This document shows, piece after piece, positions 1 to 32,958 of a DNA stretch of 32,958 nt (positions are counted from its first letter, which is position 1; every line of letters starts with the position of its first letter). The stretch comes from a virus (lineage: Duplodnaviria > Heunggongvirae > Uroviricota > Caudoviricetes): positions 1 through 32,958 of the IMG/VR virus record IMGVR_UViG_646862326_000003; one strand, 5' to 3'. A program made the position numbers and the translations under genes. The notes under the pieces were generated by a model. That model worked only from the letters and a program-made list of their open reading frames with translations, did not search any database and was not told where the DNA came from.

Positions 1-7792: not shown

Positions 7793-8524
7793 ATGGATAC
7801 TATAATCGCTTTTCTATCACTCGCTTTTTTCGTTGCTTTCTTCATCGGGTTAATCAAGCCATCACTGGTGCGAATGCCAAACCGCAAACGTGCAAGTGCG
7901 GTTTATCTCGGAGGAGGTTTTGTATTGAGCATAATTGGTTCAATACTCTATCCAACAGAAAAAAGCCAGCCAGTTGCTAAAACTGAAACATCAACCGTTG
8001 CAGAACACAAAGTCCAAAAAACATTCGAATATGGTGAAAAAACACTCAAGGAATATCGGAACGAGTCAAAGAAAACACGACACGATATTGTGAATAGTTA
8101 CATTGATTTTAAGGAAGTTCCAGCCACCGCGTCAGATGCGTTTTATGCCTGCATGAGTGAGTATACATTTACCAAAGATGATGAGTTGAAACTCGGTGAT
8201 GTTCTTGGGTGGTGCTTTAATGATTATGAAAATGACCCGAATTCACTAAACAATAAAATCAATCTTGATACATTTCAGAGTAATTTTAGTGGTTGGGATG
8301 GTTCTTATCGTCCATTGGAAAAACTAATTAAAGATAATATGAACGATGATTCATCTTATAAACATGTGTCAACGGTATATCATCTGGTTTTGAATAAAGA
8401 CCCGCATGCCATTGTGAAAACCACGTTTCGCGGAACTAATGCTTATGGAGGAGTGGTGAAACAGACGATTGCTGCGCGTGTTGATATAAAAACTGGTAAG
8501 GTGATATCAATCATAGATAATTGA
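7793..8524 (+). CDS. AT-rich cargo gene 1: membrane protein with two N-terminal transmembrane helices and a C-terminal soluble domain (243 aa)
   Basis: Start placed at the ATG preceded by AAGGA (the track start 7751 has no Shine-Dalgarno). Hydrophobic helices IIAFLSLAFFVAFFIGLI and AVYLGGGFVLSIIGSILY. Visibly AT-rich relative to the structural genes. Sits in the P2 old/tin accessory position. Followed by a strong intrinsic terminator. Confidence 0.65.
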   Translation: MDTIIAFLSLAFFVAFFIGLIKPSLVRMPNRKRASAVYLGGGFVLSIIGSILYPTEKSQPVAKTETSTVAEHKVQKTFEYGEKTLKEYRNESKKTRHDIVNSYIDFKEVPATASDAFYACMSEYTFTKDDELKLGDVLGWCFNDYENDPNSLNNKINLDTFQSNFSGWDGSYRPLEKLIKDNMNDDSSYKHVSTVYHLVLNKDPHAIVKTTFRGTNAYGGVVKQTIAARVDIKTGKVISIIDN

Positions 8525-8533
8525 TATCTTACA

Positions 8534-8575
8534 ATGCCGACGCTGAATATTTAATTGGGTGTCGGCATTTTTTTT
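8534..8575 (+). terminator. Rho-independent terminator after cargo gene 1
   Basis: Perfect 8-bp stem ATGCCGAC (8534-8541) / GTCGGCAT (8561-8568) followed by TTTTTTT (8569-8575). Confidence 0.6.
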
Positions 8576-8635
8576 GACTATTAGAGCGGCAGAGCCGAGA
8601 TTTGTTACGTATGAGATTAGCACTGCGAGAATGTT

Positions 8636-9418
8636 ATGAAAGTTATAAACCAACTTAAGAAGTTTGATAAGAAAAGAACGCCAGATGATGGCCGTATTAG
8701 TTTGTTATATGAAAACGCGATTAAGTATGATATGTACTCTGTATATATTAAAGATAAAAATGATACAGAATACCTCTTTGACTGTTTGGTTGATGGGAAG
8801 ATAAAGGCTTTTAAATGGGATGATGAGGAACGTAGATTTCATATAAGTTCATACTTGGATATTTCTGAGCTTACGCCTGATTCTTTTTTTGGTATTTATT
8901 ACTACCGTGCGCATGAGTTGCGATTTAACTCTTTAAATGATTTAACCTTTTTAAGGGAGTTGTTTTTTAGAGTGAAGTCTAATTATGAAAATATAAAGTT
9001 TAGTCGTGAAAAATATATTTATCGACAGCAAAAAAAAGAAATAACTGATGTGATGCTTGTTCTCTCAACGATTATAAGAATGTATCGTGAACGGGATGCT
9101 GAAACTGTGTTTAGTGAGTTTTCAATAATGACCGAAGTCGCTGGTAGTTTATGGGTATACCATGACGATAAAAACAGGATGCGTAAAGAGCTTCGTTTAT
9201 GCCTGAATTCTCTTGTTCAGAATGGAGATCTTGTTGAAACAAGTAGTGGATTTAGGCTAACAGGAAAGGCACTGAACACAATATCTACATTCAATAAAGA
9301 TGAGTTGCGGTACAGAGAGAATTTGAGCACTCAGAAGAAAATGTTTTGGGCTACTTTTTTCGCAGCAGTCGGCGGCGTAGGAAGTATGATTGCAGCTATA
9401 ATAGGGCTTCTAAAATGA
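8636..9418 (+). CDS. AT-rich cargo gene 2: soluble domain with C-terminal transmembrane tail anchor (260 aa)
   Basis: C-terminal FWATFFAAVGGVGSMIAAIIGLL is a single predicted transmembrane helix. A 60-nt sample at 8641-8700 is 35% GC versus 58% for a sample at 13321-13380 in the capsid region. No recognisable catalytic motif. Confidence 0.65.
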   Translation: MKVINQLKKFDKKRTPDDGRISLLYENAIKYDMYSVYIKDKNDTEYLFDCLVDGKIKAFKWDDEERRFHISSYLDISELTPDSFFGIYYYRAHELRFNSLNDLTFLRELFFRVKSNYENIKFSREKYIYRQQKKEITDVMLVLSTIIRMYRERDAETVFSEFSIMTEVAGSLWVYHDDKNRMRKELRLCLNSLVQNGDLVETSSGFRLTGKALNTISTFNKDELRYRENLSTQKKMFWATFFAAVGGVGSMIAAIIGLLK

Positions 9419-9578
9419 GCCAACAAAATCGTATGATGAAGTATTGAGTGAAAAGCATTCTTTATATGCATTATTTTGCATGCAACATATGCTATACATT
9501 TTAGCTATGAATTGTCAGACGTGGCAGTACTTCTGTATGGTAATGCAACTGCATTAAAACCGCCCCATGAAGCGGGCG

Positions 9579-9597
9579 GGCGAGGCGGGGAAAGCAC
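9579..9597. other. cos: cos site: 19-nt cohesive-end sequence GGCGAGGCGGGGAAAGCAC
   Basis: Exact match to the P2 cohesive-end 19-mer as recalled, in the expected place between the accessory genes and Q, preceded by the palindrome CCGCCCCATGAAGCGGGCGG and followed by GC-rich terminase-binding sequence. Confidence 0.8.
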
Positions 9598-9739
9598 TGC
9601 GCGCTGGCGGTGGTGCTGATTTTATTTTTTCAGCGTCTCAGCGCGTCGTGATGGCATTTAGTCGGCCTGCTGGGGCGTTGGTGTGTCTGCGGGGTGTTTT
9701 GTGCGGTGGTGAGCGTGTGAGGGCGTGATGGCGGGTTGT

Positions 9740-9761
9740 AAAAAAGCCGCCCGCAGGCGGC
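9740..9761 (-). terminator. Rho-independent terminator downstream of Q (minus strand)
   Basis: GC hairpin GCCGCC-CGCA-GGCGGC (9746-9761) followed on the minus strand by a T run (plus-strand AAAAAA 9740-9745), directly after the Q stop. Confidence 0.55.
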
Positions 9762-9766
9762 GATGT

Positions 9767-10801
9767 TCAGCCGTTGTCAGTGTCCAGTGAGTAGTTTTTA
9801 AAGCGGATGACCTCCTGACCGAGCCAGCCGTTTATCTCGCGGATCCTGTCCTGTAGCGGGATAAGCTCATTGCGGACAAAGACCTTTGCCACTTTCTCAA
9901 TATCACCCAGCGACCCGACGTTCTCCGGCTTGCCGCCCATCAACTGAAAGGGGATGCGGTGCGCGTCCAGCAGGTCAGCGGCGCTGGCTTTTTTGATATT
10001 AAAAAAATCGTCCTTCGTCGCCACTTCACTGAGCGGGATAATTTTAATGCCGTCGGCTTTCCCCTGCGGGGCATAGAGAAACAGGTTTTTAAAGTTGTTG
10101 CGGCCTTTCGACTTCACCATGTTTTCGCGAAGCATTTCGATATCGTTGCGGTCCTGCACGGCATCGGTGACGTACATGATGTATCCGGCATGTGCGCCGT
10201 TTTCGTAATACTTGCGGCGGAACAGCGTGGCTGACTCATTCAGCCAGGCAGAGTTAAGGGCGCTGAGATATTCCGGCAGGCCGTACAGCTCCTGATTAAT
10301 ATCGGGCTCCAGCAGGTGAAACACGGAACCGGGCGCGAAGGCTGTCGGCTCGTTGAAGGACGGCACCCACCAGTAAACATCCTCCTCCACGCCACGGCGG
10401 GTATATTTTGCCGGTGAGGTTTCCAGTCTGATGACCTTACCGGTGGTGCTGTAACGCTTTTCCAGAAACGCATTACCGAAAACCAGAAAATCCAGCACAA
10501 AGCGGCTGAAATCCTGCTGGGAAAGCCACGGGTGCGGGATAAACGTTGAAGCCAGAATATTACGTTTGACGTAAATCGGTGAGCTGTGATGCACGGCAGC
10601 ACGCAGACTTTTTGCCAGACCGGTAAAGCTGACCGGTGGCTCATACCATCTGCCGTTACTGATGCATTCGACGTAATCCAGAATGTCACGGCGGTCGAGT
10701 ACCGGCACCGGTTCGCCAAAGGTGAATGCCTCCATTTTCGGGGCGCTGGCGGTCATTTTTTTTGCCGCAGGTTGCAGTGTTTTCCCTTTTTTCTTGCTCA
10801 T
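9767..10801 (-). CDS. Q: Portal protein gpQ (344 aa)
   Basis: Size and position match P2 Q; ATGA overlap with the P stop on the minus strand; transcribed divergently from the O operon. Confidence 0.9.
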   Translation of the reverse strand: MSKKKGKTLQPAAKKMTASAPKMEAFTFGEPVPVLDRRDILDYVECISNGRWYEPPVSFTGLAKSLRAAVHHSSPIYVKRNILASTFIPHPWLSQQDFSRFVLDFLVFGNAFLEKRYSTTGKVIRLETSPAKYTRRGVEEDVYWWVPSFNEPTAFAPGSVFHLLEPDINQELYGLPEYLSALNSAWLNESATLFRRKYYENGAHAGYIMYVTDAVQDRNDIEMLRENMVKSKGRNNFKNLFLYAPQGKADGIKIIPLSEVATKDDFFNIKKASAADLLDAHRIPFQLMGGKPENVGSLGDIEKVAKVFVRNELIPLQDRIREINGWLGQEVIRFKNYSLDTDNG

Positions 10802-12573
10802 CAGTAAAACTCCAGAATGGTGGATGTCAGCGGGGTGCTGATACCGGCGGTGAGTGGCTCATTTAACAGGGCGTGCATGGTCGCCCAGGCGAGGTCGGCG
10901 TGGCTGGCTTCCTCGCTGCGGCTGGCCTCATAAGTGGCGCTGCGTCCGCTGCTGGTCATGGTCTTGCGGATAGCCATAAACGAGCTGGTGATGTCGGTGG
11001 CGCTGACGTCATATTCCAGACAGCCACGGCGGATGACGTCTTTTGCCTTGAGCACCATTGCGGTTTTCATTTCCGGCGTGTAGCGGATATCGCGCGCGGC
11101 GGGATAGAACGAGCGCACGAGCTGGAACACGCCGACACCGAGGCCGGTGGCATCAATACCGATGTATTCGACGTTGTATTTTTCGGTGAGTTTGCGGATG
11201 GATTCCGCCTGGGTGGCAAAGTCCATGCCTTTCCACTGGTGACGCTCAAGTATTCTGAATTTGCCACCGGCCACCACCGGCGGTGCCAGTACCACGCATC
11301 CGGCGCTGTCGCCACGGTGTGACGGGTCGTAACCAATCCAGACCGGGCGGGAGCCGAACGGATTGGCGGCAAACGGCGCATAGTCTTCCCATTCTTCCAG
11401 CGTGTCGACCATGCAGCGTTGCAGCTCCTCGAACGGGAACACCGACGCCTTGTCGTCAACAAATTCACACATGAACAGGTTTTTAAAATCGTCGGCGCTG
11501 TTTTCGCGTTTGAGCTGTTCAATGTCGAACAGCGTGCAGCCACCTTTCAGGGCGTCCTCAATGGTGACAATCTGCCGCCACTGGCCGTCCGCACAGAGAA
11601 GCCCACCGGCAAGGGCGTTATGACTGACGTCGATTTCCACGCGTTCGGCGGCGCTGGCGCGTCCCCGGTTGAACAGTTCACCTGACCAGAACGGGTAGGC
11701 GTCGTGCGCCAGCGTGGACGGGGTGGAGAAATAGGTCGAGCGCAGGTGACTCTGTGAGGCCATACCTGATGCCACCTTACGCAGTACCTGAAAATTCGGG
11801 ATCCAGAAAATCTCGTCGACGTACAGGTCGCCGTTATGGCTCTGTGCGGTGTTGGAGTTGGTGCCGAGAAAAATCAGTTTTGCGCCGTTATTGCCCAGGA
11901 CAATCGGGTCACCGGTCAGGTCAACGTCAACCAGCCGGGCAAAGGCGATGATGTATTCGCGGAACACATACGCCTGCGTTTTACTGGCCGACAGAAAAAT
12001 CTGGTTATGGCCGGTTTTCAGGGCGCGCAGCAGCGCCTCGCGGGAAAAATAAAACGTCGCACCAATCTGGCGGGATTTCAGGATATCGCGGATGCGGTGC
12101 TCAAGCCCGGCGCGATACCAGTGCAACTGATAGTCGAAAGACTGCTCAAAGAAAATCTGCTCCAGCTTTTCGATGGCCTCGTCACTGAAAAAATTTTTTT
12201 TCGGTTTGCGCCGCCCGCCTTTGTTGCGGTTAGCGACGTTCGGATTAAGGTCTGCCTCGTTGCCGGTCTGGCTGTAACGATTTACCCGTGCCAGTCGTTC
12301 AATCTGGCGTCCCAGCAGGTCAATTTCCTTGAAGTCACCGCCGGTTTTCTGCGGTTTGATAATGAGCTGGGTCAGCCGCGCTTCCAGGCTCATTTCGACA
12401 CGGCTGATGGGGGCAACGTTGTCCCAGCCGTCGCGCTGTTTCCAGCTCTGCACTGTCGGGCGTTTCATCTGCAACATGGCGGCAATCTGCGGCACGGAAA
12501 ATCCCTGCCAGTACAGCAGCGCCGCCTGACGACGCGGGTCGTGTAAAAGAGTGGTGTCTGTGGTGATGGTCAT
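10801..12573 (-). CDS. P: Terminase large (ATPase) subunit gpP (590 aa)
   Basis: Starts MTITTDTTLLHDPRRQ at the first ATG (12571-12573); size matches P2 P; upstream of Q in the same operon. Confidence 0.9.
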   Translation of the reverse strand: MTITTDTTLLHDPRRQAALLYWQGFSVPQIAAMLQMKRPTVQSWKQRDGWDNVAPISRVEMSLEARLTQLIIKPQKTGGDFKEIDLLGRQIERLARVNRYSQTGNEADLNPNVANRNKGGRRKPKKNFFSDEAIEKLEQIFFEQSFDYQLHWYRAGLEHRIRDILKSRQIGATFYFSREALLRALKTGHNQIFLSASKTQAYVFREYIIAFARLVDVDLTGDPIVLGNNGAKLIFLGTNSNTAQSHNGDLYVDEIFWIPNFQVLRKVASGMASQSHLRSTYFSTPSTLAHDAYPFWSGELFNRGRASAAERVEIDVSHNALAGGLLCADGQWRQIVTIEDALKGGCTLFDIEQLKRENSADDFKNLFMCEFVDDKASVFPFEELQRCMVDTLEEWEDYAPFAANPFGSRPVWIGYDPSHRGDSAGCVVLAPPVVAGGKFRILERHQWKGMDFATQAESIRKLTEKYNVEYIGIDATGLGVGVFQLVRSFYPAARDIRYTPEMKTAMVLKAKDVIRRGCLEYDVSATDITSSFMAIRKTMTSSGRSATYEASRSEEASHADLAWATMHALLNEPLTAGISTPLTSTILEFY

Positions 12574-12603
12574 GAATACCTCGCCGTGATGAATACACGG
12601 CAA

Positions 12604-12746
12604 GGCTACTGAGTCGCGCCCTGCGATTCGCTAAGGTGCTGTTGTGTCAGTGATAAGCCATCCGGGACTGATGGCGTAGGATGCGCATCGTCGGGAAACT
12701 GATGCCGACATGTGACTCCTCTAATCACTATTCAGGACTCCTGACA
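12604..12746. promoter_or_regulatory. Divergent late promoter region (P-Q and O-N-M-L operons) with candidate Ogr-type dyad elements
   Basis: Intergenic region between divergent P and O. Contains TGTGAC-N-TCAC (12711-12728) and GTTGTG (12641-12646) elements resembling the partial dyads of P2 late promoters. Exact sites uncertain. Confidence 0.4.
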
Positions 12747-13601
12747 ATGGCAAAAAAAGTCTCAAAATTCTTTCGTATCGGCGTTGAGGGTGACACCTGT
12801 GACGGGCGTGTCATCAGTGCGCAGGATATTCAGGAAATGGCTGAAACCTTTGACCCGCGTGTCTACGGTTGCCGCATTAACCTGGAACATCTGCGCGGCA
12901 TCCTGCCTGACGGTATTTTTAAACGTTATGGCGATGTGGCCGAACTTAAGGCCGAAAAGATTGACGATGATTCGGCGCTGAAAGGCAAATGGGCGCTGTT
13001 TGCGAAAATCACCCCGACCGATGACCTTATCGCGATGAACAAGGCCGCGCAGAAGGTCTACACCTCAATGGAAATTCAGCCGAACTTTGCCAACACCGGC
13101 AAATGTTATCTGGTGGGTCTGGCCGTCACCGATGACCCGGCAAGCCTCGGCACGGAATACCTGGAATTCTGCCGCACGGCAAAACACAACCCCCTGAACC
13201 GCTTCAAATTAAGCCCTGAAAACCTGATTTCAGTGGCAACGCCTGTTGAGCTGGAATTTGAAGACCTGCCTGAAACAGTGTTCACCGCCCTGACCGAAAA
13301 GGTGAAGTCCATTTTTGGCCGCAAACAGGCCAGCGATGATGCCCGTCTGAATGACGTGCATGAAGCGGTGACCGCTGTTGCTGAACATGTGCAGGAAAAA
13401 CTGAGCGCCACTGAGCAGCGCCTCGCTGAGATGGAAACCGCCTTTTCCGCACTTAAGCAGGAGGTGACTGACAGGGCGGATGAAACCAGCCAGGCATTCA
13501 CCCGCCTGAAAAACAGTCTCGACCACACCGAAAGTCTGACCCAGCAGCGCCGCAGCAAGGCCACTGGTGGTGGCGGTGACGCCCTGATGACGAACTGCTG
13601 A
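12747..13601 (+). CDS. O: Capsid scaffolding protein gpO (284 aa)
   Basis: Starts MAKKVSKFFRIGVEGDTCDGR at the first ATG; size and order match P2 O. Confidence 0.85.
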   Translation: MAKKVSKFFRIGVEGDTCDGRVISAQDIQEMAETFDPRVYGCRINLEHLRGILPDGIFKRYGDVAELKAEKIDDDSALKGKWALFAKITPTDDLIAMNKAAQKVYTSMEIQPNFANTGKCYLVGLAVTDDPASLGTEYLEFCRTAKHNPLNRFKLSPENLISVATPVELEFEDLPETVFTALTEKVKSIFGRKQASDDARLNDVHEAVTAVAEHVQEKLSATEQRLAEMETAFSALKQEVTDRADETSQAFTRLKNSLDHTESLTQQRRSKATGGGGDALMTNC

Positions 13602-13659
13602 CCGGCGTCAGTCAGTCCGGGAAAACCTTCACGATTAACCCTTAATTTCAGGAAAAACT

Positions 13660-14733
13660 ATGCGCCAGGAAACCCGCTTTAAATTTAATGCTTACCTGTC
13701 CCGTGTTGCCGAACTGAACGGCATCGACGCCGGTGATGTGTCGAAAAAATTCACCGTTGAACCGTCGGTCACCCAGACCCTGATGAACACCATGCAGGAG
13801 TCCTCTGACTTTCTGACCCGCATCAATATTGTGCCGGTCAGCGAAATGAAAGGGGAAAAAATTGGCATCGGTGTCACCGGCTCCATCGCCAGCACCACCG
13901 ACACCGCCGGTGGCACCGAGCGTCAGCCGAAGGACTTCTCGAAGCTGGCGTCAAACAAGTACGAATGCGACCAGATTAACTTCGATTTTTATATCCGCTA
14001 CAAAACGCTGGACCTGTGGGCGCGTTATCAGGATTTCCAGCTCCGTATCCGTAACGCCATTATCAAGCGTCAGTCCCTTGATTTCATCATGGCCGGTTTT
14101 AACGGCGTGAAGCGTGCCGAAAACTCTGACCGCAGCAGTAATCCGATGCTGCAGGATGTGGCGGTCGGCTGGCTGCAGAAATACCGCAATGAAGCCCCGG
14201 CGCGCGTGATGAGCAAGGTCACTGACGAGGAAGGTCACACGACCTCTGAGGTCATCCGCGTGGGTAAGGGCGGTGATTATGCCAGCCTTGATGCACTGGT
14301 GATGGATGCGACCAACAACCTGATTGAACCGTGGTATCAGGAAGACCCTGACCTTGTGGTGATTGTGGGTCGTCAGCTACTGGCGGACAAGTATTTCCCC
14401 ATCGTTAACAAGGAGCAGGACAACAGCGAAATGCTGGCCGCTGACGTCATCATCAGCCAGAAACGCATCGGTAACCTGCCGGCGGTACGCGTCCCGTACT
14501 TCCCGGCGGATGCGATGCTCATCACGAAGCTGGAAAACCTGTCCATCTACTACATGGATGACAGCCATCGCCGCGTGATTGTGGAAAACCCGAAACTCGA
14601 CCGCGTGGAGAACTACGAGTCAATGAACATTGATTACGTGGTGGAAGACTACGCCGCCGGTTGTCTGGTGGAAAAAATTAAGGTCGGTGATTTCTCCACA
14701 CCGGCTAAGGCGACCGCAGAGCCGGGAGCGTAA
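13660..14733 (+). CDS. N: Major capsid protein gpN (357 aa)
   Basis: Size and position match P2 N; follows the scaffold gene. Confidence 0.9.
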   Translation: MRQETRFKFNAYLSRVAELNGIDAGDVSKKFTVEPSVTQTLMNTMQESSDFLTRINIVPVSEMKGEKIGIGVTGSIASTTDTAGGTERQPKDFSKLASNKYECDQINFDFYIRYKTLDLWARYQDFQLRIRNAIIKRQSLDFIMAGFNGVKRAENSDRSSNPMLQDVAVGWLQKYRNEAPARVMSKVTDEEGHTTSEVIRVGKGGDYASLDALVMDATNNLIEPWYQEDPDLVVIVGRQLLADKYFPIVNKEQDNSEMLAADVIISQKRIGNLPAVRVPYFPADAMLITKLENLSIYYMDDSHRRVIVENPKLDRVENYESMNIDYVVEDYAAGCLVEKIKVGDFSTPAKATAEPGA

Positions 14734-14736
14734 CCG

Positions 14737-15480
14737 ATGACGAGTCCCGCACAGCGCCACATGATGCGGGTCTCGGCAGCGATGACCACGCAGCGGGAAG
14801 CCGCCCCGCTGCGACATGCAACTGTCTATGAGCAGATGCTGGTCAAGCTGGCCGCAGACCAGCGCACACTGAAAGCGATTTATTCAAAAGAGCTGAAGGC
14901 CGCGAAAAAGCGCGAACTGCTGCCGTTCTGGTTGCCGTGGGTGAACGGCGTGCTGGAGCAGGGCAAAGGCGCACAGGATGACATTCTGATGACGGTCATG
15001 CTGTGGCGTCTGGATACCGGCGATATTGCCGGTGCGCTGGAGATTGCCCGTTATGCCCTGAAATACGGTCTGACCATGCCGGGTAAACACCGCCGCACCC
15101 CGCCGTATATGTTCACCGAGGAGGTCGCGCTCGCGGCCATGCGCGCCCACGCGGCCGGTGAGTCTGTGGATACCCGCCTGCTGACGGAGACCCTTGAACT
15201 GACTGCCGCTGCTGACATGCCTGATGAAGTGCGCGCAAAGCTGCACAAAATCACCGGTCTGTTTCTGCGTGACGGTGGTGATGCCGCCGGTGCGCTGGCT
15301 CACCTGCAACGTGCGACACAGCTCGACTGTCAGGCAGGCGTCAAAAAAGAGATTGAGCGACTGGAGCGGGAGCTGAAACCTAAGCCGGAGCCGCAACCCA
15401 AAGCGGCCACCCGTGCCACGCGTAAGACCCGGAGCGTGACACCGGCAAAACGTGGACGCCCGAAAAAGAAAGCCAGTTAA
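14737..15480 (+). CDS. M: Terminase small (endonuclease) subunit gpM (247 aa)
   Basis: Size and position match P2 M; basic Lys/Arg-rich C-terminus. Confidence 0.85.
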   Translation: MTSPAQRHMMRVSAAMTTQREAAPLRHATVYEQMLVKLAADQRTLKAIYSKELKAAKKRELLPFWLPWVNGVLEQGKGAQDDILMTVMLWRLDTGDIAGALEIARYALKYGLTMPGKHRRTPPYMFTEEVALAAMRAHAAGESVDTRLLTETLELTAAADMPDEVRAKLHKITGLFLRDGGDAAGALAHLQRATQLDCQAGVKKEIERLERELKPKPEPQPKAATRATRKTRSVTPAKRGRPKKKAS

Positions 15481-15579
15481 CAACCGAATGCGCCCCGCGC
15501 CAGGGCGGCACGCCGGTCAGTGAGGGTGAATCACCTGACACTGCACCGGCGTCCACCGCCCGACTTTTCAGAGGTAGTC

Positions 15580-16089
15580 ATGATGACGCTGATTATTCCG
15601 CGAAAGGAGGCTCCCGTGTCCGGTGAGGGTACGGTGGTCATCCCGCAACCGGCAGGCGACGAGCCGGTGATTAAAAACACGTTCTTTTTTCCCGATATCG
15701 ACCCGAAGCGCGTCCGGGAACGTATGCGCCTTGAGCAGACCGTCGCCCCCGCCCGTCTGCGTGAGGCCATCAAGTCAGGCATGGCGGAAACAAATGCGGA
15801 GCTGTACGAGTACCGCGAACAGAAAATTGCCGCCGGTTTTACGCGTCTGGCGGACGTTCCGGCGGACGACATCGACGGTGAAAGTATCAAAGTTTTTTAC
15901 TACGAGCGCGCCGTGTGTGCGATGGCGACCGCGTCGCTTTATGAGCGTTATCGCGGTGTGGATGCCAGTGCGAAAGGCGACAAGAAGGTCGACAGCATTG
16001 ACAGCACCATTGATGAGCTGTGGCGGGATATGCGCTGGGCAGTGGCGCGCATCCAGGACAAGCCGCGCTGCATCGTGAGTCAAATCTGA
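15580..16089 (+). CDS. L: Head completion protein gpL (169 aa)
   Basis: Start at ATG 15580 after a GAGG Shine-Dalgarno (track start 15520 is upstream and in-frame). Size matches P2 L. Confidence 0.8.
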   Translation: MMTLIIPRKEAPVSGEGTVVIPQPAGDEPVIKNTFFFPDIDPKRVRERMRLEQTVAPARLREAIKSGMAETNAELYEYREQKIAAGFTRLADVPADDIDGESIKVFYYERAVCAMATASLYERYRGVDASAKGDKKVDSIDSTIDELWRDMRWAVARIQDKPRCIVSQI

Positions 16090-16292
16090 TGAAGACCTTT
16101 GCGCTACAGGGCGACACGCTCGATGCCATCTGTGTCCGGTATTACGGGCGCACTGAGGGCGTGGTTGAGACCGTGCTCGCCGCAAATCCGGGACTGGCTG
16201 AACTGGGGGCGGTGCTGCCACATGGCACCGCCGTCGAACTGCCCGACGTTCAGACCGCGCCCGTGGCTGAAACTGTCAATCTGTGGGAGTAA
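16089..16292 (+). CDS. X: Tail protein gpX (67 aa)
   Basis: ATG overlaps the L stop (TGATG). MKTFALQGDTLDAICVRYYGRTEGVVETVLAANPGL resembles P2 X (LysM-like) as recalled. Confidence 0.75.
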   Translation: MKTFALQGDTLDAICVRYYGRTEGVVETVLAANPGLAELGAVLPHGTAVELPDVQTAPVAETVNLWE

Positions 16293-16295
16293 CGC

Positions 16296-16577
16296 ATGAC
16301 AGCAGAAGAAAAAAGCGTCCTGTCGCTTTTCATGATTGGGGTGCTGATTGTTGTCGGCAAGGTGCTTGCCGGTGGTGAACCCATCACCCCGCGTCTGTTT
16401 ATCGGGCGCATGTTGCTCGGTGGTTTTGTCTCGATGGTTGCCGGTGTTGTTCTGGTGCAGTTTCCTGACCTGTCACTGCCTGCGGTGTGCGGTATCGGCT
16501 CCATGCTGGGTATCGCCGGTTATCAGGTGATTGAGATTGCCATTCAGCGCCGCTTTAAGGGCAGGGGGAAACCGTAA
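16296..16577 (+). CDS. Y: Holin gpY (93 aa)
   Basis: Small protein with hydrophobic transmembrane segments (VLSLFMIGVLIVVGKVLAGG; LLGGFVSMVAGVVLVQF) immediately upstream of the endolysin. Confidence 0.75.
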   Translation: MTAEEKSVLSLFMIGVLIVVGKVLAGGEPITPRLFIGRMLLGGFVSMVAGVVLVQFPDLSLPAVCGIGSMLGIAGYQVIEIAIQRRFKGRGKP

Positions 16578-17074
16578 TGCCGGTAATTAACACGCATCAG
16601 AATATCGCCGCCTTTCTCGACATGCTGGCCGTGTCCGAAGGGACGGCGAACCATCCGCTGACGAAAAACCGGGGCTATGACGTGATAGTCACCGGACTGG
16701 ACGGGAAGCCGGAAATCTTCACTGACTACAGTGACCACCCGTTCGCACATGACCGACCGGCGAAGGTGTTTAACCATCGCGGTGAAAAATCCACGGCCTC
16801 CGGTCGCTATCAGCAGCTTTACCTGTTCTGGCCGCATTACCGCAAACAGCTTGCCCTGCCTGATTTCAGTCCGTTGTCACAGGACAGACTCGCCATTCAG
16901 TTGATCCGCGAACGCGGTGCACTGGATGACATCCGGGCGGGACGCATTGAGCGCGCCATTTCACGCTGTCGCAATATCTGGGCGTCCCTGCCGGGTGCCG
17001 GTTACGGTCAGCGTGAGCATTCACTGGAAAAACTGGTCACCGTCTGGCGTACCGCTGGCGGCGTACCGGCTTAA
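16577..17074 (+). CDS. K: Endolysin gpK, lambda R-like lytic transglycosylase (165 aa)
   Basis: AFLDMLAVSEGT...GYDVIV...FTDYSDHP...SGRYQ...NIWASLPGAGYGQ closely parallels the lambda R endolysin as recalled. Confidence 0.85.
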   Translation: MPVINTHQNIAAFLDMLAVSEGTANHPLTKNRGYDVIVTGLDGKPEIFTDYSDHPFAHDRPAKVFNHRGEKSTASGRYQQLYLFWPHYRKQLALPDFSPLSQDRLAIQLIRERGALDDIRAGRIERAISRCRNIWASLPGAGYGQREHSLEKLVTVWRTAGGVPA

Positions 17075-17088
17075 ACGGAGTAAACACC

Positions 17089-17514
17089 ATGAAGAAATTA
17101 TCCCTTTCACTGATGCTGAACGTGTCGCTGGCGCTGATGCTGGCACTGTCCCTGATTTATCCGCAGAGCGTGGCCGTCAGTTTTGTCGCCGCCCGGGCGA
17201 TTCTGGCGACGGTTATCTGTGTGGTTGCCGGTGGTGTCGGCGTGTATGCCACAGAGTATGTACTGGAACGCTACGGGCGGGAGCTGCCGCCGGAATCGCT
17301 GGCCGTGAAGATTGTCACGTCGCTGTTTTTGCAGCCGGTGCCGTGGCGCAGACGGTCGGCGGCTCTGGTAGTGATGGTGGCGACGTTTATCTCGCTGGTT
17401 GCCGCCGGGTGGATTTTTACCGCGCTGATTTACCTCGTGGTGTCGGTGTTCTTCCGGCTGATACGTACGGCCTGCCGTCAGCGTTTTGAGGGGCGGGAAC
17501 CATGTCAAGGCTGA
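17089..17514 (+). CDS. lysA: Lysis accessory membrane protein LysA (141 aa)
   Basis: Multi-pass hydrophobic protein following the endolysin; size matches P2 LysA. Confidence 0.7.
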   Translation: MKKLSLSLMLNVSLALMLALSLIYPQSVAVSFVAARAILATVICVVAGGVGVYATEYVLERYGRELPPESLAVKIVTSLFLQPVPWRRRSAALVVMVATFISLVAAGWIFTALIYLVVSVFFRLIRTACRQRFEGREPCQG

Positions 17515-17927
17515 TGATTGTGCTGGTTGTGTTGTTATCACTGGCGGTGGCTGGTCTGTTTATGGTGAAACACAAAAATGCCAGCCTGCGCGCCTCGCTG
17601 GACAGGGCGAACAACGTCGCCAGCGGGCAGCAGACGACCATCACCATGCTGAAAAATCAGCTTCATGTTGCCCTCACCAGAGCAGACAAAAACGAGCTGG
17701 CGCAGGTGGTACTGCGTCAGGAACTGGAGAACGCCGCGAAGCGTGAAGCACAGCGCGAGAAAACCATCACGAGGTTACTTAATGAAAACGAAGATTTTCG
17801 CCGCTGGTACGGCGCTGACCTGCCTGATGCTGTGCGCCGGTTGCACCAGCGCCCCGCCTGCACTGACGCCAGTGATTGTCCACAACGCCTGCCCGAAAGT
17901 GAGTCTTTGCCCGATGCCGGGCAGTGA
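17502..17927 (+). CDS. lysB: LysB, Rz-like spanin (141 aa)
   Basis: N-terminal transmembrane anchor (MIVLVVLLSLAVAGLFMV) followed by a coiled-coil-like region; contains the nested lysC frame. Confidence 0.7.
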   Translation: MSRLMIVLVVLLSLAVAGLFMVKHKNASLRASLDRANNVASGQQTTITMLKNQLHVALTRADKNELAQVVLRQELENAAKREAQREKTITRLLNENEDFRRWYGADLPDAVRRLHQRPACTDASDCPQRLPESESLPDAGQ

Positions 17928-18072
17928 CCCGGAGACGAACGGCGATTTAAGTGCTGATATCCGGCAGCTTGAGAACGCGCTGGCACGCTGTGCCAGCCAG
18001 GTAAAAATGATTAAACACTGTCAGGACGAAAACGATGCTCAAACCCGACAGCCTGCGCAGGGCGCTGACTGA
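17782..18072 (+). CDS. lysC: LysC, Rz1-like outer-membrane lipoprotein spanin (96 aa), nested in +1 frame within lysB
   Basis: ATG at 17782 after a GAGG Shine-Dalgarno; signal peptide with lipobox (LMLCAGC); Pro-rich mature region; embedded within and extending past lysB as in P2. Confidence 0.7.
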   Translation: MKTKIFAAGTALTCLMLCAGCTSAPPALTPVIVHNACPKVSLCPMPGSDPETNGDLSADIRQLENALARCASQVKMIKHCQDENDAQTRQPAQGAD

Positions 18073-18502
18073 TACCGTCACGGTGCTGAAAACTAACCCC
18101 GATATGCTGCGGATATTCGTGGATAACGGGAGTATTGCCTCCACACTGGCGGCGTCGCTGTCATTCGAAAAGCGTTACACGCTCAATGTGATTGTGACCG
18201 ACTTTACCGGTGATTTTGACCTGCTCATCGTGCCGGTGCTGGCGTGGCTGCGGGAAAATCAGCCCGACATCATGACCACCGACGAAGGCCAGAAAAAGGG
18301 CTTCACGTTTTATGCGGACATCAACAATGACAGCAGCTTTGATATCAGTATCAGCCTGATGCTGACCGAGCGCACGCTGGTCAGTGAGGTGGACGGCGCG
18401 CTGCATGTGAAGAATATCCCGGAACCCACGCCGCCGGAGCCGGTCACCCGCCCGATGGAGCTTTATATCAATGGCGAACTGGTGAGCAAGTGGGATGAAT
18501 GA
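18035..18502 (+). CDS. R: Tail completion protein gpR (155 aa)
   Basis: Size and position match P2 R. Confidence 0.8.
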   Translation: MLKPDSLRRALTDTVTVLKTNPDMLRIFVDNGSIASTLAASLSFEKRYTLNVIVTDFTGDFDLLIVPVLAWLRENQPDIMTTDEGQKKGFTFYADINNDSSFDISISLMLTERTLVSEVDGALHVKNIPEPTPPEPVTRPMELYINGELVSKWDE

Positions 18503-18947
18503 GTTTAAGCGTTTTGAAGACCGGCTGACCGGACTGACTGAATCGCTGTCACCGTCAGGGCGTCGGCGACTGAGTGCCGAACTGGCGAAACGTCTGCGGC
18601 AGAGTCAGCAGCGTCGGGTGATGGCACAGAAAGCCCCGGACGGCACACCCTACGCACCACGCCAGCAGCAGAGCGCCAGAAAAAAGACCGGTCGTGTTAA
18701 GCGAAAAATGTTTGCGAAACTTATCACCAGTCGTTTTTTGCATATCCGCGCCAGCCCGGAACAGGCATCAATGGAATTTTACGGCGGGAAGTCGCCGAAA
18801 ATCGCCAGTGTGCATCAGTTCGGTCTGTCGGAAGAAACCCGGAAAGACGGTAAGAAAATTGATTATCCGGCGCGTCCTCTGCTCGGCTTTACCGGTGAGG
18901 ATGTGCAGATGATTGAAGAGATTATCCTGGCTCACCTCGACCGTTAG
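18495..18947 (+). CDS. S: Tail completion protein gpS (150 aa)
   Basis: Size and position match P2 S; overlaps the R stop. Confidence 0.8.
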   Translation: MNEFKRFEDRLTGLTESLSPSGRRRLSAELAKRLRQSQQRRVMAQKAPDGTPYAPRQQQSARKKTGRVKRKMFAKLITSRFLHIRASPEQASMEFYGGKSPKIASVHQFGLSEETRKDGKKIDYPARPLLGFTGEDVQMIEEIILAHLDR

Positions 18948-19013
18948 TTGTGCCATTCCCGACACCTCATCGTCACATTGCCGCCGGTATGACCCGGCGG
19001 CATCCTTCCCGTT

Positions 19014-19649
19014 ATGAACACTCTCGCAAATATCCAGGAACTCGCGCGCGCACTGCGCAACATGATTCGCACCGGCCTTGTCGTCGAAACCAACCTTAAA
19101 GCCGGTCGCTGCCGTGTGCAGACCGGCGGCATGTGCACCGACTGGCTTCAGTGGCTGACCTGTCGTGCCGGGCGTTCGCGCACATGGTGGGCACCTTCCG
19201 TGGGGGAACAGGTGCTGATTCTGGCCGTGGGCGGTGAACTCGACACGGCGTTCGTTCTGCCGGGGATTTATTCCGGCGATAACCCTGCACCGTCTGCGTC
19301 GGCGGATGCCCTGCATATCCGTTTCCCTGACGGGGCGGTGATTGAGTATGAACCTGAAACCAGTGCGCTCACGGTAAGCGGAATTAAAACGGCCAGCGTG
19401 ACGGCTTCTGATTCTGTTACTGCCACGGTGCCGGTGGTCATGGTGAAAGCGTCAACCCGCATCACCCTGGACACACCGGAGGTGGTCTGCACCAACAGGC
19501 TGATTACCGGCACGCTGGAAGTACAGAAGGGCGGGACGATGCGCGGCAACATTGAACACACCGGCGGTGAACTCTCATCAAACGGTAAGGTACTGCATAC
19601 CCATAAACACCCCGGCGACAGCGGCGGCACAACCGGGGGACCTCTATGA
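19014..19649 (+). CDS. V: Baseplate spike/assembly protein gpV (211 aa)
   Basis: Size and position match P2 V; first gene of the V-W-J-I-H-G operon, preceded by a 66-bp promoter-containing gap. Confidence 0.85.
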   Translation: MNTLANIQELARALRNMIRTGLVVETNLKAGRCRVQTGGMCTDWLQWLTCRAGRSRTWWAPSVGEQVLILAVGGELDTAFVLPGIYSGDNPAPSASADALHIRFPDGAVIEYEPETSALTVSGIKTASVTASDSVTATVPVVMVKASTRITLDTPEVVCTNRLITGTLEVQKGGTMRGNIEHTGGELSSNGKVLHTHKHPGDSGGTTGGPL

Positions 19650-19993
19650 CTGCGCGTTATCTCGGAATGAATCGCAGTGATGGCCTGACTGTCACTGACC
19701 TTGAGCATATCAGCCAGAGTATCGGCGATATCCTGCGCACACCGGTCGGCTCGCGGGTGATGCGTCGTGATTACGGCTCGTTGCTGGCGTCAATGATTGA
19801 CCAGCCGCAGACCCCGGCGCTTGAGTTGCAGATTAAGGTCGCCTGTTACATGGCGGTGCTGAAATGGGAACCCCGCGTCACCCTGTCATCCGTCACCACT
19901 GAGCGCAGTTTTGACGGGCGAATGACAGTTACGTTAACCGGCCAGCACAACGACACCGGCCAGCCACTTTCGTTAACCATCCCTGTGAGTTGA
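19646..19993 (+). CDS. W: Baseplate protein gpW (gp25-like, 115 aa)
   Basis: Size and position match P2 W; ATGA overlap with V. Confidence 0.85.
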   Translation: MTARYLGMNRSDGLTVTDLEHISQSIGDILRTPVGSRVMRRDYGSLLASMIDQPQTPALELQIKVACYMAVLKWEPRVTLSSVTTERSFDGRMTVTLTGQHNDTGQPLSLTIPVS

Positions 19994-19997
19994 AACC

Positions 19998-20906
19998 ATG
20001 CCGATTATCGACCTGAACCAGCTACCCGCACCGGATGTGGTCGAGGAGCTGGACTTTGAAACCATTCTTGCTGAACGCAAGGCGACACTGATTTCCCTTT
20101 ACCCGGAAGACCAGCAGGAGGCGGTCGCCCGTACCCTGACGCTGGAATCCGAACCTCTCGTCAAACTGCTGGAGGAAAATGCTTATCGTGAGCTTATCTG
20201 GCGTCAGCGTGTGAATGAGGCCGCACGGGCGGTGATGCTGGCCTGTGCAGCCGGTAATGACCTTGATGTGATTGGTGCCAATTACAACACCACGCGCCTG
20301 ACTATCACCCCGGCAGATGATTCGACCATTCCGCCGACACCGGCAGTGATGGAGTCTGACACCGATTATCGTCTGCGTATTCAGCAGGCGTTTGAGGGCT
20401 TAAGCGTCGCCGGGTCGGTGGGTGCCTATCAGTATCATGGTCGCAGTGCCGACGGGCGTGTCGCGGATATCTCTGTCACCAGTCCGTCTCCGGCCTGCGT
20501 CACCATCTCTGTGCTGTCACGTGAAAATAACGGTGTCGCATCCGAAGACCTGCTGGCCGTGGTGCGTAACGCCCTTAATGGTGAGGACGTCAGGCCGGTG
20601 GCTGACCGTGTGACCGTGCAGTCTGCCGCCATTGTTGAATACCAGATAAACGCCACGCTTTACCTTTACCCTGGTCCCGAAAGCGAACCCATCCGCGCGG
20701 CCGCCGTGAAAAAGCTGGAAGCGTACATCACGGCACAGCACCGGCTGGGGCGCGACATCCGTCTGTCTGCCATTTATGCCGCTTTGCATGTGGAAGGCGT
20801 GCAGCGTGTCGAGCTGGCGGCACCACTGGCCGACATCGTGCTCAACAGTACGCAGGCGTCTTTCTGTACCGAATACCGCGTCGTGACCGGAGGCTCGGAT
20901 GAGTGA
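19998..20906 (+). CDS. J: Baseplate protein gpJ (302 aa)
   Basis: Size and position match P2 J. Confidence 0.88.
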   Translation: MPIIDLNQLPAPDVVEELDFETILAERKATLISLYPEDQQEAVARTLTLESEPLVKLLEENAYRELIWRQRVNEAARAVMLACAAGNDLDVIGANYNTTRLTITPADDSTIPPTPAVMESDTDYRLRIQQAFEGLSVAGSVGAYQYHGRSADGRVADISVTSPSPACVTISVLSRENNGVASEDLLAVVRNALNGEDVRPVADRVTVQSAAIVEYQINATLYLYPGPESEPIRAAAVKKLEAYITAQHRLGRDIRLSAIYAALHVEGVQRVELAAPLADIVLNSTQASFCTEYRVVTGGSDE

Positions 20907-21429
20907 TTCGCGACTGCTGCCGACCGGCTCATCACCGCTTGAAGTCGCCGCTGCAAAAGCCTGTGCGGAAATTGAAAAAACGCCGGTCAGTATTCGTGAG
21001 CTGTGGAACCCGGACACCTGCCCGGCAAATCTGCTGCCGTGGCTGGCGTGGGCGTTTTCGGTCGACAGATGGGATGAAAAGTGGCCGGAAGCGACCAAAC
21101 GCGCCGTTATACGCGATGCCTATTTCATCCACTGTCATAAAGGCACTATAGGTGCAATCCGGCGTGTGGTGGAGCCGCTGGGCTATCTCATCAACGTGAC
21201 GGAGTGGTGGGAAACCAGTGACCCGCCCGGCACCTTCCGGCTTGATATTGGTGTACTGGAAAGCGGTATCACAGAGGCAATGTATCAGGAAATGGAACGG
21301 CTGATTGCTGATGCCAAACCTGCAAGCCGTCACCTTATTGGCCTGAACATTATCCAGGACATTCCCGGCTGTCTGTATACAGGCGGTGTGGTCTGTGATG
21401 GTGATGTTATTACTGTTTATCCCGGATAA
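20899..21429 (+). CDS. I: Baseplate protein gpI (176 aa)
   Basis: Size and position match P2 I; overlaps the J 3' end. Confidence 0.85.
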   Translation: MSDSRLLPTGSSPLEVAAAKACAEIEKTPVSIRELWNPDTCPANLLPWLAWAFSVDRWDEKWPEATKRAVIRDAYFIHCHKGTIGAIRRVVEPLGYLINVTEWWETSDPPGTFRLDIGVLESGITEAMYQEMERLIADAKPASRHLIGLNIIQDIPGCLYTGGVVCDGDVITVYPG

Positions 21430-21439
21430 GTGAGAAACA

Positions 21440-24181
21440 ATGAGCACGAAATTTAAAACCGTTATCACTACTGCCGGAGCCGCAAAGCTGGCAGCCGCCA
21501 CTGTCCCCGGCGGGAAAAAAGTAAACCTGTCTGCAATGGCCGTGGGTGACGGTAATGGCAAATTGCCGGTGCCGGATGCCGGTCAGACGAAACTGGTGCA
21601 TGAGGTCTGGCGTCACGCTCTGAATAAAGTCAGCGTGGATAACAAGAATAAAAACTATATCGTGGCTGAACTGGTTGTACCGCCAGAAGTGGGCGGCTTC
21701 TGGATGCGTGAACTTGGTCTGTATGACGATGCCGGAACACTGATTGCGGTATCCAACATGGCAGAAAGCTATAAGCCAGAACTGGCTGAAGGCTCCGGAC
21801 GTGCGCAGACCTGCCGCATGGTTATTATTCTCAGCAACGTGGCGTCCGTTGAGCTGAGTATTGATGCCAGCACGGTGATGGCGACGCAGGATTACGTCGA
21901 TGACAAAATCGCAGAGCATGAGCAGTCCCGCCGCCATCCTGACGCCACGCTGACAGAAAAAGGTTTTACTCAGTTAAGCAGTGCAACAAACAGCACCAGT
22001 GAAAAGCTGGCGGCAACGCCAAAAGCGGTCAAGGCAGCAAATGACAACGCAAATTCACGTCTGGCGAAAAATCAGAACGGTGCAGATATCCAGGATAAAT
22101 CAGCTTTTCTGGACAATATTGGCGTTACCAGCCTGACGTTTATGAAACACAATGGAATGATTCCAACCACTGACAATCTTGACTCCTATGGCCCAGAAGA
22201 AAAATATCTTGGAACGTGGTCATGTCCGTCACAATCCACTGCAAAACCAGAGTCTGGTTACCCTGAAGATAAAGGCAATGGGGTTCTGGAAGTATTCAAT
22301 GCTGGTCGCTTTCACTGCACACAACGCTACACCACCCGAACCGGTAATATTTACATTCGGATGCTTGATGCAGAATGGAACCCAGCCAGTCCAACATGGA
22401 GTGCATGGAGAGTTATTACAAGCGGGACTCGACCATTAAGCACGTCAATTGACCTGAATTCTTTAGGTGGCGCGGAACACCTGGGAATATGGCGCAATAG
22501 CAGTACATCAATAGCCTCATTTGAACGTCATTTCCCGGAGGACGGGAGCTTTGGTCAGGGTATTCTGGAAGTCTTTGAAGGCGGTCTGTATGGGAGAATG
22601 CAACGTTACACCACCCGTAGTGGGACTATGTACATTCGCGGACTGACTGCCTCATGGGATGCAGAGAATCCACAATGGGAGGACTGGATTGCTGTTGGGT
22701 ATCAGTCCACGGGATGGACTTATTCAGGGGATCTTGATGACCTTTTAAAGCCTGGTATTTATAGCGTCACGAAACAGGCCACAAACGCACCAGTCACCGA
22801 CTCTAAAGATCTTGCTGTTGGCTCAATAGTTGAAGTGAAAAAACGTTGTGATATTGAATCGTATATCCAGACATATACGACAGTTTCTGCAACGGATGCC
22901 TATAAAAACCGGACATTTCAACGAACTCGTGCCAGCGGTGAAGCTGACTGGGGGGAATGGGCGGAAGTTTACAACTCAAAATCATTACTCACTAAATTAG
23001 GTGTCGGCGGTGTTACCGACAGGTTATCCAGTCTGGACTGGCAGACCTACGACTTTGTGCCGGGCAGCATGATAACTGTCAGACTCTCCGATATGACCAA
23101 TATCCCCGATGGGATGGAATGGGGCGTCATTGATACTAACCTGATAAATATCACTGTTGGCCCCAGTGAAGGTGGAGGTGTCGCCCGTTCAATGCAGGTA
23201 TGGCGCAGCACCTCAAACAAAACCAACTATCGTTTTTTTACAGTCCGCTTATATGGCAATCCTGGGGAGCGTAGCTTCAATATTCGTCGGCTACCAATTA
23301 TCGACGAAGCCCAGACATGGGAGGCAAAACAGACATTCAGTGCAGGCCTCTCTGGTGAACTGTCCGGCAATGCGGCGACAGCAACAAAGCTGAAAACAGC
23401 CCGTAAAATTAATAACGTTTCGTTTGATGGAACATCAGATATTAACCTGACGCCGAAAAATATTGGTGCATTTGCTTCAGGAAAAACAGGAGACACCGTT
23501 GCGAATGATAAAGCCGTTGGATGGAACTGGAGTAGCGGAGCCTATAACGCAACTACTGGTGGGGCATCAACGTTAATTCTTCATTTTAATATCGGTGAAG
23601 GAAGTTGTCCCGCAGCCCAGTTCCGCGTTAATTATAAGAACGGCGGTATTTTTTATCGTTCTGCTCGTGATGGTTACGGATTCGAGGCTGACTGGTCTGA
23701 GTTTTATACCACAACGCGAAAACCTACAGCGGGAGATGTCGGTGCACTGTCGTTATCTGGTGGTCAATTGAATGGTGCACTGGGCATCGGAACATCCAGT
23801 GCTCTTGGCGGTAATTCGATTGTTTTGGGTGATAATGACACGGGCTTTAAACAAAATGGTGATGGTAATCTGGATGTTTATGCTAATAGCGTCCATGTTA
23901 TGCGCTTTGTCTCCGGAAGCATTCAAAGTAATAAAACCATAAATATTACGGGGCGTGTTAATCCTTCGGATTACGGTAACTTTGATTCCCGCTATGTGAG
24001 AGATGTCAGACTTGGCACTCGTGTTGTTCAGACCATGCAGAAAGGGGTGATGTATGAGAAAGCAGGGCACGTAATTACAGGGCTTGGTATTGTCGGTGAA
24101 GTCGATGGTGATGACCCCGCAGTATTCAGACCAATACAAAAATACATCAATGGCACATGGTATAACGTTGCACAGGTGTAA
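21440..24181 (+). CDS. H: Tail fibre protein gpH, expanded variant (913 aa)
   Basis: P2-like N-terminus (MSTKFKTVITTAGAAKLAAA) and typical fibre C-terminus, with a longer middle region containing internal tandem repeats. Confidence 0.88.
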   Translation: MSTKFKTVITTAGAAKLAAATVPGGKKVNLSAMAVGDGNGKLPVPDAGQTKLVHEVWRHALNKVSVDNKNKNYIVAELVVPPEVGGFWMRELGLYDDAGTLIAVSNMAESYKPELAEGSGRAQTCRMVIILSNVASVELSIDASTVMATQDYVDDKIAEHEQSRRHPDATLTEKGFTQLSSATNSTSEKLAATPKAVKAANDNANSRLAKNQNGADIQDKSAFLDNIGVTSLTFMKHNGMIPTTDNLDSYGPEEKYLGTWSCPSQSTAKPESGYPEDKGNGVLEVFNAGRFHCTQRYTTRTGNIYIRMLDAEWNPASPTWSAWRVITSGTRPLSTSIDLNSLGGAEHLGIWRNSSTSIASFERHFPEDGSFGQGILEVFEGGLYGRMQRYTTRSGTMYIRGLTASWDAENPQWEDWIAVGYQSTGWTYSGDLDDLLKPGIYSVTKQATNAPVTDSKDLAVGSIVEVKKRCDIESYIQTYTTVSATDAYKNRTFQRTRASGEADWGEWAEVYNSKSLLTKLGVGGVTDRLSSLDWQTYDFVPGSMITVRLSDMTNIPDGMEWGVIDTNLINITVGPSEGGGVARSMQVWRSTSNKTNYRFFTVRLYGNPGERSFNIRRLPIIDEAQTWEAKQTFSAGLSGELSGNAATATKLKTARKINNVSFDGTSDINLTPKNIGAFASGKTGDTVANDKAVGWNWSSGAYNATTGGASTLILHFNIGEGSCPAAQFRVNYKNGGIFYRSARDGYGFEADWSEFYTTTRKPTAGDVGALSLSGGQLNGALGIGTSSALGGNSIVLGDNDTGFKQNGDGNLDVYANSVHVMRFVSGSIQSNKTINITGRVNPSDYGNFDSRYVRDVRLGTRVVQTMQKGVMYEKAGHVITGLGIVGEVDGDDPAVFRPIQKYINGTWYNVAQV

Positions 24182-24184
24182 TTT

Positions 24185-24712
24185 ATGCAGCATTTAAAAA
24201 ATATTACTGCGGGTAATCCAAAAACTGTTGCCCAATATCAACTGACAAAAAATTTTGATGTTATCTGGTTATGGTCCGAAGAGGGAAAAAACTGGTATGA
24301 GGAAGTAAGTAATTTTCAGGAAGACACGATAAAGATTGTTTACGACGAGAATAATATAATTGTCGGCATCACCAGAGATGCTTCAACGCTTAACCCTGAA
24401 GGTTTTAGCGTTGTCGAGGTTCCTGATATTACCGCCAACCGACGTGCTGATGACTCAGGTAAATGGATGTTTAAGGATGGTGCTGTGATTAAGCGGATTT
24501 ATACGGCAGACGAACAGCTGCAACTGGCGGAATTACAGAAGTCAGCTTTGCTTTCCGAAGCTGAAACTATCATTCAGCCACTGGAACGCTCTGTCAGACT
24601 GAATATGGCAACAGATGAGGAGCGTAGCCGACTGGAAGCATGGGAACGCTACAGTGTTCTGGTCAGCCGTGTGGATCCTGCAAATCCTGAATGGCCGGAA
24701 ATGCCGCAATAA
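24185..24712 (+). CDS. G: Tail fibre assembly chaperone gpG (175 aa)
   Basis: [40 protein letters not shown] matches P2 G as recalled; immediately follows H. Confidence 0.88.
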
Positions 24713-25074
24713 GTTGTATGATCTCTGGAGTGAGCTAACGTATCTATAGCACAGAGTAAAGCCTAATCTGACAGTCTGCTCTGTGCTAGGAGCGGACTGA
24801 CCTGCTCCCCGATGATTAATACACAGCTATGCTAGTAATGTCCGTAGATCGCTGTGTGTTGCATCCATCGGTTGAACTCACAGTCCAAACCAGACTGTCA
24901 GCTTTGATTAGATTCTACCTACTCAACCTGTCAGATAAGGTCTGAGCTAATACATCTAATATATGGCTTTGTGCAGGGGACGGCTATCGCGAACGTTAGG
25001 CCAGGTATCTGAATACGCACAGTTCACTTGGTTGTACTTCTTGCACTGATCTGCTATCCCGCACAGCTATTTAT

Positions 25075-25123
25075 AGGTAATCTTCAGTGTATAATCTGCC
25101 AACTTATGGAAGCTTGTACAACA
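25075..25123 (+). promoter_or_regulatory. Candidate promoter -10 (TATAAT, 25080-25085) and Shine-Dalgarno AGGAG for the 280-aa cargo gene
   Basis: Perfect TATAAT about 40 nt upstream of the ATG; AGGAG (25113-25117) 6 nt before the ATG at 25124. The -35 element is weak. Confidence 0.4.
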
Positions 25124-25133
25124 GGAGAAATAT

Positions 25134-25976
25134 ATGAAAAAAGAATTGTTTGGACGTTGCCCGTTTGATCTTGACGAAGATGTAAAAAAAATAGCCGCGA
25201 TAAATAAATATATCCATGCAAAATTTGAGGAGCATAAAAATAAAATAGACAACCTAAAGGGTGTGGAACAAAAATTGATGGTCTTACAGTACTTTAATGT
25301 ACTGAATGAACTTAGTAATCAGGCTATCTCTTCTTTGAATATAGGAGCCTTTTCAGCATCGGAAGTATTAGCTAGGGTTATAATAGAACAGGCTGCCAAT
25401 CAATTTTATATAGCAATAGATGATGGCGAAAATGCACAAGCATTACTCAAGGCTAGTAAGAAATTAGTTCATAGTAATGGAAAACGGTGGCTGGAGTGTT
25501 TAAAATCCAAAGGAATGACTAATCCAGCAGCAAATGAAAGGATTCGCATGGGAAAAGAACTAACTGATCTATTTAATAGATTGTGGCCAAATACACCTGA
25601 ATATCCAGGAACCAGAAAACTTTTTGAATTAATTGGCTGGGAAACACACTATCATGCCCATTACGTTCCCCTTTGTGATTCAATACATACATTCTCTGAT
25701 GATATGGTAAATATAGTATCTCTATATAATGCAATCCAAAGTGATGAAACTACTGCTATCGAATTCATTCTTGCAGTTAAACAAGAAAATAAACGGCTGG
25801 CAATTTATAATTTTGTAATTGCTACGGCCCTTCGGTGTGAGGCCTTAGTAAATGTATTTAACTCTTTAGGTTATCAGGATATTATAACAGAAATGACACC
25901 AACAATAGATACAGTCAACCAGACTATAATTCGATATGATGATTTTGATCATTCCAGAATTGATGATTGTCAATAA
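25134..25976 (+). CDS. AT-rich cargo gene at the Z/fun position between G and FI: soluble protein of unknown function (280 aa)
   Basis: Coordinates as given in the ORF track; by my base count the ATG falls about 10 nt upstream, so the exact start needs checking against the sequence. A 60-nt sample at 25201-25260 is 25% GC. No transmembrane segment or recognisable catalytic motif. Sits between G and FI where P2 carries Z/fun. Confidence 0.7.
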   Translation: MKKELFGRCPFDLDEDVKKIAAINKYIHAKFEEHKNKIDNLKGVEQKLMVLQYFNVLNELSNQAISSLNIGAFSASEVLARVIIEQAANQFYIAIDDGENAQALLKASKKLVHSNGKRWLECLKSKGMTNPAANERIRMGKELTDLFNRLWPNTPEYPGTRKLFELIGWETHYHAHYVPLCDSIHTFSDDMVNIVSLYNAIQSDETTAIEFILAVKQENKRLAIYNFVIATALRCEALVNVFNSLGYQDIITEMTPTIDTVNQTIIRYDDFDHSRIDDCQ

Positions 25977-26082
25977 TTAATTGACAGAATACGTACATGC
26001 GCAACAACTAGTGATAGTTGACTTATTTTCGCTCTTGAGAGACAACCATACTCAAATCTCCCACATTGCAGGAGATTTGAAT

Positions 26083-26190
26083 ATGAAAACATCACCGTGG
26101 AATAAAGACCGTACCATCGGTCAAAAAAGGCCACTTCAGATATCTCATATCTGGGGGATCCGGATTAGACTTGAGTTGGAAGGTAAATAA
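26083..26190 (+). CDS. Small basic ORF (35 aa) with hairpin-sequestered Shine-Dalgarno; may be a gene remnant
   Basis: ATG 26083 with GGAGA 7 nt upstream. The Shine-Dalgarno is the 3' arm of a perfect 10-bp inverted repeat (26052-26061 / 26071-26080). The track's 69-aa version starts at a TTG. Confidence 0.3.
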   Translation: MKTSPWNKDRTIGQKRPLQISHIWGIRIRLELEGK

Positions 26191-26222
26191 ATTGTCAGTC
26201 GGAAAATAAGTGAGTACAAATC

Positions 26223-26250
26223 AGGGCAGGTGAGCGAATTGCCCGCCTTT
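26223..26250 (+). terminator. Possible weak intrinsic terminator after the Z/fun-locus genes
   Basis: Short stem GGGCA (26223-26227) / TGCCC (26239-26243) followed by a T-rich tract (26247-26255). Weak. Confidence 0.3.
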
Positions 26251-26261
26251 TCTTTACCGGT

Positions 26262-26285
26262 GGTTGTGCTGTCGATTAGCCAACC
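26262..26285 (+). promoter_or_regulatory. Candidate Ogr-dependent late promoter element upstream of FI (dyad GGTTG-N14-CAACC)
   Basis: Partial dyad about 70-95 bp upstream of the FI ATG, the spacing expected for a P2 late-promoter activator site. Not verified. Confidence 0.35.
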
Positions 26286-26355
26286 GGGACAAATAGCCTG
26301 ACATCTCCGGCACAACTGAAAATACCACTCACCCATTAACCACGGAGTTAAACGG

Positions 26356-27546
26356 ATGAGCGACTATCATCATGGCGTGCAGGTGCTGGAGATTAACGAC
26401 GGCACCCGCGTCATTTCCACCGTATCCACCGCCATTGTCGGCATGGTCTGCACGGCCAGCGATGCGGATGCGGAAATCTTCCCCCTCAATAAACCGGTGC
26501 TGATCACCAATGTGCAGAGCGCAATTGCAAAGGCCGGTAAAAAAGGCACGCTGGCGGCATCGTTGCAGGCCATCGCTGACCAGTCAAAACCGGTCACCGT
26601 TGTCGTGCGCGTGGAAGACGGAACCGGCGACGACGAAGAAACGAAACTCGCGCAGACCGTTTCCAATATTATCGGCACCACTGACGAAAACGGTCAGTAC
26701 ACCGGACTGAAAGCCCTGCTGGCGGCGGAGTCGGTAACCGGTGTTAAACCGCGCATTCTCGGTGTGCCGGGACTGGACACCAAAGAGGTGGCTGTTGCAC
26801 TGGCATCAGTCTGTCAGAAGCTGCGCGCTTTCGGGTATATCAGCGCATGGGGCTGTAAAACCATTTCCGAGGTGAAAGCCTACCGTCAGAATTTCAGCCA
26901 GCGTGAGCTGATGGTCATCTGGCCGGATTTCCTCGCATGGGATACGGTCACCAGTACCACCGCCACCGCGTATGCTACCGCCCGTGCACTGGGCTTGCGC
27001 GCTAAAATCGACCAGGAGCAGGGCTGGCATAAAACACTGTCCAACGTCGGGGTGAACGGTGTTACCGGCATCAGCGCATCTGTATTCTGGGATTTGCAGG
27101 AGTCCGGCACTGATGCTGACCTGCTTAACGAGTCAGGCGTCACAACGCTGATTCGCCGTGATGGTTTCCGCTTCTGGGGTAACCGTACCTGCTCTGATGA
27201 CCCGCTGTTCCTCTTTGAAAACTACACCCGCACCGCGCAGGTGCTGGCCGACACGATGGCTGAGGCGCACATGTGGGCGGTGGACAAGCCCATCACCGCA
27301 ACGCTGATTCGCGACATCGTTGACGGCATCAATGCCAAATTCCGTGAGCTGAAAACAAACGGCTATATCGTGGATGCGACCTGCTGGTTCAGCGAAGAAT
27401 CCAACGATGCGGAAACCCTCAAGGCCGGAAAACTGTATATCGACTACGACTATACACCGGTGCCTCCTCTCGAAAACCTGACCCTGCGCCAGCGTATTAC
27501 CGATAAATACCTGGCAAATCTGGTCACCTCGGTTAACAGCAATTAA
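26356..27546 (+). CDS. FI: Contractile tail sheath protein gpFI (396 aa)
   Basis: MSDYHHGVQVLEINDGTRVISTVSTAIVGMVCTASDADAE matches P2 FI as recalled; size 396 aa. Confidence 0.92.
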   Translation: MSDYHHGVQVLEINDGTRVISTVSTAIVGMVCTASDADAEIFPLNKPVLITNVQSAIAKAGKKGTLAASLQAIADQSKPVTVVVRVEDGTGDDEETKLAQTVSNIIGTTDENGQYTGLKALLAAESVTGVKPRILGVPGLDTKEVAVALASVCQKLRAFGYISAWGCKTISEVKAYRQNFSQRELMVIWPDFLAWDTVTSTTATAYATARALGLRAKIDQEQGWHKTLSNVGVNGVTGISASVFWDLQESGTDADLLNESGVTTLIRRDGFRFWGNRTCSDDPLFLFENYTRTAQVLADTMAEAHMWAVDKPITATLIRDIVDGINAKFRELKTNGYIVDATCWFSEESNDAETLKAGKLYIDYDYTPVPPLENLTLRQRITDKYLANLVTSVNSN

Positions 27547-27558
27547 GGAGCCTGACCG

Positions 27559-28077
27559 ATGGCAATGCCGCGCAAACTCAAGTTAATGAACGTCTTTCTG
27601 AACGGCTACAGCTATCAGGGCGTTGCAAAGTCCGTCACGCTGCCAAAACTGACCCGTAAGCTCGAAAACTATCGCGGTGCGGGGATGAACGGCAGCGCAC
27701 CGGTAGACCTCGGCCTTGATGACGATGCGCTGTCAATGGAGTGGTCTCTCGGGGGCTTCCCGGATTCGGTTATCTGGGAGCTTTACGCCGCAACCGGTGT
27801 GGATGCCGTGCCGATTCGTTTTGCCGGTTCTTACCAGCGCGACGATACCGGCGAAACGGTGGCCGTCGAGGTGGTCATGCGTGGACGTCAGAAAGAAATC
27901 GACACCGGCGAGGGGAAACAGGGAGAAGACACCGAGTCGAAAATCTCCGTGGTCTGTACCTATTTCCGGCTGACGATGGACGGTAAGGAGTTGGTCGAAA
28001 TTGACACCATCAACATGATTGAGAAGGTGAACGGCGTCGACCGGCTGGAGCAACACCGCCGCAATATCGGCCTGTGA
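27559..28077 (+). CDS. FII: Tail tube protein gpFII (172 aa)
   Basis: Size and position match P2 FII; follows the sheath gene. Confidence 0.92.
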   Translation: MAMPRKLKLMNVFLNGYSYQGVAKSVTLPKLTRKLENYRGAGMNGSAPVDLGLDDDALSMEWSLGGFPDSVIWELYAATGVDAVPIRFAGSYQRDDTGETVAVEVVMRGRQKEIDTGEGKQGEDTESKISVVCTYFRLTMDGKELVEIDTINMIEKVNGVDRLEQHRRNIGL

Positions 28078-28133
28078 TTTTCATCCGGTCAGCCGGGCTG
28101 ACCGGTTAACCCCGATTCATAAGTGAGAAAACC

Positions 28134-28409
28134 ATGAACAAAGAAAATGTGATTACCCTGGACAATCCGGTCAAGCGTGGTGAGCAGGTTATCGAACAGG
28201 TCACGCTGATGAAACCCAATGCCGGGACGCTGCGCGGTGTCAGTCTGGCTGCGGTCGCAAATTCCGAAGTCGATGCACTGATTAAAGTGCTGCCGCGCAT
28301 GACGGCACCGATGCTGACCGAGCAGGAGGTCGCCGCGCTGGAACTGCCTGACCTTGTGGCGCTGGCCGGTAAGGTGGTCGGTTTTTTGTCGCCGAACTCG
28401 GTGCAGTAA
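28134..28409 (+). CDS. E: Tail assembly chaperone gpE (91 aa)
   Basis: Size and position match P2 E; slippery heptamer near its 3' end. Confidence 0.85.
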   Translation: MNKENVITLDNPVKRGEQVIEQVTLMKPNAGTLRGVSLAAVANSEVDALIKVLPRMTAPMLTEQEVAALELPDLVALAGKVVGFLSPNSVQ

Positions 28410-28561
28410 CGTTTCCGAAAAATCTCTCGGTCGATGACCTGATGGCGGATGTGGCAGTGATATTTCACTGGCCGCCATCAGAACTGTATCCCATGAGCCT
28501 GACCGAACTCATCACATGGCGCGAAAAGGCGCTCCGGCGAAGCGGAAACACGAATGAGTAA
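28134..28561 (+). CDS. E': gpE+E' fusion produced by programmed -1 ribosomal frameshift at T_TTT_TTG (28382-28388)
   Basis: Shifting to the -1 frame after the heptamer gives an open frame (VAELGAVTFPKNLSVDDLMADVAVIFHWPP...) to TAA at 28559-28561, overlapping the T start, as for P2 E/E' and lambda G/GT. Confidence 0.7.
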
Positions 28562-31001
28562 CAATGTAAAATTACAGGTATTGCTCAGGGCTGTTGACCA
28601 GGCATCCCGCCCGTTTAAATCCATCCGCACAGCGAGCAAATCGCTGTCGGGGGATATCCGGGACACACAAAAATCACTGCGCGAGCTGAACGGTCACGCA
28701 TCCCGTATTGAGGGATTTCGCAAGACCAGTGCACAGCTCGCCGTGACTGGTCAGGAACTGAAAAAAGCCAGACAGGAAGCCGCAGCTCTGGCTGTCCAGT
28801 TTAAAAATACTGAACGACCGACAAATGCACAGGCAAAGGCAATGGAAGCCGCGCGTAAAAATGCGTCTGAGTTACAGGCGAAATATAACAGCCTGAGATT
28901 GTCGGTACAGCGCCAGCGTCAGGAATTGAGTCAGGCGGGTATTAATACCCGTAATCTGGCGCATGATGAACGAGGGCTGAAAAACCGTATCAGTGAAACC
29001 ACCGCACAGCTTAACCGTCAGCGTGACGCGCTGGCACGTGTCAGTGCACAACAGGCAAAACTTAACGCAGTCAAACAGCGTTATCAGGCCGGAAAGGAAC
29101 TGGCCGGAAATATGGCCTCGGTGGGCGCTGCCGGTGTGGGGATTGCGGCGGCGGGAACGATGGCCGGAGTTAAGTTGCTGATGCCCGGTTATGAGTTTGC
29201 GCAGAAAAACTCAGAATTGCAGGCCGTGCTCGGAGTGGCAAAAGACTCCGCCGAAATGGCCGCGCTCCGCAAGCAGGCGCGCCAGCTCGGCGATAATACC
29301 GCCGCCTCGGCGGATGATGCGGCCGGTGCGCAGATTATCATTGCGAAAGCGGGTGGAGATGCTGCGGCTATTCAGGCGGCAACGCCGGTCACGCTGAATA
29401 TGGCACTGGCGAATCAGCGGTCGATGGAAGAAAACGCGCAACTGTTACTGGGGACTAAGGCATCCTTTCAACTGTCAAATGATGATGTCAGCCATGTGGG
29501 CGACGTGTTGTCGGCAACGATGAATAAGTCGGCGGCTGATTTTCAGGGACTCAGTGATGCACTGACTTACCTCGGGCCGGTTGCGAGGACGGCAGGTGTA
29601 AGTCTTGAGCAGGCAGCGGCCATGACAGGTGTGCTGCATGACAATAACATCAGGGGGTCAATGGCGGGTACGGGTAGCAGTGCCGTTGTCACCCGATTAC
29701 AGGCACCGACTGGAAAAGCATGGGATGCACTCAAAGAGCTTGGCGTTAAAACCTCGGACAAAAAGGGAAATATGCGTCCGTTGTTCACCATTCTGAAAGA
29801 GATTCAGGCCAGCTTTGATAAACACAAGCTGGGAACGTCTCAGAAGGGGGAATACCTTAAAACCATTTTTGGTGAGGAAGCCCTGAAATCAGCGAACGTT
29901 TTACTGGCAGCGGCAGCAAGCGGAAAACTGGATACGCTGACCGCCACGCTGAAAGCCTCGGACGGTAAAACGGAAGAGCTGGTTAAAATCATGCAGGATA
30001 ACCTCGGCGGTGACTTTAAGGAGTTTCAGTCCGCTTATGAGGCGGTGGGGACTGACCTGTTTGACCAGCAAGAAGGCACACTGCGTAAGCTCACGCAGAC
30101 GGCCACAAAGTATGTGTTAAAACTCGACGGCTGGATACAGAAAAACAAATCACTGGCGTCAACCATTGGCCTCATTGCCGGTGGCGCACTGGCGCTGACT
30201 GGTGTCATCGGTGCCATTGGCCTTGTAGCCTGGCCGGTTATCACCGGCATCAATGCCATTATCGCGGCAGCAGGCGCAATGGGGGCAATCTTCACGACGG
30301 TTGGTAGTGCCGTTATGACGGCCATCGGTGTGATTAGCTGGCCGGTTGTGGCCGTGGTGGCTGCCATTGTCGCCGGGGCGTTGCTTATCCGTAAATACTG
30401 GGAGCCTGTCAGCGCATTCTTTGGCGGTGTGGTTGAAGGGCTGAAAGCGGCATTTGCGCCGGTGGGGGAGCTGTTCACGCCACTTAAGCCGGTGTTTGAC
30501 TGGCTGGGCGAAAAGTTACAGGCCGCGTGGCAGTGGTTTAAAAACCTGATTGCACCGGTCAAAGCCACCCAGGACACCCTGAACCGTTGCCGTGACACGG
30601 GCGTCATGTTCGGGCAGGCACTGGCTGACGCGCTGATGCTGCCGCTTAATGCGTTCAACAAATTACGCAGCGGCATTGACTGGGTACTGGAAAAGCTCGG
30701 GGTCATCAACAAAGAGTCAGACACACTTGACCAGACCGCCGCCAGAACTCATGCCGCCACGTATGGCACCGGTGGTTATATTCCGGCGACCAGCTCTTAT
30801 GCAGGCTATCAGGCTTATCAGCCGGTCACGGCACCGGCTGGCCGCTCTTATGTGGACCAGAGTAAAAACGAATATCACATCAGCCTGACGGGTGGTACTG
30901 CACCGGGGACACAGCTTGACCGCCAGTTACAGGATGCGCTCGAAAAATACGAGCGGGATAAACGTGCGCGCGCCCGTGCCAGCATGATGCATGACGGTTA
31001 A
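28554..31001 (+). CDS. T: Tail tape measure protein gpT (815 aa)
   Basis: Long Ala/Gly-rich coiled-coil protein with hydrophobic glycine-zipper segments, downstream of E/E'; size matches P2 T. Confidence 0.9.
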   Translation: MSNNVKLQVLLRAVDQASRPFKSIRTASKSLSGDIRDTQKSLRELNGHASRIEGFRKTSAQLAVTGQELKKARQEAAALAVQFKNTERPTNAQAKAMEAARKNASELQAKYNSLRLSVQRQRQELSQAGINTRNLAHDERGLKNRISETTAQLNRQRDALARVSAQQAKLNAVKQRYQAGKELAGNMASVGAAGVGIAAAGTMAGVKLLMPGYEFAQKNSELQAVLGVAKDSAEMAALRKQARQLGDNTAASADDAAGAQIIIAKAGGDAAAIQAATPVTLNMALANQRSMEENAQLLLGTKASFQLSNDDVSHVGDVLSATMNKSAADFQGLSDALTYLGPVARTAGVSLEQAAAMTGVLHDNNIRGSMAGTGSSAVVTRLQAPTGKAWDALKELGVKTSDKKGNMRPLFTILKEIQASFDKHKLGTSQKGEYLKTIFGEEALKSANVLLAAAASGKLDTLTATLKASDGKTEELVKIMQDNLGGDFKEFQSAYEAVGTDLFDQQEGTLRKLTQTATKYVLKLDGWIQKNKSLASTIGLIAGGALALTGVIGAIGLVAWPVITGINAIIAAAGAMGAIFTTVGSAVMTAIGVISWPVVAVVAAIVAGALLIRKYWEPVSAFFGGVVEGLKAAFAPVGELFTPLKPVFDWLGEKLQAAWQWFKNLIAPVKATQDTLNRCRDTGVMFGQALADALMLPLNAFNKLRSGIDWVLEKLGVINKESDTLDQTAARTHAATYGTGGYIPATSSYAGYQAYQPVTAPAGRSYVDQSKNEYHISLTGGTAPGTQLDRQLQDALEKYERDKRARARASMMHDG

Positions 31002-31015
31002 GGAGGTGACGAAAA

Positions 31016-31495
31016 ATGATGCTCGCGTTAGGTATGTTTGTTTTTATGCGCCAGACGCTGCCACACCAGACCATGCAGCGTGAATCAGATTATCGCTGGC
31101 CGTCAAATTCCCGTATCGGTAAACGGGATGCCTACCAGTTTCTCGGCGTTGGTGAGGAAAACATGACGCTTGCCGGTGTGCTTTATCCCGAACTGACCGG
31201 CGGCAAGCTGACGATGACCACGCTCAGACTGATGGCAGAGGAAGGCCGGGCGTGGCCGTTGCTGGATGGTACCGGCATGATTTACGGCATGTATGTCATC
31301 AGCAGGGTGAGTGAAACAGGGAGTATTTTCTTTGCAGACGGCACACCCCGGAAAATTGATTTTACGCTGTCGCTCACCCGCGTTGATGAATCACTGGCCG
31401 CGCTTTATGGCGATATCAGTAAACAGGCGGAGTCGCTCATCGGTAAGGCTGGCAGTATGGCGACCAGATTCACAGGTATGACGGGGGCGGGATAA
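31016..31495 (+). CDS. U: Tail protein gpU (159 aa)
   Basis: Size and position match P2 U. Confidence 0.88.
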   Translation: MMLALGMFVFMRQTLPHQTMQRESDYRWPSNSRIGKRDAYQFLGVGEENMTLAGVLYPELTGGKLTMTTLRLMAEEGRAWPLLDGTGMIYGMYVISRVSETGSIFFADGTPRKIDFTLSLTRVDESLAALYGDISKQAESLIGKAGSMATRFTGMTGAG

Positions 31496-32658
31496 TGCTG
31501 GATACGCTGACATTTGATGCAGGCAGTACGCTGACGCCGGATTACATGCTGATGCTCGACAGCAGGGATATTACCGGCAATATCAGCGACCGTCTGATGA
31601 GTATGACCCTGACGGATAACCGGGGCTTTGAGGCTGACCAGCTTGATATTGAACTGAACGATGCCGACGGGCAGGTCGGGCTGCCGGTTCGTGGCGCTGT
31701 CCTGACGGTGTATATCGGCTGGAAAGGTTTTGCCCTGGTATGCAAAGGGAAATTTACCGTTGATGAGGTTGAACACCGGGGCGCACCGGATGTGGTCACC
31801 ATCCGCGCACGGAGTGCAGATTTTCGCGGGACGCTCAATTCCCGCCGTGAAGGCTCCTGGCATGACACCACGCTCGGTGCAATTGTTGAGGCGATAGCCA
31901 CCCGTAACAGGCTGGAAGCCAGTGTCGCTCCGTCACTGGCCGGAATTAAAATTCCGCACATCGACCAGTCGCAGGAGTCTGATGCGAAATTCCTGACCCG
32001 TCTTGCAGAACGCAACGGCGGTGAGGTCTCGGTAAAAATGGGAAAACTGTTGTTTCTCAAAGCGGGGCAGGGGGTGACGGCCAGCGGTAAAAAAATCCCG
32101 CAGGTCACCATAACCCGCAGCGACGGCGACCGCCACCATTTTGCGATTGCTGACCGTGGAGCCTATACCGGCGTAACGGCAAAGTGGCTTCACACCAAAG
32201 ACCCGAAGCCGCAAAAGCAGAAGGTAAAACTGAAACGCAAAAAGAAAGAAAAACACCTGCGCGCACTGGAGCACCCGAAAGCGAAACCAGTCACGCAGAA
32301 GAAAGCGCCAAAAGCGCCGGAAGCGCGCGAAGGTGAATACATGGCCGGTGAGGCTGACAATGTTTTTGCCCTGACCACGGTATATGCCACGAAAGCGCAG
32401 GCCATGCGCGCCGCTCAGGCGAAGTGGGATAAACTGCAACGGGGCGTTGCGGAGTTCTCCATCAGCCTGGCTACCGGTCGGGCAGATATTTACACGGAAA
32501 CACCGGTTAAGGTGTCAGGCTTTAAGCGCGTCATAGACGAGCAGGACTGGACAATCACTAAGGTGACACATTTTCTGAATAATAGCGGCTTCACGACGTC
32601 CTTAGAGCTTGAGGTCAGGCTTTCTGATGTGGAGTACGAAACAGAAGATGATGAGTGA
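31495..32658 (+). CDS. D: Tail/late gene D protein gpD (387 aa)
   Basis: ATG overlaps the U stop (TAATG); size and position match P2 D. Confidence 0.9.
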   Translation: MLDTLTFDAGSTLTPDYMLMLDSRDITGNISDRLMSMTLTDNRGFEADQLDIELNDADGQVGLPVRGAVLTVYIGWKGFALVCKGKFTVDEVEHRGAPDVVTIRARSADFRGTLNSRREGSWHDTTLGAIVEAIATRNRLEASVAPSLAGIKIPHIDQSQESDAKFLTRLAERNGGEVSVKMGKLLFLKAGQGVTASGKKIPQVTITRSDGDRHHFAIADRGAYTGVTAKWLHTKDPKPQKQKVKLKRKKKEKHLRALEHPKAKPVTQKKAPKAPEAREGEYMAGEADNVFALTTVYATKAQAMRAAQAKWDKLQRGVAEFSISLATGRADIYTETPVKVSGFKRVIDEQDWTITKVTHFLNNSGFTTSLELEVRLSDVEYETEDDE

Positions 32659-32739
32659 CGTTTTTATTTTATCTATTTGTTTTATAAGGATAAATTAACT
32701 AAAATGGCACCATCAACAAAACCGGAAGAGGTGCTCGCG

Positions 32740-32958
32740 ATGTTTCATTGTCCTTTATGCCAGCATGCCGCACATGCGCGTACAAGCCGCTATATCACTG
32801 ACACGACAAAAGAGCGTTATCACCAGTGTCAGAACGTGAATTGCAGCGCCACGTTCATCACTTATGAGTCGGTACAGCGATACATTGTGAAGCCGGGAGA
32901 AGTCCATGCCGTGAGGCCGCACCCGTTGCCGTCAGGGCAGCAAATTATGTGGATGTAA
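32740..32958 (+). CDS. ogr: Late-gene transcriptional activator Ogr, zinc-finger (72 aa)
   Basis: MFHCPLCQHAAHARTSRYITDTTKERYHQCQNVNCSATF with CxxC-N22-CxxC matches P2 Ogr as recalled. Start set at the first ATG with GAAGAGG upstream; the track start 32677 is upstream in-frame. Confidence 0.9.
   Translation: MFHCPLCQHAAHARTSRYITDTTKERYHQCQNVNCSATFITYESVQRYIVKPGEVHAVRPHPLPSGQQIMWM

What the first reader, a model, noticed from the sequence alone, without database searches (positions are those of the whole stretch)
7793..8524. Cargo gene 1: two N-terminal transmembrane helices plus a soluble domain; possible Tin-like or superinfection-exclusion protein
The 243-aa product has two predicted transmembrane helices (IIAFLSLAFFVAFFIGLI; AVYLGGGFVLSIIGSILY) followed by a roughly 180-aa polar domain with no motif I recognise. 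It has its own Shine-Dalgarno (AAGGA) and is followed by a strong intrinsic terminator (8534-8575), so it may be an independent single-gene unit. Its size is near what I recall for P2 Tin, but I cannot confirm similarity from memory.
Basis: inference. Interest (0 to 1): 0.7.

Follow-up and report, generated by a model that had tools for sequence, protein, structure and literature searches.

The report
Phage 186 Orf97-type exclusion protein
This gene is a close relative of coliphage 186 orf97, a little-studied prophage membrane protein whose database record says it blocks phage 186 infection when expressed; it is real and interesting, but not a new kind of gene and not related to P2 Tin.

Summary
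The ORF at 7793-8524 is real. It has a Shine-Dalgarno site, two N-terminal transmembrane helices, a strong terminator straight after it, and dN/dS of 0.09-0.23.

It is not Tin-like (BLASTP E=1.3). It is the ortholog of coliphage 186 Orf97: 77% identical over all 243 residues with no gaps, in PHROG 3403. The 186 record annotates orf97 as "expression from plasmid blocks 186 infection".

In 186 the gene follows the antirepressor gene tum in a LexA-controlled SOS operon. Here tum, the LexA box and the internal terminator are all missing, so regulation differs.

Topology, two invariant cysteines, and lipoprotein or zinc-ribbon-anchored relatives all put the ~170-aa soluble part in the periplasm. 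The model shows a helical lobe with weak resemblance to HdeA/HdeB, plus an ~85-aa alpha+beta core. That core defines a large family with no Pfam model (2,942 clusters).

The gene works independently of gene 2. Neighbouring cargo of 150 aa or more falls into 24 clusters, and in 13 loci, as in 186 itself, there is no partner.

Best reading: an inner-membrane-tethered periplasmic superinfection-exclusion protein that blocks entry of P2/186-type phages. The mechanism is inferred, not shown.

The parts
7793..8524 (+). Gene 1: orf97-type CDS, 243 aa plus stop
   Evidence: ORF listing and sequence; 77% identity and no gaps to phage 186 Orf97; PHROG 3403 over 1-243/243, E=2.3e-147; dN/dS 0.09-0.23
7783..7787 (+). 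Shine-Dalgarno AAGGA, 5 nt upstream of the ATG
   Evidence: Sequence; the GGA is invariant in an 8-locus alignment across genera
7710..7792 (+). Leader homologous to the 186 tum-orf97 spacer; the t95a partial-terminator hairpin is degenerate here
   Evidence: Alignment A3. The hairpin folds at -21.7 kcal/mol (z -4.9) in 186 but only -8.9 (z -1.4) in the window. t95a is annotated in NC_001317
7802..7855 (+). TM helix 1 (residues 4-21)
   Evidence: Hydrophobic segment; model helix 2-21; the 'GLIKP' motif at its end is invariant or nearly so and recurs in distant relatives
7856..7897 (+). Conserved basic loop (residues 22-35, KPSLVRMPNRKRAS), inferred to be cytoplasmic
   Evidence: Five K/R residues, so cytoplasmic by the positive-inside rule (inference); P23, V26, M28 and R31 are invariant
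7898..7951 (+). TM helix 2 (residues 36-53)
   Evidence: Hydrophobic segment; model helix 31-52
7952..8008 (+). Variable, low-confidence linker (residues 54-72)
   Evidence: pLDDT below 50 for residues 54-72; poorly conserved and indel-rich in A1
8045..8281 (+). Helical lobe of the periplasmic domain (residues 85-163) with invariant Cys120 (8150-8152) and Cys141 (8213-8215)
8282..8521 (+). C-terminal alpha+beta core (residues 164-243; FSxWDGS(H/Y)...K...S.xH..T...N..G motif): the widespread module with no Pfam model
   Evidence: Helix 173-181 plus four strands; many deep-search hits match only positions ~160-243; F165, S166, G170, K180, S188, H191, T194, N216 and G219 are at least 90% conserved in 126 distant relatives; no Pfam model
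8533..8575 (+). Intrinsic terminator ending the gene 1 transcript
   Evidence: -22.2 kcal/mol, z -5.78, followed by a U-run
7351..7569 (+). Upstream small ORF (72 aa; RefSeq aa) occupying the place tum holds in 186; not a Tum homolog
   Evidence: PHROG 11386, unknown function; BLASTP against Tum E=0.038 over 22 residues; upstream of gene 1 in 29 loci, none with a LexA box
8636..9418 (+). Gene 2: the variable cargo slot downstream of gene 1 (260 aa, C-terminal TM helix). A neighbour, not an obligate partner
   Evidence: PHROG 7611; TM at residues 241-259; present in only 16 of the loci examined and 5 of 83 E. coli genomes that carry gene 1

Best explanation
Gene 1 is the ortholog of coliphage 186 orf97, carried here on a P2-type prophage backbone. 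SHOWN: full-length homology; a two-helix N-terminal hairpin followed by a well-folded ~170-aa domain; independence from gene 2. INFERRED: the hairpin sits in the inner membrane with its conserved basic loop in the cytoplasm, and the two-lobed, disulfide-stabilised domain faces the periplasm. From there the protein excludes superinfecting P2/186-type phages, most likely after adsorption, by interfering with tail-tip penetration or DNA passage across the periplasm and inner membrane. In 186 the gene is switched on together with the antirepressor Tum when LexA is cleaved. That would protect an induced cell, which has just lost repressor immunity, from being superinfected. In this window the SOS control (tum, LexA box, t95a) has been lost. 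The gene is therefore presumably transcribed by read-through from the upstream early genes or from an unrecognised local promoter, and transcription stops at the terminator at 8533-8575.
For: Identity: 77% identity, 243/243 residues, no gaps to 186 Orf97; 442 bits against the family HMM; PHROG 3403 full length. Phenotype of the ortholog: the NC_001317 note 'expression from plasmid blocks 186 infection', and the annotated operon p95-LexA box-tum-t95a-orf97-t95b. Periplasmic location: K/R-rich loop between the helices; invariant Cys120 and Cys141; relatives carry the same domain behind a lipobox, behind a zinc ribbon plus one TM, or behind a small cytoplasmic domain plus one TM. Folded domain: pLDDT above 90 for residues 80-243. 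Autonomy: terminator; neighbouring cargo of at least 150 aa falls into 24 clusters and 13 loci have none; copies also sit next to ogr/gpD or the integrase in other prophages. Accessory status: 35-42% GC against 50-58% in the backbone; about 1.6% of complete E. coli genomes; 138 viral contigs. Changed regulation: 66 loci have tum plus a perfect LexA box, 29 including the window have neither; the t95a hairpin is lost.
Against: The only functional evidence is a one-line database note about plasmid expression of a 77%-identical ortholog. I could not read the primary paper. Over-expressing a membrane protein can block infection non-specifically. Nothing here shows which step is blocked or which phages are affected. 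No expression evidence exists for this window and no consensus promoter was found in 7570-7792. There is no sequence similarity to any characterised exclusion protein. The core domain also occurs in non-phage, even housekeeping, neighbourhoods in other phyla, so it is not specific to phage exclusion. On P2-type backbones the gene always has a same-strand downstream neighbour, so some functional coupling cannot be fully excluded.
Confidence: 0.6

Rival explanations
1. Gene 1 serves the phage's own induction or lytic programme or protects the envelope, for example as a periplasmic chaperone-like or lysis-timing factor made when the SOS operon fires. The reported block of 186 infection would then be a side effect of plasmid over-expression.
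Confidence: 0.2
2. Gene 1 and gene 2 form one two-gene membrane defence system, a sensor plus a tail-anchored effector, acting by abortive infection.
For: Same strand, 111 bp apart, both membrane proteins. The gene 2 family is the second most frequent neighbour (16 loci) and is seen with both the 100% and the 77-79% gene 1 alleles. On P2-type backbones gene 1 always has some downstream partner.
Against: A strong terminator separates them. Only 5 of 83 E. coli genomes with gene 1 carry gene 2. Neighbours of at least 150 aa fall into 24 unrelated clusters. 13 loci, and phage 186 itself, have gene 1 directly before cos and Q. Per the 186 annotation, orf97 is credited with the block of infection with no partner mentioned. 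Neither protein hits PADLOC.
Confidence: 0.07
3. Gene 1 is a host-benefit lysogenic-conversion factor (envelope modification, stress tolerance or virulence) unrelated to phages.
For: It is an AT-rich moron-like gene with its own terminator. Strains carrying it include UPEC and APEC isolates. It is an extracytoplasmic domain of unknown function.
Against: The ortholog's annotated phenotype is phage exclusion. The location is a hotspot already shown to be rich in anti-phage genes (PMC9122126). No similarity to any virulence or stress family was found.
Confidence: 0.08
4. Gene 1 is a Tin-like protein that poisons T-even phage replication.
For: Similar size (243 against 253 aa) and the same hotspot as P2 tin.
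Against: No sequence or profile similarity. P2 tin is on the opposite strand and co-transcribed with old. Gene 1's functional domain is predicted to be outside the cytoplasm, whereas from memory, unverified, Tin targets the cytoplasmic T4 gp32.
Confidence: 0.01

Closest known systems
Coliphage 186 Orf97 (NP_052294; PHROG 3403)
   Same: 243 aa, 77% identical with no gaps; same 2-TM hairpin plus soluble domain; same position after the replication and early genes and before cos and the portal gene; followed by a terminator.
   Different: In 186 it is the second gene of the LexA-repressed p95 SOS operon, after tum and the partial terminator t95a. The window has no tum, no LexA box and a degenerate t95a hairpin, sits on a P2-type backbone (orf91 plus a 72-aa ORF upstream), and has a variable gene inserted downstream.
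T4 Imm and Sp (spackle), phage-encoded envelope exclusion proteins
   Same: Phage-encoded. Imm's annotation describes a membrane change that leaves superinfecting DNA in the periplasm, and Sp is annotated as periplasmic. The 186-type regulation likewise expresses the gene when the lytic programme starts.
HK97 gp15 and P22 SieA/SieB, prophage membrane exclusion proteins
   Same: Small prophage moron or accessory genes. gp15 is followed by its own putative terminator, sieA and sieB have their own annotated promoters, and SieA/SieB are annotated as excluding other phages.
   Different: No homology (5.4 bits or less). gp15 is 62 aa with no sizeable periplasmic domain. From memory, unverified, SieB acts by abortive infection from the cytoplasmic side.
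P2 Tin and Old, the canonical cargo of the same gpA-gpQ hotspot
   Same: Same hotspot; non-essential lysogenic-conversion genes that block other phages.
   Different: Unrelated sequences; opposite strand; Old is annotated as an AAA-family ATPase and exonuclease, whereas gene 1's functional domain is predicted to be periplasmic.
HdeA/HdeB periplasmic acid-stress chaperones
   Different: 5-16% identity. Only one lobe matches. Orf97 has an extra alpha+beta core and a membrane anchor. This is resemblance, not demonstrated homology.

Membership tests
Phage 186 Orf97 family (PHROG 3403) | Full-length sequence homology to 186 Orf97 | tested here: met
   77% identity, 243/243 residues, no gaps, E=2e-149; PHROG 3403 1-243/243, E=2.3e-147
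Phage 186 Orf97 family (PHROG 3403) | Location in a P2/186-type prophage between the replication and early genes and the cos-portal end | tested here: met
   gpA 4584-6911 upstream and portal 9767-10801 downstream; the same holds in most of about 90 related loci
Phage 186 Orf97 family (PHROG 3403) | Membership of the LexA-controlled SOS operon (p95, LexA box, tum upstream, t95a) | tested here: not met
   No Tum homolog in the window, no CTGT-N8-ACAG box within 1 kb upstream, and the t95a hairpin is degenerate. This is a feature of 186-type regulation, met in 66 related loci, not of the protein family as such.
Phage 186 Orf97 family (PHROG 3403) | Expression blocks infection by 186-type phage | not testable with these tools
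   Known only from the annotation note in NC_001317. The primary paper, Brumby et al. 1996, Virology 219:105, is not held.
P2 Tin | Sequence homology to P2 Tin | tested here: not met
   BLASTP E=1.3; hhalign probability 0.05%; -1.6 bits against the family HMM
P2 Tin | Co-transcription with old on the strand opposite to gene A | tested here: not met
   P2 tin and old lie on the minus strand with a shared old-tin mRNA. Gene 1 is on the same strand as A and no old homolog is adjacent.
Classical Sie/Imm proteins (P22 SieA, SieB, gp17; T4 Imm, Sp; HK97 gp15) | Sequence homology to any of them | tested here: not met
   All score 5.4 bits or less against the A1 and A2 profiles, with hmmsearch filters off
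Classical Sie/Imm proteins (functional class) | Phage-encoded envelope protein that prevents productive entry of superinfecting phage | tested here: inconclusive
   Envelope location is inferred and the ortholog is annotated as blocking infection, but the blocked step is unknown.
HdeA/HdeB chaperones | Homologous helical fold with the family's disulfide | tested here: inconclusive
Two-gene defence system with gene 2 | Consistent co-occurrence and co-transcription of both genes | tested here: not met
   Terminator between them; gene 2 present in 5 of 83 E. coli genomes that carry gene 1; 24 neighbour clusters and 13 partner-less loci
Known defence systems (PADLOC 2.0) | Match to any PADLOC model | tested here: not met
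   No hit at E of 1 or better

The most novel reading that the evidence does not exclude
The ~85-aa C-terminal alpha+beta core (FSxWDGSH...K...SxxH..T...N..G) is an undescribed, pan-bacterial extracytoplasmic domain family with 2,942 50%-identity clusters and no Pfam model. It is attached to interchangeable anchors: a 2-TM hairpin, a zinc ribbon plus TM, a lipobox, or other cytoplasmic domains. Orf97 would be its first member with a phenotype. If the domain is a general module that recognises or blocks an envelope step used by invading phages, many small 'hypothetical' membrane and lipoproteins in prophages and defence islands would be unrecognised exclusion factors. The SOS-linked 186 form would then be a dedicated 'exclusion at induction' device.
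Probability: 0.25. Interest if true: 0.65.

Novelty: new member of a known kind. Interest (0 to 1): 0.4.

Why it matters
Orf97 has been a named but essentially unexplained gene of a classic model phage since the 1990s, and surveys of the P2 hotspot still list it as 'hypothetical'. Tying this window's gene to Orf97 gives it a testable function, exclusion of related phages. It separates it from the truly variable cargo gene next to it, and gives a concrete structural hypothesis: a periplasmic, disulfide-bonded two-lobe domain on a conserved 2-TM hairpin. It also exposes a large family with no Pfam model built around the C-terminal core. Practically, P2/186-type prophages are common in clinical E. 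coli, Klebsiella and Salmonella, so an envelope-level exclusion factor bears on phage host range and on the choice of therapeutic phages. It is not a new kind of system, and the key phenotype still rests on an old, thinly documented observation.

Tried and rejected
(1) Tin homology: rejected.
(2) Homology to P22 SieA/SieB/gp17, T4 Imm/Sp and HK97 gp15: rejected.
(3) Pfam, NCBIfam and PADLOC on gene 1: nothing. Pfam on 126 distant relatives hit only the N-terminal zinc ribbons and other extra domains.
(4) PDB by sequence profile: nothing. Foldseek against the PDB: nothing significant, only weak NTF2-like hits. BFVD: only uncharacterised phage proteins.
(5) LexA box and sigma-70 promoter upstream of gene 1 in the window: none convincing.
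(6) Two-gene system with gene 2: rejected on distribution.
(7) The PHROG scan of distant relatives gave hits to 'superinfection exclusion' PHROGs 8545 (2 of 126) and 4980 (1 of 126). I could not identify which members or regions matched; a follow-up on the ten largest members did not include them. In those ten, the extra PHROG hits other than phrog_21933 fell in N-terminal add-on regions, so I do not use this as evidence.
(8) One search was an error. I queried a sequence typed from unreliable memory that is not a verified protein. Its result is meaningless and is not used.
(9) The search for related loci with the broad alignment A2 failed because no stretch was conserved enough.
(10) Accession and name searches of the literature found no paper on mechanism. 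Rousset et al. 2022 list these loci only as 'DUF3850/ASCH + hypothetical + hypothetical'. The 2026 NAR hotspot paper does not mention the gene. Brumby et al. 1996 is not held.
(11) Neighbourhoods of the stand-alone core-domain proteins were heterogeneous and gave no clear functional association.

Full report
OBSERVATION. The window is a P2-like prophage. It holds an integrase at 1-996 (-), replication gene A at 4584-6911, an orf91-like DUF3850/ASCH gene at 6875-7363, a 72-aa ORF at 7351-7569, gene 1 at 7793-8524, gene 2 at 8636-9418, then the portal gene Q (9767-10801, -) and the terminase. The cargo DNA is 100% identical to E. coli MS7163. Gene 1 is exactly as described. AAGGA lies 5 nt before the ATG at 7793. 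Two hydrophobic helices cover residues 4-21 and 36-53. A hairpin at 8533-8569 plus a U-run follows the gene (-22.2 kcal/mol, z = -5.8). The pattern scanner missed this terminator only because of its long loop. Homologs across Enterobacterales all begin at the same Met. Unsaturated pairwise dN/dS values are 0.09-0.23. The ORF is a real gene under purifying selection.

WHAT IT IS. Pfam, NCBIfam and PADLOC give nothing. PHROGs gives a full-length hit to family 3403, of unknown function. A tblastn search of annotated phage genomes with the soluble domain identified the namesake, orf97 of coliphage 186. The pairwise alignment is 77% identical over all 243 residues without a gap. The 186 RefSeq record annotates orf97 with 'expression from plasmid blocks 186 infection'. 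It places the gene as the second gene of the SOS operon: promoter p95 with a LexA site, tum (antirepressor), partial terminator t95a, orf97, terminator t95b. The primary reference cited for that operon, Brumby et al. 1996, Virology 219:105 (reference list of PMC5322425), is not in the library, so the phenotype rests on the record's note. Salmonella prophage BTP5 is reported to carry tum and orf97 homologs (PMC5322425). Transcriptomics of BTP5 mention tum but not orf97 (PMC7067206).

WHAT IT IS NOT. P2 Tin, taken from NC_001895, shows no similarity: BLASTP E=1.3 and hhalign probability 0.05%. With hmmsearch filters off, P22 SieA, SieB and gp17, T4 Imm and Sp, HK97 gp15, and P2 Tin and Old all score 5.4 bits or less against the family profiles. 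186 Orf97 scores 442 bits.

ANATOMY. An AlphaFold2 model built from a 46-sequence alignment has mean pLDDT 85, and above 90 for residues 80-243. It shows two N-terminal helices, a disordered and variable linker (54-72), a helical lobe (85-163), and a helix plus four-stranded sheet (173-241). The loop between the TM helices (KPSLVRMPNRKRAS) carries five basic residues and is among the most conserved parts of the protein: G19, L20, P23, V26, M28 and R31 are invariant. By the positive-inside rule the loop is cytoplasmic and the large domain periplasmic. Two independent observations support that. Cys120 and Cys141 are invariant. And an exhaustive profile search shows the same domain behind lipoprotein signal peptides, behind a zinc ribbon plus one TM, behind a small cytoplasmic domain plus one TM, or behind the same 'GLIKP' 2-TM hairpin. 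All of these architectures export the domain.

That search found 2,942 50%-identity clusters at E of 1e-3 or better, and 1,341 at 1e-10 or better. Many match only the last ~85 residues. In 126 diverse members the nearly invariant positions are F165, S166, G170, K180, S188, H191, T194, N216 and G219. No Pfam model covers the domain in any of them. As a stand-alone protein of about 125 aa the core occurs in Flavobacteriia, Nitrospirota, Desulfobacteria, Bacillota and others, always 'hypothetical'.

AUTONOMY AND MOBILITY. Gene 1 occurs in 83 of 5,426 complete E. coli genomes, but the whole gene 1 plus gene 2 block in only 5. The 186-type allele adds about five genomes. I examined about 110 loci from genomes and viral contigs. 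Between gene 1 and the portal gene, ORFs of 150 aa or more fall into 24 clusters. The two commonest are a 205-244-aa family with an N-terminal TM (22 loci) and the gene 2 family (16 loci). The representative downstream partners compared directly fall into at least six unrelated families; one is PDC-S64-like, one is an ORC/CDC6-like ATPase, and a GDSL lipase also occurs in one locus. In 13 loci, and in phage 186 itself, nothing lies between gene 1 and cos/Q. In Morganella and Xenorhabdus prophages the homolog sits next to ogr and gpD, and in Brenneria and Mixta next to the integrase. With the intervening terminator, this makes gene 1 an autonomous unit and gene 2 the occupant of the variable slot downstream of it. 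One caveat: on P2-type backbones gene 1 was always followed by some same-strand gene.

REGULATION HAS CHANGED. Of the loci examined, 66 have tum directly upstream plus a perfect CTGT-N8-ACAG LexA box. 29, including this window, have the unrelated 72-aa ORF and no LexA box. 14 are otherwise arranged. The ~90 bp before the start codon are homologous between the two types. But the t95a hairpin, strong in 186 (-21.7 kcal/mol, z -4.9), is lost in the window type (-8.9, z -1.4). No consensus sigma-70 promoter was found in 7570-7792. So the gene here is either read through from the early operon or uses an unrecognised promoter. This is unresolved. Gene 1 has 35-42% GC and the whole cargo region 31-42%, against 50-58% in the backbone.

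MECHANISM (inferred). The best-supported model is an inner-membrane-anchored periplasmic protein that prevents productive entry of superinfecting P2/186-type phage. In the 186 arrangement it would be deployed exactly when LexA cleavage and Tum abolish repressor immunity. This works like T4 Imm/Sp or HK97 gp15, but the protein belongs to none of those families. Confidence that it is an Orf97 ortholog is about 0.97. Confidence in the exclusion-at-the-envelope mechanism is about 0.5-0.6. Rivals are an induction or envelope-protection role with the exclusion phenotype as an artefact (0.2), a host-benefit conversion factor (0.08), a two-gene system with gene 2 (0.07), and a Tin-like protein (0.01).

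PRIOR KNOWLEDGE AND NOVELTY. Rousset et al. 2022 catalogued these loci only as 'DUF3850/ASCH + hypothetical + hypothetical' and did not test them. Later P2 surveys do not mention the gene. The gene is therefore a new member of a known, named but mechanistically unexplained family. New here are the topology and fold model, the size and anchor diversity of the core-domain family, the loss of SOS control on P2-type backbones, and the demonstration that gene 1 is independent of gene 2.

ERRORS AND LIMITS. One search used a query typed from unreliable memory and must be ignored. The AFDB library was unavailable. I could not determine which distant relatives matched the PHROGs annotated 'superinfection exclusion', so that lead is not used as evidence.

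Noticed in passing
window 8636-9418 (+): Gene 2 is a 260-aa protein with a single C-terminal TM helix (tail-anchored), in PHROG 7611 of unknown function, with no Pfam or credible PADLOC hit. It recurs downstream of gene 1 in 16 loci, with both the 100% and the 77-79% gene 1 alleles, but is absent from most.
   Followed up: partly
window 25134-25976 (+): A 280-aa DUF5677 protein sits between the tail-fibre assembly gene (24185-24712) and the sheath gene (26356-27546). From memory of the P2 map, this is where the Z/fun accessory gene sits. No PADLOC hit.
   Followed up: partly
window 2889-3392 (-): An IS1 transposase ORF lies inside the early region, between a 168-aa ORF (2034-2540; by position probably gpB, from memory of the P2 map) and the orf80-83/A block. 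The prophage may be defective, or the insertion may be polar on replication genes and on any read-through into gene 1.
   Followed up: no
window 6875-7363 (+): The orf91-like gene encodes a DUF3850/ASCH plus DUF7415 fusion of 162 aa by the ORF call, longer than P2 Orf91, whose CDS is 330 bp.
   Followed up: no
window ~8480-8524 (3' end of gene 1): Megablast matches to gene 1 in many E. coli genomes stop at about nt 689-705 of 732. Breakpoints of cargo swaps therefore seem to lie inside the last ~30-40 nt of gene 1, and its C-terminal residues vary with the downstream partner.
   Followed up: partly
L116 4558-5378, L118 4564-5378, L119 4591-5381: In Bacteroidota-type contigs the stand-alone ~125-aa core-domain protein directly abuts or overlaps an upstream ORF of ~135-148 aa. 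This may be a conserved two-gene unit. Its neighbours include TPR proteins, TerD/PRTase clusters, restriction-related genes and phage-like genes.
   Followed up: no
L001 7427-9729 (E. coli MS7163): In MS7163 an IS21-family element (ISEc12, istAB) lies between the portal and terminase genes, whereas in the window these two genes abut. The window therefore comes from a different copy of this prophage than MS7163, despite the 100% identical cargo.
   Followed up: no
L003 3021-3956; also L038, L040, L041: One alternative partner of gene 1 (311-326 aa) matches the PADLOC candidate PDC-S64 over its N-terminal ~85 residues (E=3.6e-17). The variable slot downstream of orf97 can therefore hold candidate defence genes.
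   Followed up: no

Follow-up and report, generated by a model that had tools for sequence, protein, structure and literature searches.

In P2-like phages, the cos-proximal region between replication gene A (gpA) and portal gene Q is a hotspot for cargo genes, with 1,650 arrangements in 18,150 E. coli loci (PMC9122126). P2 itself carries old and tin in this place, non-essential lysogenic-conversion genes that exclude other phages; many validated systems come from the same locus, and three of eight further systems cloned from it were protective (PMC9122126). Not all of the cargo concerns defence: partition systems and toxins are found in the hotspot too, and about a quarter of P2 hotspots carry plasmid-partition genes (PMC9122126). 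For the P4 hotspot, six of eight randomly picked loci of unknown function were protective, in a 2026 preprint on the P2 and P4 hotspots in which only P4 loci were tested (bioRxiv 10.64898/2026.02.27.708500). The RT-nitrilase+1TM, hydrolase+3TM and 2TM-1TM-TIR systems of Rousset et al. contain transmembrane segments which, once activated, are presumed to cause death or arrest of the cell (PMC9122126), and Zorya is described as acting from the membrane (PMC11946911).

The protein analysed here belongs to the same catalogue. Table S5B of Rousset et al. (2022) lists, as system #68, a near-identical protein, encoded by a single gene, without Pfam domain, labelled '1 TM' and present in 62 of 18,150 loci; the preceding cargo gene, hereafter gene 1, is their system #12, labelled '2 TM' and with 210 occurrences (PMC9122126). 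The Table S5B representative begins MKVINQLKKF and agrees with our protein in the tested motifs. By sequence, our protein is the one catalogued earlier as system 68 and as phrog_7611 (function unassigned), and it is of the same kind as these catalogue entries. Neither this protein nor gene 1 is in Table S2 of Rousset et al., which contains the cloned and tested systems, and the protein was not found in the supplements of bioRxiv 10.64898/2026.02.27.708500. Literature searches by RefSeq accession, by architecture and for Vibrio elements returned no functional study of it, and at present it is one of many hotspot genes of putative function. The present analysis adds a prediction of the domain architecture, the extent of the family in size and breadth, the conserved features of its stalk and transmembrane helix, and evidence for an autonomous module.

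Among proteins with a comparable layout, ToxR, CadC and TcpP are bitopic membrane-bound winged-helix regulators, made up of an amino-terminal OmpR-type winged helix-turn-helix domain, a transmembrane helix and a sizeable periplasmic sensor domain. Like them, our protein is predicted to have a winged helix in the cytoplasm, with a single transmembrane helix as its tether to the inner membrane. Unlike ToxR and CadC, it lacks a periplasmic domain, with one residue following the transmembrane helix; since this helix forms the carboxy-terminal end, any sensing must be cytoplasmic or intramembrane. No sequence match to an OmpR-type domain was found with Pfam. The lactococcal AbiP is a membrane-anchored nucleic-acid-binding Abi protein, in which the anchor is amino-terminal, whereas in our protein it is carboxy-terminal. 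With the WYL regulators CapW and BrxR, only the combination of a winged helix-turn-helix with a small barrel is common; membership of that group, in which an amino-terminal winged helix-turn-helix precedes a WYL Sm-like barrel and then a WCX domain, was rejected, as the order is reversed in our protein and the scores are weak. The sensor-plus-transmembrane-effector systems, both those of Rousset et al. and the transmembrane effectors of CBASS and retrons, resemble it as hotspot or defence-island cargo, but our protein has no partner enzyme or signalling gene, and its sensor and putative effector would be contained in one chain of 260 residues.

The cargo insert and its candidate transcription signals

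The window, by which we mean the whole stretch of 32,958 nucleotides analysed, represents a prophage of the P2-like (Peduovirus) type. Its replication gene A (4584–6911, plus strand) is separated from portal gene Q (9767–10801, minus strand) and terminase gene P (10801–12603, minus strand) by an Orf91-like gene and a low-GC insert, which contains gene 1 (7793–8524, plus strand) and the gene for our protein (8636–9418 including the stop codon, plus strand). The GC content of the insert and of the latter gene is 0.35, against about 0.53 in the flanking phage genes, and judged by this measure the gene is foreign in origin. A P2-type cos core (GGCGAGGCGGGGAAAGCAC) is located at 9579–9597 on the plus strand, in a position that agrees with cosR of the P2 record, and our gene is the last one 5' of the P2 cos site, or right cohesive end. 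It is thus placed as gpA-Q hotspot cargo, between gene A and gene Q and adjacent to cos in a P2/186-like prophage, and the same placement between gpA and Q was found in 48 of 48 related loci from complete genomes, assemblies and IMG/VR. The P2 record confirms old and tin at the cos-proximal locus. In contrast to our gene, which has the orientation of gene A, these two lie on the opposite strand and have a promoter near cos. Old, unlike our protein, is an ABC-ATPase/TOPRIM nuclease, and homology to Tin (253 residues) was rejected, with a BLASTP E-value of 2.4 and an hhalign probability of 0.1%.

The open reading frame has an ATG start and a product that ends in ...KMFWATFFAAVGGVGSMIAAIIGLLK. 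It is a genuine gene, as follows from three observations: the phrog_7611 profile matches residues 1–260 of 260 with an E-value of 1.9e-162, the homologues form 31 clusters of 45–97% identity in which the length is kept, and dN/dS among near-identical copies is 0.2–0.75, a figure with few substitutions behind it. Copies of it are rare, being present in five of 5,426 complete E. coli genomes and, as already mentioned, in 62 of the 18,150 P2 loci.

Between the stop codon of gene 1 at 8524 and the start codon at 8636 there is a spacer of 111 bp, in agreement with the first-pass annotation, which had noticed a gap of about 110 bp with a terminator. An intrinsic-terminator-like hairpin followed by eight T residues occupies 8533–8575 on the plus strand; the hairpin proper (8533–8569) has an RNAfold energy of −21.4 kcal/mol and runs into the T-tract at 8568–8575. 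A scan for consensus terminators, which allows loops of no more than 8 nucleotides, did not report it; its apical region is presumably too large for this limit. The 61 bp between this terminator and the start codon contain no site above the threshold of the promoter scan. A candidate weak promoter, below this threshold, can be read from the sequence at 8574–8602 on the plus strand (TTGACT, 17 nucleotides, GAGATT). As a consensus promoter is lacking between terminator and start codon, expression of the gene in the lysogen is putative.

Upstream of gene 1, a GC-rich hairpin at about 7575–7610 is followed by a conserved motif of 31 nucleotides, GTTGAACAACGAG...GAGGCGTTAGTT, at 7612–7642. This pair is present in 31 of 55 loci, with the motif at 5924–5954 in locus L004 of our set, 5937–5967 in L008, 5911–5941 in L010, 1526–1556 in L027 and in others. 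While in the window it is located 5' of gene 1, it lies between gene 1 and our gene in 186-like loci, and directly 5' of our gene in loci that lack gene 1. It looks like a conserved junction at the boundaries of hotspot cargo modules, perhaps a promoter, an early-operon terminator or a recombination anchor, and the spacer sequence at 8568–8610 may be a decayed copy of it. The Orf91-like gene (6911–7363, plus strand), 3' of gpA, encodes a DUF3850/ASCH domain and a DUF7415 domain and belongs to phrog_1812; related PHROGs carry the annotation 'RNA-binding protein', and similar ASCH-type genes adjoin gpA in several related loci too.

Predicted architecture and conservation of the family

The protein contains a single hydrophobic segment, made up of residues 237 to 259, approximately, of its 260 residues. 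Kyte-Doolittle windows of 19 residues with a mean above 1.2 start only at residues 235–242, with a peak of 2.2, so the single carboxy-terminal transmembrane helix described by the first-pass annotation is borne out. This helix (codons 237–259, 9344–9412, plus strand) is predicted from hydrophobicity and family conservation; it is preceded by Lys234 and Lys235 and followed by the single residue Lys260, a flanking pattern that fits an N-in, tail-anchored orientation. From its sequence, the protein is therefore predicted to be tail-anchored, with one transmembrane helix at the extreme carboxy-terminus and the bulk of the chain in the cytoplasm. The same annotation had called the product rich in lysine, glutamate and tyrosine, which is only roughly right, as the composition is 10% for leucine, 8.8% for lysine, 7.3% for Asp, Arg and Ser, and 5.8% for tyrosine.

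An AlphaFold2 model was calculated from an alignment of 26 sequences and has a mean pLDDT of 80.8. The predicted order is an amino-terminal helix, a barrel, a basic helix, a winged helix and a continuous helix of residues 210–259, which ends as the transmembrane segment. The barrel (codons 31–98, 8726–8929, plus strand) is a small six-stranded beta-barrel of SH3/Sm/KOW-like type, an assignment of fold class only, with its six predicted beta-strands spanning residues 32–97; for this part the earlier description of the protein as probably helical does not apply. [quoted passage not shown] The model of this domain has the three-helix bundle and two-stranded beta wing of the winged-helix superfamily, and a winged helix is confidently predicted; its putative recognition helix H3 has a net charge of +4. 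The top structural matches of the domain include the protein-binding winged helices of kleisins. Specific kinship with these was rejected, because generic PadR and MarR domains score nearly as high. A charged juxtamembrane stalk (codons 210–236, 9263–9343, plus strand), delimited by family conservation, leads into the transmembrane helix. In the model, about 235 residues, including the barrel, the basic helix and the winged helix, would face the cytoplasm, with the stalk and the transmembrane helix holding them at the inner membrane.

Searches with the sequence gave no significant match in Pfam or NCBIfam. Of the 5,027 models of PADLOC-DB v2, which include candidates derived from defence islands, the only one to hit our protein, below significance, was DruD, with an E-value of 0.024 over 45 residues, and four distant family members had no match in PADLOC. 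Sequence searches of the PDB, with the single protein or with a diverse profile, gave best E-values of only 0.04 or worse. The earlier statement that the protein has no recognisable domain thus holds for Pfam, NCBIfam, PADLOC and PDB sequence searches, but not for the predicted structure, with its clear winged helix. Identification as a phage structural or morphogenetic protein had been named as an outcome that would speak against a defence role; PHROGs, BFVD and the PDB contain no virion or assembly protein that matches.

A profile search against 1.84 billion representative proteins retrieved a family of 644 clusters (at 50% identity) with E-values of 0.001 or better, 241 of them at 1e-10 or better. 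Nearly all clusters have 250–300 residues and match from end to end, and all family names that could be retrieved are 'hypothetical protein'. Length and architecture are kept across the 644 clusters, down to about 20% identity and in very different elements. Of 137 full-length representatives, 123 have a single segment of strong hydrophobicity, positioned at the carboxy-terminus or close to it, and in 71 of those with a segment it is followed by five residues or fewer; close relatives mostly have one to five residues beyond the helix. Three distant members have no match in IMG/VR, and a scan of genome contigs for the family gave a single locus.

The most conserved positions are found in the winged helix (Leu143, Trp173, His176 at 93%, Leu190, Ser192, Gly197 and Tyr/Phe206) and in the stalk (Gly210, Lys211, Ala212, Thr215, Glu223, Arg225, Tyr/His226 and Gln233, followed by Lys/Arg). 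The stalk is the least variable segment of the family, and stalk and transmembrane helix together are among its best-conserved parts. At the start of the transmembrane helix Thr240 is conserved at 87%, and a stripe of small and polar residues runs along the helix (Thr240, Ala244, Ala/Gly247, Ser/Gln250 and Ala/Met251); position 250 is Gln in 69% and Ser in 21% of members, hence polar in 90%, and is Ser in our protein. This degree of conservation exceeds what a passive anchor would need, and points to a putative association of helices with one another inside the membrane. The family alignments revealed no catalytic-type residue set that is invariant, which fits a mechanism of binding and membrane action rather than an enzyme. 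Within the wing of the winged helix, codon 208 (9257–9259) encodes Leu in our protein, as it does in the 100%-identical copy of E. coli MS7163, at a position where Pro is nearly invariant in the close family and Val, Leu or Pro is found in the wider family.

Genomic contexts of the distant relatives

Distant relatives are found in quite different elements. A full-length relative of about 22% identity is located in the accessory region after a zot-like gene of a Vibrio cyclitrophicus filamentous prophage; it occupies 5968–6747 of Vibrio phage 10N.237.312.D05_PE002 (PQ189292.1, L003 in our set), an 11.9-kb Tubulavirales prophage, 3' of the zot-like gene I. Tailed and filamentous phages therefore have this cargo family in common. 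In a Klebsiella P2-like contig (L055, 1634–3327), a relative of about 30% identity is present in the other P2 hotspot, between tail fibre and tail sheath genes. Its downstream neighbour encodes a DUF6650 protein, which matches the PADLOC models PDC-M68A, CBASS endonuclease-effector and SduA N-terminal with E-values of 1e-24 to 1e-12 and may, by sequence, be an uncatalogued nuclease defence candidate.

Among plasmids, a Klebsiella IncFII relative comes after a restriction endonuclease gene, with Shedu and ccdAB nearby; one from Yersinia, with a HigA-RelE/ParE toxin-antitoxin pair in its vicinity, is flanked by genes for a HEPN protein and for one with DUF2971; one from Shewanella is near a PD-(D/E)XK nuclease; and that of Burkholderia plasmid pBMUL01 lies between an integrase and a partition/replication block, about 2.5 kb upstream of the ParA/ParB/replication genes. 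The family is present on many conjugative plasmids. A metagenomic chromosomal island has a relative together with HEPN_LA2681 and SduA_C, another metagenomic contig has one beside ccdAB and type VI secretion genes, and in a Buttiauxella element a relative is found immediately upstream of ParA, beside HigB and ParE. A further three contexts were either too short or gave no information. The contexts examined show no conserved partner gene, and no gene-1-like neighbour was seen beside the distant members. Such a pattern fits an accessory gene that stands alone and passes between mobile elements of widely different kinds, often in defence-rich company; the association with defence genes is anecdotal, in a small sample of about ten contexts, some of them uninformative.

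The second variable locus of P2 is also occupied in the window. Between the tail-fibre assembly gene G (24185–24712) and the tail sheath gene FI (26356–27546) there is a cargo open reading frame at 25134–25976 on the plus strand, with a GC content of about 0.35; its product of 280 residues matches Pfam DUF5677 with an E-value of 5e-10 and has no match among the PADLOC models.

Possible functions of the protein

The gene is an accessory module complete in itself, which moves horizontally among temperate phages and plasmids, and its product can reasonably be considered a candidate for a new phage-exclusion protein of the single-gene kind. Our favoured reading, held tentatively and at close to even weight, is that it acts as a stand-alone, single-protein anti-phage or exclusion system expressed from the prophage. 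The prior for this comes from the hotspot literature, with its three protective systems of eight for P2 and six loci of eight for P4. The reading is further suggested by the hotspot position, the foreign GC content, the autonomy of the gene and the relatives that are lone cargo beside defence genes, and by the conserved architecture, the conservation of stalk and transmembrane helix, the predicted winged helix and the absence of a catalytic set. Against it stand the lack of a PADLOC match, the anecdotal nature of the defence association, the non-defence cargo of the hotspot and the missing consensus promoter. Of the first-pass proposal of a membrane-targeted effector, the tail-anchored cargo in a defence-rich hotspot is upheld, while the effector or defence role itself is not established, as the protein matches no defence family, is not in the table of tested systems and has no consensus promoter.

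In such an exclusion system, the barrel and winged helix would recognise a cue of infection at the membrane, either incoming nucleic acid or a phage protein, and the signal would be relayed through the conserved stalk. The transmembrane helices would then associate via the small and polar stripe, binding either one another or a protein of the host inner membrane that is used in DNA entry. The outcome could be abortive infection through permeabilisation of the membrane, or else the entering genome could be blocked or captured. Within the defence reading, membrane perturbation on the one hand and entry block or DNA capture on the other are roughly equally likely. A broader version, which we consider rather improbable, is that the whole family constitutes a new class of one-protein immune sensor-effectors, common to tailed and filamentous phages, plasmids and islands, in which the SH3-like barrel and winged helix, placed on the cytoplasmic side of the inner membrane where invading DNA comes through, would detect this DNA or its pilot proteins, and the protein would respond, by way of the conserved stalk and the polar-striped transmembrane helix, by forming a pore or jamming the entry channel, without the help of an enzyme or a partner.

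The alternative that survives best, though unlikely, is a membrane-tethered DNA-binding protein that serves its element, either in anchoring, partition or replication of the genome, or as a membrane-sequestered transcription factor for genes of the element or of the host, in lysogenic conversion, that is possibly released by proteolysis. The predicted winged helix with its basic recognition helix would suit such a protein, and partition genes are common in P2 hotspots (about a quarter, PMC9122126); relatives occur near Par genes in the Buttiauxella element and on pBMUL01, and the abundance of the family on conjugative plasmids points the same way. The Par adjacency is, however, inconsistent across contexts, and the gene is sporadic, as the five E. 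coli genomes and 62 P2 loci testify. Because it has been swapped among unrelated types of element, it would serve no lineage-specific cis site, and no conserved DNA repeat or partner accompanies it; for a simple tether, moreover, the conserved polar stripe of the transmembrane helix would be superfluous.

It is very unlikely that gene 1 and our gene form one two-component membrane system, in which a periplasm-facing protein with two transmembrane helices would cooperate with the cytoplasm-facing, tail-anchored one. Gene 1 (Orf97, phrog_3403, Rousset system 12; the start at 7793 follows the RefSeq annotation, while the longest frame starts at 7751) encodes two transmembrane helices at the amino-terminus. 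The two genes are adjacent and co-oriented in all five E. coli genomes that contain ours, and adjacent also in divergent Enterobacter, Cronobacter and Klebsiella lineages; they occur together in about 27 of the 48 loci, from several lineages, in which gene 1 is 75–79% and our protein 55–60% identical to the copies in the window. Yet each is found without the other in many loci. Gene 1 is alone in phages 9W, P22H4 and S164, and our gene lacks it in about 17 of the 48 loci (for instance L010, L014, L015, L027, L030 and L038–L045), where it lies some 70–100 bp 3' of gpA (L039–L043) or is separated from gpA by other cargo (L030, L038 and L045); across the 48 loci, its neighbour is gene 1, other cargo or gpA directly. 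Rousset et al. count them as separate systems, with unequal occurrences (210 against 62; PMC9122126), the terminator hairpin stands between them in the window and the hairpin-motif junction in the 186-like loci, and distant family members are never accompanied by a gene-1-like neighbour. A joint system was down-weighted because each gene occurs alone, and this, together with the terminator hairpin, argues for two separate modules, as the first-pass annotation had supposed; the evidence supports gene 1 as separable from our gene. As a side observation, gene 1 has a positively charged loop between its two transmembrane helices, from which its carboxy-terminal domain of 180 residues is predicted to face the periplasm. 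Superinfection-exclusion proteins that block injection typically have this layout; across the same lineages it is the more conserved of the two, at the identities given above.

Equally doubtful is the absence of any role in the lysogen, with the gene as a decaying or neutral hitch-hiker, or as an accessory membrane protein of the late or lytic phase, with an effect on the timing of lysis or on the release of virions. In favour of it are the missing consensus promoter, dN/dS values that reach 0.2–0.75 among close copies, the disrupted copies of L047 (a frameshift) and L048 (a truncation), and a Leu at residue 208, where Pro is nearly invariant in the close family. This Leu is tolerated, given the Val, Leu or Pro of the wider family at that position; length and architecture are kept across the 644 clusters, the frame is intact in nearly all loci, and the gene is neither in nor near the lysis cassette. 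We give as little credence to a counter-defence or host-manipulation factor, which would benefit its carrier by sequestering or inactivating, at the membrane, a DNA-binding or immune protein of the host or of a rival element.

If our protein does exclude phages, it would add to the single-gene systems a compact one of 0.8 kb, whose architecture no catalogued defence family has. Several hundred clusters, from P2/186-like phages, inoviruses, conjugative plasmids and islands, would then obtain a name and a testable model, and the result would bear on how cells survey the membrane site at which foreign DNA enters. Should our protein turn out to be a tether of the genome or a regulator, the cargo of the P2 hotspot would extend to functions of element maintenance other than the partition systems already known. 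In both cases it is well defined, with one gene, four predicted modules and few conserved residues.

E. coli MS7163 (NZ_CP026853.1), one of the five E. coli genomes with the gene, is the only complete genome with a copy that is 100% identical to ours. In its prophage (L001, 8361–10663), ISEc12, an IS21-family element, is inserted between genes Q and P, an insertion that the window does not have. The MS7163 prophage is probably defective, and has nevertheless kept its cargo.

Follow-up and report, generated by a model that had tools for sequence, protein, structure and literature searches.

Genes and repeats at the Z/fun locus

The window analysed here is a stretch of 32,958 nucleotides (IMG/VR record IMGVR_UViG_646862326_000003) that represents a P2-like prophage of Escherichia coli, and the region studied is 100% identical to the MS7163 chromosome. 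The genes for the tail fibre H (21440–24181) and the tail-fibre assembly protein G (24185–24712, stop codon TAA at 24710–24712) are followed by a 421-bp spacer (24713–25133), a DUF5677 gene, a fragment of a recombinase gene and the tail sheath gene FI (26356–27546), and this gene order places the spacer at the Z/fun position of phage P2. The outer limits given in the initial annotation, namely the G stop and the ATG of the cargo gene at 25134, agree with ours, and the ORF list bears out its view that the region is not accounted for by a coding frame. Most of the spacer is present in about 55 E. coli genomes, in 35–37 of them at an identity of at least 99%. P2-like phages have two classic variable loci; Z/fun, one of the two, is known to carry anti-phage genes (Nilsson 2004, as cited in PMC9122126). 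According to a review, Nilsson, Karlsson and Haggard-Ljungquist (2004) proposed site-specific recombination for the Z locus, and the entry and exit of cargo have so far been ascribed to an unidentified site-specific recombinase.

The cargo gene (25134–25976, + strand) encodes a 280-aa DUF5677 protein (Pfam PF18928, 5.3e-10; RefSeq WP_000711882.1), which is without a PADLOC or NCBIfam match; in the literature, DUF5677 has received a passing mention only, as a defence candidate. The 172 nt in front of it (24962–25133, + strand) form the gene's own upstream region. Outside close relatives this leader was found solely with the DUF5677 gene, in loci of the type seen in E. coli E2348/69, at ~85% identity, and its TATAAT (25090–25095) and Shine–Dalgarno sequence AGGAG (25123–25127) are conserved in the E2348/69 copy. 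The TATAAT is a candidate -10 element of a promoter; the leader has no good -35 element, and the promoter and terminator scan made no call inside 24713–25133.

The initial annotation drew attention to inverted and direct repeats in the spacer, and all of the sequences that it quoted are present, but every position had been set 10 nt too low. With corrected coordinates, the perfect 10-bp hairpin has its arms TAGCACAGAG and CTCTGTGCTA at 24747–24756 and 24779–24788; the 11-bp long-range inverted repeat consists of CTGACAGTCTG (24768–24778) and CAGACTGTCAG (24891–24901), with CTAAT at 24763 and ATTAG at 24907; and the direct repeats are TGAGCTAA at 24731 and 24943, and CACAGCTAT at 24822 and 25062. 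We compared these repeats with those in 1000 dinucleotide-preserving shuffles of the spacer sequence. At least one perfect inverted repeat of 11 nt or longer arose in 2.8% of the shuffles and three or more 10-mer inverted matches, as observed, in 0.8%, whereas the 8-mer and 9-mer direct repeats were equalled or beaten in 28–29%. The direct repeats therefore need no explanation, and the inverted ones do.

Two ends of one family in the spacer

When the spacer was searched against phage records, only its first ~85 nt matched, at 87–92%, in 72 P2-like records. This stretch is annotated as the "left inverted repeat" of the proviral Z-region in GenBank AJ512676–AJ512685 (Nilsson et al.), being 87–93% identical to that repeat in the P2-EC isolates, and positions 24683–24799 of the window align with the annotated left repeats of P2-EC58 and P2-EC46 (AJ512683 and AJ512680) at 91–93% over 115–117 nt. 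The entries AJ512676–AJ512683 also annotate a "right inverted repeat" just upstream of FI. In the window the left repeat, an end of the type that we call L below (24715–24800, - strand; terminus TGTA at 24715–24718, core CTGACAG at 24768–24774), begins at 24715 after the end of G at 24712, with an nhmmer profile match over 24706–24800 (E = 8e-21). Its partner upstream of FI is truncated. From 26188 onwards the window is homologous to the right inverted repeat sequences of P2, EC58 and EC46, the inner ~60 nt of this P2 right end are deleted, and the outer ~31 nt remain as AAATTGTCAGTCGGAAAATAAGTGAGTACA (26188–26218, + strand). Just outside the two termini lie AATAAGT (24708–24714, + strand), which includes the G stop TAA, and AATCAGG (26219–26225, + strand). 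These heptamers agree at 5/7 positions and would be decayed copies of a target duplication, and the empty-site phages described below have a single AATAA.. instead.

Alignment revealed a ~90-nt element that recurs in both P2 repeats, left and right, at positions 24872–24960 of the window, on a Klebsiella variicola plasmid and on an E. coli chromosome. The 11-bp match of the long-range inverted repeat is thus real, but it is part of a ~90-nt similarity rather than an isolated repeat of 11 nt. It reads as the invariant core of two ends, with one copy of GACTGTCAG in the P2 left end and an inverted copy in a second end that we term R'. Positions 24837–24954 correspond to this oppositely oriented end of the same family, which arrived with the DUF5677 module and is split by a relic of an IS30-family insertion sequence (IS). 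The proximal 16 nt of R', AATGTCCGtagatCGC, lie at 24837–24852 (+ strand), as judged by comparison with an intact arrangement in Pectobacterium (L015), in which GTCCGCTCCTCGC is followed by the IS. The distal part (24883–24954, + strand) holds the core CAGACTGTCAG at 24891–24901, a second TGTCAG at 24929–24934 and the terminus TACA at 24951–24954, and the nhmmer match to R' covers 24872–24964 (E = 2e-20).

The relic between these two parts (24853–24882, + strand) is 30 nt long and ISCfr4-like. At the same position in L015, an intact IS30-family IS (transposase NF033563, 4.5e-86; terminal repeats TGTGAGTTCAACGG.. and ..CCATCGGTTGAACTCACA; 2-bp duplication GC) interrupts an R-type end between GTCCGCTCCTCGC and GCTCAAAGCAG. 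The relic in the window consists of the first 4 nt of the left repeat of the IS and the last ~29 nt of its right repeat, joined via TGTG; because this junction is a 4-nt microhomology of the two IS ends, we conclude that almost all of the IS has been lost by deletion. Several other R-type ends and one L-type end carry the same IS, or a relic of it, at this position. A filler of 36 nt (24801–24836, + strand), which belongs to the imported module and is common to E2348/69, separates the two ends, and the stretch 24798–24842 is 93% identical to the sequence immediately 3' of a RES-domain (RES-toxin) gene on >900 plasmids, mostly of Klebsiella.

The 7 nt outside the R' terminus, TCTAATA (24955–24961, + strand), fit the pattern NNTNANN and do not match AATAAGT. 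Since these flanks differ, L (24715–24800) and R' are non-cognate, and the possibility that they form one cognate "empty" element was rejected. The 421 bp thus reads as a mosaic of mobile-element ends and not as a gene, with the known P2 Z-locus left repeat first, a second, broken end of the same family with an IS30 scar next, and the leader of the cargo gene last.

Paired ends with 7-bp duplications across Enterobacterales

To survey the element family, we first scanned one genome per species for the sequence pattern and then searched with a profile; searches of plasmids added further copies. Full-length copies occur in ~25 Enterobacterales loci (one genome per species), in genera that include Erwinia, Pantoea, Kosakonia, Klebsiella, Enterobacter, Lelliottia and Citrobacter, as well as Yersinia, Serratia, Morganella, Xenorhabdus, Pectobacterium and Rouxiella, and the remaining 18-mer matches of the genome scan were attributed to chance. 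On plasmids and chromosomes together, the family is present in at least 12 enterobacterial genera. An alignment of 39 copies resolved two end types, of which the L type (GGCACAGAGCGGACTGTCAGATTAGG..CTCTGTGCC) holds the 10-bp hairpin and the R type reads GCTCAAAGCAGACTGTCAGATTTGATTG. Each end is ~95 nt long and comprises an outer part of ~30 nt, TGTATTAGCTCAGAC.TGATCTGACAG, which is IS-like, and an inner part of ~65 nt that is specific to the family and contains the invariant core GACTGTCAG.

At 11 loci, one L-type and one R-type copy face each other in inverted orientation, 0.7–6 kb apart, with variable cargo between them. The cargo includes a DUF2971 protein (PADLOC candidate PDC-S31), an FRG-domain protein (PDC-S15), a ClC channel, an LprI/DUF1311 protein, an acyltransferase, and GrpB with DUF4440, and in one pair (L053) a secondary IS66 insertion lies between the ends. 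No homologue of P2 G, FI or FII was found near the pair at 10 of the 11 loci; the exception (L036, from Kosakonia sacchari) has distant homologues of FI and FII, the tail sheath and tube genes, upstream of the pair. Both ends are intact in L036, where they occupy 4788–4884 and 6520–6614, and likewise in L050 of K. spallanzanii. In the ORF lists and annotation of the 11 pairs and the P2 loci, with part of the ORFs scanned for domains, no cognate (IS481-family) transposase was recognised. In all of the elements the cargo begins at one and the same inner edge of the ends, a constancy that simple transposition does not explain.

Just outside the ...TACA termini, 9 of the 11 pairs have a perfect 7-bp duplication (7/7), and the next 7 nt match at 1–3 of 7 positions. 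One further pair (L055) has a perfect duplication if a slip of 1 nt is allowed, and another (L033) has no duplication. The heptamers vary from one insertion to another, with NNTNANN as their common pattern. Being both varied and duplicated, they argue for the staggered cuts of a transposase and not for the fixed crossover of a recombinase.

An autonomous relative in the IS481 family

Short plasmid matches to the outer 30–36 nt of the ends led to an IS of the IS481 family (NCBIfam NF033577, 4.5e-86), whose relatives are named ISSod13 and ISVvu4 by PGAP. A copy on an Alteromonas plasmid (L061) runs from TGAATTAGTCTCGAC... to ...GAGCTAGTACA and is flanked by a perfect 7-bp duplication, GCTTAAC; a copy of 1201 bp on the chromosome of E. 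coli CFSAN018748 (L064) runs from TGTATTAGTCGCGAC... to ...GAGCTAATACA and is flanked by a perfect duplication, ATTAAGG. Over the terminal 30 nt, R-type ends are identical to the repeats of the E. coli IS at 24–27 positions and L-type ends at 21–25, and R' reaches 27/30 against its right terminal repeat. The own ends of P2 are weakly similar, at 16–18/30. Beyond ~30 nt the cargo elements and the IS are unrelated. The complete IS, whose E. coli transposase is WP_107236064.1, is present in 77 of 5426 complete E. coli genomes; a 473-nt fossil, annotated as ylbG, occurs in most of these genomes. An autonomous element was also sought among the measured pairs of the genome and plasmid collections and rejected, the pairs spanning 0.7–6 kb with no cognate transposase recognised.

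That the resemblance to the IS is limited to the outer ~30 nt counts against our interpretation to some degree, as it leaves the inner 65 nt, which contain the most conserved core and the hairpin, without a counterpart in the IS. The weak similarity of the P2 ends to the IS repeats, the P2 duplication of 5/7, the pairs L033 and L055 and the inner edge shared by all elements count against it as well.

The empty site and the displaced terminator

The left flank of the locus (24515–24714) was artificially joined to its right flank (26219–26450), and the product was searched against phage genomes. Yersinia phage P37 matched from end to end across the artificial joint at 90.5%, and in phage 186 and Salmonella phage FSL SP-004 the genes G and FI are adjacent, so that they too have an empty site. 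Of the three origins considered in the initial annotation, a recombination scar marking the boundary of a cargo insertion comes closest to our result: the repeats are best described as transposon-like ends that delimit the Z/fun cargo site, with the amendment that the second copy came with the cargo.

The joint in P37 reads CAATAA-ACAC-AAGGCGGGC...UUUUUC, in which the G stop is directly followed by a hairpin and a U tract, and this hairpin is the feature annotated as terminator t45 in phage 186. A terminator-like hairpin with UUUUCUUU in the window (26223–26257, + strand), assigned to the V–G late operon, aligns with t45 and with the post-G hairpin of P37, and it now lies on the far side of the Z locus. 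As the terminator directly follows G in P37 and is displaced in the window, the element appears to have inserted between the G stop and the operon terminator. Late transcripts of the G operon probably continue along the + strand across the entire Z locus as far as the displaced terminator. The 10-bp hairpin was considered as a terminator of G and rejected, since it is followed by GGAGCGGACUGACC without a U run and the operon terminator aligns downstream of the locus.

Folding of the spacer and its possible roles as RNA or operator

The initial annotation raised the possibility that the region is a structured non-coding RNA, antitoxin-like or regulatory, which would act on the downstream DUF5677 gene. 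Folding against shuffled controls gives this some footing, with z = -2.9 for the + strand of the spacer and -1.8 for the - strand. The 10-bp perfect hairpin (TAGCACAGAG, 22 nt, CTCTGTGCTA; 24747–24788, + strand) has a predicted energy of -18.6 kcal/mol (z = -2.6), and the strongest local hairpin, which was absent from the initial annotation, spans 24809–24871 at -24.4 kcal/mol (z = -3.7). The region also lies upstream of the displaced operon terminator and is for that reason probably transcribed, and the 10-bp stem shows one exchange of A–T to G–C between the window and EC58. When the stem was followed through 16 L-type ends of several genera, 85.6% of the cells were paired and the inner 8 pairs were nearly always kept, but covariation did not exceed that of shuffled controls (53–78 of 500). 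The hairpin is thus conserved without the covariation that had been sought with it, and these data fit a selected DNA or RNA structure and a conserved palindromic protein site equally well. A 5-bp stem around the core in right-type ends was dropped, as it is not maintained (the alignment being judged by eye).

An Rfam scan of 24000–26800 at E up to 10 returned noise alone, the best matches (E = 6.2 and 6.4) lying far below the gathering scores. We read the 10-bp hairpin as the internal palindrome of L-type ends, enclosing the core, and the 24809–24871 hairpin as pairing of the filler (24801–24836) with the IS relic; the paired segments are therefore transposon ends and an IS relic, which elsewhere stand beside unrelated genes in many genera. 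Furthermore, L and R' have different histories and are joined only in this lineage, and no promoter or terminator brackets a small transcript. The proposal of a non-coding RNA thus found no support, and we give it hardly any credence.

The same annotation had also suggested binding sites for a regulator, and the inverted repeats could in principle be operators through which such a regulator controls the DUF5677 gene, as they stand upstream of it, on the same strand as its probable promoter. The ATG, however, is 180–420 nt away from the repeats, the copy in the L end is part of the P2 backbone irrespective of the cargo present, and the module is without a regulator gene. Elsewhere the same ends flank unrelated genes of either orientation in many genera. 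A role in the control of the downstream gene is therefore not indicated, and we regard it as very unlikely.

The cargo module and the recombinase fragment

A lambdoid prophage of E. coli E2348/69 has a counterpart of positions 24797–26187 of the window at 90% identity, and there a longer, decayed copy of the recombinase gene and an AAA ATPase gene come after the same DUF5677 gene; the same set of genes is found in a tRNA-Ser island of another strain. Since it is found in both of these settings, the DUF5677 module must be mobile between contexts that are unrelated. In the window, its left edge coincides with the inner edge of the P2 left repeat, and its right edge falls inside the recombinase gene, at a junction with the P2 right repeat, of which the outer 31 nt are present. 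What remains of the recombinase gene is the N-terminal fragment of a small tyrosine recombinase (26035–26190, + strand), which RefSeq lists as an "integrase, incomplete" pseudogene. Just upstream of the shared module in E2348/69 there is a degenerate L-type end, with a local alignment score of 44 compared to 16.8 ± 2.8 for shuffles and an nhmmer E of 0.056.

The presence of this fragment, and of its longer decayed copy behind the same cargo in E2348/69, would suit an explanation in which the repeats are sites of a tyrosine recombinase that exchanges Z/fun cassettes and of which the decayed gene is a remnant. Such a site-specific system might also account for the inner edge shared by all elements and for their invariant, near-palindromic core. 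However, the 7 nt that flank the insertions vary and are duplicated, unlike a fixed crossover core, and the termini match IS481-family repeats. The recombinase gene lies outside the L/R' pair, and in tblastn searches its N-terminus matched the window, its MS7163 twin and E2348/69 only, with no match in any of the 43 loci of the genome scan. We therefore rejected a link between the ends and the neighbouring recombinase, and we consider exchange by a tyrosine recombinase unlikely.

A proposed origin of the Z/fun hotspot

With a probability that we put at roughly 80%, the P2 Z/fun hotspot is a fossil, non-autonomous cargo transposon derived from the IS481 family, and the 421-bp spacer holds its left end, a second, broken end of the same family and the leader of the cargo gene. 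This interpretation builds on what can be read directly from the genomes compared, that is, the homology of the ends, their pairing as left and right types, the 7-bp NNTNANN duplications around cargo elements and IS alike, and the empty site in related phages. An old cargo transposon without a transposase would have inserted between the stop of P2 gene G and the terminator of the G operon, creating the Z/fun cargo site. Elements of this kind may be moved in trans by an IS481-family DDE transposase, as no transposase adjoins any of the cargo elements. Their conserved ends could at the same time have served as homology anchors, by which cargo was swapped among P2-like phages, plasmids and chromosomes.

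The donor of the present cargo probably had a nearly empty L–R' element upstream of its DUF5677 gene, because the flanks of L and R' in the window differ and a degenerate L-type end precedes the module in E2348/69. R' would have been hit by the IS30-family IS before its arrival, leaving 30 nt of the IS in place. The cargo then probably entered through a crossover within or beside the left end and an illegitimate join of the recombinase gene to the P2 right end. Given the divergence of the P2 ends, the truncation of the right end to 31 nt and the interruption of R', the copies in the window would now be immobile fossils.

A broader proposal, which we find possible though somewhat doubtful, is that an undescribed family of cargo transposons with ~95-nt ends is still active, that it is moved in trans by IS481-family transposases, founded the P2 Z/fun hotspot and shuttles single-gene cargo, and that its inner 65-nt module has a second function. 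Cargo would in that case be shuttled between phages, the leading regions of plasmids and chromosomal islands, including the candidate anti-phage genes DUF2971/PDC-S31, FRG/PDC-S15 and fun, and the inner module, with its GACTGTCAG core and the hairpin of the left end, would serve, for example, in cargo loading or in the recognition of single strands.

The anatomy of the spacer suggests how a hotspot of defence genes arose. If the fossil-transposon interpretation is correct, the hotspot would go back to one ancient insertion event between G and the terminator of its operon, and an IS481-family transposase would be the enzyme to test. The ends would further provide a handle to search plasmids and chromosomes of Enterobacterales for single-gene cargo cassettes, some of which are candidate defence genes. 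The locus also calls for caution in annotation: where an intergenic region next to phage cargo looks "structured", it can consist of stacked scars of transposons and not of RNA genes. Literature searches (IS481 with cassettes, IS names and end sequences; the full 2004 Nilsson paper lay outside their scope) returned no prior description, and reading the Z-locus repeats as IS481-derived transposon ends appears to be new, the left repeat itself having been annotated before.

Comparison with known systems

Mobile insertion cassettes, such as MIC231 of Bacillus cereus and the qnrS2 cassette of Aeromonas, have IS-like terminal repeats, a target duplication of the parental length and passenger genes between their ends in place of a transposase, and are MITEs when empty. 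The element described here shares the IS-like repeats, the parental-length duplication, the passenger genes and the lack of a transposase, and differs in being derived from IS481, in its long and differentiated ends, and in sitting in a phage late operon at a site that is now a cargo hotspot. The definition of these cassettes rests in part on PMC5444012.

Compared with the ISSod13/ISVvu4 group of IS481-family IS, the cargo elements have matching terminal ~30 nt (TGTATTAGCTCAGACCTGATCTGACAG), the same 5'-TGTA...TACA-3' termini and the same 7-bp duplication at NNTNANN, and the left and right repeats of the IS differ in the way in which L- and R-type ends do (CTGACAC versus CTGACAG). In contrast to the IS, the cargo elements are without a transposase, hold 0.7–6 kb of unrelated genes and have ends of ~95 nt, the inner 65 nt of which have no counterpart in the IS. 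In the case of the ISCfr4-like IS30-family element, positions 24854–24882 of the window are the last 29 nt of the intact Pectobacterium IS at the same position of a right-type end, whereas the window retains only the 30-nt scar and the transposase gene is gone.

Finally, the window agrees with the Z-regions of AJ512676–AJ512685 in that the left repeat directly follows gene G and that positions 26188–26385 continue the right repeat and its flank towards FI. Unlike them, it is short of the inner ~60 nt of the right repeat and has an additional, third copy of the repeat within its cargo region. The published reading of these Z-region repeats, as a review gives it, is site-specific recombination, whereas the present data suggest that they are transposon ends with 7-bp duplications.

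Insertions within the element ends

Several right-type ends of the proposed IS481-derived transposons carry an ISCfr4-like insertion sequence (IS) of the IS30 family, or its relic, at an identical position. The IS is intact in the Pectobacterium locus L015 (2425-3660), and relics are found in loci L007, L035 and L022, in the E. coli E2348/69 prophage and in the window (24853-24882). One left-type end, that of locus L020, also contains such an insertion or relic at this position (6113-6137). This recurrent position suggests that the inner part of the ends is a specific target of the ISCfr4-like IS. In the window, the relic forms a strong hairpin (24809-24871, 19-21 bp, z = -3.7) together with a 45-nt stretch (24798-24842; 2999-3043 in locus L006) that has 93% identity to the DNA directly 3′ of a RES-domain toxin gene. 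The matching toxin-gene flank is present on more than 900 plasmids, the majority from Klebsiella, and on these plasmids the 45-nt stretch is ended by an IS3-family insertion.

Genes and transcription at the Z locus

The window retains an N-terminal fragment of a small tyrosine recombinase (26035-26190, ~45 codons), the start of which is overlapped by a 19-pair hairpin (26046-26086). Longer versions of the recombinase gene exist in E2348/69, Z1323PEC0010 and 2013C-4974, each of them frameshifted and with an AAA ATPase gene after it; the DUF5677, recombinase and ATPase genes therefore seem to travel jointly. The entire Z locus precedes the terminator-like hairpin that belongs to the V-G late operon (26223-26257), and the cargo gene is on the same strand, so the cargo gene should be co-transcribed with the tail-fibre genes during late lytic growth.

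Carriers, cargo and the related IS481-family IS

The right-type end is nearly identical among E. coli AZ147 (L008, ~2982-3094), Enterobacter vonholyi (L040, ~5595-5707) and Pantoea sp. 1.19 (L021, ~7753-7863), and 15 nt of its outer flank, GCTAACTGGATGTTA, are also common to all three; this element seems to be a passenger on a larger unit shared by different genera. Two other elements carry genes matching PADLOC candidate defence families, namely a DUF2971 gene (L035, 2183-3193; PDC-S31, 2e-51) and a gene for an FRG-domain protein (L012, 3873-4769; PDC-S15, 2e-52). A defensive role is not obvious for the ClC channel, LprI/DUF1311 and acyltransferase found as other cargo. An element with an acyltransferase gene and a secondary IS66 insertion lies in the leading region of a Salmonella IncFII plasmid (L053, 3171-6674), flanked by the target duplication AATAACG, with anti-restriction/DUF1380 genes on one side and ssb on the other.

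The IS481-family IS itself is 1201 bp long in E. coli CFSAN018748 (L064, 1501-2701). Among 5426 complete E. coli genomes, 3600 hold partial copies and 77 have copies that span at least 80% of the IS. Its first ~473 nt correspond to ylbG, annotated in many E. coli as "helix-turn-helix domain-containing protein".

Follow-up and report, generated by a model that had tools for sequence, protein, structure and literature searches.

Genes and features of the G-FI slot

The analysed window, a stretch of 32,958 nucleotides, is a P2-like prophage, within which the segment 24600-26400 (1,801 nt tested) is 100% identical to the sequences of Escherichia coli IHE3034 and MS7163. The preliminary description had placed an open reading frame (ORF) for a 280-aa protein between genes G and FI. 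This was confirmed: the ORF starts with ATG, occupies positions 25134-25976 of the plus strand and lies between the gpG gene (24185-24712) and the FI sheath gene (26356-27546). It had also been presented as standing alone in this gap, but a palindrome (24774-24797), a decayed element, a hairpin and a recombinase pseudogene are found there too. The features of the region are as follows:

24185-24712, plus strand: gpG tail fibre assembly gene, left neighbour of the ORF and part of the P2 backbone (Pfam Caudo_TAP, E 6.7e-34; RefSeq annotation)
24765-24797, plus strand: left boundary element, made up of an outer part, AATCTGACA, and then the L hairpin; end of P2 backbone homology
24774-24797, plus strand: L hairpin, GTCTGCT-CTGTGCTAGG-AGCGGAC, a 24-nt palindrome with 0.05 chance matches expected in the window
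24798-25089, plus strand: cassette leader, homologous to copies in Buttiauxella, lambdoid prophages and Bacterium BS0013
25090-25095, plus strand: TATAAT -10 box, with no matching -35 and not flagged by the promoter scan
25123-25127, plus strand: AGGAG Shine-Dalgarno sequence, 6 nt ahead of the ATG
25134-25976, plus strand: DUF5677-family gene with ATG start, encoding a 280-aa, all-alpha protein (Pfam, PHROG, structure model)
26020-26043, plus strand: decayed R hairpin, GACTTAT-TTTCGCTCTT-GAGAGAC, at which the DUF5677 cassette proper is taken to end on the right
26047-26085, plus strand: hairpin with 15-nt arms (93% complementary), enclosing the recombinase GGAG and ATG
26083-26187, plus strand: remnant, 35 codons long, of a 200-aa tyrosine recombinase, a pseudogene (RefSeq "integrase, incomplete")
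26183-26188, no strand: junction with GTAAA microhomology; P2-type backbone resumes at 26188
26259-26332, plus strand: P2 pF late promoter region ahead of FI, with activator site and transcription start, transferred from the NC_001895 annotation by alignment

The GC content of the ORF is 0.342 compared with 0.515 for the whole window, and the 300-nt windows flanking it reach 0.55-0.60, in keeping with the early impression of a very AT-rich gene; a 60-nt sample (25201-25260) reported at 25% GC has exactly 0.25. Comparison with four diverged copies gave dN/dS values of 0.22-0.35, and the ORF is therefore a real, functional protein-coding gene, which by this sequence measure is under purifying selection. 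The DUF5677 gene is AT-rich foreign cargo in the P2 Z/fun (G-FI) slot.

The L hairpin on its left belongs to the P2 backbone: the same L element occurs about 50-60 nt past the G stop codon in P2, L-413C, 11W, P22H4 and S88. Folded as single-stranded DNA, it reaches -8.8 kcal/mol (z -3.9). Of the 10 loop positions in the right-hand element at 26020-26043, 8 agree with the R type, the stems of the element are decayed, and its assignment to R is based on manual comparison. Better-kept R homologues of this element are GTCCACT-CCTCGCTCAT-AAGGGAC in locus L047 and TCCGCT-TTTCGCTTAT-AAGGGAC in locus L157. Because the R-homologous position and the end of the BS0013 homology (S88 coordinate 4437) both fall at this element, the cassette proper was delimited as L (24774), leader, gene and R' (26043). 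The hairpin that follows at 26047-26085 reaches -10.1 kcal/mol (z -3.6) when folded with its flanks, is conserved in L047, L157 and L018, and is likely a translational control element of the recombinase. Farther right, the pF region (26259-26332) is backbone and intact.

Homology in the leader begins at different points, from the L hairpin in Buttiauxella, at about 24850 in the lambdoid copies and at about 24914 in BS0013. Additional copies of CAGACTGTCAG / CTGTCAG are found in the leader (24877-24904 and 24928-24940), and no Rfam family of structured RNA was found in the 420-nt leader or at the hairpin junctions. The gene had been credited with its own promoter. The TATAAT (25090-25095) and AGGAG (25123-25127) sequences are indeed present, and the former is kept in the 87%-identical lambdoid variant. 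A full promoter was not recovered, as no recognisable -35 hexamer stands upstream of the TATAAT and the promoter scan did not flag the site; it is thus the -10 box that carries the own-promoter claim.

Protein family and predicted structure

The encoded protein had been considered free of assignable motifs. This did not hold, since residues 50-194 match Pfam family DUF5677 (PF18928) with 40.1 bits (gathering cut-off 27.1), PHROG 4167 matches the protein end to end (positions 1-280 of 280, E 9.2e-202), and RefSeq names it DUF5677 domain-containing protein. In a Pfam scan of diverse relatives, 74 of 74 matched DUF5677 only. The subfamily is small, with 34 clusters in a word-indexed search and, out of 1.84 billion representatives, 80 clusters at 50% identity, and its full-length members are nearly all stand-alone proteins of about 260-340 aa.

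No family among the defence or candidate-defence models of PADLOC-DB 2.0 matched the protein at E <= 1, and NCBIfam likewise yielded 0 hits; membership of a known defence family was rejected on these grounds. The proposal of a different, undescribed single-gene defence protein accordingly stands as far as novelty against known families is concerned (0 PADLOC hits), while the defence activity it implied is retained only as the best reading. Neither a signal peptide nor a transmembrane segment was found, and there was no match to a metabolic or regulatory family. The protein had been called soluble, with which its GRAVY value of -0.26 and the all-alpha model agree.

The AlphaFold model consists of ten helices (pLDDT 90.5, pTM 0.87), and structure comparison by Foldseek with the PDB and BFVD gave no significant neighbour. 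Among 95 family members, R81 is conserved in 100%, H185 in 99%, E85 in 98%, N89 in 96%, D190 in 89% and N193 in 82%; further conserved positions are E77, W119, P158, F164, Y173, D182, E218 and Y225. The conserved polar residues show i, i+4 (helical) spacing and are placed on helix 3 (E77-R81-E85-N89) and helix 8 (D182, H185, D190 and N193), a pattern that in the model reads like a putative active or binding site. We infer an enzyme-like, cytoplasmic, all-alpha protein.

A family of paired hairpin elements

In the P2-like S88, 11W and P22H4, which carry unrelated cargo, the variable region has an L element at its left edge and an R element in inverted orientation at its right edge. L reads ATCTGACA-GTCyGCT-CTGTGCCARR-AGCGGAC and is found about 50 nt past the G stop codon; R reads GTCCGCT-TTTCGCTCAA-AGCrGAC-TGTCAGAT and is found just ahead of the pF region. 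Under the search criteria P22H1 has an R copy only, whereas L-413C and P2 have L, with a weak R match in P2 as well.

When viral contigs were scanned for the palindrome alone, at least 120 of them matched, a count that is not evidence in itself because 14 specified bases match by chance hundreds of times. The loops are more telling: 94 of 131 palindrome matches carry one of two 10-nt loop types (or their complements), compared with about 1.4% expected. An oriented scan of 1.5 Mb of fetched loci identified 212 elements, compared with 0 in shuffled sequence. The L/R repeat family is non-random.

The recurrent order in the oriented scan is L, cargo, R. Tandem L...R units, joined by junctions in which R is followed after about 18 nt by L, were seen in BS0013 and in loci L019, L039, L066, L111, L119 and L151; the arrangement is less clean in L018 and Buttiauxella. 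For the composite R-linker-L junction, folding gives a single long hairpin in two parts (-13.9 kcal/mol, z -3.7), and the S88 R copy folds no better than its shuffles (z +0.27). The 52 L...R units, found in P2-like phages, in further viral contigs and at two enterobacterial loci, represent 37 cargo types of 1-3 genes each with GC contents of 0.28-0.51. Defence genes are among them (PD-T7-1, PD-T7-5, ThsB/TIR, UG17 DRT with SLATT, and several PADLOC PDC candidates). Because LysR regulators and oxidoreductases are carried too, along with an EAL protein, a NUDIX protein and a glyoxalase, being L...R cargo does not by itself imply defence.

A mini tyrosine recombinase at cassette junctions

Most carriers, e.g. 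S88, have a locus that exceeds that of the window by 1,042 bp and is composed of the DUF5677 gene, a gene for a 194-aa tyrosine recombinase and, on the other strand, an ORF for a 125-aa hydrophobic protein. Compared with this S88-type locus, 1046 bp are missing at the window junction, namely the remainder of the recombinase gene, the ORF for the 125-aa hydrophobic protein and the R hairpin on the right. The recombinase has 194 aa in S88, where the C-terminus is replaced, and 200 aa in Buttiauxella. It matches Pfam Phage_integrase (E 4e-17), and its residues 37-188 are weakly similar to the XerD catalytic domain (E 0.004); the 200-aa protein is essentially a bare catalytic domain.

The 200-aa recombinase was found, whole or in fragments, in 67 viral loci. 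Among copies of at least 82% identity, the start codon is preceded in several loci by an R-type element at a distance of 63 nt, and in at least 10 an L-type element follows 22 nt past the stop codon. Where intact, the recombinase gene has an R hairpin before it and an L hairpin behind it and occupies the junction of two cassettes; the cargo flanking this module varies on either side. In 14 of 66 viral recombinase loci the upstream cargo is DUF5677, the other 52 having the recombinase without it. An obligate two-gene system of DUF5677 and recombinase was rejected, as each mostly occurs without the other.

A more distant pair adjoins in Pseudomonas fluorescens, where the DUF5677 protein is 35% and the short tyrosine recombinase 53% identical. 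The DUF5677 gene of this locus is flanked by a different pair of 19-nt inverted repeats, with recombinase pieces just outside, and a 41-nt inverted repeat there is 83% complementary. By eye, each arm of the 19-nt repeats is itself a small palindrome. The split recombinase fits two decayed paralogous copies as well as it fits an inversion. An invertible switch operated by a Fim-sized recombinase was also considered and rejected, since the predicted inverted junction is absent: a chimeric junction of this kind was found at >=80% coverage in 0 of 5,426 complete E. coli genomes.

The hairpin-bounded cassette with DUF5677 cargo beside a recombinase stump is the firmest new result of this analysis. 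Whether such cassettes change places at their hairpins is a further matter. Recombinase-driven exchange at the L/R hairpins is a tentative proposal that we regard as possible rather than probable; cassettes would be swapped at these hairpins, with either the recombinase encoded in the junction or an enzyme of the host as catalyst, and as the recombinase is dead in the window, the cassette would be fixed in place there. Recombination at the hairpins is deduced from the cassette boundaries, and the left ends of shared cassette sequence vary by context (S88 coordinates 3175, 3250 and 3315), a variation that homologous or illegitimate recombination of the ordinary kind would explain as well.

Distribution and genomic neighbourhood

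The DUF5677 gene is present in 57 of 5,426 complete E. coli genomes, 38 of which carry the type of at least 99% identity and 19 a type about 92.5% identical in DNA. All of the examined copies of at least 99% identity occupy the G-FI slot of a P2-like prophage (S88, IHE3034, ATCC 11775, APEC strains), and the strains with this type include the ExPEC/APEC strains S88, IHE3034 and APEC O1/O2. One copy of the ~92.5% type was checked (strain 2013C-4974) and lies in a lambdoid prophage region; EPEC E2348/69 has the same type. The gene was found in one plasmid and in 0 of 50,697 deposited phage genomes. As a leader-plus-gene unit, 87-99% identical, it recurs in P2-like prophages, in lambdoid prophages, in Buttiauxella, where it adjoins Tn3-type transposase and resolvase genes, and in an enterobacterium downstream of guaA.

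Diverged homologues of the gene are located for the most part in accessory slots of mobile elements, where genes of defence systems recur beside DUF5677. In E. coli lambdoid prophages Septu PtuA/PtuB lie immediately downstream of it. A homologue located after a lambda P fragment adjoins genes for an SMC/AAA_23 protein and a Cap4 nuclease, and another, directly after lambda P in an Erwiniaceae prophage, is accompanied by DUF4365, NADAR, PRTase-CE and a GAPS4-type PD-(D/E)xK nuclease. Yet another homologue adjoins ScoMcrA_N/NOV_C (ScoMcrA-like) and AAA_13 proteins. A Burkholderia P4-like element combines DUF5677 with a UvrD helicase and an AcrVA2-like gene, a lambdoid prophage homologue has a DNA methylase and an AAA_15/21 ATPase a few kb off, and in Bacterium BS0013 a PLD-family nuclease shares the cassette with DUF5677. 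The Pseudomonas chromosomal homologues have no obvious defence neighbours.

In Bacillota, the DUF5677 domain has been reported to be enriched beside small serine recombinases and predicted to be co-transcribed with them. The only test reported concerns a distant Bacillota homologue, which was tried on six Enterococcus phages in a preprint, where it was absent from the positives, and was dropped in the published paper. No function has been demonstrated in the literature for any DUF5677 protein, and no defence activity has been described.

Possible function of the DUF5677 protein

Anti-phage defence appears to be the best reading of the DUF5677 protein because Septu, Lamassu-like, GAPS4-like and McrA-like genes adjoin its relatives in the accessory slots of prophages and satellites; we hold this reading, drawn from sequence and gene neighbourhood, to be evenly balanced between right and wrong. 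In its full form, to which we give the same middling credence, the ORF would be the cargo of a small mobile cassette in the G-FI slot and would protect the lysogen as a single-gene phage defence. Its own -10 promoter would drive expression in the lysogen, and the protein would guard the cell against other phages by exclusion or abortive infection. It may hydrolyse nucleic acid or a nucleotide, though this is a guess.

Several other roles were weighed. The gene might be a moron unrelated to defence, a lysogenic-conversion or fitness gene (a regulator, or a metabolic or stress enzyme) of use to ExPEC/APEC hosts. Such a role would suit the regulators, oxidoreductases, EAL, NUDIX and glyoxalase proteins found as L...R cargo, the location of the Pseudomonas homologues among ordinary chromosomal genes, and the presence of ExPEC/APEC strains among carriers of the type of at least 99% identity. 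It is nevertheless unlikely, given that DUF5677 has genuine defence genes for neighbours in five or more independent contexts and that the protein has neither a signal peptide or transmembrane segment nor a metabolic or regulatory family match. The neighbours, which are overwhelmingly defence genes, also speak against a protein that shields the phage or mobile element from host immunity. Accessory slots can hold counter-defence genes, which counts for this anti-defence role, as does the AcrVA2-like gene adjoining DUF5677 in the Burkholderia P4-like element. However, the gene lies in the late region behind a stand-alone -10 box of lysogen type and not in an early operon, and a 280-aa protein with catalytic-looking conserved residues is larger than most inhibitors, so that we consider anti-defence very improbable.

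The company of recombinases raises another possibility, that the DUF5677 protein is no effector and serves the neighbouring recombinase as a directionality or architectural factor. The gene does adjoin a homologous short tyrosine recombinase in the enterobacterial cassettes and in P. fluorescens (at the 35% and 53% identity given above), and the reported enrichment beside small serine recombinases in Bacillota points the same way. Yet the recombinase dispenses with DUF5677 in 52 of 66 viral loci and DUF5677 with the recombinase in most contexts; purifying selection acts on DUF5677 although the recombinase is a pseudogene in the window and in the lambdoid copies; and a length of 280 aa with an enzyme-like polar pattern is unlike the known small basic directionality factors. 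An accessory role is thus improbable. A HEPN-type RNase toxin acting by abortive infection would represent a particular, already known class of mechanism, and an RNase of this type is unsupported by motif or Pfam. The family lacks a conserved Rx4-6H: the sole RxxxxxH (R267-H273) is not part of the set that 70% or more of the wider family conserve, and the conserved R81 and H185 stand 104 residues apart. Moreover, the Pfam scan of the 74 members at E <= 1 has no HEPN family among the 25 listed, each non-DUF5677 family being matched by one member only. We give the HEPN proposal little chance. Defence continues to be our preferred reading, and the DUF5677 gene is a clean candidate for a single-gene anti-phage protein: it is rare and selected, has a confident predicted fold without a solved relative, and lies beside defence systems in several kinds of mobile elements.

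Comparison with known systems

The P2 fun(Z) gene, which blocks T5 and confers sensitivity to FUdR, is the natural reference for the G-FI slot, and the ORF had been suggested to be its homologue. This option was rejected, as BLASTP against NP_046777 gave an E value of 0.88. P2 Fun(Z) resembles the DUF5677 gene in being AT-rich foreign cargo located in the G-FI slot after the same L hairpin, and it sits between the L element and the weak R match (5/24 mismatches). The two differ in length (528 aa compared with 280 aa) and strand, fun(Z) lying on the opposite one, and share no sequence similarity. HEPN abortive-infection proteins (AbiV, AbiD/F type) differ from the DUF5677 protein, which is without the Rx4-6H motif, a HEPN Pfam match and Foldseek support. 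Of Pfam DUF5677 and PHROG 4167 the protein is a plain member, neither family having an assigned function.

A 2026 survey of P2/P4 hotspots reported very rapid swapping of defence loci and called the route of cargo between P2 and other elements unclear, since the hotspots hold almost no transposable elements and other mobile elements are unlikely to offer homologous flanks. Palindromes or hairpins are not mentioned in that study. If confirmed, the hairpins and the mini recombinase would supply defined sites and an enzyme for this open question of cargo exchange, and hairpin scanning would be a cheap route to new defence cargo. The repeats may still have been described earlier, e.g. by Nilsson et al. 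2004 (Mol Biol Evol 21:1), the title of which reportedly refers to site-specific recombination in P2-like phages.

Taken at its widest, the L/R elements and the 200-aa recombinase would form an integron-like exchange system that moves accessory and defence cassettes of 1-3 genes among the G-FI slot of P2, further prophages, transposon-associated regions and chromosomes, with DUF5677 as a cargo that founds a new single-gene defence family with a new all-alpha fold. This combined proposal we regard as doubtful. FimB/FimE invertases share with it a tyrosine recombinase of about 200 aa and inverted repeats flanking a segment, but the inverted orientation typical of these switches is absent here (5,426 E. 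coli genomes).

Integrons appear similar in their arrays of short cassettes of 1-3 genes with structured palindromic junctions, and they share the associated tyrosine recombinase and the defence cargo. They differ in that the recombinase described here has 200 aa and is not an IntI of about 320 aa with the IntI-specific insertion, and is encoded inside the junction and not at the array head. The L/R cassettes, in contrast to those of integrons, have their own leader and -10 box, hold genes in either orientation and reside in phage genomes. Their hairpins do not show the integron core motif GTTRRRY. The same theme as in the L...R units is found in the pdif / Xer dif modules of Acinetobacter plasmids, in which one to a few genes are enclosed by short palindromes, inverted and resembling recombination sites, and one and the same module turns up in unrelated replicons. 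The geometry of dif sites is 11-6-11, whereas the L/R elements have 7-bp arms and a 10-nt spacer, plus AATCTGACA. Unlike pdif modules, the L/R units are linked to a dedicated mini recombinase.

Palindromic elements and their cargo

The elements bounding the DUF5677 cassette belong to a family of 24-nt palindromes that have a common 7-bp stem and two loop types, designated L (CTGTGCCAGG) and R (TTTCGCTCAA). Members were located as follows, and further ones were found in loci L018, L019, L026-L029 and L036-L222:

Window 24774-24797: 24-nt element
L002 (S88-type locus) 3175-3198 and 5583-5606: 24-nt elements
L017 836-859: 24-nt element

The P2-like G-FI slot, like many further viral contigs, contains cargo of 0.3-5 kb flanked by these elements. 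Thirty-seven distinct cargo types, known defence genes among them, were distinguished. In 'Bacterium BS0013' the elements are lined up as tandem arrays of cassettes, and Buttiauxella shows such arrays in a less clean form. At window 24747-24788 a perfect 10-bp inverted repeat, TAGCACAGAG / CTCTGTGCTA, overlaps the L hairpin; it is also kept in P2 and would offer an alternative pairing.

The minimal tyrosine recombinase

A gene encoding a minimal tyrosine recombinase of 200 aa is associated with the elements: an R hairpin precedes it by 63 nt, and an L hairpin follows it after 22 nt. The cargo on either side of it differs between loci. The gene has been reduced to fragments in many loci, including the window.

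Window 26083-26187: recombinase fragment
L018 8950-9549, L047 9384-9983 and L157 4001-4600: intact recombinase copies
Window 26047-26085: conserved hairpin with 15-nt arms

Both the Shine-Dalgarno sequence and the start codon of the recombinase gene lie within this hairpin, which probably exerts translational control of recombinase expression.

Variants of the cassette in other loci

In the S88-type locus the 3′ end of the recombinase gene is replaced by an ORF that is missing from the window and matched no family:

L002 5091-5468, - strand: strongly hydrophobic ORF, 125 aa

Matches to a 176-nt query segment, which comprises the 5′ end of this ORF, the region upstream of it and the R element, occur in many further E. 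coli genomes.

E. coli lambdoid prophages (L008/L009) and EPEC E2348/69 carry a DUF5677 cassette variant (87% identity); in L008/L009 its recombinase gene is frameshifted. Directly downstream of the variant in L008/L009 lies a Septu system (PtuA, E 1e-165; PtuB, E 1e-83), followed by hok/gef, rusA and antiterminator Q genes.

A more distant homologue occurs in Pseudomonas fluorescens EK007-RG4:

L024 6566-9709: locus with a DUF5677 homologue (35% identity), recombinase pieces and inverted repeats

The homologue is flanked by a pair of 19-nt inverted repeats and placed between two homologous recombinase pieces in opposite orientation, with a 41-nt inverted repeat inside the recombinase coding sequence. 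This arrangement represents an inversion or else a pair of decayed copies.

Other features of the prophage

Window 2889-3392, - strand: IS1 transposase ORF (DDE_Tnp_IS1, E 6e-78)
Window 6875-7363: ASCH/DUF3850/DUF7415 protein
Window 7751-8524: ORF, 257 aa
Window 8636-9418: ORF, 260 aa

Since the IS1 transposase ORF is located in the early/regulatory part, the prophage may be defective. Neither the 257-aa nor the 260-aa ORF gave a match in Pfam or PADLOC, and they constitute a second, uncharacterised candidate pair. The region containing them (6875-9418, between genes A and Q) is the second P2 accessory region, which in P2 is the slot of tin and old.

Follow-up and report, generated by a model that had tools for sequence, protein, structure and literature searches.

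A 35-codon reading frame behind a start-site hairpin in a P2-like prophage: probably the stump of a small tyrosine recombinase gene with an idle translational brake

Why would a reading frame of only 35 codons keep its start site buried in a stable hairpin? The reading frame lies in a P2-like prophage, within a stretch of 32,958 nucleotides (the window, by which the whole stretch of analysed DNA is meant), and the queried stretch is 100% identical to E. coli MS7163. An earlier note took the arrangement for a translationally controlled small gene or else for a palindromic operator bound by a protein, with the reading frame as the 5' remnant of a lost gene. The reading that we prefer, with a probability of roughly 0.7, is that the reading frame is the 5' stump of a decayed recombinase gene, and that the hairpin is a conserved translational brake of the recombinase family that is idle here. 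The argument draws on the following features.

24759..24797, + strand: R-half of a palindromic repeat unit (...GTCTGCTCTGTGCTAGGAGCGGAC), from an nhmmer match to the unit HMM (model positions 32-70)
25134..25976, + strand: cargo gene 1, encoding a 280-aa DUF5677 protein (Pfam PF18928, E 5e-10; RefSeq WP_000711882.1)
26017..26043, + strand: degenerate L-half (GTTGACTTATTTTCGCTCTTGAGAGAC) of the repeat unit enclosing the recombinase gene; family consensus (AAC)GTCCGCTTTTCGCTCATAAGGGAC
26047..26085, + strand: leader hairpin, with 5' arm 26047-26061, loop 26062-26070 and 3' arm 26071-26085
26083..26190, + strand: 35-codon reading frame with its TAA, codons 1-35 of a small tyrosine recombinase
26187..26188, no strand: deletion junction GGTAAA/TAAATTGTCAG (GGTAAA/TAAATTG, the slash marking the junction), from a two-block alignment to the S88 locus (L002)
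26223..26258, + strand: GC-rich hairpin followed by a T-run, seen in the sequence and folded in the MFE and centroid structures
26259..26355, + strand: pF late-promoter region of P2, with its activator binding site and transcription start, placed by way of the AF063097 annotation
L002 3491-3868, - strand: gene for a 125-aa hypothetical protein, gone from the window by deletion

The P2 Z/fun variable locus and its Z-region repeats are reportedly the subject of Nilsson et al. 2004 (Mol Biol Evol 21:1). In the window, tail fibre gene H and the gene of assembly protein G precede an AT-rich insert, after which come tail sheath FI and tube FII, and the R-half at 24759..24797 is where, in the P2 Z/fun hotspot between the tail genes G and FI, the foreign cargo has its left border. 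The window has a common backbone with P2, Wphi and P2-EC67 up to ...AGCGGAC (window 24797), and the four are unrelated beyond it (similarity between the window and P2-EC67 stops at 24796); the backbone of these four phages is common again from the right-hand L-half, and the cargo in between is unrelated. GenBank entry AJ512685 has inverted repeats, left and right, at the very positions of the half-repeats. The locus thus resembles the published P2 Z/fun variable locus in occupying the same slot between G and FI, with lysogenic-conversion or anti-phage cargo that varies among P2-like phages; that locus is described by Rousset et al., 2022 (PMC9122126), where the recombinase goes unmentioned. 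Beyond the published locus, the recombinase nested in a repeat, the hairpin and the repeat arrays outside P2 are observations of the present analysis. The DUF5677 cargo gene lies upstream of the stump in an AT-rich region (GC 0.34-0.37), and its product has no match in PADLOC or NCBIfam; the hotspot in which the gene lies is known for anti-phage genes, and in Buttiauxella, too, the gene accompanies the recombinase. Downstream, the hairpin at 26223-26258 is part of the P2 backbone and precedes the pF late promoter; it is kept in P2, S88, Wphi and EC67, and would, to judge from its terminator-like sequence, terminate read-through transcripts that cross the stump. The pF coordinates were carried over by alignment from AF063097 (activator site 17555-17583, transcription start 17626-17628, FI 17652), and the FI tail sheath gene follows at 26356-27546; the pF region is given for orientation only and lies outside the feature.

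The perfect 10-bp inverted repeat pointed out earlier, TCAAATCTCC (26052-26061) and GGAGATTTGA (26071-26080) around a 9-nt loop, is indeed present and fully complementary. The stem extends to 15-nt arms that are 93% complementary, with one C.A mismatch (26051/26081), and compared with the perfect 15-bp consensus of the family a G of the 3' arm has become A in both the window and S88; the stem of the window reaches -16.3 kcal/mol, against -22.5 kcal/mol for the family consensus. That the Shine-Dalgarno sequence is locked in the stem is borne out, since GGAG(A) occupies 26071-26075, and the ATG at 26083-26085 is buried as well. When the RNA is folded, the stem comes out as both the MFE and the centroid structure whether the context is 81 nt (-17.5 kcal/mol, z -2.97, with 1 of 200 shuffles equally stable), 51 nt (z -6.6) or a read-through stretch of 284 nt. 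By count alone the repeat is only mildly unusual: there are two perfect 10-bp inverted repeats with 3-20-nt loops in the 32,958 nucleotides, against a mean of 0.57 in dinucleotide shuffles. The only other such repeat in the window lies at 4678-4702 (GCACCGGTAA-ggcgt-TTACCGGTGC). The case against chance is nevertheless strong, as the same hairpin is conserved at homologous loci. An Rfam scan of 24700-26400 at E<=1 gave no match.

The reading frame itself, on the + strand, has 35 codons, as proposed, and its boundaries are corrected here to 26083-26190, with the ATG at 26083-26085; it coincides with the 3' portion of a 69-aa reading frame that the mechanical listing starts at 25981. Its peptide is 100% identical to residues 1-35 of a 194-aa protein of S88 (WP_001514314.1), with syntenic flanks and with its N-terminus in line in the family alignment, and a homology search, the check that the earlier note had suggested, returns matches only to the N-terminus of a tyrosine recombinase of about 200 aa, an outcome that the note had named as speaking against its small gene. 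In the intact protein PF00589 covers residues 35-184 and the first catalytic Arg lies near residue 51, whereas the reading frame of the window ends at residue 35, so that no catalytic domain is left and the product does not qualify as a functional tyrosine recombinase; the 35-aa peptide has no Pfam match and is basic and hydrophilic, with no membrane segment. The cause of the truncation is seen in the alignment to S88, in which window 23292-26187 corresponds to L002 93-2988 (98.9% identity) and window 26188-27860 to L002 4035-5703 (95.7%). Compared with S88-type prophages 1046 bp are absent, comprising the recombinase gene from codon 36, an opposite-strand gene of 125 aa and the right-hand L-half repeat, and from 26188 onward the window is P2 backbone, 96.8% identical to P2. 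The junction yields a TAA straight after codon 35, and it used no microhomology, both copies of TAAA being kept. By its homology and its same genomic position, the reading frame qualifies as a pseudogene derived from a tyrosine recombinase (PF00589), and PGAP already annotates the region as an integrase pseudogene, 'incomplete, missing C-terminus'. The two-block alignment, the N-terminal identity and this PGAP call together speak for the remnant of a lost gene that had been offered as the alternative, and the translationally controlled small gene finds no support, as the peptide is a recombinase N-terminus and the reading frame stops at a deletion junction. The deleted form occurs in 2 of the 25 best-matching E. 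coli records listed (MS7163 and AST215), the other 23 carrying the extra kilobase. MS7163 also has a second P2-like prophage (L116, chromosome 2213321-2219976) with an intact S88-type locus consisting of the DUF5677 gene, the 194-aa recombinase gene and the 125-aa gene, such that a potentially active copy of the recombinase coexists with the stump.

What was lost can be read from the relatives. S88 and most genomes with the same cargo have an intact 194-aa tyrosine-type recombinase at this site, followed by the opposite-strand 125-aa gene, and the intact gene sits at the same position in S88 and at least 23 other E. coli genomes among those listed. The family is very large, with no fewer than 7,988 matching proteins, each of about 200 aa and 72-95% identical over the full length; it ranges over Enterobacterales, Proteus/Providencia, Idiomarina, Colwellia and Alteromonas, and was found in 844 of 5,426 complete E. 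coli genomes and on 19 viral contigs. The intact protein has the PF00589 catalytic domain with the motifs R...HxxR...H...Y. Like the FimB/FimE-type invertases it has about 200 aa, carries PF00589 and lacks a core-binding domain, and unlike these and other PF00589 members the copy in the window is left without the whole domain. Since its matches to NCBIfam models for Xer, invertases and integron integrases are weak and far below the family cut-offs (the best scores 46 against a cut-off of 220), the recombinase stands outside all named NCBIfam subfamilies. A sequence search of the PDB with the recombinase returned no relative, PADLOC and NCBIfam assign neither the recombinase nor its 125-aa neighbour to a specific family, and the latter has no family in Pfam either. 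An intact unit measures about 0.72 kb: the left half-repeat is followed by a leader of 62 nt and the gene, and these by a small GC hairpin and the right half-repeat. The small hairpin, GGGCTGC-AACA-GCAGCCC with no T-run, is conserved between the recombinase stop codon and the R-half (e.g. L022 ~4610-4630).

Decay of the recombinase gene is common elsewhere, as about 20 of 80 species-level loci fail to read through to the full length of about 200 aa, mainly on account of premature stops. Even the S88 recombinase ends in IEGLF where the family has DALEISESIEV, the last ~11 codons having been lost and the 3' end replaced, and by this differing C-terminus the S88 copy is itself truncated at codon 189, where a second segment starts. 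Matches to E. coli that seemed in BLAST to consist of the hairpin only, and hence to be solitary hairpins, proved to be a reversed, internally deleted recombinase unit. This unit, in E. coli ECONIH6 (L115 2300-2560), has kept both half-repeats and the hairpin, and shares its island with a P4-type integrase and SLATT/SMODS genes, a defence-gene neighbourhood. In the window, since the hairpin guards a fragment of 35 residues that has no catalytic residues, hairpin and reading frame are both relics.

The hairpin is by no means peculiar to the stump. When 71 distinct leaders, ranging from Enterobacterales to Alteromonas, are folded, the four Shine-Dalgarno bases are all paired in the MFE structure of 66 and the AUG in that of 68, with a mean dG of -17.9 kcal/mol and a median z of -6.7, and the same stem is found in 18 of 18 viral-contig loci that have enough upstream sequence. 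The family consensus is the perfect 15-bp stem CATACTCAAATCTCC / GGAGATTTGAGTATG, and among 28 diverse leaders 87.7% of cells are paired, compared with 30-44% for slid partners. In these 28 leaders both sides have changed at four of the pairs (15 cells), and the covariation score was reached by none of 500 shuffles, a control that related sequences without structure could also exceed. Compensatory changes turn ATCTCC/GGAGAT into AACTCC/GGAGTT (L078) or GTCTCC/GGAGAC (L082), and ACTCAAAT/ATTTGAGT into AATTAAAT/ATTTAATT (L086). The loop varies in sequence among clades at a constant length of 9-10 nt, and the stem spans SD to AUG in every lineage despite differing SD-AUG spacing and sequence. Counted by pair type, the leaders hold 22 G.U/U.G cells and 18 A.C/C.A cells. 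The conserved block starts about 62 nt upstream of the ATG, and the sequence further upstream is unrelated between loci; a crude consensus scan of the leader in the window and in three divergent members found no sigma70-like promoter. In these folding models the leaders thus pair both SD and AUG, as an SD-sequestering lock should, and their conservation with compensatory changes is what such a lock predicts, as palindromic DNA would too. A locus from a Leclercia MAG (L049, gene start at 4001) carries the 9-nt loop, ~40 nt ahead of the gene, in inverted form, with TGCAATGTG for CACATTGCA and the arms unaltered, which is a signature of template switching or inversion at a palindrome.

Given that the leader is conserved and has no recognisable promoter, the gene would be transcribed by read-through, from whatever precedes the element. 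In such a transcript, an arm complementary to the Shine-Dalgarno sequence and the start codon would pair with both, in a stem of 15 bp closed by a loop of 9-10 nt, and the hairpin would bar 30S subunits from the initiation region, allowing only trace amounts of recombinase to be made. Action at the level of RNA and repression of translation are what we infer, whereas the homology, the deletion, and the conservation and covariation of the stem are directly apparent from the alignments. A translational role of the stem would explain why the register from SD to AUG is kept through changes of spacing and sequence; a role as operator does not require such a register. In the window, the 1046-bp deletion after codon 35 made the stop and would have left the lock behind as a fossil. 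Counting against the lock, a perfect 15-bp stem of -22.5 kcal/mol would, by its predicted stability, block translation almost fully, and we found no mechanism for its relief.

Stems that sequester the Shine-Dalgarno sequence in the transposase mRNAs of IS10 and IS50 keep the enzyme scarce despite transcription from outside. By analogy, the leader is best read as an IS200-like translational lock on the recombinase. In IS200 a stable stem-loop in the 5'UTR of tnpA sequesters the SD and blocks binding of 30S subunits, thereby limiting the expression of a mobile-DNA enzyme (PMC4513863), and a single-stranded C/A-rich stretch, GACAACC, just 5' of the stem recalls the C/A-rich tract of IS200. A similar lock is reported for the transposase mRNA of ISPpu9 (PMC8450116). 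Unlike in IS200 and IS10, the enzyme is a tyrosine recombinase rather than a HUH or DDE transposase, and the stem also buries the AUG; unlike in IS200-type locks, we found no antisense RNA or terminator partner here, nor any Rfam match. An RNA thermometer of the ROSE or fourU kind, for which a weak stem with mismatches that melts between 30 and 42 C would be expected, was considered and rejected: the stem is too stable (-22.5 kcal/mol for the perfect 15 bp of the family, -16.3 kcal/mol for the window) and has no Rfam match. An arrangement in the style of IS10, in which a weak or activator-dependent promoter would lie inside the 5' arm such that the hairpin blocks read-through transcripts only, is conceivable but unsupported, as the crude scan found no promoter inside the conserved leader, be it in the window or in the three divergent loci. 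The pseudogene status of the locus being already annotated, what is added here is another SD-sequestering leader stem on the gene of a mobile-DNA enzyme.

It is conceivable, though in our judgement unlikely, that the palindrome instead acts as DNA to which a dimeric protein binds, either as an autoregulatory operator or as a site, accessory or core, for the recombinase itself, and that its overlap with the SD is incidental. Two inverted arms of 10-15 bp around a spacer that varies in sequence but keeps to 9-10 bp do recall recombinase or repressor sites, both arms change jointly as co-evolving half-sites would, the wobble statistics given above (22 versus 18 cells) confer no advantage on RNA, and the inverted 9-nt spacer of L049 is an event at the level of DNA. 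An inverted spacer is, however, a known result of template switching at any hairpin. The arms are also unlike the half-repeats of the unit (GTCCGCT.../...AGCGGAC) that mark the recombination breakpoints, neither the window nor the S88 locus holds a second copy of an arm beyond chance that could serve as a recombination partner site, and the gene-less repeat units are devoid of the palindrome. In every lineage, moreover, the stem runs exactly from SD to AUG although its sequence and length vary, and the operator is less well supported than a lock at the level of RNA.

Two further readings fare worse. It is very unlikely that it serves the upstream DUF5677 mRNA as a 3' stabiliser or a transcription attenuator, even if it lies 71 nt past the DUF5677 stop codon, is stable in a read-through transcript and is flagged as terminator-like in its minus-strand version; on the + strand no U-tract follows it, a proper terminator-like hairpin with a T-run sits at 26223-26258, and elsewhere the hairpin follows unrelated genes at variable distance while keeping a fixed register with the recombinase start. 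Least probable of all is that the 35 codons are a true, translationally controlled gene for a toxin-like or regulatory peptide. The ATG does follow the GGAGA SD by 7 nt, the frame is intact and ends in a stop codon, and small genes with locked SDs exist, type I toxins among them. However, the peptide is the N-terminus of a recombinase whose stop was made by a deletion junction, the form is shared by only two of the 25 E. coli records listed as best matches, the product is basic and hydrophilic without a membrane segment or a Pfam match, and the hairpin is older than the truncation. A type I toxin, or any bona fide small protein gene, was rejected in view of the deletion-made reading frame, the character of the peptide and the lack of an Rfam RNA in 24700-26400. 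The stump of a recombinase gene behind an idle translational lock thus stays the preferred reading.

The surroundings of the recombinase gene raise the possibility of a wider system. The gene lies between two half-repeats, an L-half, (AAC)GTCCGCTTTTCGCTCA..., before the leader and an R-half, ...TGTGCCAGAAGCGGAC(GTT), after the small GC hairpin, and the sequence outside these half-repeats is unrelated between loci. An L-half and an R-half joined by ~18 nt, with no gene, form a double-palindrome unit of ~70 bp, several of which occur per locus; the unit consensus is aaAcGTCCGCTccTCGCTCAcAGCgGAC-~18 nt-GTCCGCTttGTGCCAgaAGCGGACgTtg, and one unit per locus encloses the recombinase gene. Half-repeats or units are located at 24759-24797 and 26017-26043 in the window, at 1560-1598 and 3980-4022 in L002, and in large number in L006-L095. 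An HMM built from 44 units gave 135 matches, of which those on the minus strand are, except for one or two units, weak mirror images of plus-strand units at the same coordinates, and the units are therefore co-oriented with the recombinase; a random insertion of the repeats in the manner of MITEs is disfavoured by this co-orientation. The median segment between units is 1.3 kb long, and the segments hold 54 genes on the + and 59 on the - strand. Loci that share one flank part exactly at the end of a unit (e.g. L013 versus L016 and L021), and in Buttiauxella the same DUF5677 cassette and recombinase (96.6% identity) stand in a non-P2 array, the similarity starting within the R-half. Other settings include a tmRNA-linked island of Providencia, ICE-like contexts near traF/H/G, ars and mer, and a lambdoid prophage. 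A second module with an outer inverted pair (TGACCTGCTCCCC / GGGGAGCAGGTCA) lies outside the unit ends, its motif separated from the unit by an AT-rich stretch of ~29 nt; it is found at 24798-24842 in the window and ~27-29 nt outside the unit ends in L006, L011, L012, L022, L040, L065 and others, and in some loci its GGAGAG...ATG suggests a ribosome-binding site for the next gene.

This layout invites comparison with integrons, in which a tyrosine recombinase likewise accompanies an array. As in integrons, co-oriented, imperfect palindromes of ~70 bp, each made of two 'simple sites' (box, spacer, inverted box), stand between gene-sized segments, and loci that are otherwise identical have their breakpoints exactly where repeats end. 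Unlike in integrons, the boxes are GTCCGCT/AGCGGAC with ~10-nt spacers rather than RYYYAAC/GTTRRRY, the genes point in either orientation, and the recombinase gene is within a repeat rather than beside attI. A canonical integron was rejected, as the ~200-aa protein scores 17.8-17.9 bits on integron integrase models with cut-offs of 265 and 435; so was an identity of the units with attC, since in their consensus (aaAcGTCCGCTccTCGCTCAcAGCgGAC...GTCCGCTttGTGCCAgaAGCGGACgTtg) only the flanking AAC...GTT recalls attC. A tentative proposal, which we consider somewhat more doubtful than not, is that the repeats constitute a cassette-exchange system distinct from integrons, with a ~200-aa recombinase nested in a repeat, co-oriented gene-less repeats and the hairpin as a lock. 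In such a system the gene-less repeats may partition variable regions into cassettes of 1-3 genes, and the system may span the P2 Z/fun hotspot, a lambdoid prophage, hotspots of SXT/R391-like ICEs and genomic islands, from Enterobacterales to Alteromonas. A keyword search of the literature, the scope of which stopped short of the 2004 Z-region paper and a 2006 follow-up, found no description of a recombinase in a repeat, and the novelty of such arrays is uncertain.

As a pseudogene relic the stump has no bearing on the biology of the prophage. Its value is that it points to a conserved, covarying lock over SD and AUG on a very widespread small recombinase, one that lies at the breakpoints of variable cargo in hotspots of phages and ICEs. 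A recombinase, defined repeats and a brake on expression would together make the exchange of anti-phage and conversion genes at such hotspots testable. If the proposed exchange system is true, recombination at repeat ends, beyond homologous recombination in the flanks alone, would swap the defence and conversion genes of hotspots, and the stump in the window would be a spent copy of the cassette-exchange engine.
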